Below are positions 1 through 43,487 of a stretch of 43,487 nt of DNA, in pieces. Position 1 is the stretch's first letter; each line of letters starts with the position of its first letter. Made by a program: the position numbers and the translations under genes. The notes under the pieces are model-generated. The model saw only the letters and a list, made by a program, of their open reading frames with translations. It ran no database searches and was not told where the DNA came from. Source of the stretch: a virus; the IMG/VR virus record IMGVR_UViG_3300045988_009884; one strand, given 5' to 3'.

Positions 1-55
1 TAGTGATAGTGATAGTGATAGTGATAGTGATAGTGATAGTGATAGTGATAGTGAT
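1..55 (+). repeat. (TAGTGA)n hexanucleotide tandem array, about 9 units; same array as 43435..43487
   Basis: Perfect tandem hexamers read directly. In frame 2 they encode (Ser-Asp)n. Confidence 0.95.
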
Positions 56-706
56 GCAAGTAAACTTGCAGATAAAAATAAACCTTCTAAAGAAGGTATT
101 CAGAGTGCATCGGTCAAGACCGAAACACCCGGTGGCGGCAAGGGTTCAAAATCTCAAAGAATAAACTACGCAGCCGTCAAGGAATACTGGAACCGCAAGC
201 ATGATGAGACGAGGAGTGCGATGCCGCCTATTACGCTCATGACCGAGAACCGCAAGGTGATGGTTAAGGCAAGGTTCCGTCAATGCAATGGAGACATGAA
301 CACCCTGTTCAAGGCGATTGACATTGCGATGGCGTCTGACTTCATGAACGGCAACAATAAGCACGGGTGGCTCGGAAAGTTCGATTGGATATTCGGTAAT
401 GAGCAGAACTTCGCAAAGGTACTGGAAGGAAACTTTAACAACGAGCCTGCAAGCCAGCAGCCGGGCAACGGTAATATTGCTGCCGCTCCTTCATCAGATG
501 GCCGTGAGAGCATCGGAGAGCGATGGAAGAAAGAAACCTTGCAGGCTCCTGTTACTGAGAATAAGGATGCGAAATTCCTTTGCGTCATTAATCAGGTGCT
601 TGCGGATCTGAAAAAGAATCCGAATAACATTCCGGCTAGACAATCAATGATGAGATACTACGAGAAAGGAATCCTGCGGCGTCTTGGCATCGACTGGAAG
701 CCTTGA
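1..706 (+). CDS. 3' part of a wrap-around gene: replication-organizer-like protein with an internal (Ser-Asp)n linker (5' part at 43102..43487)
   Basis: Frame 2 is open from base 2 to the stop at 704..706. The track ORF 221..706 is only the part after the first internal ATG. The C-terminal region (NYAAVKEYWN..., WLGKFDWIFGNEQNF) resembles DnaD/phage replisome-organizer-type domains from memory only. Confidence 0.65.
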   Translation, partial: SDSDSDSDSDSDSDSDSDASKLADKNKPSKEGIQSASVKTETPGGGKGSKSQRINYAAVKEYWNRKHDETRSAMPPITLMTENRKVMVKARFRQCNGDMNTLFKAIDIAMASDFMNGNNKHGWLGKFDWIFGNEQNFAKVLEGNFNNEPASQQPGNGNIAAAPSSDGRESIGERWKKETLQAPVTENKDAKFLCVINQVLADLKKNPNNIPARQSMMRYYEKGILRRLGIDWKP

Positions 707-810
707 TATAATCACGAATGAGGGCGAATATTTCGCGCATGCGGGGTGTTCGTTCCTCAATCGGTAAATTGCACAACAGATAAATAATAAACACTTTAAA
801 CGAAAGAATT

Positions 811-1029
811 ATGGCAGAAGAAGTAATTGTAATTAATGAACCTAACGAATTAAGCAGGGATTTCGAGGAAGGTACGATTCTGAATGTAGAAGACAAGGTT
901 CTCAAAGTTGAGAAAGATACTCGTGACGAAAGTGGCTGCGATGTGTGTGCCCTTGATAAAGAGGAACTGGGCGAGTATTGTGCTTGCGCATTTTGTGCTG
1001 AGTGTCACTTTATAGAGATTACGCTATGA
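811..1029 (+). CDS. Hypothetical small Cys-rich protein (CxxC...CxCxxCxxC)
   Basis: 72-aa ORF, ATGA-coupled to the next gene. Six Cys in the C-terminal 25 residues suggest a zinc-binding module. Confidence 0.5.
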   Translation: MAEEVIVINEPNELSRDFEEGTILNVEDKVLKVEKDTRDESGCDVCALDKEELGEYCACAFCAECHFIEITL

Positions 1030-1508
1030 ACGAGTTGTTTTTCCACGAATGCAGAGCCGCTGGGCTCGTATTCAAGACATCGAACGACTGGTTCAAGTGG
1101 CTGACCGATAACGGCTACGACATCAAGAAGCCGGTCGCAGAGCACGAAGGCTTCCAGTACAATATCAAGGATGAGTGCATCAATCCTCACGTAATCGAAT
1201 ATTCCATTGAGGATGCAGATAACTGGGGATGGAAGGTAATGACTGCCAACACCCAGTTCGGCTGGATATGGGGGTACAGTATTCAGAAGGGAAATTCCGA
1301 GTACGACAGCCCTGTTGCCTATCCGAGCAGATATGATGAACTCGGCATCTTCTACGGCAAGGAAAAAGAAGCAGTTCAAGATGCTCTGACCTGCATCATC
1401 GGAGACCTTGCGAAGAAGGCTGGAACGAAGTACATTAACCTTCTCATCTGGGCGGCTAAGAAGAAGCGGGCAGACATCATTCATCCGCAACAGGAACTTT
1501 TTAGATAG
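1026..1508 (+). CDS. Hypothetical protein
   Basis: In-frame ATG at 1026 overlaps the upstream stop (ATGA). The track ORF 1002..1508 has the same frame. Confidence 0.6.
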   Translation: MNELFFHECRAAGLVFKTSNDWFKWLTDNGYDIKKPVAEHEGFQYNIKDECINPHVIEYSIEDADNWGWKVMTANTQFGWIWGYSIQKGNSEYDSPVAYPSRYDELGIFYGKEKEAVQDALTCIIGDLAKKAGTKYINLLIWAAKKKRADIIHPQQELFR

Positions 1509-1529
1509 TTATGATAAACCGTATTGGCT

Positions 1530-1685
1530 ATGAACAGAGTTGATATAAAACTGGTCCGTGAGTGTGGGCTTCATCATCTGTCAGTTGGATATGATGACAT
1601 CTGGCTGGCAGATGATGAAATCAAGGCTCTCGAATGTATCCTCAAAGATTACAATGCGGACCCGAACAATTTTAAACGCAGATAA
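1530..1685 (+). CDS. Hypothetical 51-aa protein (tandem paralog of 1689..1814?)
   Basis: Hand-translated as MNRVDIKLVRECGLHHLSVGYDDIWLADDEIKALECILKDY.... It fills a gap on the coding strand and shares a V-G-x-x-D-[IF]-W-L-[AD] motif with the next small ORF. Confidence 0.3.
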   Translation: MNRVDIKLVRECGLHHLSVGYDDIWLADDEIKALECILKDYNADPNNFKRR

Positions 1686-1688
1686 GAA

Positions 1689-1814
1689 ATGAAGAAGATA
1701 GAAATCATCAATGACAATCATCATCATCACGTATACGTTGGCAACACCGACTTCTGGCTCGATACAATGGAGCTGATTGAGCTATACAAGAAACTCGGAC
1801 AAGAGAAATTATAA
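1689..1814 (+). CDS. Hypothetical 41-aa protein with a His4 run
   Basis: Hand-translated as MKKIEIINDNHHHHVYVGNTDFWLDTMELIELYKKLGQEKL. Begins 3 nt after the preceding stop. Confidence 0.3.
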   Translation: MKKIEIINDNHHHHVYVGNTDFWLDTMELIELYKKLGQEKL

Positions 1815-1834
1815 ACAATAAAAACATTCAGACA

Positions 1835-3100
1835 ATGGAACAGAAAGATATTGATATTTACGAGATACTCAAAGATGAAGAGCGTGGTACAGAGCTATAC
1901 ACGCCAATATGTGGAAGGGTGTGGCACAGTGGAATGGCAAACGACAAGGACAGTGCGAAAGCAATCTGGACTGAGGACGAAGCTGGAAGAGAACACTTTT
2001 TCGACAAGAACGGAAAAGTCTCTAAAGAAGGAGAAGTTCTGCTCTTCCCTTCCAACGAAATGAGAGACTGGAACAAGTTCTTCAAGAAGGGAGACGTGCT
2101 CGTTCACAGAAACGGAGACGTACATGTTATCTTTGAAGGGTTTAAAGATAATTGCTACACAAGATTTAATTGCAAGCATTATCTTTGGAAAGAATATTTC
2201 GAAGATTATAGCAAAGAAAAATCCGAAATGATAACTTTTCTGTTTAATAAAGTTAGCGATGATGAAGCCAAGACATACATCAACACTATTGAGAAATTTT
2301 TGGGTGGCAAGTTGAACCGTGATACTCTGGAGATAGAGAATCCAGAGTTCAAGGATGGGGATGTTTTGTTCGTGAAATGTAAGGGCAGTGCTTTTATCGA
2401 AATCTTTAATTACTCTAAAAAGAATGGTGACTTATACGACCACGCTTCACTAGACACTACAACACATGAATTAGATATTAGTGGTGAATATAAAATATTC
2501 AAAGAGAATATCGTAGAAATTCGCCTTGCCACAGAAGAAGAGAAAAAACAGTTCTTCTCAGCTCTCGAAAAGGAAGGCAAACGATGGGATGCTGAGAAGA
2601 AGCAGATTGTTGACTTGAAGCCAACGTTTGAAATTGGTAAACTCTACGTTTTTAACGAGGAAGACGAGGACGGAGAGCTGGCAATTATAGGCGAACTTAT
2701 CGCCAAGAACGAAAGCGAGGACACGCTGACATTCGGCAACCAGTATGAGATTGAGACCGAGAATTTCGTGACCGACCAAGCCTTCGACCTGCGTATCAGC
2801 GTTAACAAGGAACTTCGAGAAGCGACAGAGAACGAAGTCGAACTGTTCAACAAACATTACGCCATCTGGAAGAAAGAGAAGGAGCAGCCTTGCTTCAAGA
2901 CCTTTGACAAGGTGCTGGTAAGGGATGGGGATAACGACAAATGGAATCCAGCCATCTTTATCGAATGCCAGTCTGGCGGGCAGTTCTCTGCCTTCAGTAT
3001 AACAGACGGCAACTCCTATCCGTTCAATCATTGCATACCGTTTGACGGTCACGAGTATCTGACAGGAACGAAACTTCCGGCAGATCATCTTCCGTATTAG
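1835..3100 (+). CDS. Hypothetical 421-aa protein with repeated F-K-x-G-D-V-L-type modules
   Basis: Long ORF. Repeated motifs are FKKGDVLVHRNGD, FKDGDVLFVKCKG, FEIGKLYVFNEED and FKTFDKVLVRDGD. Confidence 0.7.
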   Translation: MEQKDIDIYEILKDEERGTELYTPICGRVWHSGMANDKDSAKAIWTEDEAGREHFFDKNGKVSKEGEVLLFPSNEMRDWNKFFKKGDVLVHRNGDVHVIFEGFKDNCYTRFNCKHYLWKEYFEDYSKEKSEMITFLFNKVSDDEAKTYINTIEKFLGGKLNRDTLEIENPEFKDGDVLFVKCKGSAFIEIFNYSKKNGDLYDHASLDTTTHELDISGEYKIFKENIVEIRLATEEEKKQFFSALEKEGKRWDAEKKQIVDLKPTFEIGKLYVFNEEDEDGELAIIGELIAKNESEDTLTFGNQYEIETENFVTDQAFDLRISVNKELREATENEVELFNKHYAIWKKEKEQPCFKTFDKVLVRDGDNDKWNPAIFIECQSGGQFSAFSITDGNSYPFNHCIPFDGHEYLTGTKLPADHLPY

Positions 3101-3103
3101 TCT

Positions 3104-3313
3104 ATGGCGAGTGAACTTTGCAAGGCTTGCGATGCCGGGCGAAACTGCTTAAATGGGCTATACTGCTCGGCACGCAAGCAATATGTAGAACATCAGGTAA
3201 TACGCAAATGCAATGAGCGATTTCGCAACAAGGGAGAAGAACAGAACGTACTACCAGGAACACCGGGAACAGATTCTCAGAGCCACGAAGGAGTGGAGAA
3301 AGAGAAACCGTGA
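3104..3313 (+). CDS. Hypothetical protein; only the first ~36 codons (Cys-rich, CKACDAGRNCLNGLYC) look genuinely coding
   Basis: ORF starts 4 nt after the previous stop. The distal part overlaps 3213..3458 by 101 nt and looks like an out-of-frame translation. Confidence 0.3.
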   Translation: MASELCKACDAGRNCLNGLYCSARKQYVEHQVIRKCNERFRNKGEEQNVLPGTPGTDSQSHEGVEKEKP

Positions 3314-3458
3314 GAAATACCGGGCGTATCAAAAGGAGTACTGGAGCAAGCACTACCGGAACTACGGTACCAAGAACCGGGTAGCCGACAGGGCGATGCG
3401 TGAGAGGAAGAAGCCGGACGTAGAGAAGGTTCTTTCCATGTTCAAGAATCCGCAATAG
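3213..3458 (+). CDS. Hypothetical basic protein with K/R-x-Y/W-heptad-like repeats
   Basis: 81-aa ORF (REKNRTYYQEHREQILRATKEWRKRNREKYRAYQKEYW). Composition is typical of a real helical, basic nucleic-acid-binding protein. Confidence 0.5.
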   Translation: MSDFATREKNRTYYQEHREQILRATKEWRKRNREKYRAYQKEYWSKHYRNYGTKNRVADRAMRERKKPDVEKVLSMFKNPQ

Positions 3459-3990
3459 GCAGCGCATCTGGCATGGCTGCTCGAAAACAAAAAGAATAAT
3501 CGGTCGTGAGTTCATAAATAGAGTTTTTAACCAGCGAGGACAGAAGGGGGATAGGCTCTTATATATCGGCAACGTAATAAAGTCTTATAACATCTTGAAA
3601 TTACATACGAGAGCCGGAAACGCATCTCCTGAAGTCTGACATCTAAACGAAGAAAGCGAGGTGGTACATGAAGAAGTAGAAAGAAGACGATGATATAATT
3701 TAATTATGCTTTTATCCTACGGCTGGCTGGGAAAGAAGGTAGTGTCTGCATCATATACATTTATTGTTATTCATTTATTTTGCAACCGCAGACAAGTTCC
3801 GGAATCCCTGCCAGCTTTCTTTATCGCTCAGAAACAAGGGAAAGAAAAGGGGTAGGGGATAAGATAGAGATAATAACGTGTGTATGCGTGTGTGCGCGCA
3901 CGAAAGAGTGTTGGATGATAAACTATACCAGCAAAACAAAATAAACGCTTATGCGTGAAATTCGAACAAAATAAAGTACTTCAAAGAAAA

Positions 3991-4539
3991 ATGGAAAAAG
4001 GAACAGTTATAATTGGAATTGACCCCGACAACCAGGAAAGCGGTGTTGGTGCAGTCTTCGATGATAGAACATTCTTAGCCTACAAGATGGAGTTCCCGGC
4101 TATGATTGATTATCTCAGAGCTATGAACGAGAGTTGTAAAAAGGTCAAGGTCGTTATTGAAGGCGGCTGGCTTAACAAGAGCAACTGGCATGTGCTGGGT
4201 CGATACATGAGTGCAGTCAAGGCAGCAGCAATCGGACGATCAACCGGAATGAACCATCAGACAGGAATCCTCATCGTTGAATGCTGCAAGCATTACAATA
4301 TTCCCTACGAAATTATCAAGCCATTGAAAAAATGTTGGAAGGGGAAGGACGGAAAAGTCACACAAGACGAACTCGCCTACTTCATGAGTTCAGACGGTAA
4401 GATGCCGAGAATGAACCAAGACCAGAGAGACGCCCTTCTGCTTGCATGGATGTGCGCAGGGTATACGGTTAAGGTCAAGCCTATCGGGCAAAAGAAGGAG
4501 AGTGTCTTGAAGAGAACGATTGGCAGCTTCGACAAGTGA
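3991..4539 (+). CDS. RuvC-like Holliday junction resolvase (putative)
   Basis: N-terminal VIIGIDPD, then VVIEGGW, then a C-terminal QDQRDALLLAW acidic motif, matching the RuvC/RNase H-fold catalytic layout. ATG 3991 is preferred over the track GTG 3955. Confidence 0.6.
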   Translation: MEKGTVIIGIDPDNQESGVGAVFDDRTFLAYKMEFPAMIDYLRAMNESCKKVKVVIEGGWLNKSNWHVLGRYMSAVKAAAIGRSTGMNHQTGILIVECCKHYNIPYEIIKPLKKCWKGKDGKVTQDELAYFMSSDGKMPRMNQDQRDALLLAWMCAGYTVKVKPIGQKKESVLKRTIGSFDK

Positions 4540-4604
4540 GCCGACTGAAACGATAATAAACGTTAAATATTATTCTGAACACTAACAAAGTGAACGAAAA
4601 GTCG

Positions 4605-4612
4605 TATCTTTG
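4605..4612 (+). promoter_or_regulatory. Bacteroidota -7 promoter motif TAnnTTTG (TATCTTTG)
   Basis: Exact consensus, 46 nt upstream of ATG 4658, in an intergenic gap. Confidence 0.55.
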
Positions 4613-4657
4613 CCGAGGTGTTTGAATTACGGACACAAAAACTTAATACAATTGCAG

Positions 4658-5539
4658 ATGAAAACAGAAGAAATCAAGCTATCTCAGATTACCGAGAATG
4701 CCGGGAACCCGAGAACAATCACGGAGGAGAAGTTCAAGAAGTTAGTCAAGAGCCTTCTCGTTTTTCCTCGTATGCTTTCCCTTCGTCCGATTGTGGTTGA
4801 CAGCCAGATGAACGTCTTGGGTGGCAACATGAGAACGAGGGCACTCTGCCACATCGTGAGCATGACATCAGAAAACATCAAGGACGTTCTCGACACAGAC
4901 CAGCGGCTGACCGATTCAGAGAAGCGGTTAATCGCCCGCTATTGGAGCCTGTGGAAGGAGCAGCCAACTGCAACCGTCGTCATGGCATCAGACCTCACGG
5001 AAGCACAGAAGAAGGAGTTCATCATTAAGGACAATGTAGGCTTCGGAGACTGGGATGCCAACATGTTAGCCAACGACTGGGATACCGATGCGCTCAAAGA
5101 TTGGGGCATGGAAGACTGGCAGCTCGAAGGTAAGAATCCTGCAGAAGAGGAGAATGGGGGGGCAGACGATAATTCTGATAATAACTACGAGAGAAAGATT
5201 GTCGCTCCTATCTACGAGCCGCAGGATGGGGATATTTCCATCGGTGACTGCTACGATACCAGCAAGACAGATTCTCTCATTTCTGCAATTGAGGATTCTC
5301 CGGATCTGGACGAGCCAACGAAAGCATTCTTGAAGGTGGCAGCATACCGCCATGTAAAGTTCAACTACGAGAAGGTGGCCGACTTCTATGCGAAGGCACC
5401 GGAAGAGGTTCAGAAGTTCATGGAAGATTCTGCCTTGGTTATTGTTGATATCGACAAGGCTATTGAAGACGGATTCGTGAAGATATCGAAAGACTTCATG
5501 GAACAATACGGAAAGGAACATGGAAATGACGCAGAATGA
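4658..5539 (+). CDS. ParB-like N-terminal (ParB/Srx fold) domain protein with an acidic C-terminal region
   Basis: IKLSQITENAGNPRTI ... LRPIVVDSQMNVLGGNMRTRAL matches the ParB nuclease-like domain motifs. ATG 4658 lies downstream of the promoter motif. Confidence 0.65.
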   Translation: MKTEEIKLSQITENAGNPRTITEEKFKKLVKSLLVFPRMLSLRPIVVDSQMNVLGGNMRTRALCHIVSMTSENIKDVLDTDQRLTDSEKRLIARYWSLWKEQPTATVVMASDLTEAQKKEFIIKDNVGFGDWDANMLANDWDTDALKDWGMEDWQLEGKNPAEEENGGADDNSDNNYERKIVAPIYEPQDGDISIGDCYDTSKTDSLISAIEDSPDLDEPTKAFLKVAAYRHVKFNYEKVADFYAKAPEEVQKFMEDSALVIVDIDKAIEDGFVKISKDFMEQYGKEHGNDAE

Positions 5540-6395
5540 ATTCAGAGATAATTTTGTCGCCTTCATCCTTACGCATGGACGTGCTGACAACGTAATGACA
5601 TACAAGACTGCAAGGAAGGCTGGATATACTGGCCGCATCGTGCTGGTGTTGGATGATGAGGACGAGCAATTGGAACAGTACTTCGCCATCTATGGCAAGG
5701 AAAACTGCTACGTCTTCAACAAGCAGAAATATATCGATGCTTGCGATGCAATCCAGAAGGGAGACCGTCGCTGCATCCTGTACGCGAGAAACGCATGTTT
5801 CGATATTGCCCAGGAGCTCGGATATAAGTACTTCATCGAACTCGATGATGATTACGTACAAATGTCGTTTACGTTTACAAATACAGGCAAGGTAAAGCAG
5901 CGTTCAATCAACAATCTCAACTTCATATGGAGAAGAATGCTGGAGTATTTTATTTCATGCCCACGGATAACATGTATTGCAATGGCGCAGAGGGGTGATT
6001 TTATTGGCGGGGCTGCTAATAATATGCTAAAGCAGATAGGAAGCAAGAGAAAGGCAATGAATACGATGATATGCTCAGTAGAAAGACGCTTCGAATTTAA
6101 AGGCCGGTACAACGATGATGTTAACACGTATACCAGATTGTCGCAGCAGGGATATATCTTTCTCACTCTGGTGCAGGTTGCAATTAATCAAGAGCAATCG
6201 CAAAAGAATGAAGGTGGAATGACAGAAGTATACAAGGCTGACGGGACGTATTCGAAGAGTTTTAGTTCTGTTGTCGTGTGCCCTTCTGCCGTGAAATTGG
6301 CGATGATGGGATGGAAAGAGAAACGTCTGCATCATAACGTTGACTGGAAGTACGTTGCACCGAAAATTATAGACGCTAAATATAAAAAGTTATGA
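5520..6395 (+). CDS. GT-A (GT2-like) glycosyltransferase-fold protein (putative)
   Basis: AFILTHGR, IVLVLDDEDE, YARNACFDIA and YFIELDDDY parallel the GT2 motifs beta1, DD, ARN and DxD. Overlaps both neighbours. Confidence 0.45.
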   Translation: MEMTQNEFRDNFVAFILTHGRADNVMTYKTARKAGYTGRIVLVLDDEDEQLEQYFAIYGKENCYVFNKQKYIDACDAIQKGDRRCILYARNACFDIAQELGYKYFIELDDDYVQMSFTFTNTGKVKQRSINNLNFIWRRMLEYFISCPRITCIAMAQRGDFIGGAANNMLKQIGSKRKAMNTMICSVERRFEFKGRYNDDVNTYTRLSQQGYIFLTLVQVAINQEQSQKNEGGMTEVYKADGTYSKSFSSVVVCPSAVKLAMMGWKEKRLHHNVDWKYVAPKIIDAKYKKL

Positions 6396-7303
6396 TAAGA
6401 GACAATAAACTTGCTCAGTATTATGAGCGATGCGAGAAGATGGATAAGCCTATCACGGCAGAAATCTTCCTTACTGACTACTGCAATCTTAATTGCAATT
6501 ATTGCCGCTATGCGCACAATACAGGGAAATGGATGCAGTTCAATGATTTTGTTGCTTATGCGACAAGACTGGTTCAGATGGGCGTGAGAGGTATCATCTT
6601 GACTGGTGGCGGTGAGCCTACAATCAATCCTCATTTTGACAAAATTACAGGATGGCTCGAAAGAAACGAAATTCCTTACGGCATCAACACGAACCTAGTT
6701 AACGAAGTTCTCTGCAAGGCTAATTTCGTAAAGGTCAGCATTGATGCCGGAGACAGGGAGAGATACAAGGCTATCCGGGGCAAAGATAAACTTGACGATG
6801 TACTTAATCATCTTCGAGATTTGATTGAGTACAAAAAGCGTTGCGACATCGATATGAAGATAGGGGTACAATGCGTTGCTAGCTTTAATCTGTCAGACGT
6901 AGAATTGTTCTATAACGCGGTTAAATGGCTGGACGTGGACTATATCTATATCAGACCGATTGAATCGCAGAATCGCAAAGGAATGAGTATTGACGAGATA
7001 AAGAAGGTTCTTCCGGCTGAAGATAAGAGAATCGTATATTCATTCAAGTTTGATTTGGTCGACTATCAGCCATCGTGGTGTGTTGCCAACTGGTCCGTGA
7101 TAACTGTCGATGTGGACGGAAATGTGCCGTACTGCTGCCATCGACCTACGGATATTGTCGGACACGTCCTTGATATCAATATCATGGAGAAGAAGAAAAG
7201 CCATCATGTTGACATGAGAGAATGCGAGAAACCATGTAGATTGAGCGGTGCGAATAACTATCTGGAGAGTATATCGTACGAGCGAGATATTGATTTTATC
7301 TAA
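6392..7303 (+). CDS. Radical SAM enzyme with a Cys-rich (SPASM/twitch-like) C-terminal region
   Basis: Canonical CNLNCNYC (CxxxCxxC) near the N-terminus, GGGEPT SAM-binding motif, and C-terminal CCHRP plus CEKPC cysteines. ATGA-coupled to the upstream gene. Confidence 0.85.
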   Translation: MIRDNKLAQYYERCEKMDKPITAEIFLTDYCNLNCNYCRYAHNTGKWMQFNDFVAYATRLVQMGVRGIILTGGGEPTINPHFDKITGWLERNEIPYGINTNLVNEVLCKANFVKVSIDAGDRERYKAIRGKDKLDDVLNHLRDLIEYKKRCDIDMKIGVQCVASFNLSDVELFYNAVKWLDVDYIYIRPIESQNRKGMSIDEIKKVLPAEDKRIVYSFKFDLVDYQPSWCVANWSVITVDVDGNVPYCCHRPTDIVGHVLDINIMEKKKSHHVDMRECEKPCRLSGANNYLESISYERDIDFI

Positions 7304-7314
7304 ATGTTGAAATT

Positions 7315-7917
7315 ATGCCAAGAGGAAACAATAACAGATTGAAGGCGCAGTATTGTGCGAAGGAACAGCGACTGGAAATCGTTGCTCCCTTATGGCGCAG
7401 AAATTACAATTATCGGGAGATACGAGCCGAGGTGATGAAGCGGCTCGACCTTCCATCCTATTCCCTGCAGACCGTGAAGAGAGACGTTGATGCGCTCTTG
7501 AAGGAGTGGAAGGAGAACAGGCTGGAAGATACCGACAAGAGAATATCATCCGAACTTGCACGCATCGACCTCGTAATCAAGGAAGCATGGGAGATGTGGG
7601 AGAAGTCGAAGGAAGACTACGAGAAGAAGAAAGCGAAACAGAAGGGTGTTCCTAAGACTGACGATCAAGGTGTTCAAGTTGGTGTCGTTACCACGTATCA
7701 GGAGATGCAGAATGAAGAATACCGGGCGAGAGGTGATACCAGATATCTTGATATCATCATCCGGTGCATTGAGAGACGATGCAGGCTGCTCGGTCTTGAC
7801 CGGGAATCAATCGATGTGAATCTGGCCGCACAAGGCAAGGTCGAAATCGTATACCGGGATGCTGGTGTTGCCTGTGCTACCAGCGAGGAAGAGGTCAGAC
7901 AGCGAGAAGGTCTTTAG
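7315..7917 (+). CDS. Terminase small subunit (putative)
   Basis: 200-aa ORF directly upstream of the large terminase. N-terminal HTH-like region (YREIRAEVMKRLDLPSYSLQTVKRDV) followed by a charged helical region. Confidence 0.5.
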   Translation: MPRGNNNRLKAQYCAKEQRLEIVAPLWRRNYNYREIRAEVMKRLDLPSYSLQTVKRDVDALLKEWKENRLEDTDKRISSELARIDLVIKEAWEMWEKSKEDYEKKKAKQKGVPKTDDQGVQVGVVTTYQEMQNEEYRARGDTRYLDIIIRCIERRCRLLGLDRESIDVNLAAQGKVEIVYRDAGVACATSEEEVRQREGL

Positions 7918-7970
7918 CTTTATTTTACCATAATATGTTTTAAGTTTTAGTTATTTATTGTTTATCGAAG

Positions 7971-9152
7971 ATGGCACTATTTGAAGTTATTGGTGAGTTG
8001 TACAAGGCGAACGATGATGCGAAACCGAGATTCCTTGTGAACCAGGGCGGAACATCATCCGGGAAGACTTACACTATCATGCAGCTTCTTATAGTGCTGT
8101 CAATCGGCAATCCGAGGGCAATCATCACGGTTGCCGGACAAGACCTTCCAAACTTGAAGGTAGGCGCAATGCGAGACCTTGAAACAATCATCCATGGTTC
8201 AAACTGGCTGCTCGACTGGTTCAAGACGAATAAGGCTGAATCCACGTATCGTGGCAAGAATGGAGCATTGATTGAGTTCAAAAGCTACAAGGACGCACAG
8301 GACGCTAAGAACGGTAAGCGTGACTATCTCTTCGTGAACGAGGCAAACGGTGTGCCTTACGATGTGTTTTGGCAGCTTGCAATCCGAACACGTAAGCAGA
8401 TATTCATTGACTACAACCCAACGGCTCGCTTCTGGGCGCATGACAATATCATCGGGCGCAAGGATTGCAAGCTCATCATCAGCGACCACCGCAACAACAG
8501 ATTCCTTACAGAGAGCGAGCATGAGAAGATTGAAGCTATTGAGGATAAGGAATTATGGCTGGTATATGCTAGAGGATTGACCGGACGCATTACTGGACTT
8601 ATATTCAGCAGATGGGACGTTGTGGATTCCCTGCCGCCTAAGGATGAATGGAAGATGGACGTGAGGGGTCTCGACTTCGGATATACCAACGACCCTTCCG
8701 CTCTCGAACATCTGGTGCTGGCGCATGGCGAGTTATGGGTGGACGAGGAGTTCTATGAGGTCAACATGACGAACCCGGACATCGCACGAAGGTGCAGGGA
8801 ACTGGGTATCAGCCGGAGCAATCTCATTGTTGCCGATTGTGCAGAGCCGAAGAGCATAAAGGAGATACATAATGAAGGCTTGTGGATTATCGGGAGCACC
8901 AAGGGTCCGGATTCCATCAAGAACGGTATTGACATCTTGAAGCGATACCCGATACATATTACCAGACGTTCCAAGGGTATCATCGGCAACATGCAAGCGT
9001 ACAAGTGGATTGTTGACAGGGACGGAAAGACAACTAACACCCCGATAGACGCATTCAATCACGGCATTGACGCAATACGATACGCAGCCTTGAAGAAGTT
9101 GTCTGTTGCTCACCATGGAACGGCTAGAGCAAGAGTAATCAAACAGAATTAA
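7971..9152 (+). CDS. terL: Terminase large subunit
   Basis: Walker A GGTSSGKT near the N-terminus, LFVNEA Walker B-like motif, nuclease-half acidic motifs, and size/layout typical of PBSX/Terminase_3-type TerL. Confidence 0.9.
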   Translation: MALFEVIGELYKANDDAKPRFLVNQGGTSSGKTYTIMQLLIVLSIGNPRAIITVAGQDLPNLKVGAMRDLETIIHGSNWLLDWFKTNKAESTYRGKNGALIEFKSYKDAQDAKNGKRDYLFVNEANGVPYDVFWQLAIRTRKQIFIDYNPTARFWAHDNIIGRKDCKLIISDHRNNRFLTESEHEKIEAIEDKELWLVYARGLTGRITGLIFSRWDVVDSLPPKDEWKMDVRGLDFGYTNDPSALEHLVLAHGELWVDEEFYEVNMTNPDIARRCRELGISRSNLIVADCAEPKSIKEIHNEGLWIIGSTKGPDSIKNGIDILKRYPIHITRRSKGIIGNMQAYKWIVDRDGKTTNTPIDAFNHGIDAIRYAALKKLSVAHHGTARARVIKQN

Positions 9153-9164
9153 ATACAGAGCATC

Positions 9165-9713
9165 ATGGATAAGAATACGAAATTCGGCTACTGGGTCAAG
9201 GTAGCACCAATTGCAGGCTTCCGGCTAGAAGGTAAGTTTACCCGTCCGGAATTCGTAGGCAAGGTTGAGACGCCCGAGAACTTGGATAATTTATCTATCG
9301 GGCAATTAATCGACCTTTCCTCGCTGTCAGATACCAACGAGAGCCTGTATGTAGTTGTGCAGACAATTCTCGGCTTAAAACGCAAGGAGATAGACAAGGC
9401 GAGAGCCTTCGATGTGGTTCGCTTCGTTGGCTGGGTATCTGGCGAAGTTGAGCGCATTAATAAGATTTTCGAGAGTACGAACACCAAGCCAACGGCAAGG
9501 GAGAAGAAGGCTGGCATCGAACAGCTCAACTTCGGATTGTTCGGCATGCTCGACTGGTACGCAAAGAGAATGGGCATACAAGACCACGACCAGGTTCTCA
9601 GCACTCCATGGTTGAGGATATACAAGTGTATCGACATGGATAACAAGCGCAACCAATACGAGCGGAGATATCAAGAGATTATGAATGACGAAATAAATCA
9701 CAGACAAGGATGA
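9165..9713 (+). CDS. Hypothetical virion-module protein
   Basis: 182-aa ORF, tightly packed after terL. Confidence 0.55.
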   Translation: MDKNTKFGYWVKVAPIAGFRLEGKFTRPEFVGKVETPENLDNLSIGQLIDLSSLSDTNESLYVVVQTILGLKRKEIDKARAFDVVRFVGWVSGEVERINKIFESTNTKPTAREKKAGIEQLNFGLFGMLDWYAKRMGIQDHDQVLSTPWLRIYKCIDMDNKRNQYERRYQEIMNDEINHRQG

Positions 9714-10135
9714 ACACAATCGAGAAAACAGTCAAGGAGATAGCCACGGAGCAGTTCGATGGCTTCTCATACGTATTCGATACTTGGGATAAGGCAGACA
9801 CGCGTCTTGAACGTCTGGAGTTCCCGGCCATCGTCTGCATCATGCCTGTGTCCGGTACAACTACCATCCGCAACGGCAAGGTTACCGACACGGAGAATAT
9901 TGCACTCGCATTCCTAGACATTGCACCAAGGGGTGCAGATGGTGAGGATAACGAGGAAGTCTACACTCGAATGAAGGAGCAGGGTGCCCGGTTCATCGCA
10001 GCCATCAACGCATCAAGGAAGTTCGAGCCTATCGAACAGGCTTACTATGATGTTATCTGCGAGAGAATGAGCAGCATTGTGTCCGGTATCATGTATCAGC
10101 TACAGATCAAGCAGACAATCGGCAATTGCGTATGA
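9710..10135 (+). CDS. Hypothetical virion-module protein
   Basis: 141-aa ORF, ATGA-coupled on both sides. Confidence 0.55.
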   Translation: MNTIEKTVKEIATEQFDGFSYVFDTWDKADTRLERLEFPAIVCIMPVSGTTTIRNGKVTDTENIALAFLDIAPRGADGEDNEEVYTRMKEQGARFIAAINASRKFEPIEQAYYDVICERMSSIVSGIMYQLQIKQTIGNCV

Positions 10136-10659
10136 AGGAGATTGAGTTCGATGCGAAGGCCGCATCTGTAATCATGAGGGAAGAAGCGGAGAGAGCAAGG
10201 CAGCTTATCATCGCCCACATCAGAGCCAACGGTCAGAATGCTAGTGGCAAGACCATCGCAAGCCTTAATGTGCAGCAGCCAAGCGATGAAGAAACGGTTC
10301 TCTTCGGTCACAGACCCTTCGGAGTACTGGAGACTGGACGAAGGGCAGGCAAGATTCCATACGGCTTTGCTGGCATCATCCGGCAATGGATGAACGACAA
10401 GGGATTGCATGGAACGCCTATTCCATATAGGACGAACCGGGCACACAAGTATACACCGCAAGAGCGGGGAGATATGAGCATGGCCGGAGCCATCGCCCAC
10501 ATGATAGCTAGCAAGGGCAGCAGCCTACATCGCAAGGGTGGAAGGAATGACGTCTACTCGAATGTAATACCAGAGACGATGAAGAGACTGGGCGATAGAT
10601 TAATCTCGCTCATACATCTTGGAGTCGGCTCGATTAAACTTAACAATGAAACGGTATGA
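10132..10659 (+). CDS. Hypothetical virion-module protein (possibly HK97 gp10-like)
   Basis: ATG 10132 overlaps the upstream stop. The family resemblance is from memory only. Confidence 0.5.
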   Translation: MKEIEFDAKAASVIMREEAERARQLIIAHIRANGQNASGKTIASLNVQQPSDEETVLFGHRPFGVLETGRRAGKIPYGFAGIIRQWMNDKGLHGTPIPYRTNRAHKYTPQERGDMSMAGAIAHMIASKGSSLHRKGGRNDVYSNVIPETMKRLGDRLISLIHLGVGSIKLNNETV

Positions 10660-11714
10660 GACAGAAAGAAGTGAATGGAATATCATTCAGCTATGCAGAG
10701 AGCATCGGATTTGCCTTCCTTCCCTGCATTATCAAGGCGAGCGGTACTATCGCTGCGCTTGAAGTAATCATCAAGGCCGGGGCGATAAGTAAGACGTACA
10801 GGGTTGATTCTTTTGGGAACAATGCAATCATGGACTATCGGGAGTATATCCAGGCGTTGTTCGATGGAAGGACCGACCCTGTTGTTGATTATTCCGCAGA
10901 CACAGGAGTAAGTAACCATGGCCAGAAAGTAACCATTACCGCAAGCGCATACAATGAAGCCGGAGAAACGGCTGCATCGTTTGATTTCTCAGTTTACTAT
11001 GTGTGGGGAGCAATCAGACGGAAAGAGACGTGGAACGGCTACAAACGGCTTACATGGTTTACTCATTATCCGTTCTCCTTCGGCCTGTACAATGAGGGGG
11101 AGACGAAACTTATTATCGGGTACAATAAAACACCATGGCATCTTCTCATTCTCAGCGAGGATGGTATCATCAACATTGGCGGCAAGGTTCTTCCAACGGA
11201 ATCAGATGTGGAGTTCTCTATGATATACACCTTCGAGGGAGAAATCAAGCAGGCAACCTTCGATGAGCACTTCGACTTAACCTTTTACCTTCAAGGCGGC
11301 AAGCAGACAGAATTGATGCTCATCGAGTACAATGATGCAGACGAGGGAGAATATCTCAGATGGGTAGACCGACATGGTTTTCTGCGCTACTGGCTATTTG
11401 CCAAGGGCGATGATGCGAGGACAGTGAGCAGCGATTCTGAGTTCATCCGGGATAATCTCTCTGAGTATCCATCCGGAAGGAGACAGAACTACCAGCGCGA
11501 GGATGCAATATCTCTCTGCGCTCCTCTGGTTGATGCTGAGACTTTCGACTTCCTTCAAGATGTGGCATCAAGCCCTGTGGTCGAGAGATACCTTGGTGGA
11601 GATGACTGGGAAGCGGTGACGATAAAGGCTGGAACGTTCACGAAGGGTGTCTCCATCCTTCAAGACTTCACCTGCGAAATGATTCTTAACAACACTAACA
11701 TACAGAGCTTATGA
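10656..11714 (+). CDS. Putative structural protein (352 aa)
   Basis: Long ORF, ATGA-coupled to both neighbours. Confidence 0.6.
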   Translation: MRQKEVNGISFSYAESIGFAFLPCIIKASGTIAALEVIIKAGAISKTYRVDSFGNNAIMDYREYIQALFDGRTDPVVDYSADTGVSNHGQKVTITASAYNEAGETAASFDFSVYYVWGAIRRKETWNGYKRLTWFTHYPFSFGLYNEGETKLIIGYNKTPWHLLILSEDGIINIGGKVLPTESDVEFSMIYTFEGEIKQATFDEHFDLTFYLQGGKQTELMLIEYNDADEGEYLRWVDRHGFLRYWLFAKGDDARTVSSDSEFIRDNLSEYPSGRRQNYQREDAISLCAPLVDAETFDFLQDVASSPVVERYLGGDDWEAVTIKAGTFTKGVSILQDFTCEMILNNTNIQSL

Positions 11715-14521
11715 TTGACCAGCAACTATACATCGATGGCGTGCTGATGGATTTGTCAGAAGACACGAACATCACGCTTGACATCAAGAGCAATCTCTTC
11801 CGGGATATCTCCAAGATGGAGACGAATAACACGTATACCATCGAACTTCCGAAGACTACGCACAACATGGCTTCCGTTGATTGGGCCGCCAAGCCTAAGA
11901 CCGGGAGCAAGTATCCGTATGTTTTCCACAAGGCGAGATACTTCCGGAATGGTGTTGAGGTAATCAAGGACGGACGCGCGAGTTTACTGAGTGTCGAGGA
12001 TAACATCGAGATAGCCATCTATTGGGGATTGTTCCATGCTTTCTCTTCGCTACAGGAGAGCGACATGAAACTGAGTGACCTTCAGACAACGAAGTATCTT
12101 CGCTTCGAGAGGAAGAACAGTCCTTCCGAATATGACAAGGCTCTGGAAGATGGAGTATTCTATGCTGACTACGACCAGACGCAAGTCAAACCATCTTCGG
12201 AAGACTGGAGTGGCTATGATATCACGGAAGGCAAGAATAGGGAATCCACGTACACCCTTACAGAGGGTAAGATAAAAACCGGAACCGCTGCCGGGGCACA
12301 TGTGTCCGGATCAATTGAGGAAGATTCCGCATGTAGATGCTGCATTGTACCGTTTGTGGCTGGCGAGACTGCATCAATCAATGAGATTATCAGTAGCGGA
12401 GATTACAGGACATACGCCATCATTGACAAGAACATGAATGTTGTCAGTCTTGCTGATGATGCCGGGAAGACGGAAGCCGAGACCTATCCTGTGCTTCCGG
12501 CTCCAGACCCTATGCTCGGAATGTTTGTTGATGCCGGGGCATGTATCGCCAATATCGAAACGAGCGTTGCCATGGAGACAATATCCATCAAGGTTCGGGC
12601 AGAGAAGGCTGGCTCTATCGAATACGGAGTACTGAACAAGGAGACCGGAGAGACAACACCATGGGGAACGTATGAGATAAATGCAGCCGGAGAAACAGAG
12701 TTCAACGTGGTAAAGAGTAAACCTTCCGATCTCCTCGTATACATCAAGCCTTCGGTAGATAAGATGGTAAATATGGCGTTAAGCACGGTTGTGGCGGCTT
12801 ATTATCTCTCGGGCGGTAAGTTATCCAAGGTGCGGCTTGGCGGAGCGTACAGCGTTAAATATACGAGCACGAGCCATCCTATAGACATAAACCTTCAAGC
12901 ACCATCGAACTCTGCGTATCTTATCATCAATGCGATTGCGGAATACTCAACAGGCACTACGTTGAAGATTAAAGGAGTGACCGAGAGCGCAAGCAATGCG
13001 AGAGCATCATCTTCTTCCGGTGGCAATTTCGGCAACCAGTCTGGTGGCGGTGCTTTTCTGAGTGCTGGTCCGCTCCAGCCAGTTGTGAGTGTCAAGTGGC
13101 TGATTGAACTGATTGCGCAGCAGACCGGTGTCAAGTTTGGTTTTGCTGATGATGCGAAGAAGAAGGTCGATAGCCTTGCAATCCCACTCGTAACAAGGAA
13201 AGCTGACGAGAATACCATATCTGGCGGCATTAAGGGCAAGTTCTTTAATGCGACAAGTGTTGGTCTTCTCGATTTTGAATTATCAGAATCGAGTGATGTG
13301 ATATCTGAGAAGGCGAATATAAGATGCAGTCAGATCACGATTGCAGTTGACTGCTCCCTGACCTTCGATGTGCAGATGATGTGGTCGTGGGACGCATCGA
13401 AGGCAACTCCTAGCGGACATAAATCATGGAGTTTCGGTGAGGGGAATACTGAGTTGCAGGCATTCTACTCATACCCACCGAATTATATCGAGATGAAGGT
13501 TAAGCATAAGAACGATGACGGAACTTGGACGGAAACTCCATATATTGCAGGATTGCAGCAGAGTGAATCATCTAGCGGATATGTGACTGATTATGAATCG
13601 AACAAGGTAAACGGAAGATTTATTCATCTTTGCGCTGGCCGTGGAACGGTTGACTTGGTGGCCGGGGATTTTGTGACCTTCGAGCTCAAAAACAAGACCG
13701 GGAAGAATCTTTATGGTCTGCGCTGCTACAATGGTATATTGACGGCCAACATCAAGGAGAACGATGAAGTTCCTATTGGCGGTATGTTTCCTATCGGGAA
13801 GAATCTTCCGGAAGTCAAGGTGACTGACTTCGCAAAGTTTCTGTCTTTGATTACGGCAACATTTCCACGGCAGAACTTCTCTGACGGAACTATCTCATTC
13901 GTTAGTCTTAATCTGAAAAGGAGCAGAGCCATCGACTGGTCCGGTAGACTGATTGCAAGGTCTGAAATGAATCATCCGAGGGGAGTTGAATTCAGCATCG
14001 AGAGTTATTATCAGCATAATATCTACAAGTGGAAGGAAGACGAGACCGTCTACGAACAACATGATGCAGACATGAAAATTGCCAACGGAACGCTGGAATA
14101 TACGCAAGACGTTTGGACTATGCCGTTTGCCGCGAGTGACGGAAACAGAGTTCCTATCTACGGATGGGAAGAAAATATCTCATACTTCAATACGCATCAG
14201 ATCTCGATGCAGGTAGCTACGAAATACAAGCCATGCAAGGACCGCATCATGCGCATGAAGAAGAATGATTCCGGGAAGGCTTCTCTTATCTTTGACCTAG
14301 ACCTTCAAAAGGTATTTGATGAAGAACTGGCAAGTTATCGGAAGATGATTGCAGGGGCGAGAGTAATCACGGAATATTTTAGACTTTCGGATATTGAGAT
14401 ACTTGAATTCGATGAAACGAGACCAGTATATCTCTCGCAATATGGCGCATATTTCGCAGTTCTCGAGGTCAAGACTGCCGACACGTATGCAGAGGTTACA
14501 ATGATAGAATTAATCAATTAA
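11711..14521 (+). CDS. Large structural protein (936 aa), tail/baseplate-like
   Basis: Very long ORF inside the virion module with a Gly/Ser-rich internal linker (SSSGGNFGNQSGGGA). No specific family recognised. Confidence 0.6.
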   Translation: MIDQQLYIDGVLMDLSEDTNITLDIKSNLFRDISKMETNNTYTIELPKTTHNMASVDWAAKPKTGSKYPYVFHKARYFRNGVEVIKDGRASLLSVEDNIEIAIYWGLFHAFSSLQESDMKLSDLQTTKYLRFERKNSPSEYDKALEDGVFYADYDQTQVKPSSEDWSGYDITEGKNRESTYTLTEGKIKTGTAAGAHVSGSIEEDSACRCCIVPFVAGETASINEIISSGDYRTYAIIDKNMNVVSLADDAGKTEAETYPVLPAPDPMLGMFVDAGACIANIETSVAMETISIKVRAEKAGSIEYGVLNKETGETTPWGTYEINAAGETEFNVVKSKPSDLLVYIKPSVDKMVNMALSTVVAAYYLSGGKLSKVRLGGAYSVKYTSTSHPIDINLQAPSNSAYLIINAIAEYSTGTTLKIKGVTESASNARASSSSGGNFGNQSGGGAFLSAGPLQPVVSVKWLIELIAQQTGVKFGFADDAKKKVDSLAIPLVTRKADENTISGGIKGKFFNATSVGLLDFELSESSDVISEKANIRCSQITIAVDCSLTFDVQMMWSWDASKATPSGHKSWSFGEGNTELQAFYSYPPNYIEMKVKHKNDDGTWTETPYIAGLQQSESSSGYVTDYESNKVNGRFIHLCAGRGTVDLVAGDFVTFELKNKTGKNLYGLRCYNGILTANIKENDEVPIGGMFPIGKNLPEVKVTDFAKFLSLITATFPRQNFSDGTISFVSLNLKRSRAIDWSGRLIARSEMNHPRGVEFSIESYYQHNIYKWKEDETVYEQHDADMKIANGTLEYTQDVWTMPFAASDGNRVPIYGWEENISYFNTHQISMQVATKYKPCKDRIMRMKKNDSGKASLIFDLDLQKVFDEELASYRKMIAGARVITEYFRLSDIEILEFDETRPVYLSQYGAYFAVLEVKTADTYAEVTMIELIN

Positions 14522-14533
14522 AAGCGTATTGTT

Positions 14534-17500
14534 ATGGCAAACGAAACAGTTACCGAGGAGCAGAGAATCCTCGACATCAAGGTCAAGTACAAGGATGCGA
14601 TACAGAGCATTGCATCATACAAGAAGAAGATTGACGAGCTCAAAGCCGCAGAAGCGGATTTGAAGGCGCAGAAGAAGGCCGGGGCAATTACGGATGAGGA
14701 GTACCAGAAACAGATGGTTGCAACCGATTCCGTCATTACCCAATACAAGGATAATATTCGGGTGCTCCGGAAGGAACTGCAGAACAATCTCAGACAAGAG
14801 CAGGAGAACGAAGGCAGCTTGAAATCTCTCCGTGCCCAGCTATCGAATGCTACGAAGGCTTATGATGAGCTATCGAAGGCAGAACGTGAGGGAGCGAAGG
14901 GGCAAGCCCTAGCCCAGCATATAAACGAGATAACTGACAAGTTGAAGTTGGCTGAGGAGGAGACGCAACGATATTATCGCAACGTTGGCAATTACTACAA
15001 CTCGATGATGCAAGCAGCAGATGACCTGCAGGGGACGGAGTTCTTTGGTATGGATATTGTCAATGATACCGAGGTTAGCAACATCATCAAACTGGCGCAG
15101 AATATGGATGGACTGACAGACAAGCTGAAGGCGTTCGGTAAGACCGCAATCGGCTTGGTTATGAATCCATATTTTGCTGCACTCGCTGGCGTTGTCGGTG
15201 TTGGTATGACATTCAAATGGTTTTATGACTACAACAAGGGATTGCTGGAAGCCACACGACTGACAAGGGAGTTCACTGGGTACACCGGGGAAGCATTGGA
15301 GACGATGAGGAACAGCATAACAGCCACAGCGGACACGATGGGAAAGGATTTCAAGGACGTTCTTGGAACGGCTGACAACCTTATGGCTAATTTCCATCTA
15401 TCGGGCGAGCAGGCGATGGACGTTATCAACAAGGGTTTTGCAAGCGGTGCAGACCTGTCGGGCGATATGCTCAATAAGATACAGCAGTATGCGCCTACCT
15501 TCCACGATGCAGGAATATCGGCAGACCAGATGGTTGCTATCATCCAGCAGACACGTAGCGGTATCTTCAGCGACAAGGGTCTCGACATCATCGATATGGC
15601 GAGCAAGAAAATTCGTGAGATGAGCAGCGGCACGGCTTCCAGCCTTGATGCTATCGGCATTTCCAGCAAGCAGGTGCAGGAAGACCTAGCCAAAGGAACG
15701 AAAAGTACCTTCGATGTTATCCAAGAGGTCAGCACGAAGATGAAGAGCTTCGGAGCGGACAGCCAGCAGGTGGGCGATGTTCTGAAGAACGTCTTCGGAA
15801 AGCAGGGAGCGCAAGCAGGTATTCAACTTATCGAACAGCTCGACACGATGAGCACCAGCCTTGATGAAGTGAAGAAGCAGACTGGAGCGTGGGGAGATGT
15901 ACAGCTGGAGAACATCAAGTTGCAAAAGGAGCTGAACACCTATATGAGTTCTATGTTCGATTTCAGCCAAAAGGGTTTTGCATCAATCATCACGGCAGGA
16001 AAGCAATTCGGCACAAAGGTTCTCGTTCAGATAATGAAGGGATTGTTCAATACTATCAACTACTTCATCGACTGGTACAACAACAGTCTTCTTCTTCGAG
16101 GGGTAATCAATGCGATCGGCACAAGTTTCCGATTGATGTGGAATGCAATCAAGCTCGTATGTAATCTCGGAATAGATGCTTTCAAGAGAATGGGTTCTGC
16201 TGCGAAAGGTATCCTTGATATCCTTGAAGGTATCGTTACCTTCGACCTATCGAAAGCGCAGAAGGGATTCAAGGAAGTGTTTGATATTTCCGGAACTATC
16301 AAAGAAGCATGGCATGACATCAGAAATGCTGGTGCCGAGATAGGCAATTCCTTCGTTGACGGATTCGAGAACACCGTCCATGGAAGACTGAATCATCTGA
16401 AACTTGCGAACCTAGACGGTGGAGCGACATCTTCTGACCCTACGAATGGAAACTCTGGTGGTAAGCATACAAATGCTGGTGTCGGGAAGACTGGAACCGG
16501 AAAAACCGGAAAGACCGGAACCACGAAGGAAGATAAGACCGAGGAAGAGAGACAGAAACAGCAGCAGAAGGAGCTACAGGAAGCAATAGCCAAGATTCAG
16601 TTCGAGTACAACGAGAAGGTGATGGATGCGAAGAAGCGTTTCCTCGCTGGCATGTATGAGAACGACCAAGACTATGAAGCGGACTGCGAACAATTAGAGA
16701 AGGAAATGATTGCCCGGTCTCTCGATGCTTACGTAGCTGCCGGGAAGATGGCCGAGGATAAGGCGCAAGAGACGCAAGACAAGTTGCTCGATGTATTGAT
16801 TAAGGCTAAGCAGACCATGAAGGCGCAAGCGAAGGCAGTTGTCGATGGCATCAATAAAGAGTTCGAAGCCATGGAGAAGAAGCGCAAGGAATCCAACATT
16901 CTTTCCGGTGGAACTGGAGACGATGAAGATACGAGTGCAAGGCTGGAGCGGTATAAGTCTTTCCTAGAGCAGAAAATCTCCATGACAAGCAACAGCGTTG
17001 AAGTTCAGAAGGAGCTACAGAAGGAGTTGCATGATACCGAGATAGGGTTGAAGGAAGACAGCAACAAAAAGCAGGCGCAGTTAACTTCCAAGCAGCTGGA
17101 GATAATGGCGCAGATGATTTCGGCCATGGGCGATGGTCTGGCTGACTTCTTCAGCGAGCAGGATAAATCTCTTCACTCATTCTTGAAATCGATGCTTACG
17201 TCATTGCTCGATGCAATCAAAATTGCAATTGATGCTTATTACGCTCAGATCCTAGCAAGAGAGATTGCAAGCAAGTCGTGGGGCGGTGTTGCTAGTACTG
17301 CTGCGCTGATGGCTCTTATCAATGCAGCTTTTGCCGGAGCGAAGGCGGCAATCAAAGGTTTCGCTACTGGCGGCTATGTGCAGGGTGCCGGAACTGGAAC
17401 GAGTGACAGCATCCCGGCAAGGCTCTCTAATGGAGAGAGTGTAATGACCGCCAAGGCGACTTCAATGTTCAGCCCTATTCTCTCAGCCTTCAATCAATTG

Positions 17501-17674
17501 GGCGGTGGCGTGCCTATTGTTGTAAGCAGCAATCAGAGCAATATCGGTATCGACATGCTGGCTGCTGCCGTTGCCAAGGGGTATTCGATGGCTCCGCGTC
17601 CTGTTGTCAGCGTTGAGGACATCAACAAGACGCAGAGAAGGGTCAAGACAATTGAATCTCTTGCTACAATATAG
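14534..17674 (+). CDS. Tape-measure-like protein (1046 aa)
   Basis: Long coiled-coil-rich sequence, hydrophobic segments (AIGLVMNPYFAALAGVVGVGM), and a C-terminal GGYVQGAGTGTSDSIPARLSNGESVM motif common at tape-measure C-termini. Confidence 0.6.
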   Translation: MANETVTEEQRILDIKVKYKDAIQSIASYKKKIDELKAAEADLKAQKKAGAITDEEYQKQMVATDSVITQYKDNIRVLRKELQNNLRQEQENEGSLKSLRAQLSNATKAYDELSKAEREGAKGQALAQHINEITDKLKLAEEETQRYYRNVGNYYNSMMQAADDLQGTEFFGMDIVNDTEVSNIIKLAQNMDGLTDKLKAFGKTAIGLVMNPYFAALAGVVGVGMTFKWFYDYNKGLLEATRLTREFTGYTGEALETMRNSITATADTMGKDFKDVLGTADNLMANFHLSGEQAMDVINKGFASGADLSGDMLNKIQQYAPTFHDAGISADQMVAIIQQTRSGIFSDKGLDIIDMASKKIREMSSGTASSLDAIGISSKQVQEDLAKGTKSTFDVIQEVSTKMKSFGADSQQVGDVLKNVFGKQGAQAGIQLIEQLDTMSTSLDEVKKQTGAWGDVQLENIKLQKELNTYMSSMFDFSQKGFASIITAGKQFGTKVLVQIMKGLFNTINYFIDWYNNSLLLRGVINAIGTSFRLMWNAIKLVCNLGIDAFKRMGSAAKGILDILEGIVTFDLSKAQKGFKEVFDISGTIKEAWHDIRNAGAEIGNSFVDGFENTVHGRLNHLKLANLDGGATSSDPTNGNSGGKHTNAGVGKTGTGKTGKTGTTKEDKTEEERQKQQQKELQEAIAKIQFEYNEKVMDAKKRFLAGMYENDQDYEADCEQLEKEMIARSLDAYVAAGKMAEDKAQETQDKLLDVLIKAKQTMKAQAKAVVDGINKEFEAMEKKRKESNILSGGTGDDEDTSARLERYKSFLEQKISMTSNSVEVQKELQKELHDTEIGLKEDSNKKQAQLTSKQLEIMAQMISAMGDGLADFFSEQDKSLHSFLKSMLTSLLDAIKIAIDAYYAQILAREIASKSWGGVASTAALMALINAAFAGAKAAIKGFATGGYVQGAGTGTSDSIPARLSNGESVMTAKATSMFSPILSAFNQLGGGVPIVVSSNQSNIGIDMLAAAVAKGYSMAPRPVVSVEDINKTQRRVKTIESLATI

Positions 17675-17825
17675 TGTTATTTCTATCAGATTTGCGCTCT
17701 GTGCGGTTTTATTTGTTAAGTGGTGTAATTATATGCCAAGGCATAAAATAGCCGCTCAGAACGTGAATTTTCGCTCAATTCACAAAAATTAAGTGTCTGA
17801 AATGAAAACATATCAAAAATAATCG

Positions 17826-17833
17826 TATCTTTG
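17826..17833 (+). promoter_or_regulatory. Bacteroidota -7 promoter motif TATCTTTG upstream of the head-gene block
   Basis: Exact TAnnTTTG, 33 nt before ATG 17866, in a 191-nt intergenic region. Confidence 0.55.
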
Positions 17834-17865
17834 CAGCAGTTTAAACTAAAAATATCTATAATTAA

Positions 17866-19125
17866 ATGGCGCAACTAAGAATATACAACGATATTGACTG
17901 CCAGGACAATAAATTCTGGTATCAATGGTTCGGTGGCGATTGTGTCTGCTTTCAAGACATCGACACGTTTGCGAAATCCATCCCGGAGAATGATGATACA
18001 ATTGACATGCGTATCTTCTGTAACGGTGGTTCGGTGATTGAAGGCTGGGCAATCTACGACCGATTGAGACAGAGCGGAAAGAAAATCTCCTGCATCATCG
18101 AGGGCAAGGCTGCATCCATGGCAACAATCATCATGCTCGCAGCACCGAAGGAGAACCGCAAGGCGTATGAGAACGCATCATTGCTCCTGCACAATCCTTG
18201 GATACCTTGCTGGGCACTTGAAGAGCAAGTCACGGCAAAGGATTTGGAGAATCATGCGGAAGAAATGCGTATGTGGCAGAATAAGATGGTAGATGCTTAC
18301 GTGGAGCGATGCGGATGCGACCGGGAAGAGGTACAGGCATTGATGGATAAGGATATATTCATCGATACGAAAGAAGCAATCCGTCTCGGCTTAATCTCTT
18401 CTACAGTTCCGGCTATCAGTGCAAGCGCAGGAAAGTCAGTTTCAAGTTTTATTAATAATTCATCAAAAAAACAAAATCCAATGGCAAAAGAACAGAAAAA
18501 AGAAATCAAGGCTTCTTTGCTCGACAAGATTCTTGCTCATTTCGGTGTCAAGTCTCTTGACGAGGTAGAACAGAAGGTGGACGAGCCACAGTCTGAGAAG
18601 AAGGATGATGATGTTGTCGCAATGGAACTCAACACATCGGACGGTCAAGTTCTGACCGTAGAGCGTGAAGAGGGCGACCCGCAAGTCGGTGACAAGGCGA
18701 GCCCGGACGGTACATTTGAGATGCCGGACGGTAAGACAATTGTTGTCGAGGATGGTGTTATCACGGACATCAAGTCTGGCGATGGCAACGAAAACAACGA
18801 CAACGATGAAGGCGGTGAAGGCGAAGGCGGTGACGATACCGTTGCCAAGTTGAAGAAACAAGTTGCCGCTCTCCAGACTGAGCTCGAAGGAGTGAAGGCA
18901 GAATTGAGCAAGGCGCAGTCTATGGCTAAGACCAAGGATGATATGCGCATCCTCAATGCGGTGAAGATGGCAGGCGGTGAAAAGATGCTTGCTAAGTTTG
19001 CAAGCAGCTATGTTCCGCAGCAGCGTCAGCTATCCGGCAAGCAGGCTGGTGAGCAGGCTTCCATGAAGGAAGACAAAAAAGATGCCGTTATCGCTAAGTT
19101 GAAAAAGCTCAACGGCAAGAAGTAG
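17866..19125 (+). CDS. ClpP/S49-type prohead protease fused to an acidic coiled-coil scaffold domain
   Basis: IFCNGGSVIEGWAIYDRL...IEGKAASMATIIMLAA matches the ClpP-family serine protease core. The C-terminal half is acidic and coiled-coil. Sits directly upstream of the capsid gene. Confidence 0.75.
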   Translation: MAQLRIYNDIDCQDNKFWYQWFGGDCVCFQDIDTFAKSIPENDDTIDMRIFCNGGSVIEGWAIYDRLRQSGKKISCIIEGKAASMATIIMLAAPKENRKAYENASLLLHNPWIPCWALEEQVTAKDLENHAEEMRMWQNKMVDAYVERCGCDREEVQALMDKDIFIDTKEAIRLGLISSTVPAISASAGKSVSSFINNSSKKQNPMAKEQKKEIKASLLDKILAHFGVKSLDEVEQKVDEPQSEKKDDDVVAMELNTSDGQVLTVEREEGDPQVGDKASPDGTFEMPDGKTIVVEDGVITDIKSGDGNENNDNDEGGEGEGGDDTVAKLKKQVAALQTELEGVKAELSKAQSMAKTKDDMRILNAVKMAGGEKMLAKFASSYVPQQRQLSGKQAGEQASMKEDKKDAVIAKLKKLNGKK

Positions 19126-19158
19126 TTTTTAATCATTAATTGTTTTTAATATTTATCT

Positions 19159-20223
19159 ATGAGTGGATTTACTAAAAAGCAGGTCGAGAATCTGGTTCTT
19201 GAACCTGCAAACCTTGCGAGTATCAAGGATGCGATTCAGGAGACATTCTACAAGGATGAAGACTTCTCTCGCTTCGTGAACATTCAGAAGGTCAAGGAAA
19301 AAGACCCTATCGCTCTTCTCGGTGAGATGGAGATGGTAGGTAAGAAGGGCGGTGGTTGCGACCCTGTCTATGAAGAGAAGGGTATTGCCAACTCTCAGAA
19401 CCGCTGGGAACTTGGCAATTGGGAGATTCCTATCAAGGTATGTTATGAAGCCTTGAAGGGAACAATCGCTGAGTATTCATTGAAGACTGGTACCGATATC
19501 GGAGACCTTGAAGATACCGACTTCCTCGCTATCTATGCGGATGCGCTCAAGCGTGCAATCCTTCAGATGATTTGGCGTTTCGGCTGGTTCGGTGACACAG
19601 AAGCGAAACTGGTTGCCGATGGCGGTAAACTGACTGCTGGCTCTAACGTAGACGCATTCAACGTCTGTGACGGTCTCTTCAAGCGCATCTTCGCTGCAAC
19701 CGCAGAAAAGAACCATACCACCATCGCAGCCAACAGCGAGGCTACAACAGCAGCACAGATTGCAGCTATCCGTACCAAGGGCGCAGCTACAACTCTGGTC
19801 GATACCATGCTGATGGACGTTGACAGCCGTATCATTGATGACCCAGGCGCAGTTCTCCTCATGACCAGAGGTCTTGCGGATGCTCTCGCTTATGACATTA
19901 AGAAGACCTACAGCGATATTCTTCCATTCGAGAAGGTGTTCGATGGTTTCGATGTGGCGAACTACAACGGTGTTACCATCGCGCGTGTTGGCATCTGGGA
20001 CCGCATGATTAAAGCCTACGAGAAGGGAACGGCAGCAATCAACCTTCCTTATCGTGCAGTTTTCTGCAATCCAAAACACCTTATGGTTGGTACTGATGCA
20101 GACAATCTCATCAGCGACATCGACATCTGGTTTGAAAGAAAGGAGCGCAGAAACTATATGTACGTTACCGGAAAGATTGGTACTGCATTGCTCGAATCAG
20201 ACATGATTCACGCAGCATATTAA
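19159..20223 (+). CDS. Major capsid protein (putative)
   Basis: 354-aa ORF immediately after the protease/scaffold gene, followed by a strong hairpin. Confidence 0.7.
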   Translation: MSGFTKKQVENLVLEPANLASIKDAIQETFYKDEDFSRFVNIQKVKEKDPIALLGEMEMVGKKGGGCDPVYEEKGIANSQNRWELGNWEIPIKVCYEALKGTIAEYSLKTGTDIGDLEDTDFLAIYADALKRAILQMIWRFGWFGDTEAKLVADGGKLTAGSNVDAFNVCDGLFKRIFAATAEKNHTTIAANSEATTAAQIAAIRTKGAATTLVDTMLMDVDSRIIDDPGAVLLMTRGLADALAYDIKKTYSDILPFEKVFDGFDVANYNGVTIARVGIWDRMIKAYEKGTAAINLPYRAVFCNPKHLMVGTDADNLISDIDIWFERKERRNYMYVTGKIGTALLESDMIHAAY

Positions 20224-20324
20224 TCGCTTTAACATCTTCAATTTATCAATTAGTATTAAGTCAGTTATCCTCGCTCTCCGAAAAGGTGGCGGGGATATAA
20301 ACTAACAACAAAAAAGCAAAAATT

Positions 20325-20918
20325 ATGACTGGAACATGTGAGAAACTTATCTCGCAGGATATCAATATTGCCTGTGATGATATGGTCGTAAAAGGCTTGG
20401 AGAGCGATGGCATCATCATCAATCGTGAGGATATCGACTTCTCTAAGTGCGTGATTGCCGACAATGTAATCAAGACACTCGTTCTTAAGGCTGGCAAGAA
20501 GGGTTATCAGATCAAGCAGGATGGCAGCAAGCCTTTCTCCGGAACCAAGACCGAATTGAACGTTGGCACATACCGCAGCAGTTGGAACAATATCGTAGTG
20601 GTGGTTGTGCTCGCCAATACTCCAGAGGTTGCTGCAAATATCATTGATGGTCTTGCTAGCGGCAAGTTCGTTATTATCCTTCGTAACCTTTCAAAGGGTA
20701 CTGACGGCAAGGCAGAGTATCAAGTGTTCGGCTGGGCGCAGGCATTGAAGGCAAGTGCAGGCGAGAATGACAAGTATTCTGATGATACCGAGGGCGGCTG
20801 GCTCATTACCCTTGAAGAGACTGGTGCTCCAAGAGCAGCATACTTCTTCTTCGATACTGATGCGGCAACCACGGAAGCCAAGTATAAGAGCCTTCTGACC
20901 GAAGCCGTAGCAGCGTAG
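20325..20918 (+). CDS. Virion structural protein (possibly tail tube or decoration)
   Basis: 197-aa ORF in the structural block. Function not resolved. Confidence 0.5.
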   Translation: MTGTCEKLISQDINIACDDMVVKGLESDGIIINREDIDFSKCVIADNVIKTLVLKAGKKGYQIKQDGSKPFSGTKTELNVGTYRSSWNNIVVVVVLANTPEVAANIIDGLASGKFVIILRNLSKGTDGKAEYQVFGWAQALKASAGENDKYSDDTEGGWLITLEETGAPRAAYFFFDTDAATTEAKYKSLLTEAVAA

Positions 20919-20921
20919 CCT

Positions 20922-21422
20922 ATGACATACAAGGAAGCAGTCGCTATTGTGGAAGACCTACGGAGTAGGTTCGATTCTCCTTTCGGAGCTTCCGACAAGG
21001 CTACAATCGAAAAACTCTACTTCATGATAGTTCGCAAGCAGTTCGTACCAACGACATGCCAGCAATGCTACCATGATGCGCTAATTGAGATTTATTTAAT
21101 TCTTAAAAATTCAAAAGCTATGCCAGAACAATGTAATTATAGAATGAAGGCCGGATTCATCATTTCGTGCCCGGATTTCCATGGTGGCAAAATCTTCACC
21201 AACGAGAACCTTACCGATGAGGTCGCTGCAGAATACCTTGAGAAGTTTCCAGGGATGCAGGACTACTTCCAAAAGGTGCCGAAAGAGAAGGCCGAGAAGC
21301 CATCCGAGAAGAAGGAAAAAGCCGTAAAGAGTGATAAGAAGCCTGCTGCAAAGAAGGCCGAGAAGCCATCCGAGAAGAAGGATGAGGGCAGCAATGATGC
21401 TTCATCCGGTAACAACGAGTAA
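20922..21422 (+). CDS. Hypothetical protein with a Lys-rich C-terminal tail containing a 31-bp perfect direct repeat
   Basis: 166-aa ORF. KAEKPSEKK occurs twice, encoded at 21286..21316 and 21352..21382. Confidence 0.55.
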   Translation: MTYKEAVAIVEDLRSRFDSPFGASDKATIEKLYFMIVRKQFVPTTCQQCYHDALIEIYLILKNSKAMPEQCNYRMKAGFIISCPDFHGGKIFTNENLTDEVAAEYLEKFPGMQDYFQKVPKEKAEKPSEKKEKAVKSDKKPAAKKAEKPSEKKDEGSNDASSGNNE

Positions 21423-21433
21423 ACCATTAAGCA

Positions 21434-22615
21434 ATGAACGTTAAGACAGTAAAGAAGCCAGCGAGACGTGTAGATACGAGCTATATATCTCGCTTCAAGA
21501 TGCAAGCCTACGGATATAATAATCTCTATCCGCAGAACATTGCGCAGATTACAGAAGCAAGCGGTACTGCTATGCTATGTATTGACCGATATGCTCGTTT
21601 CATCGAAGGGTACGGCTTCGACAACGATATTGTCGCAGACTATATCCTTAACCATGAAGGAGATACGACAGACGATATTCTTAAGAATGTTGCTGCCGAC
21701 TTGGCAAAGTTCGGTGGTTTCGCCCTTCACGTCAATTATAACGTTCTATGCCAAGTGTCAGACGTGCATCATGTACCCTTCGAGAACTGCCGACTTGAAG
21801 AGCCGGACGACAAGGGGTACGTGGCGCATGTTCTCGTTCATCAAGACTGGACGCAGCGTAAGACAAGAAACGGCAAGAAGTTGAGAGTGACCGAGGAGAA
21901 TATCGAGAGGTTCGACATCTTCAATTCTGACCCGGATATCGTGAGCCAACAGATAGATAATGCTGGCGGTATCGATACGTACAAAGGTCAGATCATGTGG
22001 TGCAGCTTGGATGGTAAGTTCGTGTATCCGAAGGCTCGGTATGATTCCGCAATCACGGAAATCTCAACAGATGAAGGTCTGGGCAACGTCAAGGCAAGGA
22101 ACGTCCGTAACAACTTCCTCGTCTCCTGTATGCTCATCAGTAAGAAGGGTGTGCCAAAGACGGACCCGGAGACTGGCGATGAGATTGATAGCGGTCAGAT
22201 GATAAGCGATGAAGACCTTCAGCAATTCCAGGGGGATGAAAACTCATTGAAGATTCTCGCCATCGAACTGGAGAACGATGAGGACGAACCGAAGGTCGTT
22301 GCTTTCCCAACTAAGAACTTCGACAAGGAGTTCAGTGTGACGGATGCAAGCGTCATTGAACGCATTTACGCCCAATTCCACCAAGAATTGTTCTATGCCA
22401 TCCGTATCGGCAAACTCGGCTTTAGCGGTCAAGTGATGCAGGATGCGTATGAATACTATGCCGGAGAAGTGACCGTTGAGCAGAGATTCATTGAGAGAGC
22501 CTTCAAGAAGGTGTTCTCTGCTTATGTAGACCCTGCTCTGCAAACGTTAGACTTGACCTTGCAACCATTGAAGTATATCAGCAGCGAGGTCGCAGGAAAC
22601 AATACAATTGATTAA
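21434..22615 (+). CDS. Portal protein (putative)
   Basis: 393 aa. The N-terminal region (TAMLCIDRYARFIEGYGF) resembles HK97-family portal motifs from memory. The position is atypical (after the capsid gene). Confidence 0.45.
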   Translation: MNVKTVKKPARRVDTSYISRFKMQAYGYNNLYPQNIAQITEASGTAMLCIDRYARFIEGYGFDNDIVADYILNHEGDTTDDILKNVAADLAKFGGFALHVNYNVLCQVSDVHHVPFENCRLEEPDDKGYVAHVLVHQDWTQRKTRNGKKLRVTEENIERFDIFNSDPDIVSQQIDNAGGIDTYKGQIMWCSLDGKFVYPKARYDSAITEISTDEGLGNVKARNVRNNFLVSCMLISKKGVPKTDPETGDEIDSGQMISDEDLQQFQGDENSLKILAIELENDEDEPKVVAFPTKNFDKEFSVTDASVIERIYAQFHQELFYAIRIGKLGFSGQVMQDAYEYYAGEVTVEQRFIERAFKKVFSAYVDPALQTLDLTLQPLKYISSEVAGNNTID

Positions 22616-22619
22616 GACC

Positions 22620-23180
22620 ATGGCAGAAGAAAGAACACCATTATTGACGGTTGAGCAGTTCAAACAGCTAGCTCGACCTACTGGCAACCATATTGACGAG
22701 GAAGAGGTTAAGGTATTCATACGTGAATGCGAAGACAGCTTCATTATCCCGGCTATCGGTTATGAGAGGTTCAAGGCTTCCATCGGTCAAGGTGATTTCG
22801 GGGATTCCGTTCTTCCGGGATTCAATACAGATACCTTCATTGACGGTGGCGAATACTCTGTTGATGGCAAGGATTCGAGCGGAAAGGATATCAAGGTCTT
22901 GAAGTATACGAGTGGAATACGTAAATCGCTTGCATATTTCGTGTATGCAAAGATATTGCGCTCGGATGGTACAATTGTCAGCCGGAGCGGTGCAATGCGT
23001 CACAGAGACGATTATTCAGACCATGTGGACGATTCATCGCTTAAGCAGTATAATGACATCATGGGGATGGCAGAGAGTTACTTATCAGATGCCCTTCTGT
23101 ATCTTAAGGCGACAACGAAGGCTGGTGAGGTCAAGCCGCATCGAAGCACAAGGGCAAGGATTCATGCAATCGGAGATTAA
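22620..23180 (+). CDS. Hypothetical head-tail connector-like protein
   Basis: ATG 22620 lies just after the upstream stop. 186 aa. Confidence 0.5.
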   Translation: MAEERTPLLTVEQFKQLARPTGNHIDEEEVKVFIRECEDSFIIPAIGYERFKASIGQGDFGDSVLPGFNTDTFIDGGEYSVDGKDSSGKDIKVLKYTSGIRKSLAYFVYAKILRSDGTIVSRSGAMRHRDDYSDHVDDSSLKQYNDIMGMAESYLSDALLYLKATTKAGEVKPHRSTRARIHAIGD

Positions 23181-23183
23181 CTT

Positions 23184-23870
23184 ATGGTTGAAGTATCAGA
23201 CATTTTGACTCGCTCGAAAAGAGTGAGAGATGAGACGCAAGTCGGTGGGAATACAGCCAGCAGAGTTGGTGGTATTCTTGTCGACTTGTGTCAGTTGGTG
23301 AAGACTGGCGGTGTCGAGGTTCCATCCAGAGATACGAGATTCCGGGGTGAGTGGTCCGAGATAGTTGCGAATAGTGACAATCCATACGTATGCGATGAGA
23401 CTACAATCGATAGCGTATATTTTTACGGCTGCAAGTACTTCTGTAAGAAGGACATGACTAAACTGCCGCCTACGTATCCGTTCACGGACTGGGGATTTCT
23501 TGAAGGCAATCCGTATTTTTATCTGCAAATGACTTCCTCGAAGTACTGGAACTTCCGCATCAGTCAACTGTTGAAGGTAGACAAGGACGGAAACTTCCTT
23601 CCGTTCACTACTCTTGAAGTGACCGGGTTGCTGTATAATCAGGACGTGACCGGATTCATGTACAACGTTGTATGGACGAGAGATACAGGACGTCCGGATC
23701 AAGATTACGCTTGGAACAATACGCACAAGAATGCAGGAACGTCTCTTCCTCTTACCTACGATGATATCGGTGGCAAGGATTACAAGGCCGGAACTACGAC
23801 ATTTAAGTGTACTGCGCAGATTGATGCCGGAAAGACAATATTCACAGAAGAGCAAGAAATCAAAATATAG
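23184..23870 (+). CDS. Hypothetical structural protein
   Basis: 228-aa ORF, tightly packed. Confidence 0.55.
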   Translation: MVEVSDILTRSKRVRDETQVGGNTASRVGGILVDLCQLVKTGGVEVPSRDTRFRGEWSEIVANSDNPYVCDETTIDSVYFYGCKYFCKKDMTKLPPTYPFTDWGFLEGNPYFYLQMTSSKYWNFRISQLLKVDKDGNFLPFTTLEVTGLLYNQDVTGFMYNVVWTRDTGRPDQDYAWNNTHKNAGTSLPLTYDDIGGKDYKAGTTTFKCTAQIDAGKTIFTEEQEIKI

Positions 23871-23875
23871 ATAAT

Positions 23876-25105
23876 ATGAAAGAATTAGGAAAAAGCAATC
23901 CGAAAGAACTATCGATAGAAACAACTGCCTATTCGCAGAGCGTATCTATTGAGAACATCGGAGCAATCACGAACAGACAGACGTATGATGCTGCTAGCAA
24001 GACCTATGAGCCAGACTTCTCGCAGCGTCCATGCCAGCTATTCCCTAAGTGCTTCCTCATTGACCCGGACAATCCGGTACAGACGGAAGTCTTCAACAAG
24101 CAGCTCGATTCATTCAAGTGGTTCGAGGTTACATCGGAAGGGGAGACGCTTATCTATCCGAGTGCAGATGCAAGCGGAATCAAGGCTGGCTACGAGGTAG
24201 AGAAGGATGGCGAGTATAAGGGTATGCTCTACGTCAAGTCGAATGGTAAGGTAGGCAATCGCAGAACCGTCAAGTTCATCGCTACATGGACAGACCCATT
24301 GAGCGGGTACATCTACAAGTTCCAGGCAGCAAAGCCTATTACGGTTGAGGATATTACGGAAGCAAGGGCGACCCTGTCTCTTGATGCGCCAGCCGCCATC
24401 CGGTGGAACCCGATGCGCATGCCTGCAGAGCAGAACATCAACGCAAAGGTATTTGTTGGTAACAGCGACATGACCGATAGTGATAAGGTCAAGTTGTGGT
24501 GGCTGCGAATTCTCAGCGATGGAACAAAGGAGCTGATTACGGCAGACGATGAGACTACGAGCTGGGAGATTGATACCATCACGGCATCTAAGAGCGGACA
24601 GATCACGGGAATATCAATCAATCGTGAGATGATAGGAGATTCCATATCTTACGAGGTTCATGCGGTGTACAATGCAGATGGAGTATTTCCGAAGTCTTAC
24701 TCTAAGACAGACGCAATCGAGACTACTACCATCGCAAGATATATTCCGAGCCTTGATATTACATATTCCGGCTCTACAACATCAATCGTCAATGGTGTCT
24801 TGTCTATTCTCTGTACTGCATTCGTTTCGGATGGTGCCGGAACACTCGATGCGTCCGTCTGGAATGAATACGCAAGGGCTCGTTGGGCTTTCGTCAATTA
24901 CTCCATCGATGGAGACGGAAACAGAACTGAATCCGAGAAGCTCATCGGCTACGGAACGGAAATGTGGGTTCCGGTAGAGCAGAGTAAGTTCCTTCGAGTG
25001 GCGTTGGAAGACCGAGGAAACTACGTTGTTCTCGTTGACGACAAGGGCAAGGTTCTCGAAGATGAAGCCGGAAACAAGTTGATAGAACGTGAATTGATTA
25101 ATTAA
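23876..25105 (+). CDS. Hypothetical structural protein (409 aa)
   Basis: Long ORF in the tail-distal block. Confidence 0.6.
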   Translation: MKELGKSNPKELSIETTAYSQSVSIENIGAITNRQTYDAASKTYEPDFSQRPCQLFPKCFLIDPDNPVQTEVFNKQLDSFKWFEVTSEGETLIYPSADASGIKAGYEVEKDGEYKGMLYVKSNGKVGNRRTVKFIATWTDPLSGYIYKFQAAKPITVEDITEARATLSLDAPAAIRWNPMRMPAEQNINAKVFVGNSDMTDSDKVKLWWLRILSDGTKELITADDETTSWEIDTITASKSGQITGISINREMIGDSISYEVHAVYNADGVFPKSYSKTDAIETTTIARYIPSLDITYSGSTTSIVNGVLSILCTAFVSDGAGTLDASVWNEYARARWAFVNYSIDGDGNRTESEKLIGYGTEMWVPVEQSKFLRVALEDRGNYVVLVDDKGKVLEDEAGNKLIERELIN

Positions 25106-25112
25106 TAATATT

Positions 25113-25529
25113 ATGGGATATTACATCAAGGTAACTAAACAGGTGGCTTCTCGCATCCTATCCGATGGAGTGAAGCCAACGAAGACTGCTGACGGAAACT
25201 GCATCGTGTGGCAGTCTGAATTGAACGGAGTTGAGGGTGTCAATCTCTCTGAGAGAGCGGCAACTGTTGGCGGTGTCCTTCTTACTGCCAAACAGGCAAA
25301 ACTGGAGATTGCCGGAGTAGAGCATCCTTCCGAGTGCTATACGCCAGCCGCCTATGGTGGCGAGGATAAGATAAGTGATACCGGGCAGGAGACTGCTGAG
25401 TATACACAGACGGTCAAGGACCCGGAAGTTATCGGTGCATCATCAGCCGATGAAAAAGAAGTCAAATCAAGTAAAAATAAAAGCAATGGGCAAAGGAACA
25501 GTAACCGGTCAAGTGACCGTGATATCTGA
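25113..25529 (+). CDS. Hypothetical protein (138 aa)
   Basis: The ORF's C-terminal tail overlaps the next gene by about 80 nt. Confidence 0.45.
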   Translation: MGYYIKVTKQVASRILSDGVKPTKTADGNCIVWQSELNGVEGVNLSERAATVGGVLLTAKQAKLEIAGVEHPSECYTPAAYGGEDKISDTGQETAEYTQTVKDPEVIGASSADEKEVKSSKNKSNGQRNSNRSSDRDI

Positions 25530-26556
25530 CGGTACAACGTTCTTCCCGATTCTACAATGTACTATCGGAGACTTGTATCAGTCTTACAAGGGAGACCCAG
25601 CATCGCCTACGAATGTGTCTCCTAATTTTGAGACTATCGAGAGTAAGCCGTTGATTGTTTTCCAGGCATTCTCTGCGCAGGAAGCGACAGGTTCAACATA
25701 TAATCTCGCCAACGCAACTGCGAAATGGTACGTTGATAATACTCTTATTTCCTTCAATGAGGATGGCGTATCAACAACAGCCTTCAATGGAGTGAGCGGA
25801 CATTTCACGAAGTCTACGACTGACGGAAATCCATCCCTTAAGGTCAACAAGAACCTTGTCAACATCAATGCCGGAAACTCATTTACGATTAAATGCGTGA
25901 CAACGATATCTGTTGACAATACATCTGTTGACTTGACTGCCGTCATCCCTGCAACAGTTGTGCTCGGAACGGAAAATACAAAGAAGGTTACAATTGTAGC
26001 AACAAGCACAAAAAATCTCTTCACTATTACTGAGAAGGGCGGTTCATGTACGGTTGCTGCAATGGTTATTTCGGGCGATGTTGTATCAACTGATACCTAT
26101 ACGTATAAATGGTACTACAACGCTGACGATGGCGGCTGGACGCTCAAGAAGAGCGGAGCAGAGAAACAGTTTACAATCAATGAAGCAGACGTAAATTCGT
26201 CTCTCCTCATCAAACTGGAAGTATACAAGGGAAGCGAGTTGTACGGCATGGATACGCAGAGCATCAATGACGTTTCAGACCCTTACATCTTATTTCCTAA
26301 CTGCTGCAAGGAAGGTACGAATGAACTGCGTGCAGAAGCGGTGAGACGCAAGGAGACTGGCAATCTTGTCTACAAGCCGCAATTGTACAGACGTGGCAGC
26401 TCAACACCGGAAACCGGATACAAGTTCAACATGTTCTGGTATGATTACGCTGGCATCAAGGTTCTCTCCTACGAGAATGCTGCCGAATTCACGGTTCCGA
26501 TAAAGACCATCACGGAGCACAACGGCTTAATCTACGTGTTGCAGACAACAATATAA
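25450..26556 (+). CDS. Hypothetical structural protein
   Basis: The track ORF 25375..26556 has in-frame ATGs at 25450 and 25486. The exact start is uncertain. Confidence 0.55.
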   Translation: MKKKSNQVKIKAMGKGTVTGQVTVISDGTTFFPILQCTIGDLYQSYKGDPASPTNVSPNFETIESKPLIVFQAFSAQEATGSTYNLANATAKWYVDNTLISFNEDGVSTTAFNGVSGHFTKSTTDGNPSLKVNKNLVNINAGNSFTIKCVTTISVDNTSVDLTAVIPATVVLGTENTKKVTIVATSTKNLFTITEKGGSCTVAAMVISGDVVSTDTYTYKWYYNADDGGWTLKKSGAEKQFTINEADVNSSLLIKLEVYKGSELYGMDTQSINDVSDPYILFPNCCKEGTNELRAEAVRRKETGNLVYKPQLYRRGSSTPETGYKFNMFWYDYAGIKVLSYENAAEFTVPIKTITEHNGLIYVLQTTI

Positions 26557-26566
26557 TATCGCGCTT

Positions 26567-29041
26567 ATGGAAGGGAAGAACGTATTGGCTTCGATAATGG
26601 GAAGCGTTCCTGTTATCGAAGAGGGAGAGAAGGGAGAGAAGGGCGACAAGGGAGATACTGGCGAGAGTCCGTTGATGATTACCTTCGAACCGGCTTCCCT
26701 TGTCTTCAACGCAGACGAGAAGGGAGTAATCTCTGAATCAGAGGAACTGAATCATTGGGCAGAGATTAAGGTCACGAAGGGCGATATTGTCTATGAGAGC
26801 GCACAGAAGCATTCTGAATCCTCATACGAATACACTATTGCCAGTCTCGCTGGTGTCAACTGCGAGAAGGGTAGATTCCACATGAGAGACGGAAAGGAAG
26901 AGGTCGGTGTGCTCAATATCTCGACCGTGACAATTGATAAAGAGAACGGAATCAAGATTCCTGTATCTGCCGGAGGTGTAAAGGTGGAGATACAGATTGA
27001 CGGAAAGTTGTACAATGCTTTCCTTCCGTTCTCAGTCAATATCAATTCCTTCGCAAGTTCGCTTATAAGAGACAACAAGGAGTTTCAGCAGAAGTATACC
27101 GCCATCAAGAACGAAATTGGCAGCAAGACGTCTCTTGCGCAGGTGCAGTCTCTCATCAATCAGAAGGCAGAGCTTATCAATCTAGAGGTCAGCAAGAAGG
27201 TATACCGGAGACTGAATCTTCTCGTCAACAGCTCATTCCGTAACAGGGATGCCGTTGCAATATCTCCTCTCGCTAAGATTGAGAAGAACACAGGCGTTGA
27301 TGGTGTCAATTGTCTGCATATTACGGACAAGTATTCCGGTAGTGGCGATGGCGAGTATAACGGTGCATACTGGGATGGTTCGCAAGGCTCTAGTAGTATT
27401 CCTGTAACAAAGGGAAAAGATTACACTATATCGTGTTGGATAAAGGCTGACAACGTGAAGATTCCTTTCTTCATCGAGACATTCTACACGCAGAAGCAAA
27501 CCGATACAGATAGAGAGCAGTCTACACGGAAGTACAAGGAATTTCATGTTGCGAAAATCAATACATGGGAGAGAATCGAGTTCACGATAACTGCTGATGG
27601 TGATTTTCCTTATTTGGCCGTGTGTGTGTGGTGCAACTGCAAGACGGTTGGCACAGGGGTCAAGGTTGAATCCTATATCTGCAAGCCTATGATGGAAGAG
27701 AGTAGCGAATATTCGGGATGGTATCTCTCGGAAAGCGACTATGACTATGTAGGCGGCAATCTTCTAGACAACACCAGACATCTTGTCCCGGGAGATAATC
27801 TTATCCAAAGTAACGGTATCGAGGATAATGTGTACGAAGGTGTATGCGCAATATCGCGCATCAAGAATGATACTACAGAACTCATCGAAGCCGCTAAATG
27901 GAATCTTCAAGGCAAGTTATCTGTCGGGCAAGATTACATTCTCTCTTTCCTTGCAAAGGGCATGGGGCAGTTCAATGCCTATATGTACAAGAATGGGGCA
28001 GTACTAAGTATCTTCGCAGAAGCATCCGATGGTGCTCTGATAAAAAGCAGTTCTGACGGATGTGTGGAGTTGACGGTTTCCGGGGAATGGAAACGCTACT
28101 GGGTACATTATCGTATCAATGATGATTCTCCATCCCTTGCGGAATTCATTCTCCTTCGTGTGCCAGTAGGTAATGATATCTATATCTGCCAGCCGAAGCT
28201 GGAAGCAGGAGCAACCATGACCGATTGGACAGAGCGCAAGACAGATCTCGTTGACAAGTCGACCTTGAAGAAGGCTGGCATCAATATTACAAGCGATTGT
28301 GTTGAGCTATACGGTAATCAAGTCAAGGTCAGCGCAAAGAAGGGTGGTGAGCCTTCCGCATTATTTGAGGGAGACAAGGTCTCAGCGAAACATATTGATG
28401 CCAAGTCTGTCGTGGCAGAAGCATTGAAGGCTGGAAATATTGAAGCCGGGGAAGCTATTGTCAACAATCTGAAAGTCACGAATGCAGAAGTAAGCGGCAA
28501 GGTTACTGCAACGTCCGGCTACGTAGGAAACTTTACAATTGCAGATGGAGCTATCAAGTATACGTCAGCAACGAAGACTTGTGAAGTCTGCACTAACTAC
28601 GTGCAGTATGTTGACGCATCAAAAAAACAGTCTCTTTATTTCGGATATGGAGATTCCGGAGTGAAGGCTGAGTTGACCGCAAAAGATGGCGATGATAAAG
28701 ACATGACGTGCGCGATGGTCTCCGGTGAAGACGATGTTGGTAAAAATAAGATTGTTGCATTCACGACAGCAATGACCGGATATACATCTAAGCTAACACC
28801 ATACGAGCTTAAACTTGGAGATTACTTTAATACTTACGTACAAATTAGAGTAGCAAACGATGTGAGCAATTTCGGTACTAGCAAAATAAGTCTGCCGACT
28901 ATCGGAATAAAGTGCATCGTTGACAAGAAGGCAAGTACGCTATACCTTGCGCTTGCTGGTATACCTTCCGGGAGACCATCGAGAGCAATAAATGGAATGA
29001 TATATGAAGAGAACGGAGTTTTAAAAATTTACAAAAAGTAA
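26567..29041 (+). CDS. Tail fibre / receptor-binding protein with a short collagen-like motif and two carbohydrate-binding-module-like regions
   Basis: GEKGEKGDKGDTGES Gly-X-Y triplets at residues ~21-35. Two jelly-roll-like segments (GKDYTISCWIKADN..., GQDYILSFLAKGMG...WKRYWVHY). Confidence 0.7.
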   Translation: MEGKNVLASIMGSVPVIEEGEKGEKGDKGDTGESPLMITFEPASLVFNADEKGVISESEELNHWAEIKVTKGDIVYESAQKHSESSYEYTIASLAGVNCEKGRFHMRDGKEEVGVLNISTVTIDKENGIKIPVSAGGVKVEIQIDGKLYNAFLPFSVNINSFASSLIRDNKEFQQKYTAIKNEIGSKTSLAQVQSLINQKAELINLEVSKKVYRRLNLLVNSSFRNRDAVAISPLAKIEKNTGVDGVNCLHITDKYSGSGDGEYNGAYWDGSQGSSSIPVTKGKDYTISCWIKADNVKIPFFIETFYTQKQTDTDREQSTRKYKEFHVAKINTWERIEFTITADGDFPYLAVCVWCNCKTVGTGVKVESYICKPMMEESSEYSGWYLSESDYDYVGGNLLDNTRHLVPGDNLIQSNGIEDNVYEGVCAISRIKNDTTELIEAAKWNLQGKLSVGQDYILSFLAKGMGQFNAYMYKNGAVLSIFAEASDGALIKSSSDGCVELTVSGEWKRYWVHYRINDDSPSLAEFILLRVPVGNDIYICQPKLEAGATMTDWTERKTDLVDKSTLKKAGINITSDCVELYGNQVKVSAKKGGEPSALFEGDKVSAKHIDAKSVVAEALKAGNIEAGEAIVNNLKVTNAEVSGKVTATSGYVGNFTIADGAIKYTSATKTCEVCTNYVQYVDASKKQSLYFGYGDSGVKAELTAKDGDDKDMTCAMVSGEDDVGKNKIVAFTTAMTGYTSKLTPYELKLGDYFNTYVQIRVANDVSNFGTSKISLPTIGIKCIVDKKASTLYLALAGIPSGRPSRAINGMIYEENGVLKIYKK

Positions 29042-29046
29042 TAATT

Positions 29047-29823
29047 ATGGCAATTTCAACAATCAAGGCTGGTGACTGGCTGAAAGCGAATGGTCAGATC
29101 ATCACAGACGCTAGCAAAGCTAGCATGAAAACTTATCTTGAACAGAATCTTCGTCCTTTGCAGGATGGTGTCTACATCGGCAAGATGCAGAATGACGGAT
29201 GGGGTTCTCAGACTGGAGATGAGAATGCAGTAATCGGTTCGTATAAAAGAATCGAACCATGGCAGACAACGAACATCGGTATCACGGCTGCCGATGCTGA
29301 TGCAATCGTCATCCAGCATGGTGGCTACAGGCTGGGTATTGCTCTGACCGAACCATCGGCAGTGATGAAATGGGGAAGCGTACAGGAGAGCAATTCCATT
29401 GGCTACAAGCAATCGAGCGACCTTAACACCTTCGATGGCAATGTTCGTACTGCTGGTATCATGGCGAGCAGCTTCTACAAGAACGATGACCCTGCAACGT
29501 ATGGTGTCGCTTACTGCTGGAACTACATGACGAAGCGCACGGACAATGGCAAGCCATGCCAGATTGGTAAGCACAACTGGTGGATGCCGACTATGGGAGA
29601 CGATGCGCTCATTCATCAGCACTTCGAAACTATCAATCTCGCCCTGCAGCGAATTAAGAATGCCGGAAAGCAGCGTGCAGACCTTTTGCAGCGGACGGGT
29701 TACTGGTCGTGTGTAGAGTCTTCGGGCGCGTCTGCGTGGGTTCTGGTTTTCGGCAATGGCTATCGGCACACCAATGGTAAGGTTGACAGCAGCTATCGGG
29801 TGCGTCCAGTTACGGCATTTTAA
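29047..29823 (+). CDS. DGR target (variable) protein, C-type-lectin/DUF1566-like C-terminal scaffold
   Basis: The last 128 nt are the VR. The C-terminal pattern is NWWMPT...YWSCVESSGASAWVLVFGNGY...YRVRPV. Confidence 0.85.
   Translation: MAISTIKAGDWLKANGQIITDASKASMKTYLEQNLRPLQDGVYIGKMQNDGWGSQTGDENAVIGSYKRIEPWQTTNIGITAADADAIVIQHGGYRLGIALTEPSAVMKWGSVQESNSIGYKQSSDLNTFDGNVRTAGIMASSFYKNDDPATYGVAYCWNYMTKRTDNGKPCQIGKHNWWMPTMGDDALIHQHFETINLALQRIKNAGKQRADLLQRTGYWSCVESSGASAWVLVFGNGYRHTNGKVDSSYRVRPVTAF
29690..29817 (+). repeat. DGR variable repeat (VR)
   Basis: Aligns without gaps to 30441..30568. There are 17 differences, every one opposite a TR adenine. Confidence 0.9.
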
Positions 29824-29830
29824 ACTCTTT

Positions 29831-29896
29831 ATCTCTTTTTCTCTTTAACTCTTTCCGTTCGCAGAACGGCAAGCAAGGTTGAAGGGAAGAAGAGAT
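29831..29896 (+). promoter_or_regulatory. Long imperfect hairpin/cruciform just downstream of VR (tip CCGTTC-GCA-GAACGG at 29855..29869)
   Basis: The pyrimidine-rich arm 29831..29850 pairs with the purine-rich arm 29877..29896 (16 Watson-Crick plus 4 G-T). The inner stem is a perfect 6 bp. Confidence 0.6.
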
Positions 29897-29945
29897 GCGA
29901 GCATATTTAATAATAAGTAGAACAAAAGAAATAGTGCAATAAAAA

Positions 29946-30293
29946 ATGGCTATCGCAAGCAGTCTTCCAATATATCAACAGACTTATGAACTTGTCAGTA
30001 AACTTGTGGCATGGACCGAGAATTTTCCAAGGAAATACAAATATACCTTGGGAGAGAAACTCATCAATGTTGCTCTGGAGTTATTCGAATACATTCAACT
30101 CGCAAACATGAGCATCGAGAACAGATCGCGACATCTGGCCGGATTCACAATTAAGTTGGAATTATTGAAGACCCTGCTGCGTCTCTGCTTTGATAGAGAG
30201 CTATTCTCATATAAGCAAGAGGCAGACATTTGCAGACTTACGACCATCATTGGCAGACAGGCTACAGGCTGGGGAAGGTCGGGCAGGGTTTAG
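29946..30293 (+). CDS. avd: Accessory variability determinant (Avd), four-helix-bundle protein
   Basis: 115 aa, FPRKYKYTLGEKL motif, basic C-terminus, positioned between the target gene and TR. Confidence 0.75.
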   Translation: MAIASSLPIYQQTYELVSKLVAWTENFPRKYKYTLGEKLINVALELFEYIQLANMSIENRSRHLAGFTIKLELLKTLLRLCFDRELFSYKQEADICRLTTIIGRQATGWGRSGRV

Positions 30294-30440
30294 TACTGGT
30301 CCGATTCAAAAAGTGAGAGCATGATGCGGCTACGGCTCATCGTGGAAACGATTCTCTTAATTAATGGTCTCGTCACTGTCAAGCTACATTGTCAGTTGTA
30401 CGACATTGTAGAGCAGTTAAGATGTTTAGAGCGAGAAAAT

Positions 30441-30568
30441 AGCGGACGAATTACTGGTCGTGTGTAGAGAATTCGGGCACGAATGCGTGGAATCTGAATT
30501 TCGACAATGGCAATCGGAACAACAATGGTAAGGTTGACAACAGCAATCGGGTGCGTCCAGTTACGGCA
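30441..30568 (+). repeat. DGR template repeat (TR)
   Basis: 128-nt match to VR. By hand count it has 38 adenines and carries 12 AAY codons when read in the VR frame. Confidence 0.9.
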
Positions 30569-30599
30569 CTAGTTAAGGAAAAGTGGAGAACAAACGGAA

Positions 30600-31838
30600 A
30601 TGGTAAAGGGAGAGGATATTTTGATAGCACATTATGATTGCTACAAGGGGAAGGCATCTTCTCCGGACGCAATCAGATTCGTTGTAAATCTGTTCGAGAA
30701 CGTCACAGACTTGACGGATAGTATCAACAACAGGAGCTATCAGCCTTTGCCATCCATTACATTCGTTGTCTCCAAGCCTGTCTACCGTGAGGTCTTTGCT
30801 GCGAATTATCGCGATAGAGTTATCCACCATTATATTGCGCTGAGACTTGAACCTTTATTCGAGGGTATCTTCAGCGACAGAACCTTCAATTGCCGTGTCG
30901 GCAAGGGGCAGTTGGCTGGCGTCAAGCAATTGGCGGCAGACATCAAGGAAGTGAGCGAGAATTATACGAAGTCTTGCTGGTGTCTCCGTGGTGACATGAA
31001 GGGGTTCTTCATGAGCATTGCAAGGAAGGAACTTGCAGACAAGGTCGATGCGTTCATCGTTGAGAACTATAAGGGAGACGATATTGAAGACCTACGCTAT
31101 CTTTCTCGCATCACGATCATGAACGACCCAACGAAGAACTGCATCATGCGTTCTCCGAAAGAGGAAATGGCGAAAGTTCCTGTTGGTAAGACGTTACGGA
31201 CAAGCAAGAAGGGGTGCGGATTGCCGATTGGTAACTTGACAAGTCAGCATGATGCAAACTTCGACTTGAACGACTTCGATTGGATGTTTGACATCTTCCT
31301 TCATATATACTGGCATGGAAGGTATGTTGACGATTTCTACATGATTCATGCGCAGAAGGAAGTGTTGATTGCTTCAATTCCGAAAGTCAGAGAATATCTG
31401 GCAAGAATAGGCATCACGCTCCATCCTCGGAAAATCGAGTTGCAAGAGTGCAGCCGGGGTGTCAAGTTTACCGGGATGGTTGTCAAGAATGGAAGAATCT
31501 ACGCAAGCAACAGGACGGTTGCCAATTTCGAGAATCTCATCCACCACATGAACACCCTGCCGGAAGATTACTCAATCGAGCAACTGGAGCATTACGTCAG
31601 TTTGATTAATAGCTATCTCGGCTACATGAAGCATTGCGATAGCTACGACATCAGGAAGCGCATCATTCTTAAGATGGATTTGCGGTTCTATCGGCATCTG
31701 TATGTTCAAGGTCACTACGAATGTGTTCGCATAAAGAATAGGTACAAGAGACGAAATATCGTAATAAGGAAACTCGCAAACAAGAAGAATGCAATCATTC
31801 TCCTAGATAATTATTATAATGATACGAATACCAACTGA
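30600..31838 (+). CDS. DGR reverse transcriptase
   Basis: YVDD catalytic motif, IGNLTSQ (the DGR-specific [ILV]GxxxSQ motif), and an N-terminal YREVFAANYRDRVIHH block. Confidence 0.9.
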   Translation: MVKGEDILIAHYDCYKGKASSPDAIRFVVNLFENVTDLTDSINNRSYQPLPSITFVVSKPVYREVFAANYRDRVIHHYIALRLEPLFEGIFSDRTFNCRVGKGQLAGVKQLAADIKEVSENYTKSCWCLRGDMKGFFMSIARKELADKVDAFIVENYKGDDIEDLRYLSRITIMNDPTKNCIMRSPKEEMAKVPVGKTLRTSKKGCGLPIGNLTSQHDANFDLNDFDWMFDIFLHIYWHGRYVDDFYMIHAQKEVLIASIPKVREYLARIGITLHPRKIELQECSRGVKFTGMVVKNGRIYASNRTVANFENLIHHMNTLPEDYSIEQLEHYVSLINSYLGYMKHCDSYDIRKRIILKMDLRFYRHLYVQGHYECVRIKNRYKRRNIVIRKLANKKNAIILLDNYYNDTNTN

Positions 31839-31915
31839 AAAAGAAATCGGCAAGATGCTGGATGATGGTTTCGTTGTCGTAATAGACGAAAAATCAATAA
31901 CCAAAGAAAATAGAC

Positions 31916-32365
31916 ATGAACGAAGTAATACATGAATTCCAGGTGCAGCATCTATATCTGTGCGCCTTCGTGATTTTTATCTGCTTTGCTACGATACTGG
32001 TTGCCATGACGATTGATTTAGTCGCAGGCATTCAGAAGGCGAAGGAACTTCATGTTGCAAGAACGTCGACTGGACTAAAGAAGACGTGCGACAAAGCAAA
32101 GAAGTATTTTCCTACATTTCTCATCGCTGCGCTTATGGACGTAGCTACGTGCATCATCTCGCCATTCCCTATATTCTCCATCGCGTGGACGGTATATCTA
32201 TTATCGTGCGAGTTCAAGAGCATCCGGGAAAAAGCATACGAGAAGGCCGAGATACGCAAGCAGGACCGCACAATGCAAGTAATACTGGAGAACAAGGACG
32301 AGATTGCGAAGGCGGTTGTCGAGATTATGAAGGAAGAAAGGAAGAAAGGAGAAAAAGATGGTTAA
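31916..32365 (+). CDS. Holin (Phage_holin_4-like)
   Basis: Several hydrophobic helices, DLVAGIQKAK...GLKKT motif, charged C-terminus, overlaps the endolysin start. Confidence 0.65.
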   Translation: MNEVIHEFQVQHLYLCAFVIFICFATILVAMTIDLVAGIQKAKELHVARTSTGLKKTCDKAKKYFPTFLIAALMDVATCIISPFPIFSIAWTVYLLSCEFKSIREKAYEKAEIRKQDRTMQVILENKDEIAKAVVEIMKEERKKGEKDG

Positions 32366-32885
32366 GGTTACAAGGGAACAGTTGCTGGCAATCATGCCGA
32401 ATGCAAAGAAGCGTGTTGATACTTATCTATCAATCATAAATGGATGGGCAGAGGAATTCGGTATTAATACGAAACTTCGCATGGCTCATTATCTGGCGCA
32501 AATAGCGCACGAATCCGGTGAGCTCAGATATACCAAGGAACTGGCAAGCGGAAAGGCATACGAGGGCAGGAAGAGCCTTGGCAATACTCAGCCGGGGGAT
32601 GGCGTAAGATTCAAGGGCAGGGGATTGATACAGATTACCGGGCGAGCGAATTACTCTGCTTATGCCAATTACTGCGGCTTCGATGTGGTGAGGTGCCCGG
32701 AACTGCTGGAACGTCCTCTGGGTGCAACGAAATCCTCGATGTGGGTATTCCAGAAGTTCGGCTGCAATGAGCTCGCAGACAAAGACGATATGAAGGCTAT
32801 CCGCAAGCGCATCAATGGTGGCTTCAATGGTCTTGCTCAATGCGAGGTATACTTGGGAAGGGCGAAAAAAGCCTTGAAGGTATGA
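32358..32885 (+). CDS. Endolysin, GH19 chitinase-like lysozyme
   Basis: AHYLAQIAHESGELRY...GDGVRFKGRGLIQITGRANY is the classic GH19 phage lysin signature. Confidence 0.85.
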   Translation: MVKVTREQLLAIMPNAKKRVDTYLSIINGWAEEFGINTKLRMAHYLAQIAHESGELRYTKELASGKAYEGRKSLGNTQPGDGVRFKGRGLIQITGRANYSAYANYCGFDVVRCPELLERPLGATKSSMWVFQKFGCNELADKDDMKAIRKRINGGFNGLAQCEVYLGRAKKALKV

Positions 32886-32920
32886 AAGTGTATTTAATAT
32901 GAACATCTAAACTCGAAAAT

Positions 32921-33445
32921 ATGAGAAATTCAATAAACCCCGGATTTTTGCGCTCTGTGGCGTTATTTTTCGTTTGGTGTATAATTGTGCCAGTTTTGTT
33001 TTTTGGCTGTTCTAGCGGCAAAACGGTGGAAAATAACACTATATTACGAGATAGCGTGCATCTGAGCAAGAAACAAGATACAGATAATAAGTATCTGAGT
33101 AAATGGAACAACATCTTCGCCCACGATAGCATCTACAGGAAAGATTCTGTTGTCGTGCAGATCAAGGGCGATACGGTATACAAGGACAGATGGCATCTGC
33201 TGACGAAAACTGACAAGGTGTGCATCTACAAGACTGATACGATATTCAGTGATACCCACAGGCTTGCAACAGATTCCATTGCCAGCACAAAATACATTAC
33301 GAAGTGGAAGACAAAGGAAGTCGGGAAGCAGATGAGCCTGTTAACTCGCATTAGGCTAATAATAGGAGATTGTTTTCTTCTGTTTCTTGGTCTCACGCTG
33401 CTTCAAGCAATCCTCGTGAGGTGGAAAAAGAAGGATAAAAAATAA
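32921..33445 (+). CDS. Unimolecular-spanin-like lipoprotein (N-terminal lipobox plus C-terminal TM helix)
   Basis: Signal peptide ending in FFGC (lipobox Cys). C-terminal LIIGDCFLLFLGLTLLQAILV followed by KKKDKK. Sits directly after the endolysin. Confidence 0.5.
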   Translation: MRNSINPGFLRSVALFFVWCIIVPVLFFGCSSGKTVENNTILRDSVHLSKKQDTDNKYLSKWNNIFAHDSIYRKDSVVVQIKGDTVYKDRWHLLTKTDKVCIYKTDTIFSDTHRLATDSIASTKYITKWKTKEVGKQMSLLTRIRLIIGDCFLLFLGLTLLQAILVRWKKKDKK

Positions 33446-33526
33446 ATACGTGTTCTAATATCTTTTTATACTTTTACCTATTATATTGCGCAAGCGTGTG
33501 CAAAGGTAGGTTTTGTTTGTTCTCAG

Positions 33527-33558
33527 AAGCAGGGCGCAGGGATGCGGTCTGCTTTTTT
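33527..33558 (+). terminator. Rho-independent terminator after the lysis cassette
   Basis: AAGCAG...CTGCTT stem extended by GC pairs, followed by a T run. Confidence 0.55.
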
Positions 33559-33676
33559 GGTTAGAAAATGAACATGAAAATGCAAACAAAATTAAAATAC
33601 AACGGTGTTTGAAAAGAAAACACAAAATAAAAGTTAAATTATCGGGAAAATCATTCGGAGTATCGAAAAATATTAA

Positions 33677-33684
33677 TATCTTTG
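33677..33684 (+). promoter_or_regulatory. Bacteroidota -7 promoter motif TATCTTTG for the post-lysis small-gene operon
   Basis: Exact TAnnTTTG, 56 nt upstream of ATG 33740. Confidence 0.55.
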
Positions 33685-33739
33685 CGACGTGTTTGAGATA
33701 CAGACACTTAATCATTCGGCAATTAAAAAATATAGAATT

Positions 33740-33994
33740 ATGAAAAAGTCAACAGTTAAGGCAAACGTTTTAGAGTTCACTACTAAGTTCATCAACTCTA
33801 ACTTCCGTATCAAGGTCTTCGGACATACAGAGGATGGAAAGAAGATAAACACTCTCGTAGGTGTAAGCGGTATCTTGAAGCTCATCGGTGCAGAGTTATT
33901 CAACAAGTTCATCAAGAGAGCATTGAAGGCTGGTGCAGATGCTTGCAGATGCGCTCTCCGCAGGGGTCTGGTTGTAACATTGTATGCTAAGTGA
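33740..33994 (+). CDS. Hypothetical 84-aa protein
   Basis: ATG 33740 is in frame with the track ORF 33689..33994 and downstream of the promoter motif. Confidence 0.55.
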   Translation: MKKSTVKANVLEFTTKFINSNFRIKVFGHTEDGKKINTLVGVSGILKLIGAELFNKFIKRALKAGADACRCALRRGLVVTLYAK

Positions 33995-34012
33995 TTATAG
34001 GAGATTAAAACC

Positions 34013-34243
34013 ATGGCAAGAGCAAAATATTACATCAAGAAACAGGTTGAAGGCGAGGAAATCGATGAGTTGGCAAACTTTACACGCAAGGACAAGGCAG
34101 AGCAATTCTTGAACGGCTTGTTTAGGGAATATAAAAAAACCGATAATTTTTATCCTCACTGGGTACGCCAAGGTTATTTCAAGACTGAATTTGCATGCTT
34201 AGGATTGAATCGTACAACAGAGTATTGGATAGAAAAGTATTAA
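34013..34243 (+). CDS. Hypothetical 76-aa protein
   Basis: Track ORF, coding-strand packing. Confidence 0.5.
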   Translation: MARAKYYIKKQVEGEEIDELANFTRKDKAEQFLNGLFREYKKTDNFYPHWVRQGYFKTEFACLGLNRTTEYWIEKY

Positions 34244-34279
34244 CCAGCAGGGCGCAAGCCCTGCACAATATATCAAGAT

Positions 34280-34507
34280 ATGAAACAGTACATTTTGAAC
34301 GGCAAAAATAGCCTTGGGCAAGTTGATAGTCACATCGAAGACTACAGAACCAAGGAGAGAATGAAGCAGGGATTCTCTCGTATCAAGGAAGTCTTTAGAA
34401 ACAACCCACAAGCAGAAGTGCTGGAAGAAGGAGACAGACACTTCAAGGTTAAAATGAGTGGAGTGACATTCAAATATTACATCACGGAACGAGAAATATC
34501 AGAATAA
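34280..34507 (+). CDS. Hypothetical 75-aa protein
   Basis: Track ORF. Size and helix-then-strand layout are similar to 34013..34243. Confidence 0.5.
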   Translation: MKQYILNGKNSLGQVDSHIEDYRTKERMKQGFSRIKEVFRNNPQAEVLEEGDRHFKVKMSGVTFKYYITEREISE

Positions 34508-34514
34508 ATAGGCA

Positions 34515-34904
34515 ATGGATAAGATACATGTAGAATTGACCGAGAAGGAATATGAAGCATTGAGCGTCCTTCTCGATGCGTATAAGCGTCACAGAACATC
34601 CGATGAGGGTTTGGCGAACATTTCAGAAATGAAGTTCCTTCCTCATACAGACAGAGCAATATTAAACATTAAAAAACAATTTGACATGGGCAGCATCACT
34701 GAGAAGAACAACAGCGTAAAGTTTCTAGCGTTGACCGGGAAACAACTGGCAACGCTTCGCAATCTCCTGACGAGTGTTACGGATTTCACAACTGAAATCG
34801 GAAACGGATATCATCAGATGAAGAAGGATGACACGATCATCCATCCTAAGAGTTTTGAACAATATAAGGAATTGAAGAGCATCGTCTGGAAGGCTCAATT
34901 TTAA
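34515..34904 (+). CDS. Hypothetical 129-aa protein with two similar helical motifs
   Basis: LTEKEYEALSVLLDAY and LTGKQLATLRNLLTSV repeat within the ORF. Confidence 0.55.
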   Translation: MDKIHVELTEKEYEALSVLLDAYKRHRTSDEGLANISEMKFLPHTDRAILNIKKQFDMGSITEKNNSVKFLALTGKQLATLRNLLTSVTDFTTEIGNGYHQMKKDDTIIHPKSFEQYKELKSIVWKAQF

Positions 34905-34941
34905 AATCATCAGCCCTCGACATCACGGTTAAGTCAGTTAT

Positions 34942-35253
34942 ATGATTACGATTACCAATATTAGGTTTAATAAGATTGTTGCAAAGAACAATTTTAAATG
35001 GGAGAACACCGGATATCTTAAGGACGTTCTCGAAGAAGATAGTGAGAAAGAAGGTCTCAAAGGAATTGTTGAATCTGAAAAGGAAGCGAAGGAGTTCTTC
35101 CTTGATAAAGGTCACGAAGATATTAAGAAGAGTGTTGCCGGGGAAGCGATAGCATTTCTTGCTGATGGCTCAGCCGTATCAGTAAGATTGATACAGATTG
35201 AGTGCTTTGGTCTCCTTCAATTCAGATACGTAATTAAGGTTAGAAACATATAA
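34942..35253 (+). CDS. Hypothetical 103-aa protein
   Basis: Track ORF. Confidence 0.5.
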   Translation: MITITNIRFNKIVAKNNFKWENTGYLKDVLEEDSEKEGLKGIVESEKEAKEFFLDKGHEDIKKSVAGEAIAFLADGSAVSVRLIQIECFGLLQFRYVIKVRNI

Positions 35254-35265
35254 ATCGAGAGTAAT

Positions 35266-35796
35266 ATGAAGGAATACGACAAGATGCCAGCGCAAGCGGT
35301 GGTCGAGGTAATGACCAGCTGGGGAAGAACCTGCCTGCGAGAGATTGGGCGAGACCTTAAGGAAGGCACGGTGCTCGATGGCTATTATTACCCAGTAAGC
35401 AAGGCTTTCGACTTTTACTGGAAGGGAGAGGGCGCAATGCTGTGGATTGGAGACAACGGAAGGCTTGTCAGTCTTGGAGAAGGGCAGAAGCATAAATACA
35501 TGATGCTTGGTCGTATGCTATCCGATTGCAAGTACTTCCTTCGCTATCCATACTGGCGACACCTCTATTTCCCGAGCATCGCCCGGCATTGCAAGGAAAT
35601 GCGCCAGTTATGGCTGGAGTTGAATATTAAGCCGGAGTGGTTATCGTACAAGCAGATTGGCAGGCTCGAACATAAGATGAACAGAATGAAAACCAAGTTG
35701 GATAGACAACTGAAGATAGACCATTTAAAAGAGACAGAAGACAATGACAGAACAAGAGTACAGAGAAGCCCTGCACGAAATCAACGTGAAGGCTGA
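35266..35796 (+). CDS. Hypothetical 176-aa protein
   Basis: Track ORF. The C-terminal half is MLGRMLSDCKYFLRYPYW...LWLELNIKPEWLSYKQI. No family confidently recognised. Confidence 0.55.
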   Translation: MKEYDKMPAQAVVEVMTSWGRTCLREIGRDLKEGTVLDGYYYPVSKAFDFYWKGEGAMLWIGDNGRLVSLGEGQKHKYMMLGRMLSDCKYFLRYPYWRHLYFPSIARHCKEMRQLWLELNIKPEWLSYKQIGRLEHKMNRMKTKLDRQLKIDHLKETEDNDRTRVQRSPARNQREG

Positions 35797-36076
35797 GAAC
35801 GAAAGAAGAATACTGGCAAGAGCATTTGCTACTGAGCACAGCTCAGTTTTGGTAGGAGATTATATCAGCGACCACTGCGACACGATAAGGGTTGAAAGCT
35901 GGGAGATTTCGAAGAGAACCCACGAATACAACTCCTTGCCTTGCCTGGTATATCGCGGTATGACCTGCAAGAAGGATGGCACGCCACGAAAGAACCCGAA
36001 GAGGTGTAGCATCTATCAGTGCAACCTCTTGCGAGTAAATGGAGAACCAGTAAAGAATCACGGATATGGAGAATAA
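35744..36076 (+). CDS. Hypothetical 110-aa protein
   Basis: Track ORF. Overlaps the upstream gene by 53 nt, so the start is uncertain. Confidence 0.45.
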   Translation: MTEQEYREALHEINVKAENERRILARAFATEHSSVLVGDYISDHCDTIRVESWEISKRTHEYNSLPCLVYRGMTCKKDGTPRKNPKRCSIYQCNLLRVNGEPVKNHGYGE

Positions 36077-36233
36077 TAGAAGAAACATCAAGAGAACGAA
36101 GAAGGGTGCTGGTGTAACGGTCAAGCTAGTTGGCATACAGATAGACAACGACCTACTTCCGTATCTAAAAGAGCAATCGAACAGATCACGATTTATAAAT
36201 AATTTGCTTCGAGAGCATTTTTTAGGTAAATAG
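36066..36233 (+). CDS. Ribbon-helix-helix-like small DNA-binding protein (55 aa)
   Basis: Hand-translated as MENNRRNIKRTKKGAGVTVKLVGIQIDNDLLPYLKEQSNRSRFINNLLREHFLGK. This is a beta-strand then two-helix CopG/Arc-like pattern. Confidence 0.4.
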   Translation: MENNRRNIKRTKKGAGVTVKLVGIQIDNDLLPYLKEQSNRSRFINNLLREHFLGK

Positions 36234-36257
36234 TTTTGTGGTTTTGAATAAAAATCG

Positions 36258-36265
36258 TACCTTTG
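36258..36265 (+). promoter_or_regulatory. Bacteroidota promoter: -7 TACCTTTG with a TTTG -33 element 19 nt upstream (36235..36238)
   Basis: Both consensus elements occur with correct spacing. No protein-coding ORF follows before the terminator. Confidence 0.5.
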
Positions 36266-36270
36266 CATCG

Positions 36271-36346
36271 CTGAATGATTAAGGGTTTACGGTTTGCCCT
36301 TTTTGACCGGGTAGCATTGACTTTTTTTGCTACCCGGTTTTCTTTT
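36271..36346 (+). ncRNA. Candidate ~76-nt small RNA (5' seed CUGAAUGAUUAA, two hairpins, U-tail)
   Basis: Promoter motif directly upstream and a strong terminator at the 3' end. The 5' 12-mer is the exact reverse complement of 39541..39552 and 41472..41483. Confidence 0.35.
36306..36346 (+). terminator. Rho-independent terminator (11-bp perfect stem ACCGGGTAGCA/TGCTACCCGGT plus T-rich tail)
   Basis: Read directly. Lies between the convergent + strand operon and int. Confidence 0.75.
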
Positions 36347-36446
36347 GCCTATTTTTAGCCGCTCAGACGTGTTCTTATTGCATACATATAACTTGTACCA
36401 ATACACAATTTGAACCGCTCAGACGCGAAATGTGCGAAAAATAACA

Positions 36447-37613
36447 CTATTCTTTGCCATACAGGACGTAATCAATAACCTTGCGGTTGGCTTCATCTAC
36501 TCTCGATAGGTCCGCATTGATGTAAGTGCCAGTTACCCGAACCCCGAAGGAATGGCCGAGGGCAAGGGATATCGTATCTTTCGGTATGCCTAACTTGAAG
36601 GCCAGGGTTGCCCATGTGTGCCGGGCGTAGTAAGTTGTCAGCCCTGCCCGAATCCTCTTTAGGAATATATTAGTAACCATCCCAAACGAGCTGGCGTTGG
36701 CGTAGTGCTCGCAGAAAGAAAACAATCTATCCTTGCCGGGGTACTTATTTATAATTTCTGTTACTTCCGGCTGGATAAGAATAGAATATTGTTTGCCTGT
36801 TTTCAGTCTCTTGTACTCCATCCTTCCGTCCACGATATTATCTCTCGTAAGATTGTAGAGGTCGTGAACATTAATACCGATGAGCATGAACATTACCTTG
36901 AAGGCATCCAGCAGCTTTCTGTCTTTTTCCTTGATGTTTGCCGAAAAGACTTCCCTCAGTTCTTCGACCTTCAAGTCTCTCTTTTTCGTTGGCTCAATCG
37001 ACAGATCAAGACGTCTGAACGGGTAGTTGGTTGTCAGCTCATTGTCAATTGCGTAGTTGAATACTGCCGCAATGTGCCGTATACGTACGGTACGTGTGTT
37101 ATGGCAGTTTCCGATATTGAGAAGAAATAAATTGTACCTTTCGAGCCAGTCGCGGCTTACATCGTCAAGCAACAGCGTCTCCGAGGTCTTGTCGAACTGG
37201 GCGATGGTGTTCCATGTGACCGAATAGTTCTTTTTTGTCTTGTTTCCCATTTCCCTTGATGTGTACCGGACGAACATATCTTTCAAGGTGGCAGACTTCT
37301 TTCCGGCTGCTTCCCGTATGATGTTATCCCGAAGTTGCCGGGCAGAGATATCTCCACGATAATCTTCTGACATCTGCAGGCGCATCAGAATCCTATTATA
37401 ATAATCATACCTATCTCGCAGGTAATCGTTGAGGAAGTCACGGTCTGGGCGTTTCTTGATGCGGCATTGCCTTTTATCCCATTCATCTTTCTTGACTGAC
37501 TGACCGAGCGAAATAAAGGCAGTCTCCCCATGGTTGTTGACCGCAAGCCGGATGGAGAACGTACCATCAGCCTTCGCCCTTCTGGTATCTAGATATAACT
37601 TAATCGTTGCCAT
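36447..37613 (-). CDS. int: Tyrosine recombinase / phage integrase (Bacteroides type with N-terminal arm-binding domain)
   Basis: N-terminal MATIKLYLDTRRAKADGTFSIRLAV, C-terminal ARHTWATLA...LGHS...TGTYI (R-H-R-Y catalytic set). Confidence 0.9.
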   Translation of the reverse strand: MATIKLYLDTRRAKADGTFSIRLAVNNHGETAFISLGQSVKKDEWDKRQCRIKKRPDRDFLNDYLRDRYDYYNRILMRLQMSEDYRGDISARQLRDNIIREAAGKKSATLKDMFVRYTSREMGNKTKKNYSVTWNTIAQFDKTSETLLLDDVSRDWLERYNLFLLNIGNCHNTRTVRIRHIAAVFNYAIDNELTTNYPFRRLDLSIEPTKKRDLKVEELREVFSANIKEKDRKLLDAFKVMFMLIGINVHDLYNLTRDNIVDGRMEYKRLKTGKQYSILIQPEVTEIINKYPGKDRLFSFCEHYANASSFGMVTNIFLKRIRAGLTTYYARHTWATLAFKLGIPKDTISLALGHSFGVRVTGTYINADLSRVDEANRKVIDYVLYGKE

Positions 37614-37620
37614 TTTCTTT

Positions 37621-37643
37621 CATGCAGTTTATTTGCAGTTTAT
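37621..37643. repeat. 23-bp unit with two TGCAGTTT boxes 11 bp apart (copy A), 8 nt upstream of the int start codon
   Basis: CATGCAGTTTATTTGCAGTTTAT. 19/23 identical to 37831..37853. Confidence 0.7.
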
Positions 37644-37809
37644 ATGCAGCCGAACTCATCATCATGCAGCATAATGGTGCAATCCTATCAGCTCGGCTTG
37701 CAGATGCTAATTAGCAATCTCCCAGCGAATGCCGGGGAAATTGACCGAATTCTATATAATTTTATCTAAAAATCTATATGAATCGAATTATATGCTGATT
37801 ATTAGATGA

Positions 37810-38160
37810 TTATATAACAGCCTTCTTTTTCGTGCAGTTTCCTTGCAGTTTTTGAACGATTTCCGCATCGAATCCTGTTGAATAGAAACTGCCTTCTCCG
37901 AGAAGGAGCCAGAAGGGGTTGACCTTGTAATCTCTGACGAGATAGGCGAGGAGTGCTGGCCGGAACTGGCCGCATGCTTCCGGGTTACTCTTCATTGTAA
38001 CCAAGTTCGGGCGGTTCACGTTGTATCTGGTCGTGAAGGTCTTCAATCCTCTTATTACCTTATCAGCAGCAAGACGGTCTATCGCTGCGAAGAACCTATT
38101 GACTATTGTCACGGTCATTTCGTTTTTCTCTACTTCCATAATTCTGTTTTTGATAGGCAC
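37810..38160 (-). CDS. HTH DNA-binding protein, phage CI-repressor-HTH-like (start uncertain)
   Basis: The ...YKVNPFWLLLGEG ending of the HTH domain is typical of CI/XRE-type regulators. Alternative in-frame starts are at 38139 and 38118. Confidence 0.5.
   Translation of the reverse strand: MPIKNRIMEVEKNEMTVTIVNRFFAAIDRLAADKVIRGLKTFTTRYNVNRPNLVTMKSNPEACGQFRPALLAYLVRDYKVNPFWLLLGEGSFYSTGFDAEIVQKLQGNCTKKKAVI
37831..37853. repeat. 23-bp unit with two TGCAGTTT boxes 11 bp apart (copy B)
   Basis: CGTGCAGTTTCCTTGCAGTTTTT. Lies in the 3' end of CDS 37810..38160. Confidence 0.7.
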
Positions 38161-38335
38161 GATTGAAGACTTGCTCCATGCGTGCCCGGTGATTATTCAA
38201 TCTACTCTCCCAGTCTTGTAGCGTGCCCAGGGAAGGGTGGTGCTTCATGAGCTCGGTAATCTCTCCTTCCGTCAAGACTGGAAGATACTTCTCATATCTG
38301 GCGAGAACATCAATACGAAAATCTGTAAGCGTCAT
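38096..38335 (-). CDS. Hypothetical 79-aa protein
   Basis: Track ORF in the minus-strand lysogeny operon. Overlaps both neighbours. Confidence 0.4.
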   Translation of the reverse strand: MTLTDFRIDVLARYEKYLPVLTEGEITELMKHHPSLGTLQDWESRLNNHRARMEQVFNRAYQKQNYGSREKRNDRDNSQ

Positions 38336-38744
38336 CTATACTATCGTTTCTAGCGTTCTTTTCGTGTTGAGTGTATGCCTTTATGCCAAGAGCGCGAAGA
38401 GTTTTCGCTGCCGTTGCCTTGCTTATCGAGAACGTTCTGTTGACCCAGAACGCAGTTTTGCTTCTGAAAGAAAGGACGTCTTTCGCAGGATTCGTCAACT
38501 GGAACGATTCACCTTTCTTCAATTCTGTATTGAGAATCTTCTGCATGTTCTCGATAAGTGAGTTCCTTCCGATGAACGATAAGGAATTATGGTAAGCCGT
38601 GAGCGTGACATAATAGGTAGTATCTTTGCCTTGTACGTCATACCCCAGCTTCGAGAAGAGCATGGTCTTGATATTCTTGCTCTGAGCCTGCACGCCCATG
38701 CACATGAGCGCAAGCGCAAATAATATTATTATCTTCTTCATCAT
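38310..38744 (-). CDS. Secreted/periplasmic protein with a cleavable signal peptide
   Basis: MMKKIIILFALALMCMGVQAQS is a signal peptide. The start was moved to the internal Met of the track ORF 38310..38792. Confidence 0.55.
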   Translation of the reverse strand: MMKKIIILFALALMCMGVQAQSKNIKTMLFSKLGYDVQGKDTTYYVTLTAYHNSLSFIGRNSLIENMQKILNTELKKGESFQLTNPAKDVLSFRSKTAFWVNRTFSISKATAAKTLRALGIKAYTQHEKNARNDSIDDAYRFSY

Positions 38745-38760
38745 ACCAATATTATTGATA

Positions 38761-39135
38761 TTACTTACTAACGAGAGCGAGCAGAGCATCAATCTGTTTC
38801 TGCTGCGCTTCTATCTGTTTCTGCTGGAACTGGTTCTGTTGGCGCAAGACTTCATTCTCCCGGATCAATGCTTCTCCGTCAGCTGTGATGGTCTGCCTAA
38901 CGTTGGAACTATTCGATCCGTTGACATTTGAGCCTGCAACAGCAGTTTCGATACTTGCTGGAAGTGGAGAGTAAGCATCTACGATAGATTTCACTCTCTG
39001 AATAAAATCCGCTCTAAGGGTCTTCCTTGATAACCTTGCTTGGATATTCTGAGGGGTCGTGCCCATCTGCTTGGCGATATCGGTCATTGTCAGACCCGAT
39101 TTCTTTATGTATGCCTTTAAATCTTCTCCTGTCAT
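38761..39135 (-). CDS. CI-like repressor: XRE-type HTH plus Gln-rich coiled-coil C-terminus
   Basis: MTGEDLKAYIKKSGLTMTDIAKQMGTTPQNIQARLSRK is the HTH. The C-terminal RQQNQFQQKQIEAQQKQIDALL is coiled coil. The gene is divergent from the Cro-like gene. Confidence 0.65.
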   Translation of the reverse strand: MTGEDLKAYIKKSGLTMTDIAKQMGTTPQNIQARLSRKTLRADFIQRVKSIVDAYSPLPASIETAVAGSNVNGSNSSNVRQTITADGEALIRENEVLRQQNQFQQKQIEAQQKQIDALLALVSK

Positions 39136-39194
39136 AATTGTAAATGTATTTAAAATTAATTTAAACAGAATTAAAATACAATTGAAAAACAACT

Positions 39195-39266
39195 GAATTT
39201 CAAATTTTCTTCTTATCTTTGCAAACGAATTTCAAACAGAGTTTCAAAACTCTTTTGCAAAGATAA
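39195..39266. promoter_or_regulatory. Lysis/lysogeny switch: 13-bp perfect inverted repeat, each arm carrying TATCTTTG (face-to-face promoters), plus three GA[AG]TTTCAAA boxes
   Basis: TTATCTTTGCAAA at 39213..39225 and its exact reverse complement at 39254..39266. Boxes at 39195, 39227 and 39239. Confidence 0.6.
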
Positions 39267-39293
39267 ACAAAATAATTGAAAATACAAATAAAA

Positions 39294-39530
39294 ATGGGAG
39301 AAAATTTCAACTATGATTTTCGAACCCTGTTGCAGAAGCAACAGGACGAAAGAAGAAAGAACATCTTGGCAATGTTCGAAGACTTCCGAAAGAAGGCAAA
39401 TTCGGATGTATCGGACAGCCGGATCATGGCGGTGATTGCACAGCATGTAGGTTGCACTCCGCAGAACATCAGAGCAATACTTGTCAAGGCTGGCGTCATT
39501 GTATCGAAGCGCAAGAAGATTGCTCATTAA
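39294..39530 (+). CDS. Cro-like small HTH protein
   Basis: 78 aa. RIMAVIAQHVGCTPQNIRAILVKAG is the HTH. First gene of the rightward operon. Confidence 0.5.
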   Translation: MGENFNYDFRTLLQKQQDERRKNILAMFEDFRKKANSDVSDSRIMAVIAQHVGCTPQNIRAILVKAGVIVSKRKKIAH

Positions 39531-39555
39531 TTATTCATCTTTAATCATTCAGCAC

Positions 39556-39648
39556 ATGAAAAAGTTTATTAAGCTGGTAACGAATGACAGTTTCATTGCT
39601 ACCATGTATGTATTAATGCTAGTCGGACTTTTATATATGAAAGGGTAA
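39556..39648 (+). CDS. 30-aa hydrophobic peptide (single TM helix)
   Basis: Hand-translated as MKKFIKLVTNDSFIATMYVLMLVGLLYMKG. Ends 3 nt before the next ATG. Start codon is 4 nt after the 12-mer 39541..39552. Confidence 0.35.
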   Translation: MKKFIKLVTNDSFIATMYVLMLVGLLYMKG

Positions 39649-39651
39649 GCT

Positions 39652-39849
39652 ATGAGTACAACAGAACCGAAGGTATCAGACAAAGGGCGATACACCATGA
39701 CAGAGACATGCAAGGCTCTGGGTGTTCATCGCAACACGTTGAGACGCTGGCTCGAAGCTGGCAAAATCAAGTACAAGTTCAGACGCATCGACAACCGCAA
39801 GGTTATTGAAGGTTCGGAAATCAAGAGAGCGTGGAGGGTTGCCCTATGA
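39652..39849 (+). CDS. Excisionase/AlpA-like (MerR-superfamily HTH_17) DNA-binding protein
   Basis: YTMTETCKALGVHRNTLRRWLEAGKIKY is the typical Xis/AlpA HTH. Confidence 0.6.
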   Translation: MSTTEPKVSDKGRYTMTETCKALGVHRNTLRRWLEAGKIKYKFRRIDNRKVIEGSEIKRAWRVAL

Positions 39850-40139
39850 GTAAGTTATCAATCAATATGCGCAGGATGATTGTGAAGTACACAGACATCT
39901 GCTGGCTTATCACTAGCTGGAAGGCGAACCGCAAGACCCGAAAGCGTTGCGAACTAAACAACAAGTGCTACATCGAGGCAGAGCGAAGAATCCAGTACAG
40001 AGAGTTTAAGGGCAACCTTTACGTGGCACTCGATAATATACCGCTCATACATCTGAACGGAATAGATAACGACATATTGAAACAGTGCCGTGAGACATTC
40101 CAAAGTTACATATTCAATCAGCGAGGAGGAAACGAATGA
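39846..40139 (+). CDS. Hypothetical protein
   Basis: ATG 39846 overlaps the upstream stop (ATGA). Confidence 0.5.
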   Translation: MSKLSINMRRMIVKYTDICWLITSWKANRKTRKRCELNNKCYIEAERRIQYREFKGNLYVALDNIPLIHLNGIDNDILKQCRETFQSYIFNQRGGNE

Positions 40140-40480
40140 AAATTATCGAACAATGTAAGAAGGCAATGTATGACGCCATCTGGCTGGAGATTGACCGGAA
40201 TCCGAAACGTCCGGAATCTGCAAGGGTAGACATCAAGACGAAGGCTGGTAATATCTGCGTGTGGTGCCATCCGGACTGCAACGTGGCAGTTGTCACCCAT
40301 CATATCGGCAACAATGACAGCGTGAGGTTGGAAGAAGCAATCGAGGAGTGCGTCGACTATCAGGACGTATACGATGATTACATCAAGGAGTGTCCTTCAT
40401 CGGTCGAACAGGAAGACTTGGCAGATAGATATAATGAACAGAGACTTGACCAGCTCATGGCAGAGTTGGCCGGGGAATAA
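40136..40480 (+). CDS. Hypothetical acidic protein
   Basis: 114-aa ORF, ATGA-coupled. Confidence 0.55.
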   Translation: MKIIEQCKKAMYDAIWLEIDRNPKRPESARVDIKTKAGNICVWCHPDCNVAVVTHHIGNNDSVRLEEAIEECVDYQDVYDDYIKECPSSVEQEDLADRYNEQRLDQLMAELAGE

Positions 40481-40503
40481 CAATAACTTAACATAAAGAA
40501 ATT

Positions 40504-41370
40504 ATGGACAATAACGAAATTATCAATGTAAGCGGTGGCGAGATGCTGGAAGCTATCAACCGCAGTGAAATCGATGTTCAGATTGCAACGGCTCAGAGAT
40601 ACCCGCGCGACATTGAACAGTGTAAGAATAACATGATTGCACTTGCGTCAATCGATGAAGATGTAGCGTACAATTGTTTTTATCATCTTGAGAGAACAGA
40701 CAAGAATGGAGAGAAGGCAATTATTGAAGGACCGAGTGTCCGATTTACCGAGATTATCTCTGCGTGCTGGAAGAACTTGCGTATCGCTGGCCGCATCATT
40801 GGCAATGATGGCAAGACTATTACAGCGCAGGGTGTGTGTCACGATCTGGAATCAAACGTCGCCTATTCGGTAGAGGTCAAGCGCAACATCACTAATAAAT
40901 ACGGCAAGACATTTTCACAGGACATGCAGGTGGTGGTTGGAAATGCTGCCGTATCAATTGCCCTTCGCAATGCTATCTGCAAGGTGATTCCGCAAGTGCT
41001 CATCAAGAACGTTGTCAAGAGCGTGCAGAACAAGGCACTTGAACACATCAACAAGGTTGGCGTGAAGGAGAGTTGGAGACAATGGCTTGCGTTCATGCAG
41101 AAGACCTACAATCTGGCCGAGAGTGACATTCTTGCTTATATCGGCAGAACATCATCTGATAATGTGACCGCAGAGGACGTACAGAAGATTGCTGGTGCTT
41201 ACAACGCAATCGCTGAAGGTACGACAACAGTTGAAGAAACCTTCCATAAACCGAAGGAACAGAAACAGATTGCCCAACAGGCACAGGCTGCAGCCGATGA
41301 TGCCAAGAACAAGGCTCAGCAGGCAATGCAGCGTAGCCAGGGAAACAAGGGCACAGCAGCAAAGAAATAG
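40504..41370 (+). CDS. Single-strand annealing protein, RecT/Red-beta-superfamily-like (putative)
   Basis: GNAAVSIALRNAICKVIP resembles the conserved RecT helix (KKTAIRRLFKYLP). Partnered with a YqaJ-like exonuclease downstream. Has a Gln/Ala-rich tail. Confidence 0.5.
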   Translation: MDNNEIINVSGGEMLEAINRSEIDVQIATAQRYPRDIEQCKNNMIALASIDEDVAYNCFYHLERTDKNGEKAIIEGPSVRFTEIISACWKNLRIAGRIIGNDGKTITAQGVCHDLESNVAYSVEVKRNITNKYGKTFSQDMQVVVGNAAVSIALRNAICKVIPQVLIKNVVKSVQNKALEHINKVGVKESWRQWLAFMQKTYNLAESDILAYIGRTSSDNVTAEDVQKIAGAYNAIAEGTTTVEETFHKPKEQKQIAQQAQAAADDAKNKAQQAMQRSQGNKGTAAKK

Positions 41371-41487
41371 TTTTCATTTTATAAAGTTATAACGTTTGCC
41401 CGAATCGCCACTGGGCAACCTATGGGGTGGGCTTCCATCAATAAAGCTAGGAAGGGAACCAGTGGCAACTTTTAATCATTCAGTAAT

Positions 41488-41652
41488 ATGACAGTAAAAC
41501 AATTAAGAGAAGCGATGAAAGGTCTCAAAGGAGACGTTTACGTAGAGGTTGTTATGCCAGCAAGCAAGGCTGGTTCAACATGGCACATGCCAGCAGAATC
41601 CGCATCAAAGAAGGATGGAAGATTCCAGCTCAGAATCAACAATCCGATGTAG
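41488..41652 (+). CDS. Hypothetical 54-aa protein
   Basis: Hand-translated as MTVKQLREAMKGLKGDVYVEVVMPASKAGSTWHMPAESASKKDGRFQLRINNPM. Start codon is 5 nt after the 12-mer 41472..41483. Confidence 0.4.
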   Translation: MTVKQLREAMKGLKGDVYVEVVMPASKAGSTWHMPAESASKKDGRFQLRINNPM

Positions 41653-41673
41653 AACTTTTAAAGCGTGAAAATT

Positions 41674-41991
41674 ATGGCAGAAAAAGAAAACAATCAGAGA
41701 CACGAGAGCACTATCGATAAGTACTTTAGTAGAACCGCAGATGCTTACAAGGCGTGGGTCGAGGAAGACGAGAAAGAAAGAAACTATCTACAGATTGCAG
41801 CTGAGACGACTGGAGACATGGACGAAGCCGGAAACCAAGGGTTCGATTTTCATATTGCATATTCCGGTACAGTCAATCTCCTCGCAAGCGGAATTGCACA
41901 AACAATGGAAAAGGATGGATTCCTTCGCCAGCTTATTTTTGAAGCAGCAAGCAAGTACTTTTACACAAACGATAAAAATAAAAAACAATGA
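41674..41991 (+). CDS. Hypothetical protein
   Basis: ATG 41674 is in frame with the track ORF 41665..41991. ATGA-coupled to the exonuclease. Confidence 0.55.
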   Translation: MAEKENNQRHESTIDKYFSRTADAYKAWVEEDEKERNYLQIAAETTGDMDEAGNQGFDFHIAYSGTVNLLASGIAQTMEKDGFLRQLIFEAASKYFYTNDKNKKQ

Positions 41992-42929
41992 AACAGGTAA
42001 TTAAATACAAGAACAGAGAAGAGTGGTTGCAGAACCGCTCAAAGGGAATAGGCGCGAGTGAAGCCGGAACGGTTGTTGGTCTCAATCCTTGGGAAACTCC
42101 ATACCAGTTGTGGCGGAGGAAAAAGGGGTTGGATGGACCGAAGGCTGAGAACTTCGCAATGATGGCCGGACACATTCTTGAAGATGCCGTTGCCCAGTTC
42201 TATCAGAGGGAGAGCGGTTGTCAGATCATCAAGGCATCGACCGATGACTTCACTATCCTCAACCCGGAAAATCCAATACTTCGTGTATCTCCAGACCGCA
42301 CCTTCTGGCGTAGTGGAGCAAAGCACAATGAAGCGGAAAAGTCTATCCTCGAATGCAAGACTACTCAGATGCAGATTGATGCCGATGACCTTCCGAAACA
42401 TTGGTTCTGCCAATTGCAAATGAATCTCGGAGTTGGTGAGTACAAGGATGGAGCGTTGGCATGGCTGACTGCCGGGCGAGAATTCGGGTACAGAGATATC
42501 GATTTCGATGCAGAGTTCTTCGGCTGGCTGAAAGGAGAAATCAACACCTTCTGGACTGACTACATCATCGGGGATAAAGAACCGCCAGCCTATAGTGCGG
42601 AAGATGTTCTCTTGAAATCTCCTCTCCATGTAGCTGGTAAGGAAGTGACCGCAACGAAGGAGATACTTGAACAGATTGCCCGGCTTAAGGAACTTAAGGA
42701 ACAAAATAAGAAACTGGAGACCGAGCAGGATGAGATTGAGACGAACTTGAAGTTGTTCTTCGGGGATGCTGAGAGTATCATTTCGGACAACGGAAAGACG
42801 CTGGCAACATGGAAGGCACCGAAGGCATCTGAGAAGTTCGATGCGAAGGCATTCCAGGCAGATCATCCTAAAGCGTGCGCAAAGTACATCAAGACGGTGC
42901 AAGGCGCAAGAAGGTTGCTCATTAAATAA
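41988..42929 (+). CDS. YqaJ/lambda-exonuclease-like recombination exonuclease
   Basis: GIGASEAGTVVGLNPWETPYQLWRRKKG is the hallmark YqaJ N-terminal motif. PD-(D/E)xK-like ...ECKTT follows downstream. Confidence 0.8.
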   Translation: MKQVIKYKNREEWLQNRSKGIGASEAGTVVGLNPWETPYQLWRRKKGLDGPKAENFAMMAGHILEDAVAQFYQRESGCQIIKASTDDFTILNPENPILRVSPDRTFWRSGAKHNEAEKSILECKTTQMQIDADDLPKHWFCQLQMNLGVGEYKDGALAWLTAGREFGYRDIDFDAEFFGWLKGEINTFWTDYIIGDKEPPAYSAEDVLLKSPLHVAGKEVTATKEILEQIARLKELKEQNKKLETEQDEIETNLKLFFGDAESIISDNGKTLATWKAPKASEKFDAKAFQADHPKACAKYIKTVQGARRLLIK

Positions 42930-42940
42930 ATCTCCTGCTT

Positions 42941-43105
42941 ATGCAGCATTCAACATCAACAACAGACATCAAGGCAATTGTAGGCTATCTCGAAGCCTAC
43001 ATTGCTAAGATGAGGAGCGAGCCACGACTGACAACAAGGGAAATCAACAAGGTCAGACGAGCAACATTGCTCCTCAATAAACTGAAAAAGAAATTATCAT
43101 CATGA
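42941..43105 (+). CDS. Hypothetical 54-aa protein
   Basis: Hand-translated as MQHSTSTTDIKAIVGYLEAYIAKMRSEPRLTTREINKVRRATLLLNKLKKKLSS. ATGA-coupled to the next gene. Confidence 0.4.
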   Translation: MQHSTSTTDIKAIVGYLEAYIAKMRSEPRLTTREINKVRRATLLLNKLKKKLSS

Positions 43106-43487
43106 GTGAATCATTTATCCTATACACGTCAGACTATCAGCTTATCGAAGGATTGACCGATGAGCAGATTGGCCAGCTATCAAGAGCACTATTCATCTAC
43201 GCTAGGGATGGCAGAATCATTGAGCTCGAGCCAGTCGTGCGTATGGCTTTCGTCTTCATCAAAGATAAGATAGACAGAAACCAGCAAAAATACCAGAAGA
43301 AATGCGAGCGTAATCGTGAGAACATTCGTAAACGATGGAATAAATCGAATACGAATGATACCAAAGTAAACGATGGTATACCAAACGATACGACCGTATA
43401 CGAGCGTATACCAAACGATACGACACGATACCATAGTGATAGTGATAGTGATAGTGATAGTGATAGTGATAGTGATAGTGATAGTGA
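43102..43487 (+). CDS. 5' part of the wrap-around replication-organizer-like gene (continues at 1..706)
   Basis: MSESFILYTSDYQLIEGLTDEQIGQLSRALFIYARDG...KKCERNRENIRKRW, then HSDSDSD... runs open to the last base of the window. Confidence 0.65.
   Translation, partial: MSESFILYTSDYQLIEGLTDEQIGQLSRALFIYARDGRIIELEPVVRMAFVFIKDKIDRNQQKYQKKCERNRENIRKRWNKSNTNDTKVNDGIPNDTTVYERIPNDTTRYHSDSDSDSDSDSDSDSDS
43435..43487 (+). repeat. (AGTGAT)n hexanucleotide array, same as 1..55
   Basis: Perfect tandem units to the end of the window. Confidence 0.95.

What the first reader, a model, noticed from the sequence alone, without database searches (positions are those of the whole stretch)
36258..36346. Candidate trans-acting phage sRNA whose 5' seed is antisense to a 12-mer in front of three dispersed start codons
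- **Transcription unit.** A full Bacteroidota promoter (TTTG at 36235, 19-nt spacer, TACCTTTG at 36258) is followed by no real ORF. It is followed by two hairpins and an 11-bp-stem terminator ending about 36346, giving a ~76-nt transcript.
- **Seed.** The predicted 5' end is CTGAATGATTAA (36271..36282).
- **Exact target sites.** Its exact reverse complement, TTAATCATTCAG, occurs at 39541..39552 (ending 4 nt before the start codon of the 30-aa hydrophobic peptide) and at 41472..41483 (ending 5 nt before the start codon of a 54-aa ORF).
- **Third site.** TTAATCATTCGG at 33708..33719 lies in the leader of the first gene of the post-lysis operon. Its one difference would pair as G-U.
- **Extended pairing.** Flanking bases extend the duplexes to about 17, 18 and 14 bp, allowing G-U pairs.
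- **Chance.** A given 12-mer is expected about 0.005 times in 87 kb of two-strand sequence.
- **Weaker matches.** A 10-nt match (ATCATTCAGC) lies at 10682..10691, just inside CDS 10656. A 9-nt match lies upstream of the capsid gene (from 19129).
- **Analogy and alternative.** Phage P1 c4 antisense RNA acts in trans on sites before icd-ant. The alternative is that the 12-mer is a protein operator.
Basis: partly seen in the sequence, partly recalled or inferred. Interest (0 to 1): 0.7.

Follow-up and report, generated by a model that had tools for sequence, protein, structure and literature searches.

The report
Prophage small RNA targeting own start sites
A temperate Prevotella/Segatella phage very probably makes a ~75-nt RNA whose free 5' end pairs with a short motif just upstream of the start codons of several of its own genes; relatives change the RNA and its sites together, which would make this the first such phage regulator predicted in Bacteroidota, although no one has yet shown that the RNA is made.

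Summary
CTGAATGATTAA (36271-36282) follows a full Bacteroidota promoter and precedes a small hairpin and a terminator. Its reverse complement lies 4-5 nt before two start codons (39541, 41472), and a G·U-compatible variant sits in a third leader (33708).

Comparative data support the small-RNA reading.
- **Conservation.** The unit sits just 3' of the integrase in more than 80 related prophage contigs, mostly from Segatella copri.
- **Co-variation.** Seed and sites change together. The variable position is A–U in the window, G·U in its closest relatives and U–A in the S. copri clade.
- **Independent lineage.** L001 has an unrelated seed, yet its best duplex falls on the same homologous start site.
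- **Wobble.** Departures in the core are almost all wobble-compatible. In one clade the DNA copies differ although the RNA still pairs, which argues against a protein operator.
- **Specificity.** The three sites are the seed's three best duplexes in the whole window.

The most likely mechanism is translational repression of a conserved ~30-aa membrane peptide, downstream early genes and an accessory operon.

Expression, direction of control and timing are untested. No Rfam family or published phage sRNA matches. I rate it a new variant of a known kind, comparable to P1 c4 or Bacteroides GibS.

The parts
36235..36265 (+). Promoter of the small RNA unit: -33 TTTG (36235-36238), a 19-nt spacer and -7 TACCTTTG (36258-36265). 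It starts 2 nt after the stop codon of the upstream small protein gene.
   Evidence: Sequence. Both boxes are conserved in clades I and II and in L001, while the spacer and flanks diverge. The consensus comes from PMC7366714 and from the S. copri preprint 10.1101/2024.04.05.588293.
36270..36349 (+). Predicted small RNA of about 75-80 nt. The 5' end is inferred from the promoter geometry and the 3' end from the terminator U-tract.
   Evidence: Fold. No ORF follows. There is no Rfam match. The same architecture occurs in four lineages with unrelated stem sequences.
36271..36282 (+). Seed CTGAATGATTAA, unpaired in the predicted structure. Pairing can extend to 36270-36286.
36281..36301 (+). Hairpin 1, a 6-bp stem (36281-36286 with 36296-36301).
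   Evidence: A hairpin occupies the same position in clade II (GTGGTCTCCAC) and in L001 (GGGTTTCGACCC), each with a different sequence.
36305..36349 (+). Intrinsic terminator: a 12-bp stem (36305-36316 with 36328-36339), an 11-nt loop carrying the conserved motif TGACTTTTT, and a U-tract.
   Evidence: repeat I2. On alignment A1 the helix is 98% paired and 5 of 10 pairs changed on both sides.
39541..39552 (+). Site B: TTAATCATTCAG, with 3 nt between it and the ATG at 39556 of a conserved ~30-aa membrane peptide (39556-39648). This is the second gene of the early operon. The duplex extends over 39537-39553.
   Evidence: (-22.5 kcal/mol, the best in the window).
41472..41483 (+). Site C: TTAATCATTCAG, with 4 nt between it and the ATG at 41488 of a 54-aa ORF. 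It lies just 3' of a conserved hairpin in the intergenic region after the 288-aa gene.
33708..33719 (+). Site A: TTAATCATTCGG in the 5' leader of the first gene (33740-33994, phrog_32997) of the accessory operon 33740-36233. It lies about 24 nt downstream of the -7 box TATCTTTG (33677-33684). The G would pair with U of the seed.
1820..1831 (+). Site E: AAAAACATTCAG, with 3 nt between it and the ATG of the 421-aa ORF at 1835. It has the clade-II form of the motif and matches only 7 contiguous nt of the window's seed, so it is probably a weak or non-cognate site.
   Evidence: The module 1023-2198 is about 90% identical to clade II, against 70-75% for the B/C region.
36066..36233 (+). Conserved 55-aa basic protein gene directly upstream of the RNA unit. 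Its ribbon-helix-helix-like pattern is unverified.
   Evidence: It is conserved in all four lineages. All 85 loci that carry it have the RNA unit downstream. There is no Pfam, PHROG or PDB sequence match, and the structure model has low confidence.
33647..33658 (+). Second copy AAAATCATTCGG, overlapping the -33 region of the operon-A promoter. It is conserved in clade I only and its role is unexplained.

Best explanation
The stretch 36235-36349 is a self-contained gene for a small trans-acting antisense RNA of a temperate Prevotella/Segatella phage. A host-type promoter starts transcription at about 36270, so the first 12-17 nt form an unpaired seed. A small hairpin and an intrinsic terminator follow. 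The seed pairs with a motif 3-20 nt upstream of the start codons of several phage genes. These are a conserved ~30-aa membrane peptide that sits just before the excisionase-like gene in the early operon (site B), the gene after the 288-aa early protein (site C), and the first gene of the accessory operon that ends right at the RNA gene (site A). Bacteroidota mRNAs lack Shine-Dalgarno pairing and depend on open, A-rich start regions, so a 12-17 bp duplex ending 3-4 nt before the AUG should block ribosome loading. It probably also lowers expression of the closely spaced downstream genes. Shown here: the sequence anatomy, the conservation of the unit, the co-variation of seed and sites, the wobble pattern, and the specificity of pairing. 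Inferred: that the RNA is made, where its 5' end lies, that the effect is repression, and that it acts in the lysogen as a second layer of silencing or as a threshold on leaky early transcription.
For: 1. Anatomy. There is a full -33/-7 promoter, no ORF, an unpaired 5' seed, a hairpin and a terminator, with z = -4.5.
2. Conservation. The unit is present in more than 80 relatives whose integrases are only about 58% identical. Promoter boxes and seed are conserved while the stems are replaced. In the terminator, 5 of 10 pairs changed on both sides and 98% of cells are paired.
3. Co-variation. The variable seed/site position is A-U in the window and L107, G.U in L108-L111, L113 and L116-L118, and U-A in clade II. 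It is never mismatched at homologous sites B and C in the 38 locus-site cases examined.
4. Independent lineage. L001 has an unrelated seed. Its best duplex in 18 kb (-30.4 kcal/mol) covers the start codon of the homologous peptide gene, and a 10-12 bp match lies at the homologous operon-A leader position.
5. Wobble bias. In clade-II operon-A sites, core changes are A>G or C>T in about 16 loci (5 distinct substitution types), against one C>A. There is no T>C or G>A.
6. Specificity. The three sites are the seed's top three duplexes in the window. Cognate duplexes beat non-cognate ones in every comparison.
7. Accessibility. The target leaders are weakly structured.
8. Precedent. Bacteroides GibS uses an unstructured 5' seed on translation initiation regions (PMC7366714).
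Against: There is no expression data. The S. copri transcriptome study lists no such RNA, although its catalogue starts at 75 nt and the strains may lack the prophage. E-type sites keep the clade-II form in clade-I phages, so co-variation is incomplete. Recent module exchange is a plausible reason but is not proven. L017 keeps a leader motif without the RNA unit. L121 is a mosaic of site forms. The L026 seed variant gives a C.A mismatch with its site. Only two or three independent evolutionary events underlie the co-variation. Co-variation alone would also be expected for a protein and its operators. A second copy at 33647-33658 overlaps a promoter -33 region. The direction of control and the time of action are inferred.
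Confidence: 0.66

Rival explanations
1. The 12-mer is a DNA operator for a phage DNA-binding protein, for example the conserved small protein encoded just upstream or the repressor-like HTH protein. The copy at 36271 would then simply be an operator over a promoter in the opposite orientation.
For: Heteroimmune phages are known to change a repressor and its operators together, so co-variation alone does not exclude this. The copy at 36271 lies at +1 to +12 of a promoter. Site A lies about 24 nt downstream of a -7 box, and a second copy overlaps that promoter's -33 region. A conserved small basic protein gene always accompanies the unit.
Against: In clade Ib the copy in the RNA gene (TTAACCATTCAG) differs from the sites (TTAATCATTCAG) at exactly the position that distinguishes the clades, yet it still pairs as G.U. 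Core substitutions are biased to wobble-compatible changes on the sense strand only. Sites B and C are not near promoters and sit 3-9 nt before start codons. The motif has no conserved dyad symmetry: AATCATT is palindromic in clade I but AAACATT in clade II is not. In L001 the match at site B is 13 + 7 nt with an internal loop and extends into the hairpin arm, and the match at site A has a different length. The predicted beta-strand residues of the small protein do not track the motif differences. All sites are in the sense orientation, and the only inverted copy is the one behind the promoter.
Confidence: 0.1
2. The RNA is mainly the antitoxin of a type I toxin-antitoxin-like pair, with the conserved ~30-aa hydrophobic peptide (39556-39648) as the toxin. 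The other sites would be secondary.
For: The peptide is conserved in all lineages and has a strongly hydrophobic C-terminal half. Site B gives the strongest duplex in the window and by far the strongest in L001.
Against: The RNA gene is 3.3 kb from the peptide gene, and roughly 40 kb away in the integrated prophage, rather than overlapping or adjacent as in known type I pairs. At least two other sites co-vary equally well. The peptide sits inside the early lytic operon, immediately before an excisionase-like gene. Toxicity is unknown.
Confidence: 0.12
3. The motif is primarily a translation or processing signal read by a protein or the ribosome. The antisense copy would be incidental, or would be kept similar by concerted evolution of a short repeat.
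For: In clade II the core AAACATTCAG recurs 3-10 nt before the ATG of five or more genes. E-type sites keep their form in clade I even though they mismatch that clade's seed.
Against: A 12-nt repeat is too short for gene conversion by homologous recombination (general knowledge, not tested here). The antisense copy always lies at the start of a conserved unit of promoter, hairpin and terminator with no ORF. L001 replaces the motif by an unrelated sequence at the same positions, together with its seed. The E module looks recently exchanged, at about 90% versus 70-75% identity.
Confidence: 0.07

Closest known systems
P1/P7 c4 antisense RNA (and the related P4 CI RNA)
   Same: A phage-encoded RNA of about 77 nt that acts in trans on more than one complementary site in the phage's own mRNA, near a ribosome-binding site. 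The RNA and its sites differ in step between related, heteroimmune phages (PMC12197685; the details on P4 are from my own knowledge).
   Different: There is no match to the C4 covariance model. The seed here is a linear 5' end rather than loops. The RNA has its own promoter and is not cut out of the target operon's leader. The sites lie in at least two separate operons. The host phylum lacks Shine-Dalgarno-dependent initiation and Hfq. An immunity function has not been shown.
GibS of Bacteroides thetaiotaomicron
   Same: [quoted passage not shown]
   Different: GibS is chromosomal, longer, and controls host metabolic genes. No sequence or Rfam relationship was found. Here the targets are the phage's own genes.
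P22 sar and lambda OOP antisense RNAs
   Same: Small phage RNAs that repress the phage's own regulatory genes by pairing at or near the start region (PMC12197685).
   Different: Those RNAs are encoded opposite their single target and are fully complementary to it. The element here is encoded 2.5-5 kb from its sites and uses a 12-17 nt seed on several targets.
Type I toxin-antitoxin pairs with a trans-encoded antitoxin (tisB/istR-1, zorO/orzO)
   Same: A ~30-aa hydrophobic peptide whose start region is complementary to a small RNA (own knowledge; peptide features).
   Different: The RNA gene is distant rather than adjacent. There are several additional co-varying targets. Toxicity is unknown.

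Membership tests
C4 antisense RNA family (P1/P7 c4, P4 CI; Rfam) | Matches the family covariance model | tested here: not met
   No hit at gathering threshold in the whole window, and no C4 hit at E <= 10 in 36200-36420.
C4 antisense RNA family (P1/P7 c4, P4 CI; Rfam) | Pairing segments displayed in loops, with the RNA processed from the leader of the operon it controls | tested here: not met
   The predicted seed is a free 5' end directly behind its own conserved promoter. Processing itself cannot be tested here.
C4 antisense RNA family (P1/P7 c4, P4 CI; Rfam) | RNA and target sites differ in step between related phages | tested here: met
   A-U, G.U and U-A states at the variable position, plus the unrelated seed and sites of L001.
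Trans-acting base-pairing sRNA of Bacteroidota (GibS type) | Host-type -33/-7 promoter, no ORF, intrinsic terminator | tested here: met
   The promoter boxes are conserved in all lineages.
Trans-acting base-pairing sRNA of Bacteroidota (GibS type) | Single-stranded seed complementary to translation initiation regions of several mRNAs | tested here: met
   This is complementarity only; binding was not measured.
Trans-acting base-pairing sRNA of Bacteroidota (GibS type) | A stable transcript is detected and the targets respond to it | not testable with these tools
   No transcript data are available. The S. copri transcriptome study does not list it.
Type I toxin-antitoxin | Small hydrophobic peptide whose start region is complementary to an antisense RNA | tested here: met
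   A 30-31 aa peptide with a maximal 15-aa hydropathy of 2.7-3.1, conserved in all lineages. Duplex data.
Type I toxin-antitoxin | The RNA gene overlaps or adjoins the toxin gene | tested here: not met
   The RNA gene is 3.3 kb away in the window, across the integrase and repressor genes, and at the opposite end of the integrated prophage (junction at about 37780).
Type I toxin-antitoxin | The peptide is toxic when made without the RNA | not testable with these tools
   This needs an experiment.
Protein operator set | The copies share the same DNA sequence at specificity-determining positions, in either orientation | tested here: not met
   In clade Ib the copy in the RNA gene has C where the sites have T.
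Protein operator set | Sites overlap promoters and show repeat or dyad symmetry | tested here: inconclusive
   The copy at 36271 and site A are promoter-proximal, and a second copy overlaps a -33 region. Sites B and C are not near promoters, and the dyad is not conserved in clade II.

The most novel reading that the evidence does not exclude
The RNA and its dispersed sites form an RNA-based immunity and threshold system for Segatella/Prevotella prophages. In this reading the RNA is made constitutively in the lysogen. It silences leaky early transcripts of the resident prophage and the early genes of incoming phages that share its seed. Seed and site divergence (A, G or U at one position, and a wholly different seed in L001) would then define immunity groups, as c4 does for P1 and P7. 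This would operate in a phylum where no phage sRNA has been described.
Probability: 0.3. Interest if true: 0.8.

Novelty: new variant of a known kind. Interest (0 to 1): 0.64.

Why it matters
Segatella copri is one of the most abundant human gut bacteria, and its prophages are essentially uncharacterised. No phage-encoded sRNA is listed for any Bacteroidota phage in a 2025 review (PMC12197685), and only a few base-pairing sRNAs are understood in this phylum, which lacks Hfq and Shine-Dalgarno-led initiation. This element offers a compact system with natural compensatory variants: one RNA and three to six start-site targets. It can be tested in cultured lysogens such as S. copri HDE04, H-2632 and HF1825. 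It could serve to study how sRNAs block translation in Bacteroidota and how gut prophages stay silent or exclude relatives. The seed and site pair could also be a portable, programmable repression module for these bacteria.

Tried and rejected
1. I tested whether the antisense copy is a fourth leader, for a minus-strand gene (TTAATCATTCAG-CG-ATG, ORF 35843..36268). I rejected this. The ORF is 8-228 aa long in relatives, three loci lack the ATG, and it is antisense to conserved + strand genes, including an LPD11-domain protein.
2. Rfam gave nothing at gathering threshold for the whole window, nor at E <= 10 for the element.
3. The GenBank phage collection gave no DNA match for the window region or for the clade-II unit. 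The nearest integrase is 37.6% identical.
4. I looked for more seed lineages. Exact and degenerate DNA patterns in IMG/VR and a search with the small-protein alignment returned only clade II and L001. The six 16-mer hits L081-L086 were unrelated contexts. The metagenome scan found two clade-I relatives.
5. I looked for operators shared between the RNA promoter and the switch region, to infer timing. None was convincing.
6. The S. copri transcriptome preprint and its supplements mention no phage RNA and contain no matching sequence.
7. I tried to verify the ribbon-helix-helix label of the upstream protein. There is no Pfam, PHROG or PDB sequence hit, and the single-sequence model has mean pLDDT 64 and shows only two helices, so the label stays unverified.
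8. A 1-mismatch 9-mer census was too noisy, so I replaced it with homology-anchored sites.
9. The 'D' site (TTAATCATTCAG in some clade-II loci) has no counterpart in the window and I did not pursue it.

Full report
**1. The observation.** TTTG lies at 36235-36238, followed by a 19-nt spacer, TACCTTTG at 36258-36265 and CTGAATGATTAA at 36271-36282. The reverse complement TTAATCATTCAG occurs on the + strand at 39541-39552 and 41472-41483, and TTAATCATTCGG at 33708-33719. That gives four copies at up to one mismatch against 0.41 expected, and none of 100 shuffles reaches four. The start codons follow at 39556, 41488 and 33740. The stretch 36266-36350 folds into a 15-nt free 5' end, a 6-bp hairpin and a 12-bp terminator with a U-tract, with z = -4.5 against shuffles. 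When the 16-nt seed is scanned against the whole window, its three best + strand duplexes are exactly these three sites (-22.5, -21.3 and -19.6 kcal/mol; next best -14.9). None of 40 shuffled seeds gives a third-best hit that strong.

**2. An artefact considered.** On the minus strand the copy reads TTAATCATTCAG-CG-ATG and opens a 141-aa ORF (35843..36268), so it could have been a fourth leader rather than an antisense copy. That ORF is not conserved. In relatives it is 8 to 228 aa long and three loci lack the ATG. It also lies antisense to + strand genes, one of which has a clear Pfam match (LPD11). The ATG is simply the complement of the CAT that follows the -7 box.

**3. Genome context.** The window is a temperate phage genome.
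- It carries structural genes, a reverse-transcriptase-like gene at 30600-31838 and lysis genes.
- An accessory operon runs from 33740 to 36233, followed by the small RNA unit.
- A convergent tyrosine integrase lies at 36447-37613 on the minus strand.
- Minus-strand genes follow, including a repressor-like HTH protein (38761-39192).
- The early operon runs from about 39226: a 78-aa protein, a 30-aa peptide, an HTH_17 excisionase-like protein, a 288-aa protein of phrog_3657, a 54-aa protein and a YqaJ exonuclease. It continues across the window ends.
- A close relative shows the prophage-host junction at about 37780 (L108).

**4. Relatives.**
- A search with the integrase returned 80 IMG/VR loci and Segatella copri genomes whose integrases are about 58% identical. 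I call this group clade II.
- One divergent contig, L001, is treated as lineage III.
- A degenerate DNA pattern found two metagenome contigs 91-95% identical to the window.
- Exact-protein look-ups returned 20 more loci, many from pig-gut assemblies.
- No GenBank phage record contains the element; the nearest integrase is 37.6% identical.

**5. The unit is conserved as a unit.**
- About 71 of 72 integrase-linked relatives with enough flank carry, just 3' of the integrase and convergent with it, the same arrangement: -33 box, -7 box, seed, hairpin, terminator.
- The boxes and the seed are conserved, while the hairpin and terminator sequences are replaced between lineages.
- All four lineages fold into the same architecture.
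- In the terminator, 98% of cells are paired and 5 of 10 pairs changed on both sides, one of them within clade II. Any two hairpins aligned in register would show such changes, so this mainly shows that a terminator is maintained.
- A 51-55 aa basic protein gene always precedes the unit. All 85 loci with that gene have the unit downstream.
- The clade-II promoter matches both the -7 and the rarer -33 consensus reported for S. copri.

**6. Seed and sites change together.** Three homologous sites are recognisable by their flanks. Site A is in the leader of the accessory operon. Site B precedes the ~30-aa peptide. Site C follows a conserved hairpin after the 288-aa gene.

| Lineage | Seed | Sites | Pair at the variable position |
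|---|---|---|---|
| Window and L107 (clade Ia) | CTGAATGATTAA | TTAATCATTC(A/G)G | A-U |
| L108-L111, L113, L116-L118 (clade Ib) | CTGAATGGTTAA | same as clade Ia | G.U |
| Clade II | CTGAATGTTTAA | TTAAACATTCAG | U-A |

At sites B and C the variable position is never mismatched in 38 locus-site cases. The flanks of site C are nearly identical between clades, so the switch is a clean point change.

L001 gives an independent case. Its unit has the same architecture but a different 5' end (CACCATTACCAAATTAAAAGGG). The best duplex in its 18-kb locus (-30.4 kcal/mol; 13 + 7 bp with an internal loop) covers the start codon of the homologous peptide gene. A 10-12 bp match lies at the homologous position of the operon-A leader.

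With seed-only queries every cognate duplex is stronger than every non-cognate one. Clades I and II give -15 to -21 against -10 to -13 kcal/mol, and L001 gives -13 and -25 against -3 to -8.

**7. RNA pairing or protein operator?** Co-variation alone would also fit a repressor and its operators. Five observations favour RNA.
- In clade Ib the DNA copies differ (C in the RNA gene, T in the sites) at the very position that separates the clades, yet the RNA pair is G.U.
- In clade-II operon-A sites, core substitutions are A>G or C>T on the sense strand in about 16 loci (five distinct substitution types). There is one C>A and no T>C or G>A. With five of six distinct types compatible and about one third expected, this is suggestive (p about 0.02 by my own rough binomial) but not strong.
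- Sites B and C lie far from promoters and 3-9 nt before start codons.
- The motif has no conserved dyad symmetry.
- In L001 the matches differ in length, are gapped, and run into the hairpin arm.

All sites are in the sense orientation. The only inverted copy is the one behind the promoter.

**8. What it probably does.** The leaders are weakly structured and the motif is accessible. That fits repression by occluding the start region rather than activation by opening a structure. Bacteroides GibS works this way, with an unstructured 5' seed on translation initiation regions (PMC7366714).

Site B is the start region of a conserved small membrane peptide of 30-31 aa. Clade II and L001 share the C-terminal VTLIFWRA, and the peptide's stop lies 2-5 nt before the ATG of the excisionase-like gene. 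Blocking it may therefore also lower expression of downstream early genes. In clade II the core AAACATTCAG recurs 3-10 nt before the ATG of further early genes, including the exonuclease gene and the homologue of the window's ORF 1835. The regulon there is therefore larger.

The promoter is a host-type consensus, and no operator is shared with the switch region. My working inference is constitutive expression in the lysogen, giving a second layer of silencing or a threshold on leaky early transcription. Late shut-off of early genes is equally compatible with the data.

**9. Evidence that does not fit neatly.**
- E-type sites keep the clade-II form in clade-I phages, for example window 1820-1831, so they match the window's seed over only 7 nt. 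The window's module 1023-2198 is about 90% identical to clade II, against 70-75% for the B/C region. Recent exchange is a plausible reason, but an independent role of the motif is not excluded.
- L017 has lost the small protein gene and the RNA unit but keeps the operon-A leader motif.
- L121 is a mosaic of site forms.
- The L026 seed variant gives a C.A mismatch with its site.
- A second copy at 33647-33658 overlaps the -33 region of the operon-A promoter, in clade I only.
- The co-variation rests on only two or three independent events.

**10. Comparison with known systems.**
- The closest in mechanism is the c4 RNA of P1 and P7, and P4 CI. That is a phage RNA of about 77 nt acting in trans on several sites near a ribosome-binding site, with RNA and sites differing in step between heteroimmune phages (PMC12197685).
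- The element here is not a member of that family. There is no covariance-model match, the seed is a linear 5' end, the RNA has its own promoter, and the sites lie in separate operons.
- It resembles GibS in design but is unrelated in sequence and is phage-borne.
- It shares with type I toxin-antitoxin pairs a small hydrophobic peptide target, but not the adjacent gene arrangement.
- A 2025 review of phage-derived sRNAs mentions no Bacteroidota example, and three other literature searches found none.

**11. Verdict.** I rate it a new variant of a known kind: a new family of phage-encoded, multi-target, 5'-seed antisense RNAs in Segatella/Prevotella prophages. Confidence in a functional link between the copies is high. 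I put confidence at about two thirds that the link is RNA pairing by a small transcript that represses translation.

Noticed in passing
window 36313-36327; L001 linker between hairpin 1 and the terminator: A short motif, (T)YGAYTYTTTT (TTGACTTTTTTT in the window, TCGACTTTTT in clade II, TCGACTTTCTT in L001), is conserved in every lineage of the RNA although the surrounding stems are replaced. It lies in the terminator loop in clades I and II and in a single-stranded linker in L001. It could be a second pairing or protein-binding site.
   Followed up: partly
window 33647-33658: A second copy, AAAATCATTCGG, lies 61 nt upstream of site A and overlaps the -33 region of the operon-A promoter. It is conserved in clade-I relatives only.
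   Followed up: partly
window 41407-41467: A conserved hairpin (GCCACTGG ... CCAGTGGC) lies immediately 5' of site C. Relatives keep ...G(T/C)GGCAAC before the motif whichever gene follows (the 54-aa gene, the 108-aa gene or another), so the motif belongs to this intergenic structure rather than to a particular gene.
   Followed up: partly
window 36353-36369 and 36409-36425: Two direct repeats, TTT(T/G)A(G/A)CCGCTCAGACG, lie 56 nt apart between the RNA terminator and the integrase stop codon. A related sequence occurs in inverted orientation in clade II (…CGTTCTGAGCCGC…).
   Followed up: no
window 37613-37641 and 37823-37851: Repeats of about 29 nt, each containing TGCAGTTT twice, flank the place where homology to the integrated relative L108 ends (about 37780). 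They are likely integrase-binding or attachment-site elements, and they imply that the window is permuted relative to the prophage.
   Followed up: no
window 39205-39270: The switch region holds two -7 boxes (TATCTTTG) facing each other on opposite strands, inside an inverted repeat (TCTTTGCAAA ... TTTGCAAAGA). Repeated GAATTTCAAA and GTTTCAAAAC motifs lie between them. These look like overlapping divergent or face-to-face early and repressor promoters with operators.
   Followed up: no
window 29946-31838: A 412-aa ORF with a reverse-transcriptase-like YVDD motif (30600-31838) follows a 115-aa ORF. This looks like a diversity-generating retroelement, but I did not check it with domain searches.
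   Followed up: no
window 1023-2198 compared with L009 and L046: This replication-region module is about 90% identical to clade-II prophages, while the rest of the early region is 70-75% identical. That points to recent module exchange between the clades.
   Followed up: partly
L017 1640-2400; L121 2895 and 5047: L017 has replaced the small protein gene and the RNA unit with unrelated DNA but keeps the operon-A leader motif. L121 carries a clade-II-type site B and a clade-I-type site C in one genome.
   Followed up: partly
L008, L009 and L015, about 6 kb beyond the integrase: Some clade-II prophages carry the window-type 12-mer TTAATCATTCAG (variants TTAATCACTCAG and TTAATCATCCAG) after GCCGATTTGT(G/A)T. 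There is no counterpart in the window and its meaning is unknown.
   Followed up: partly
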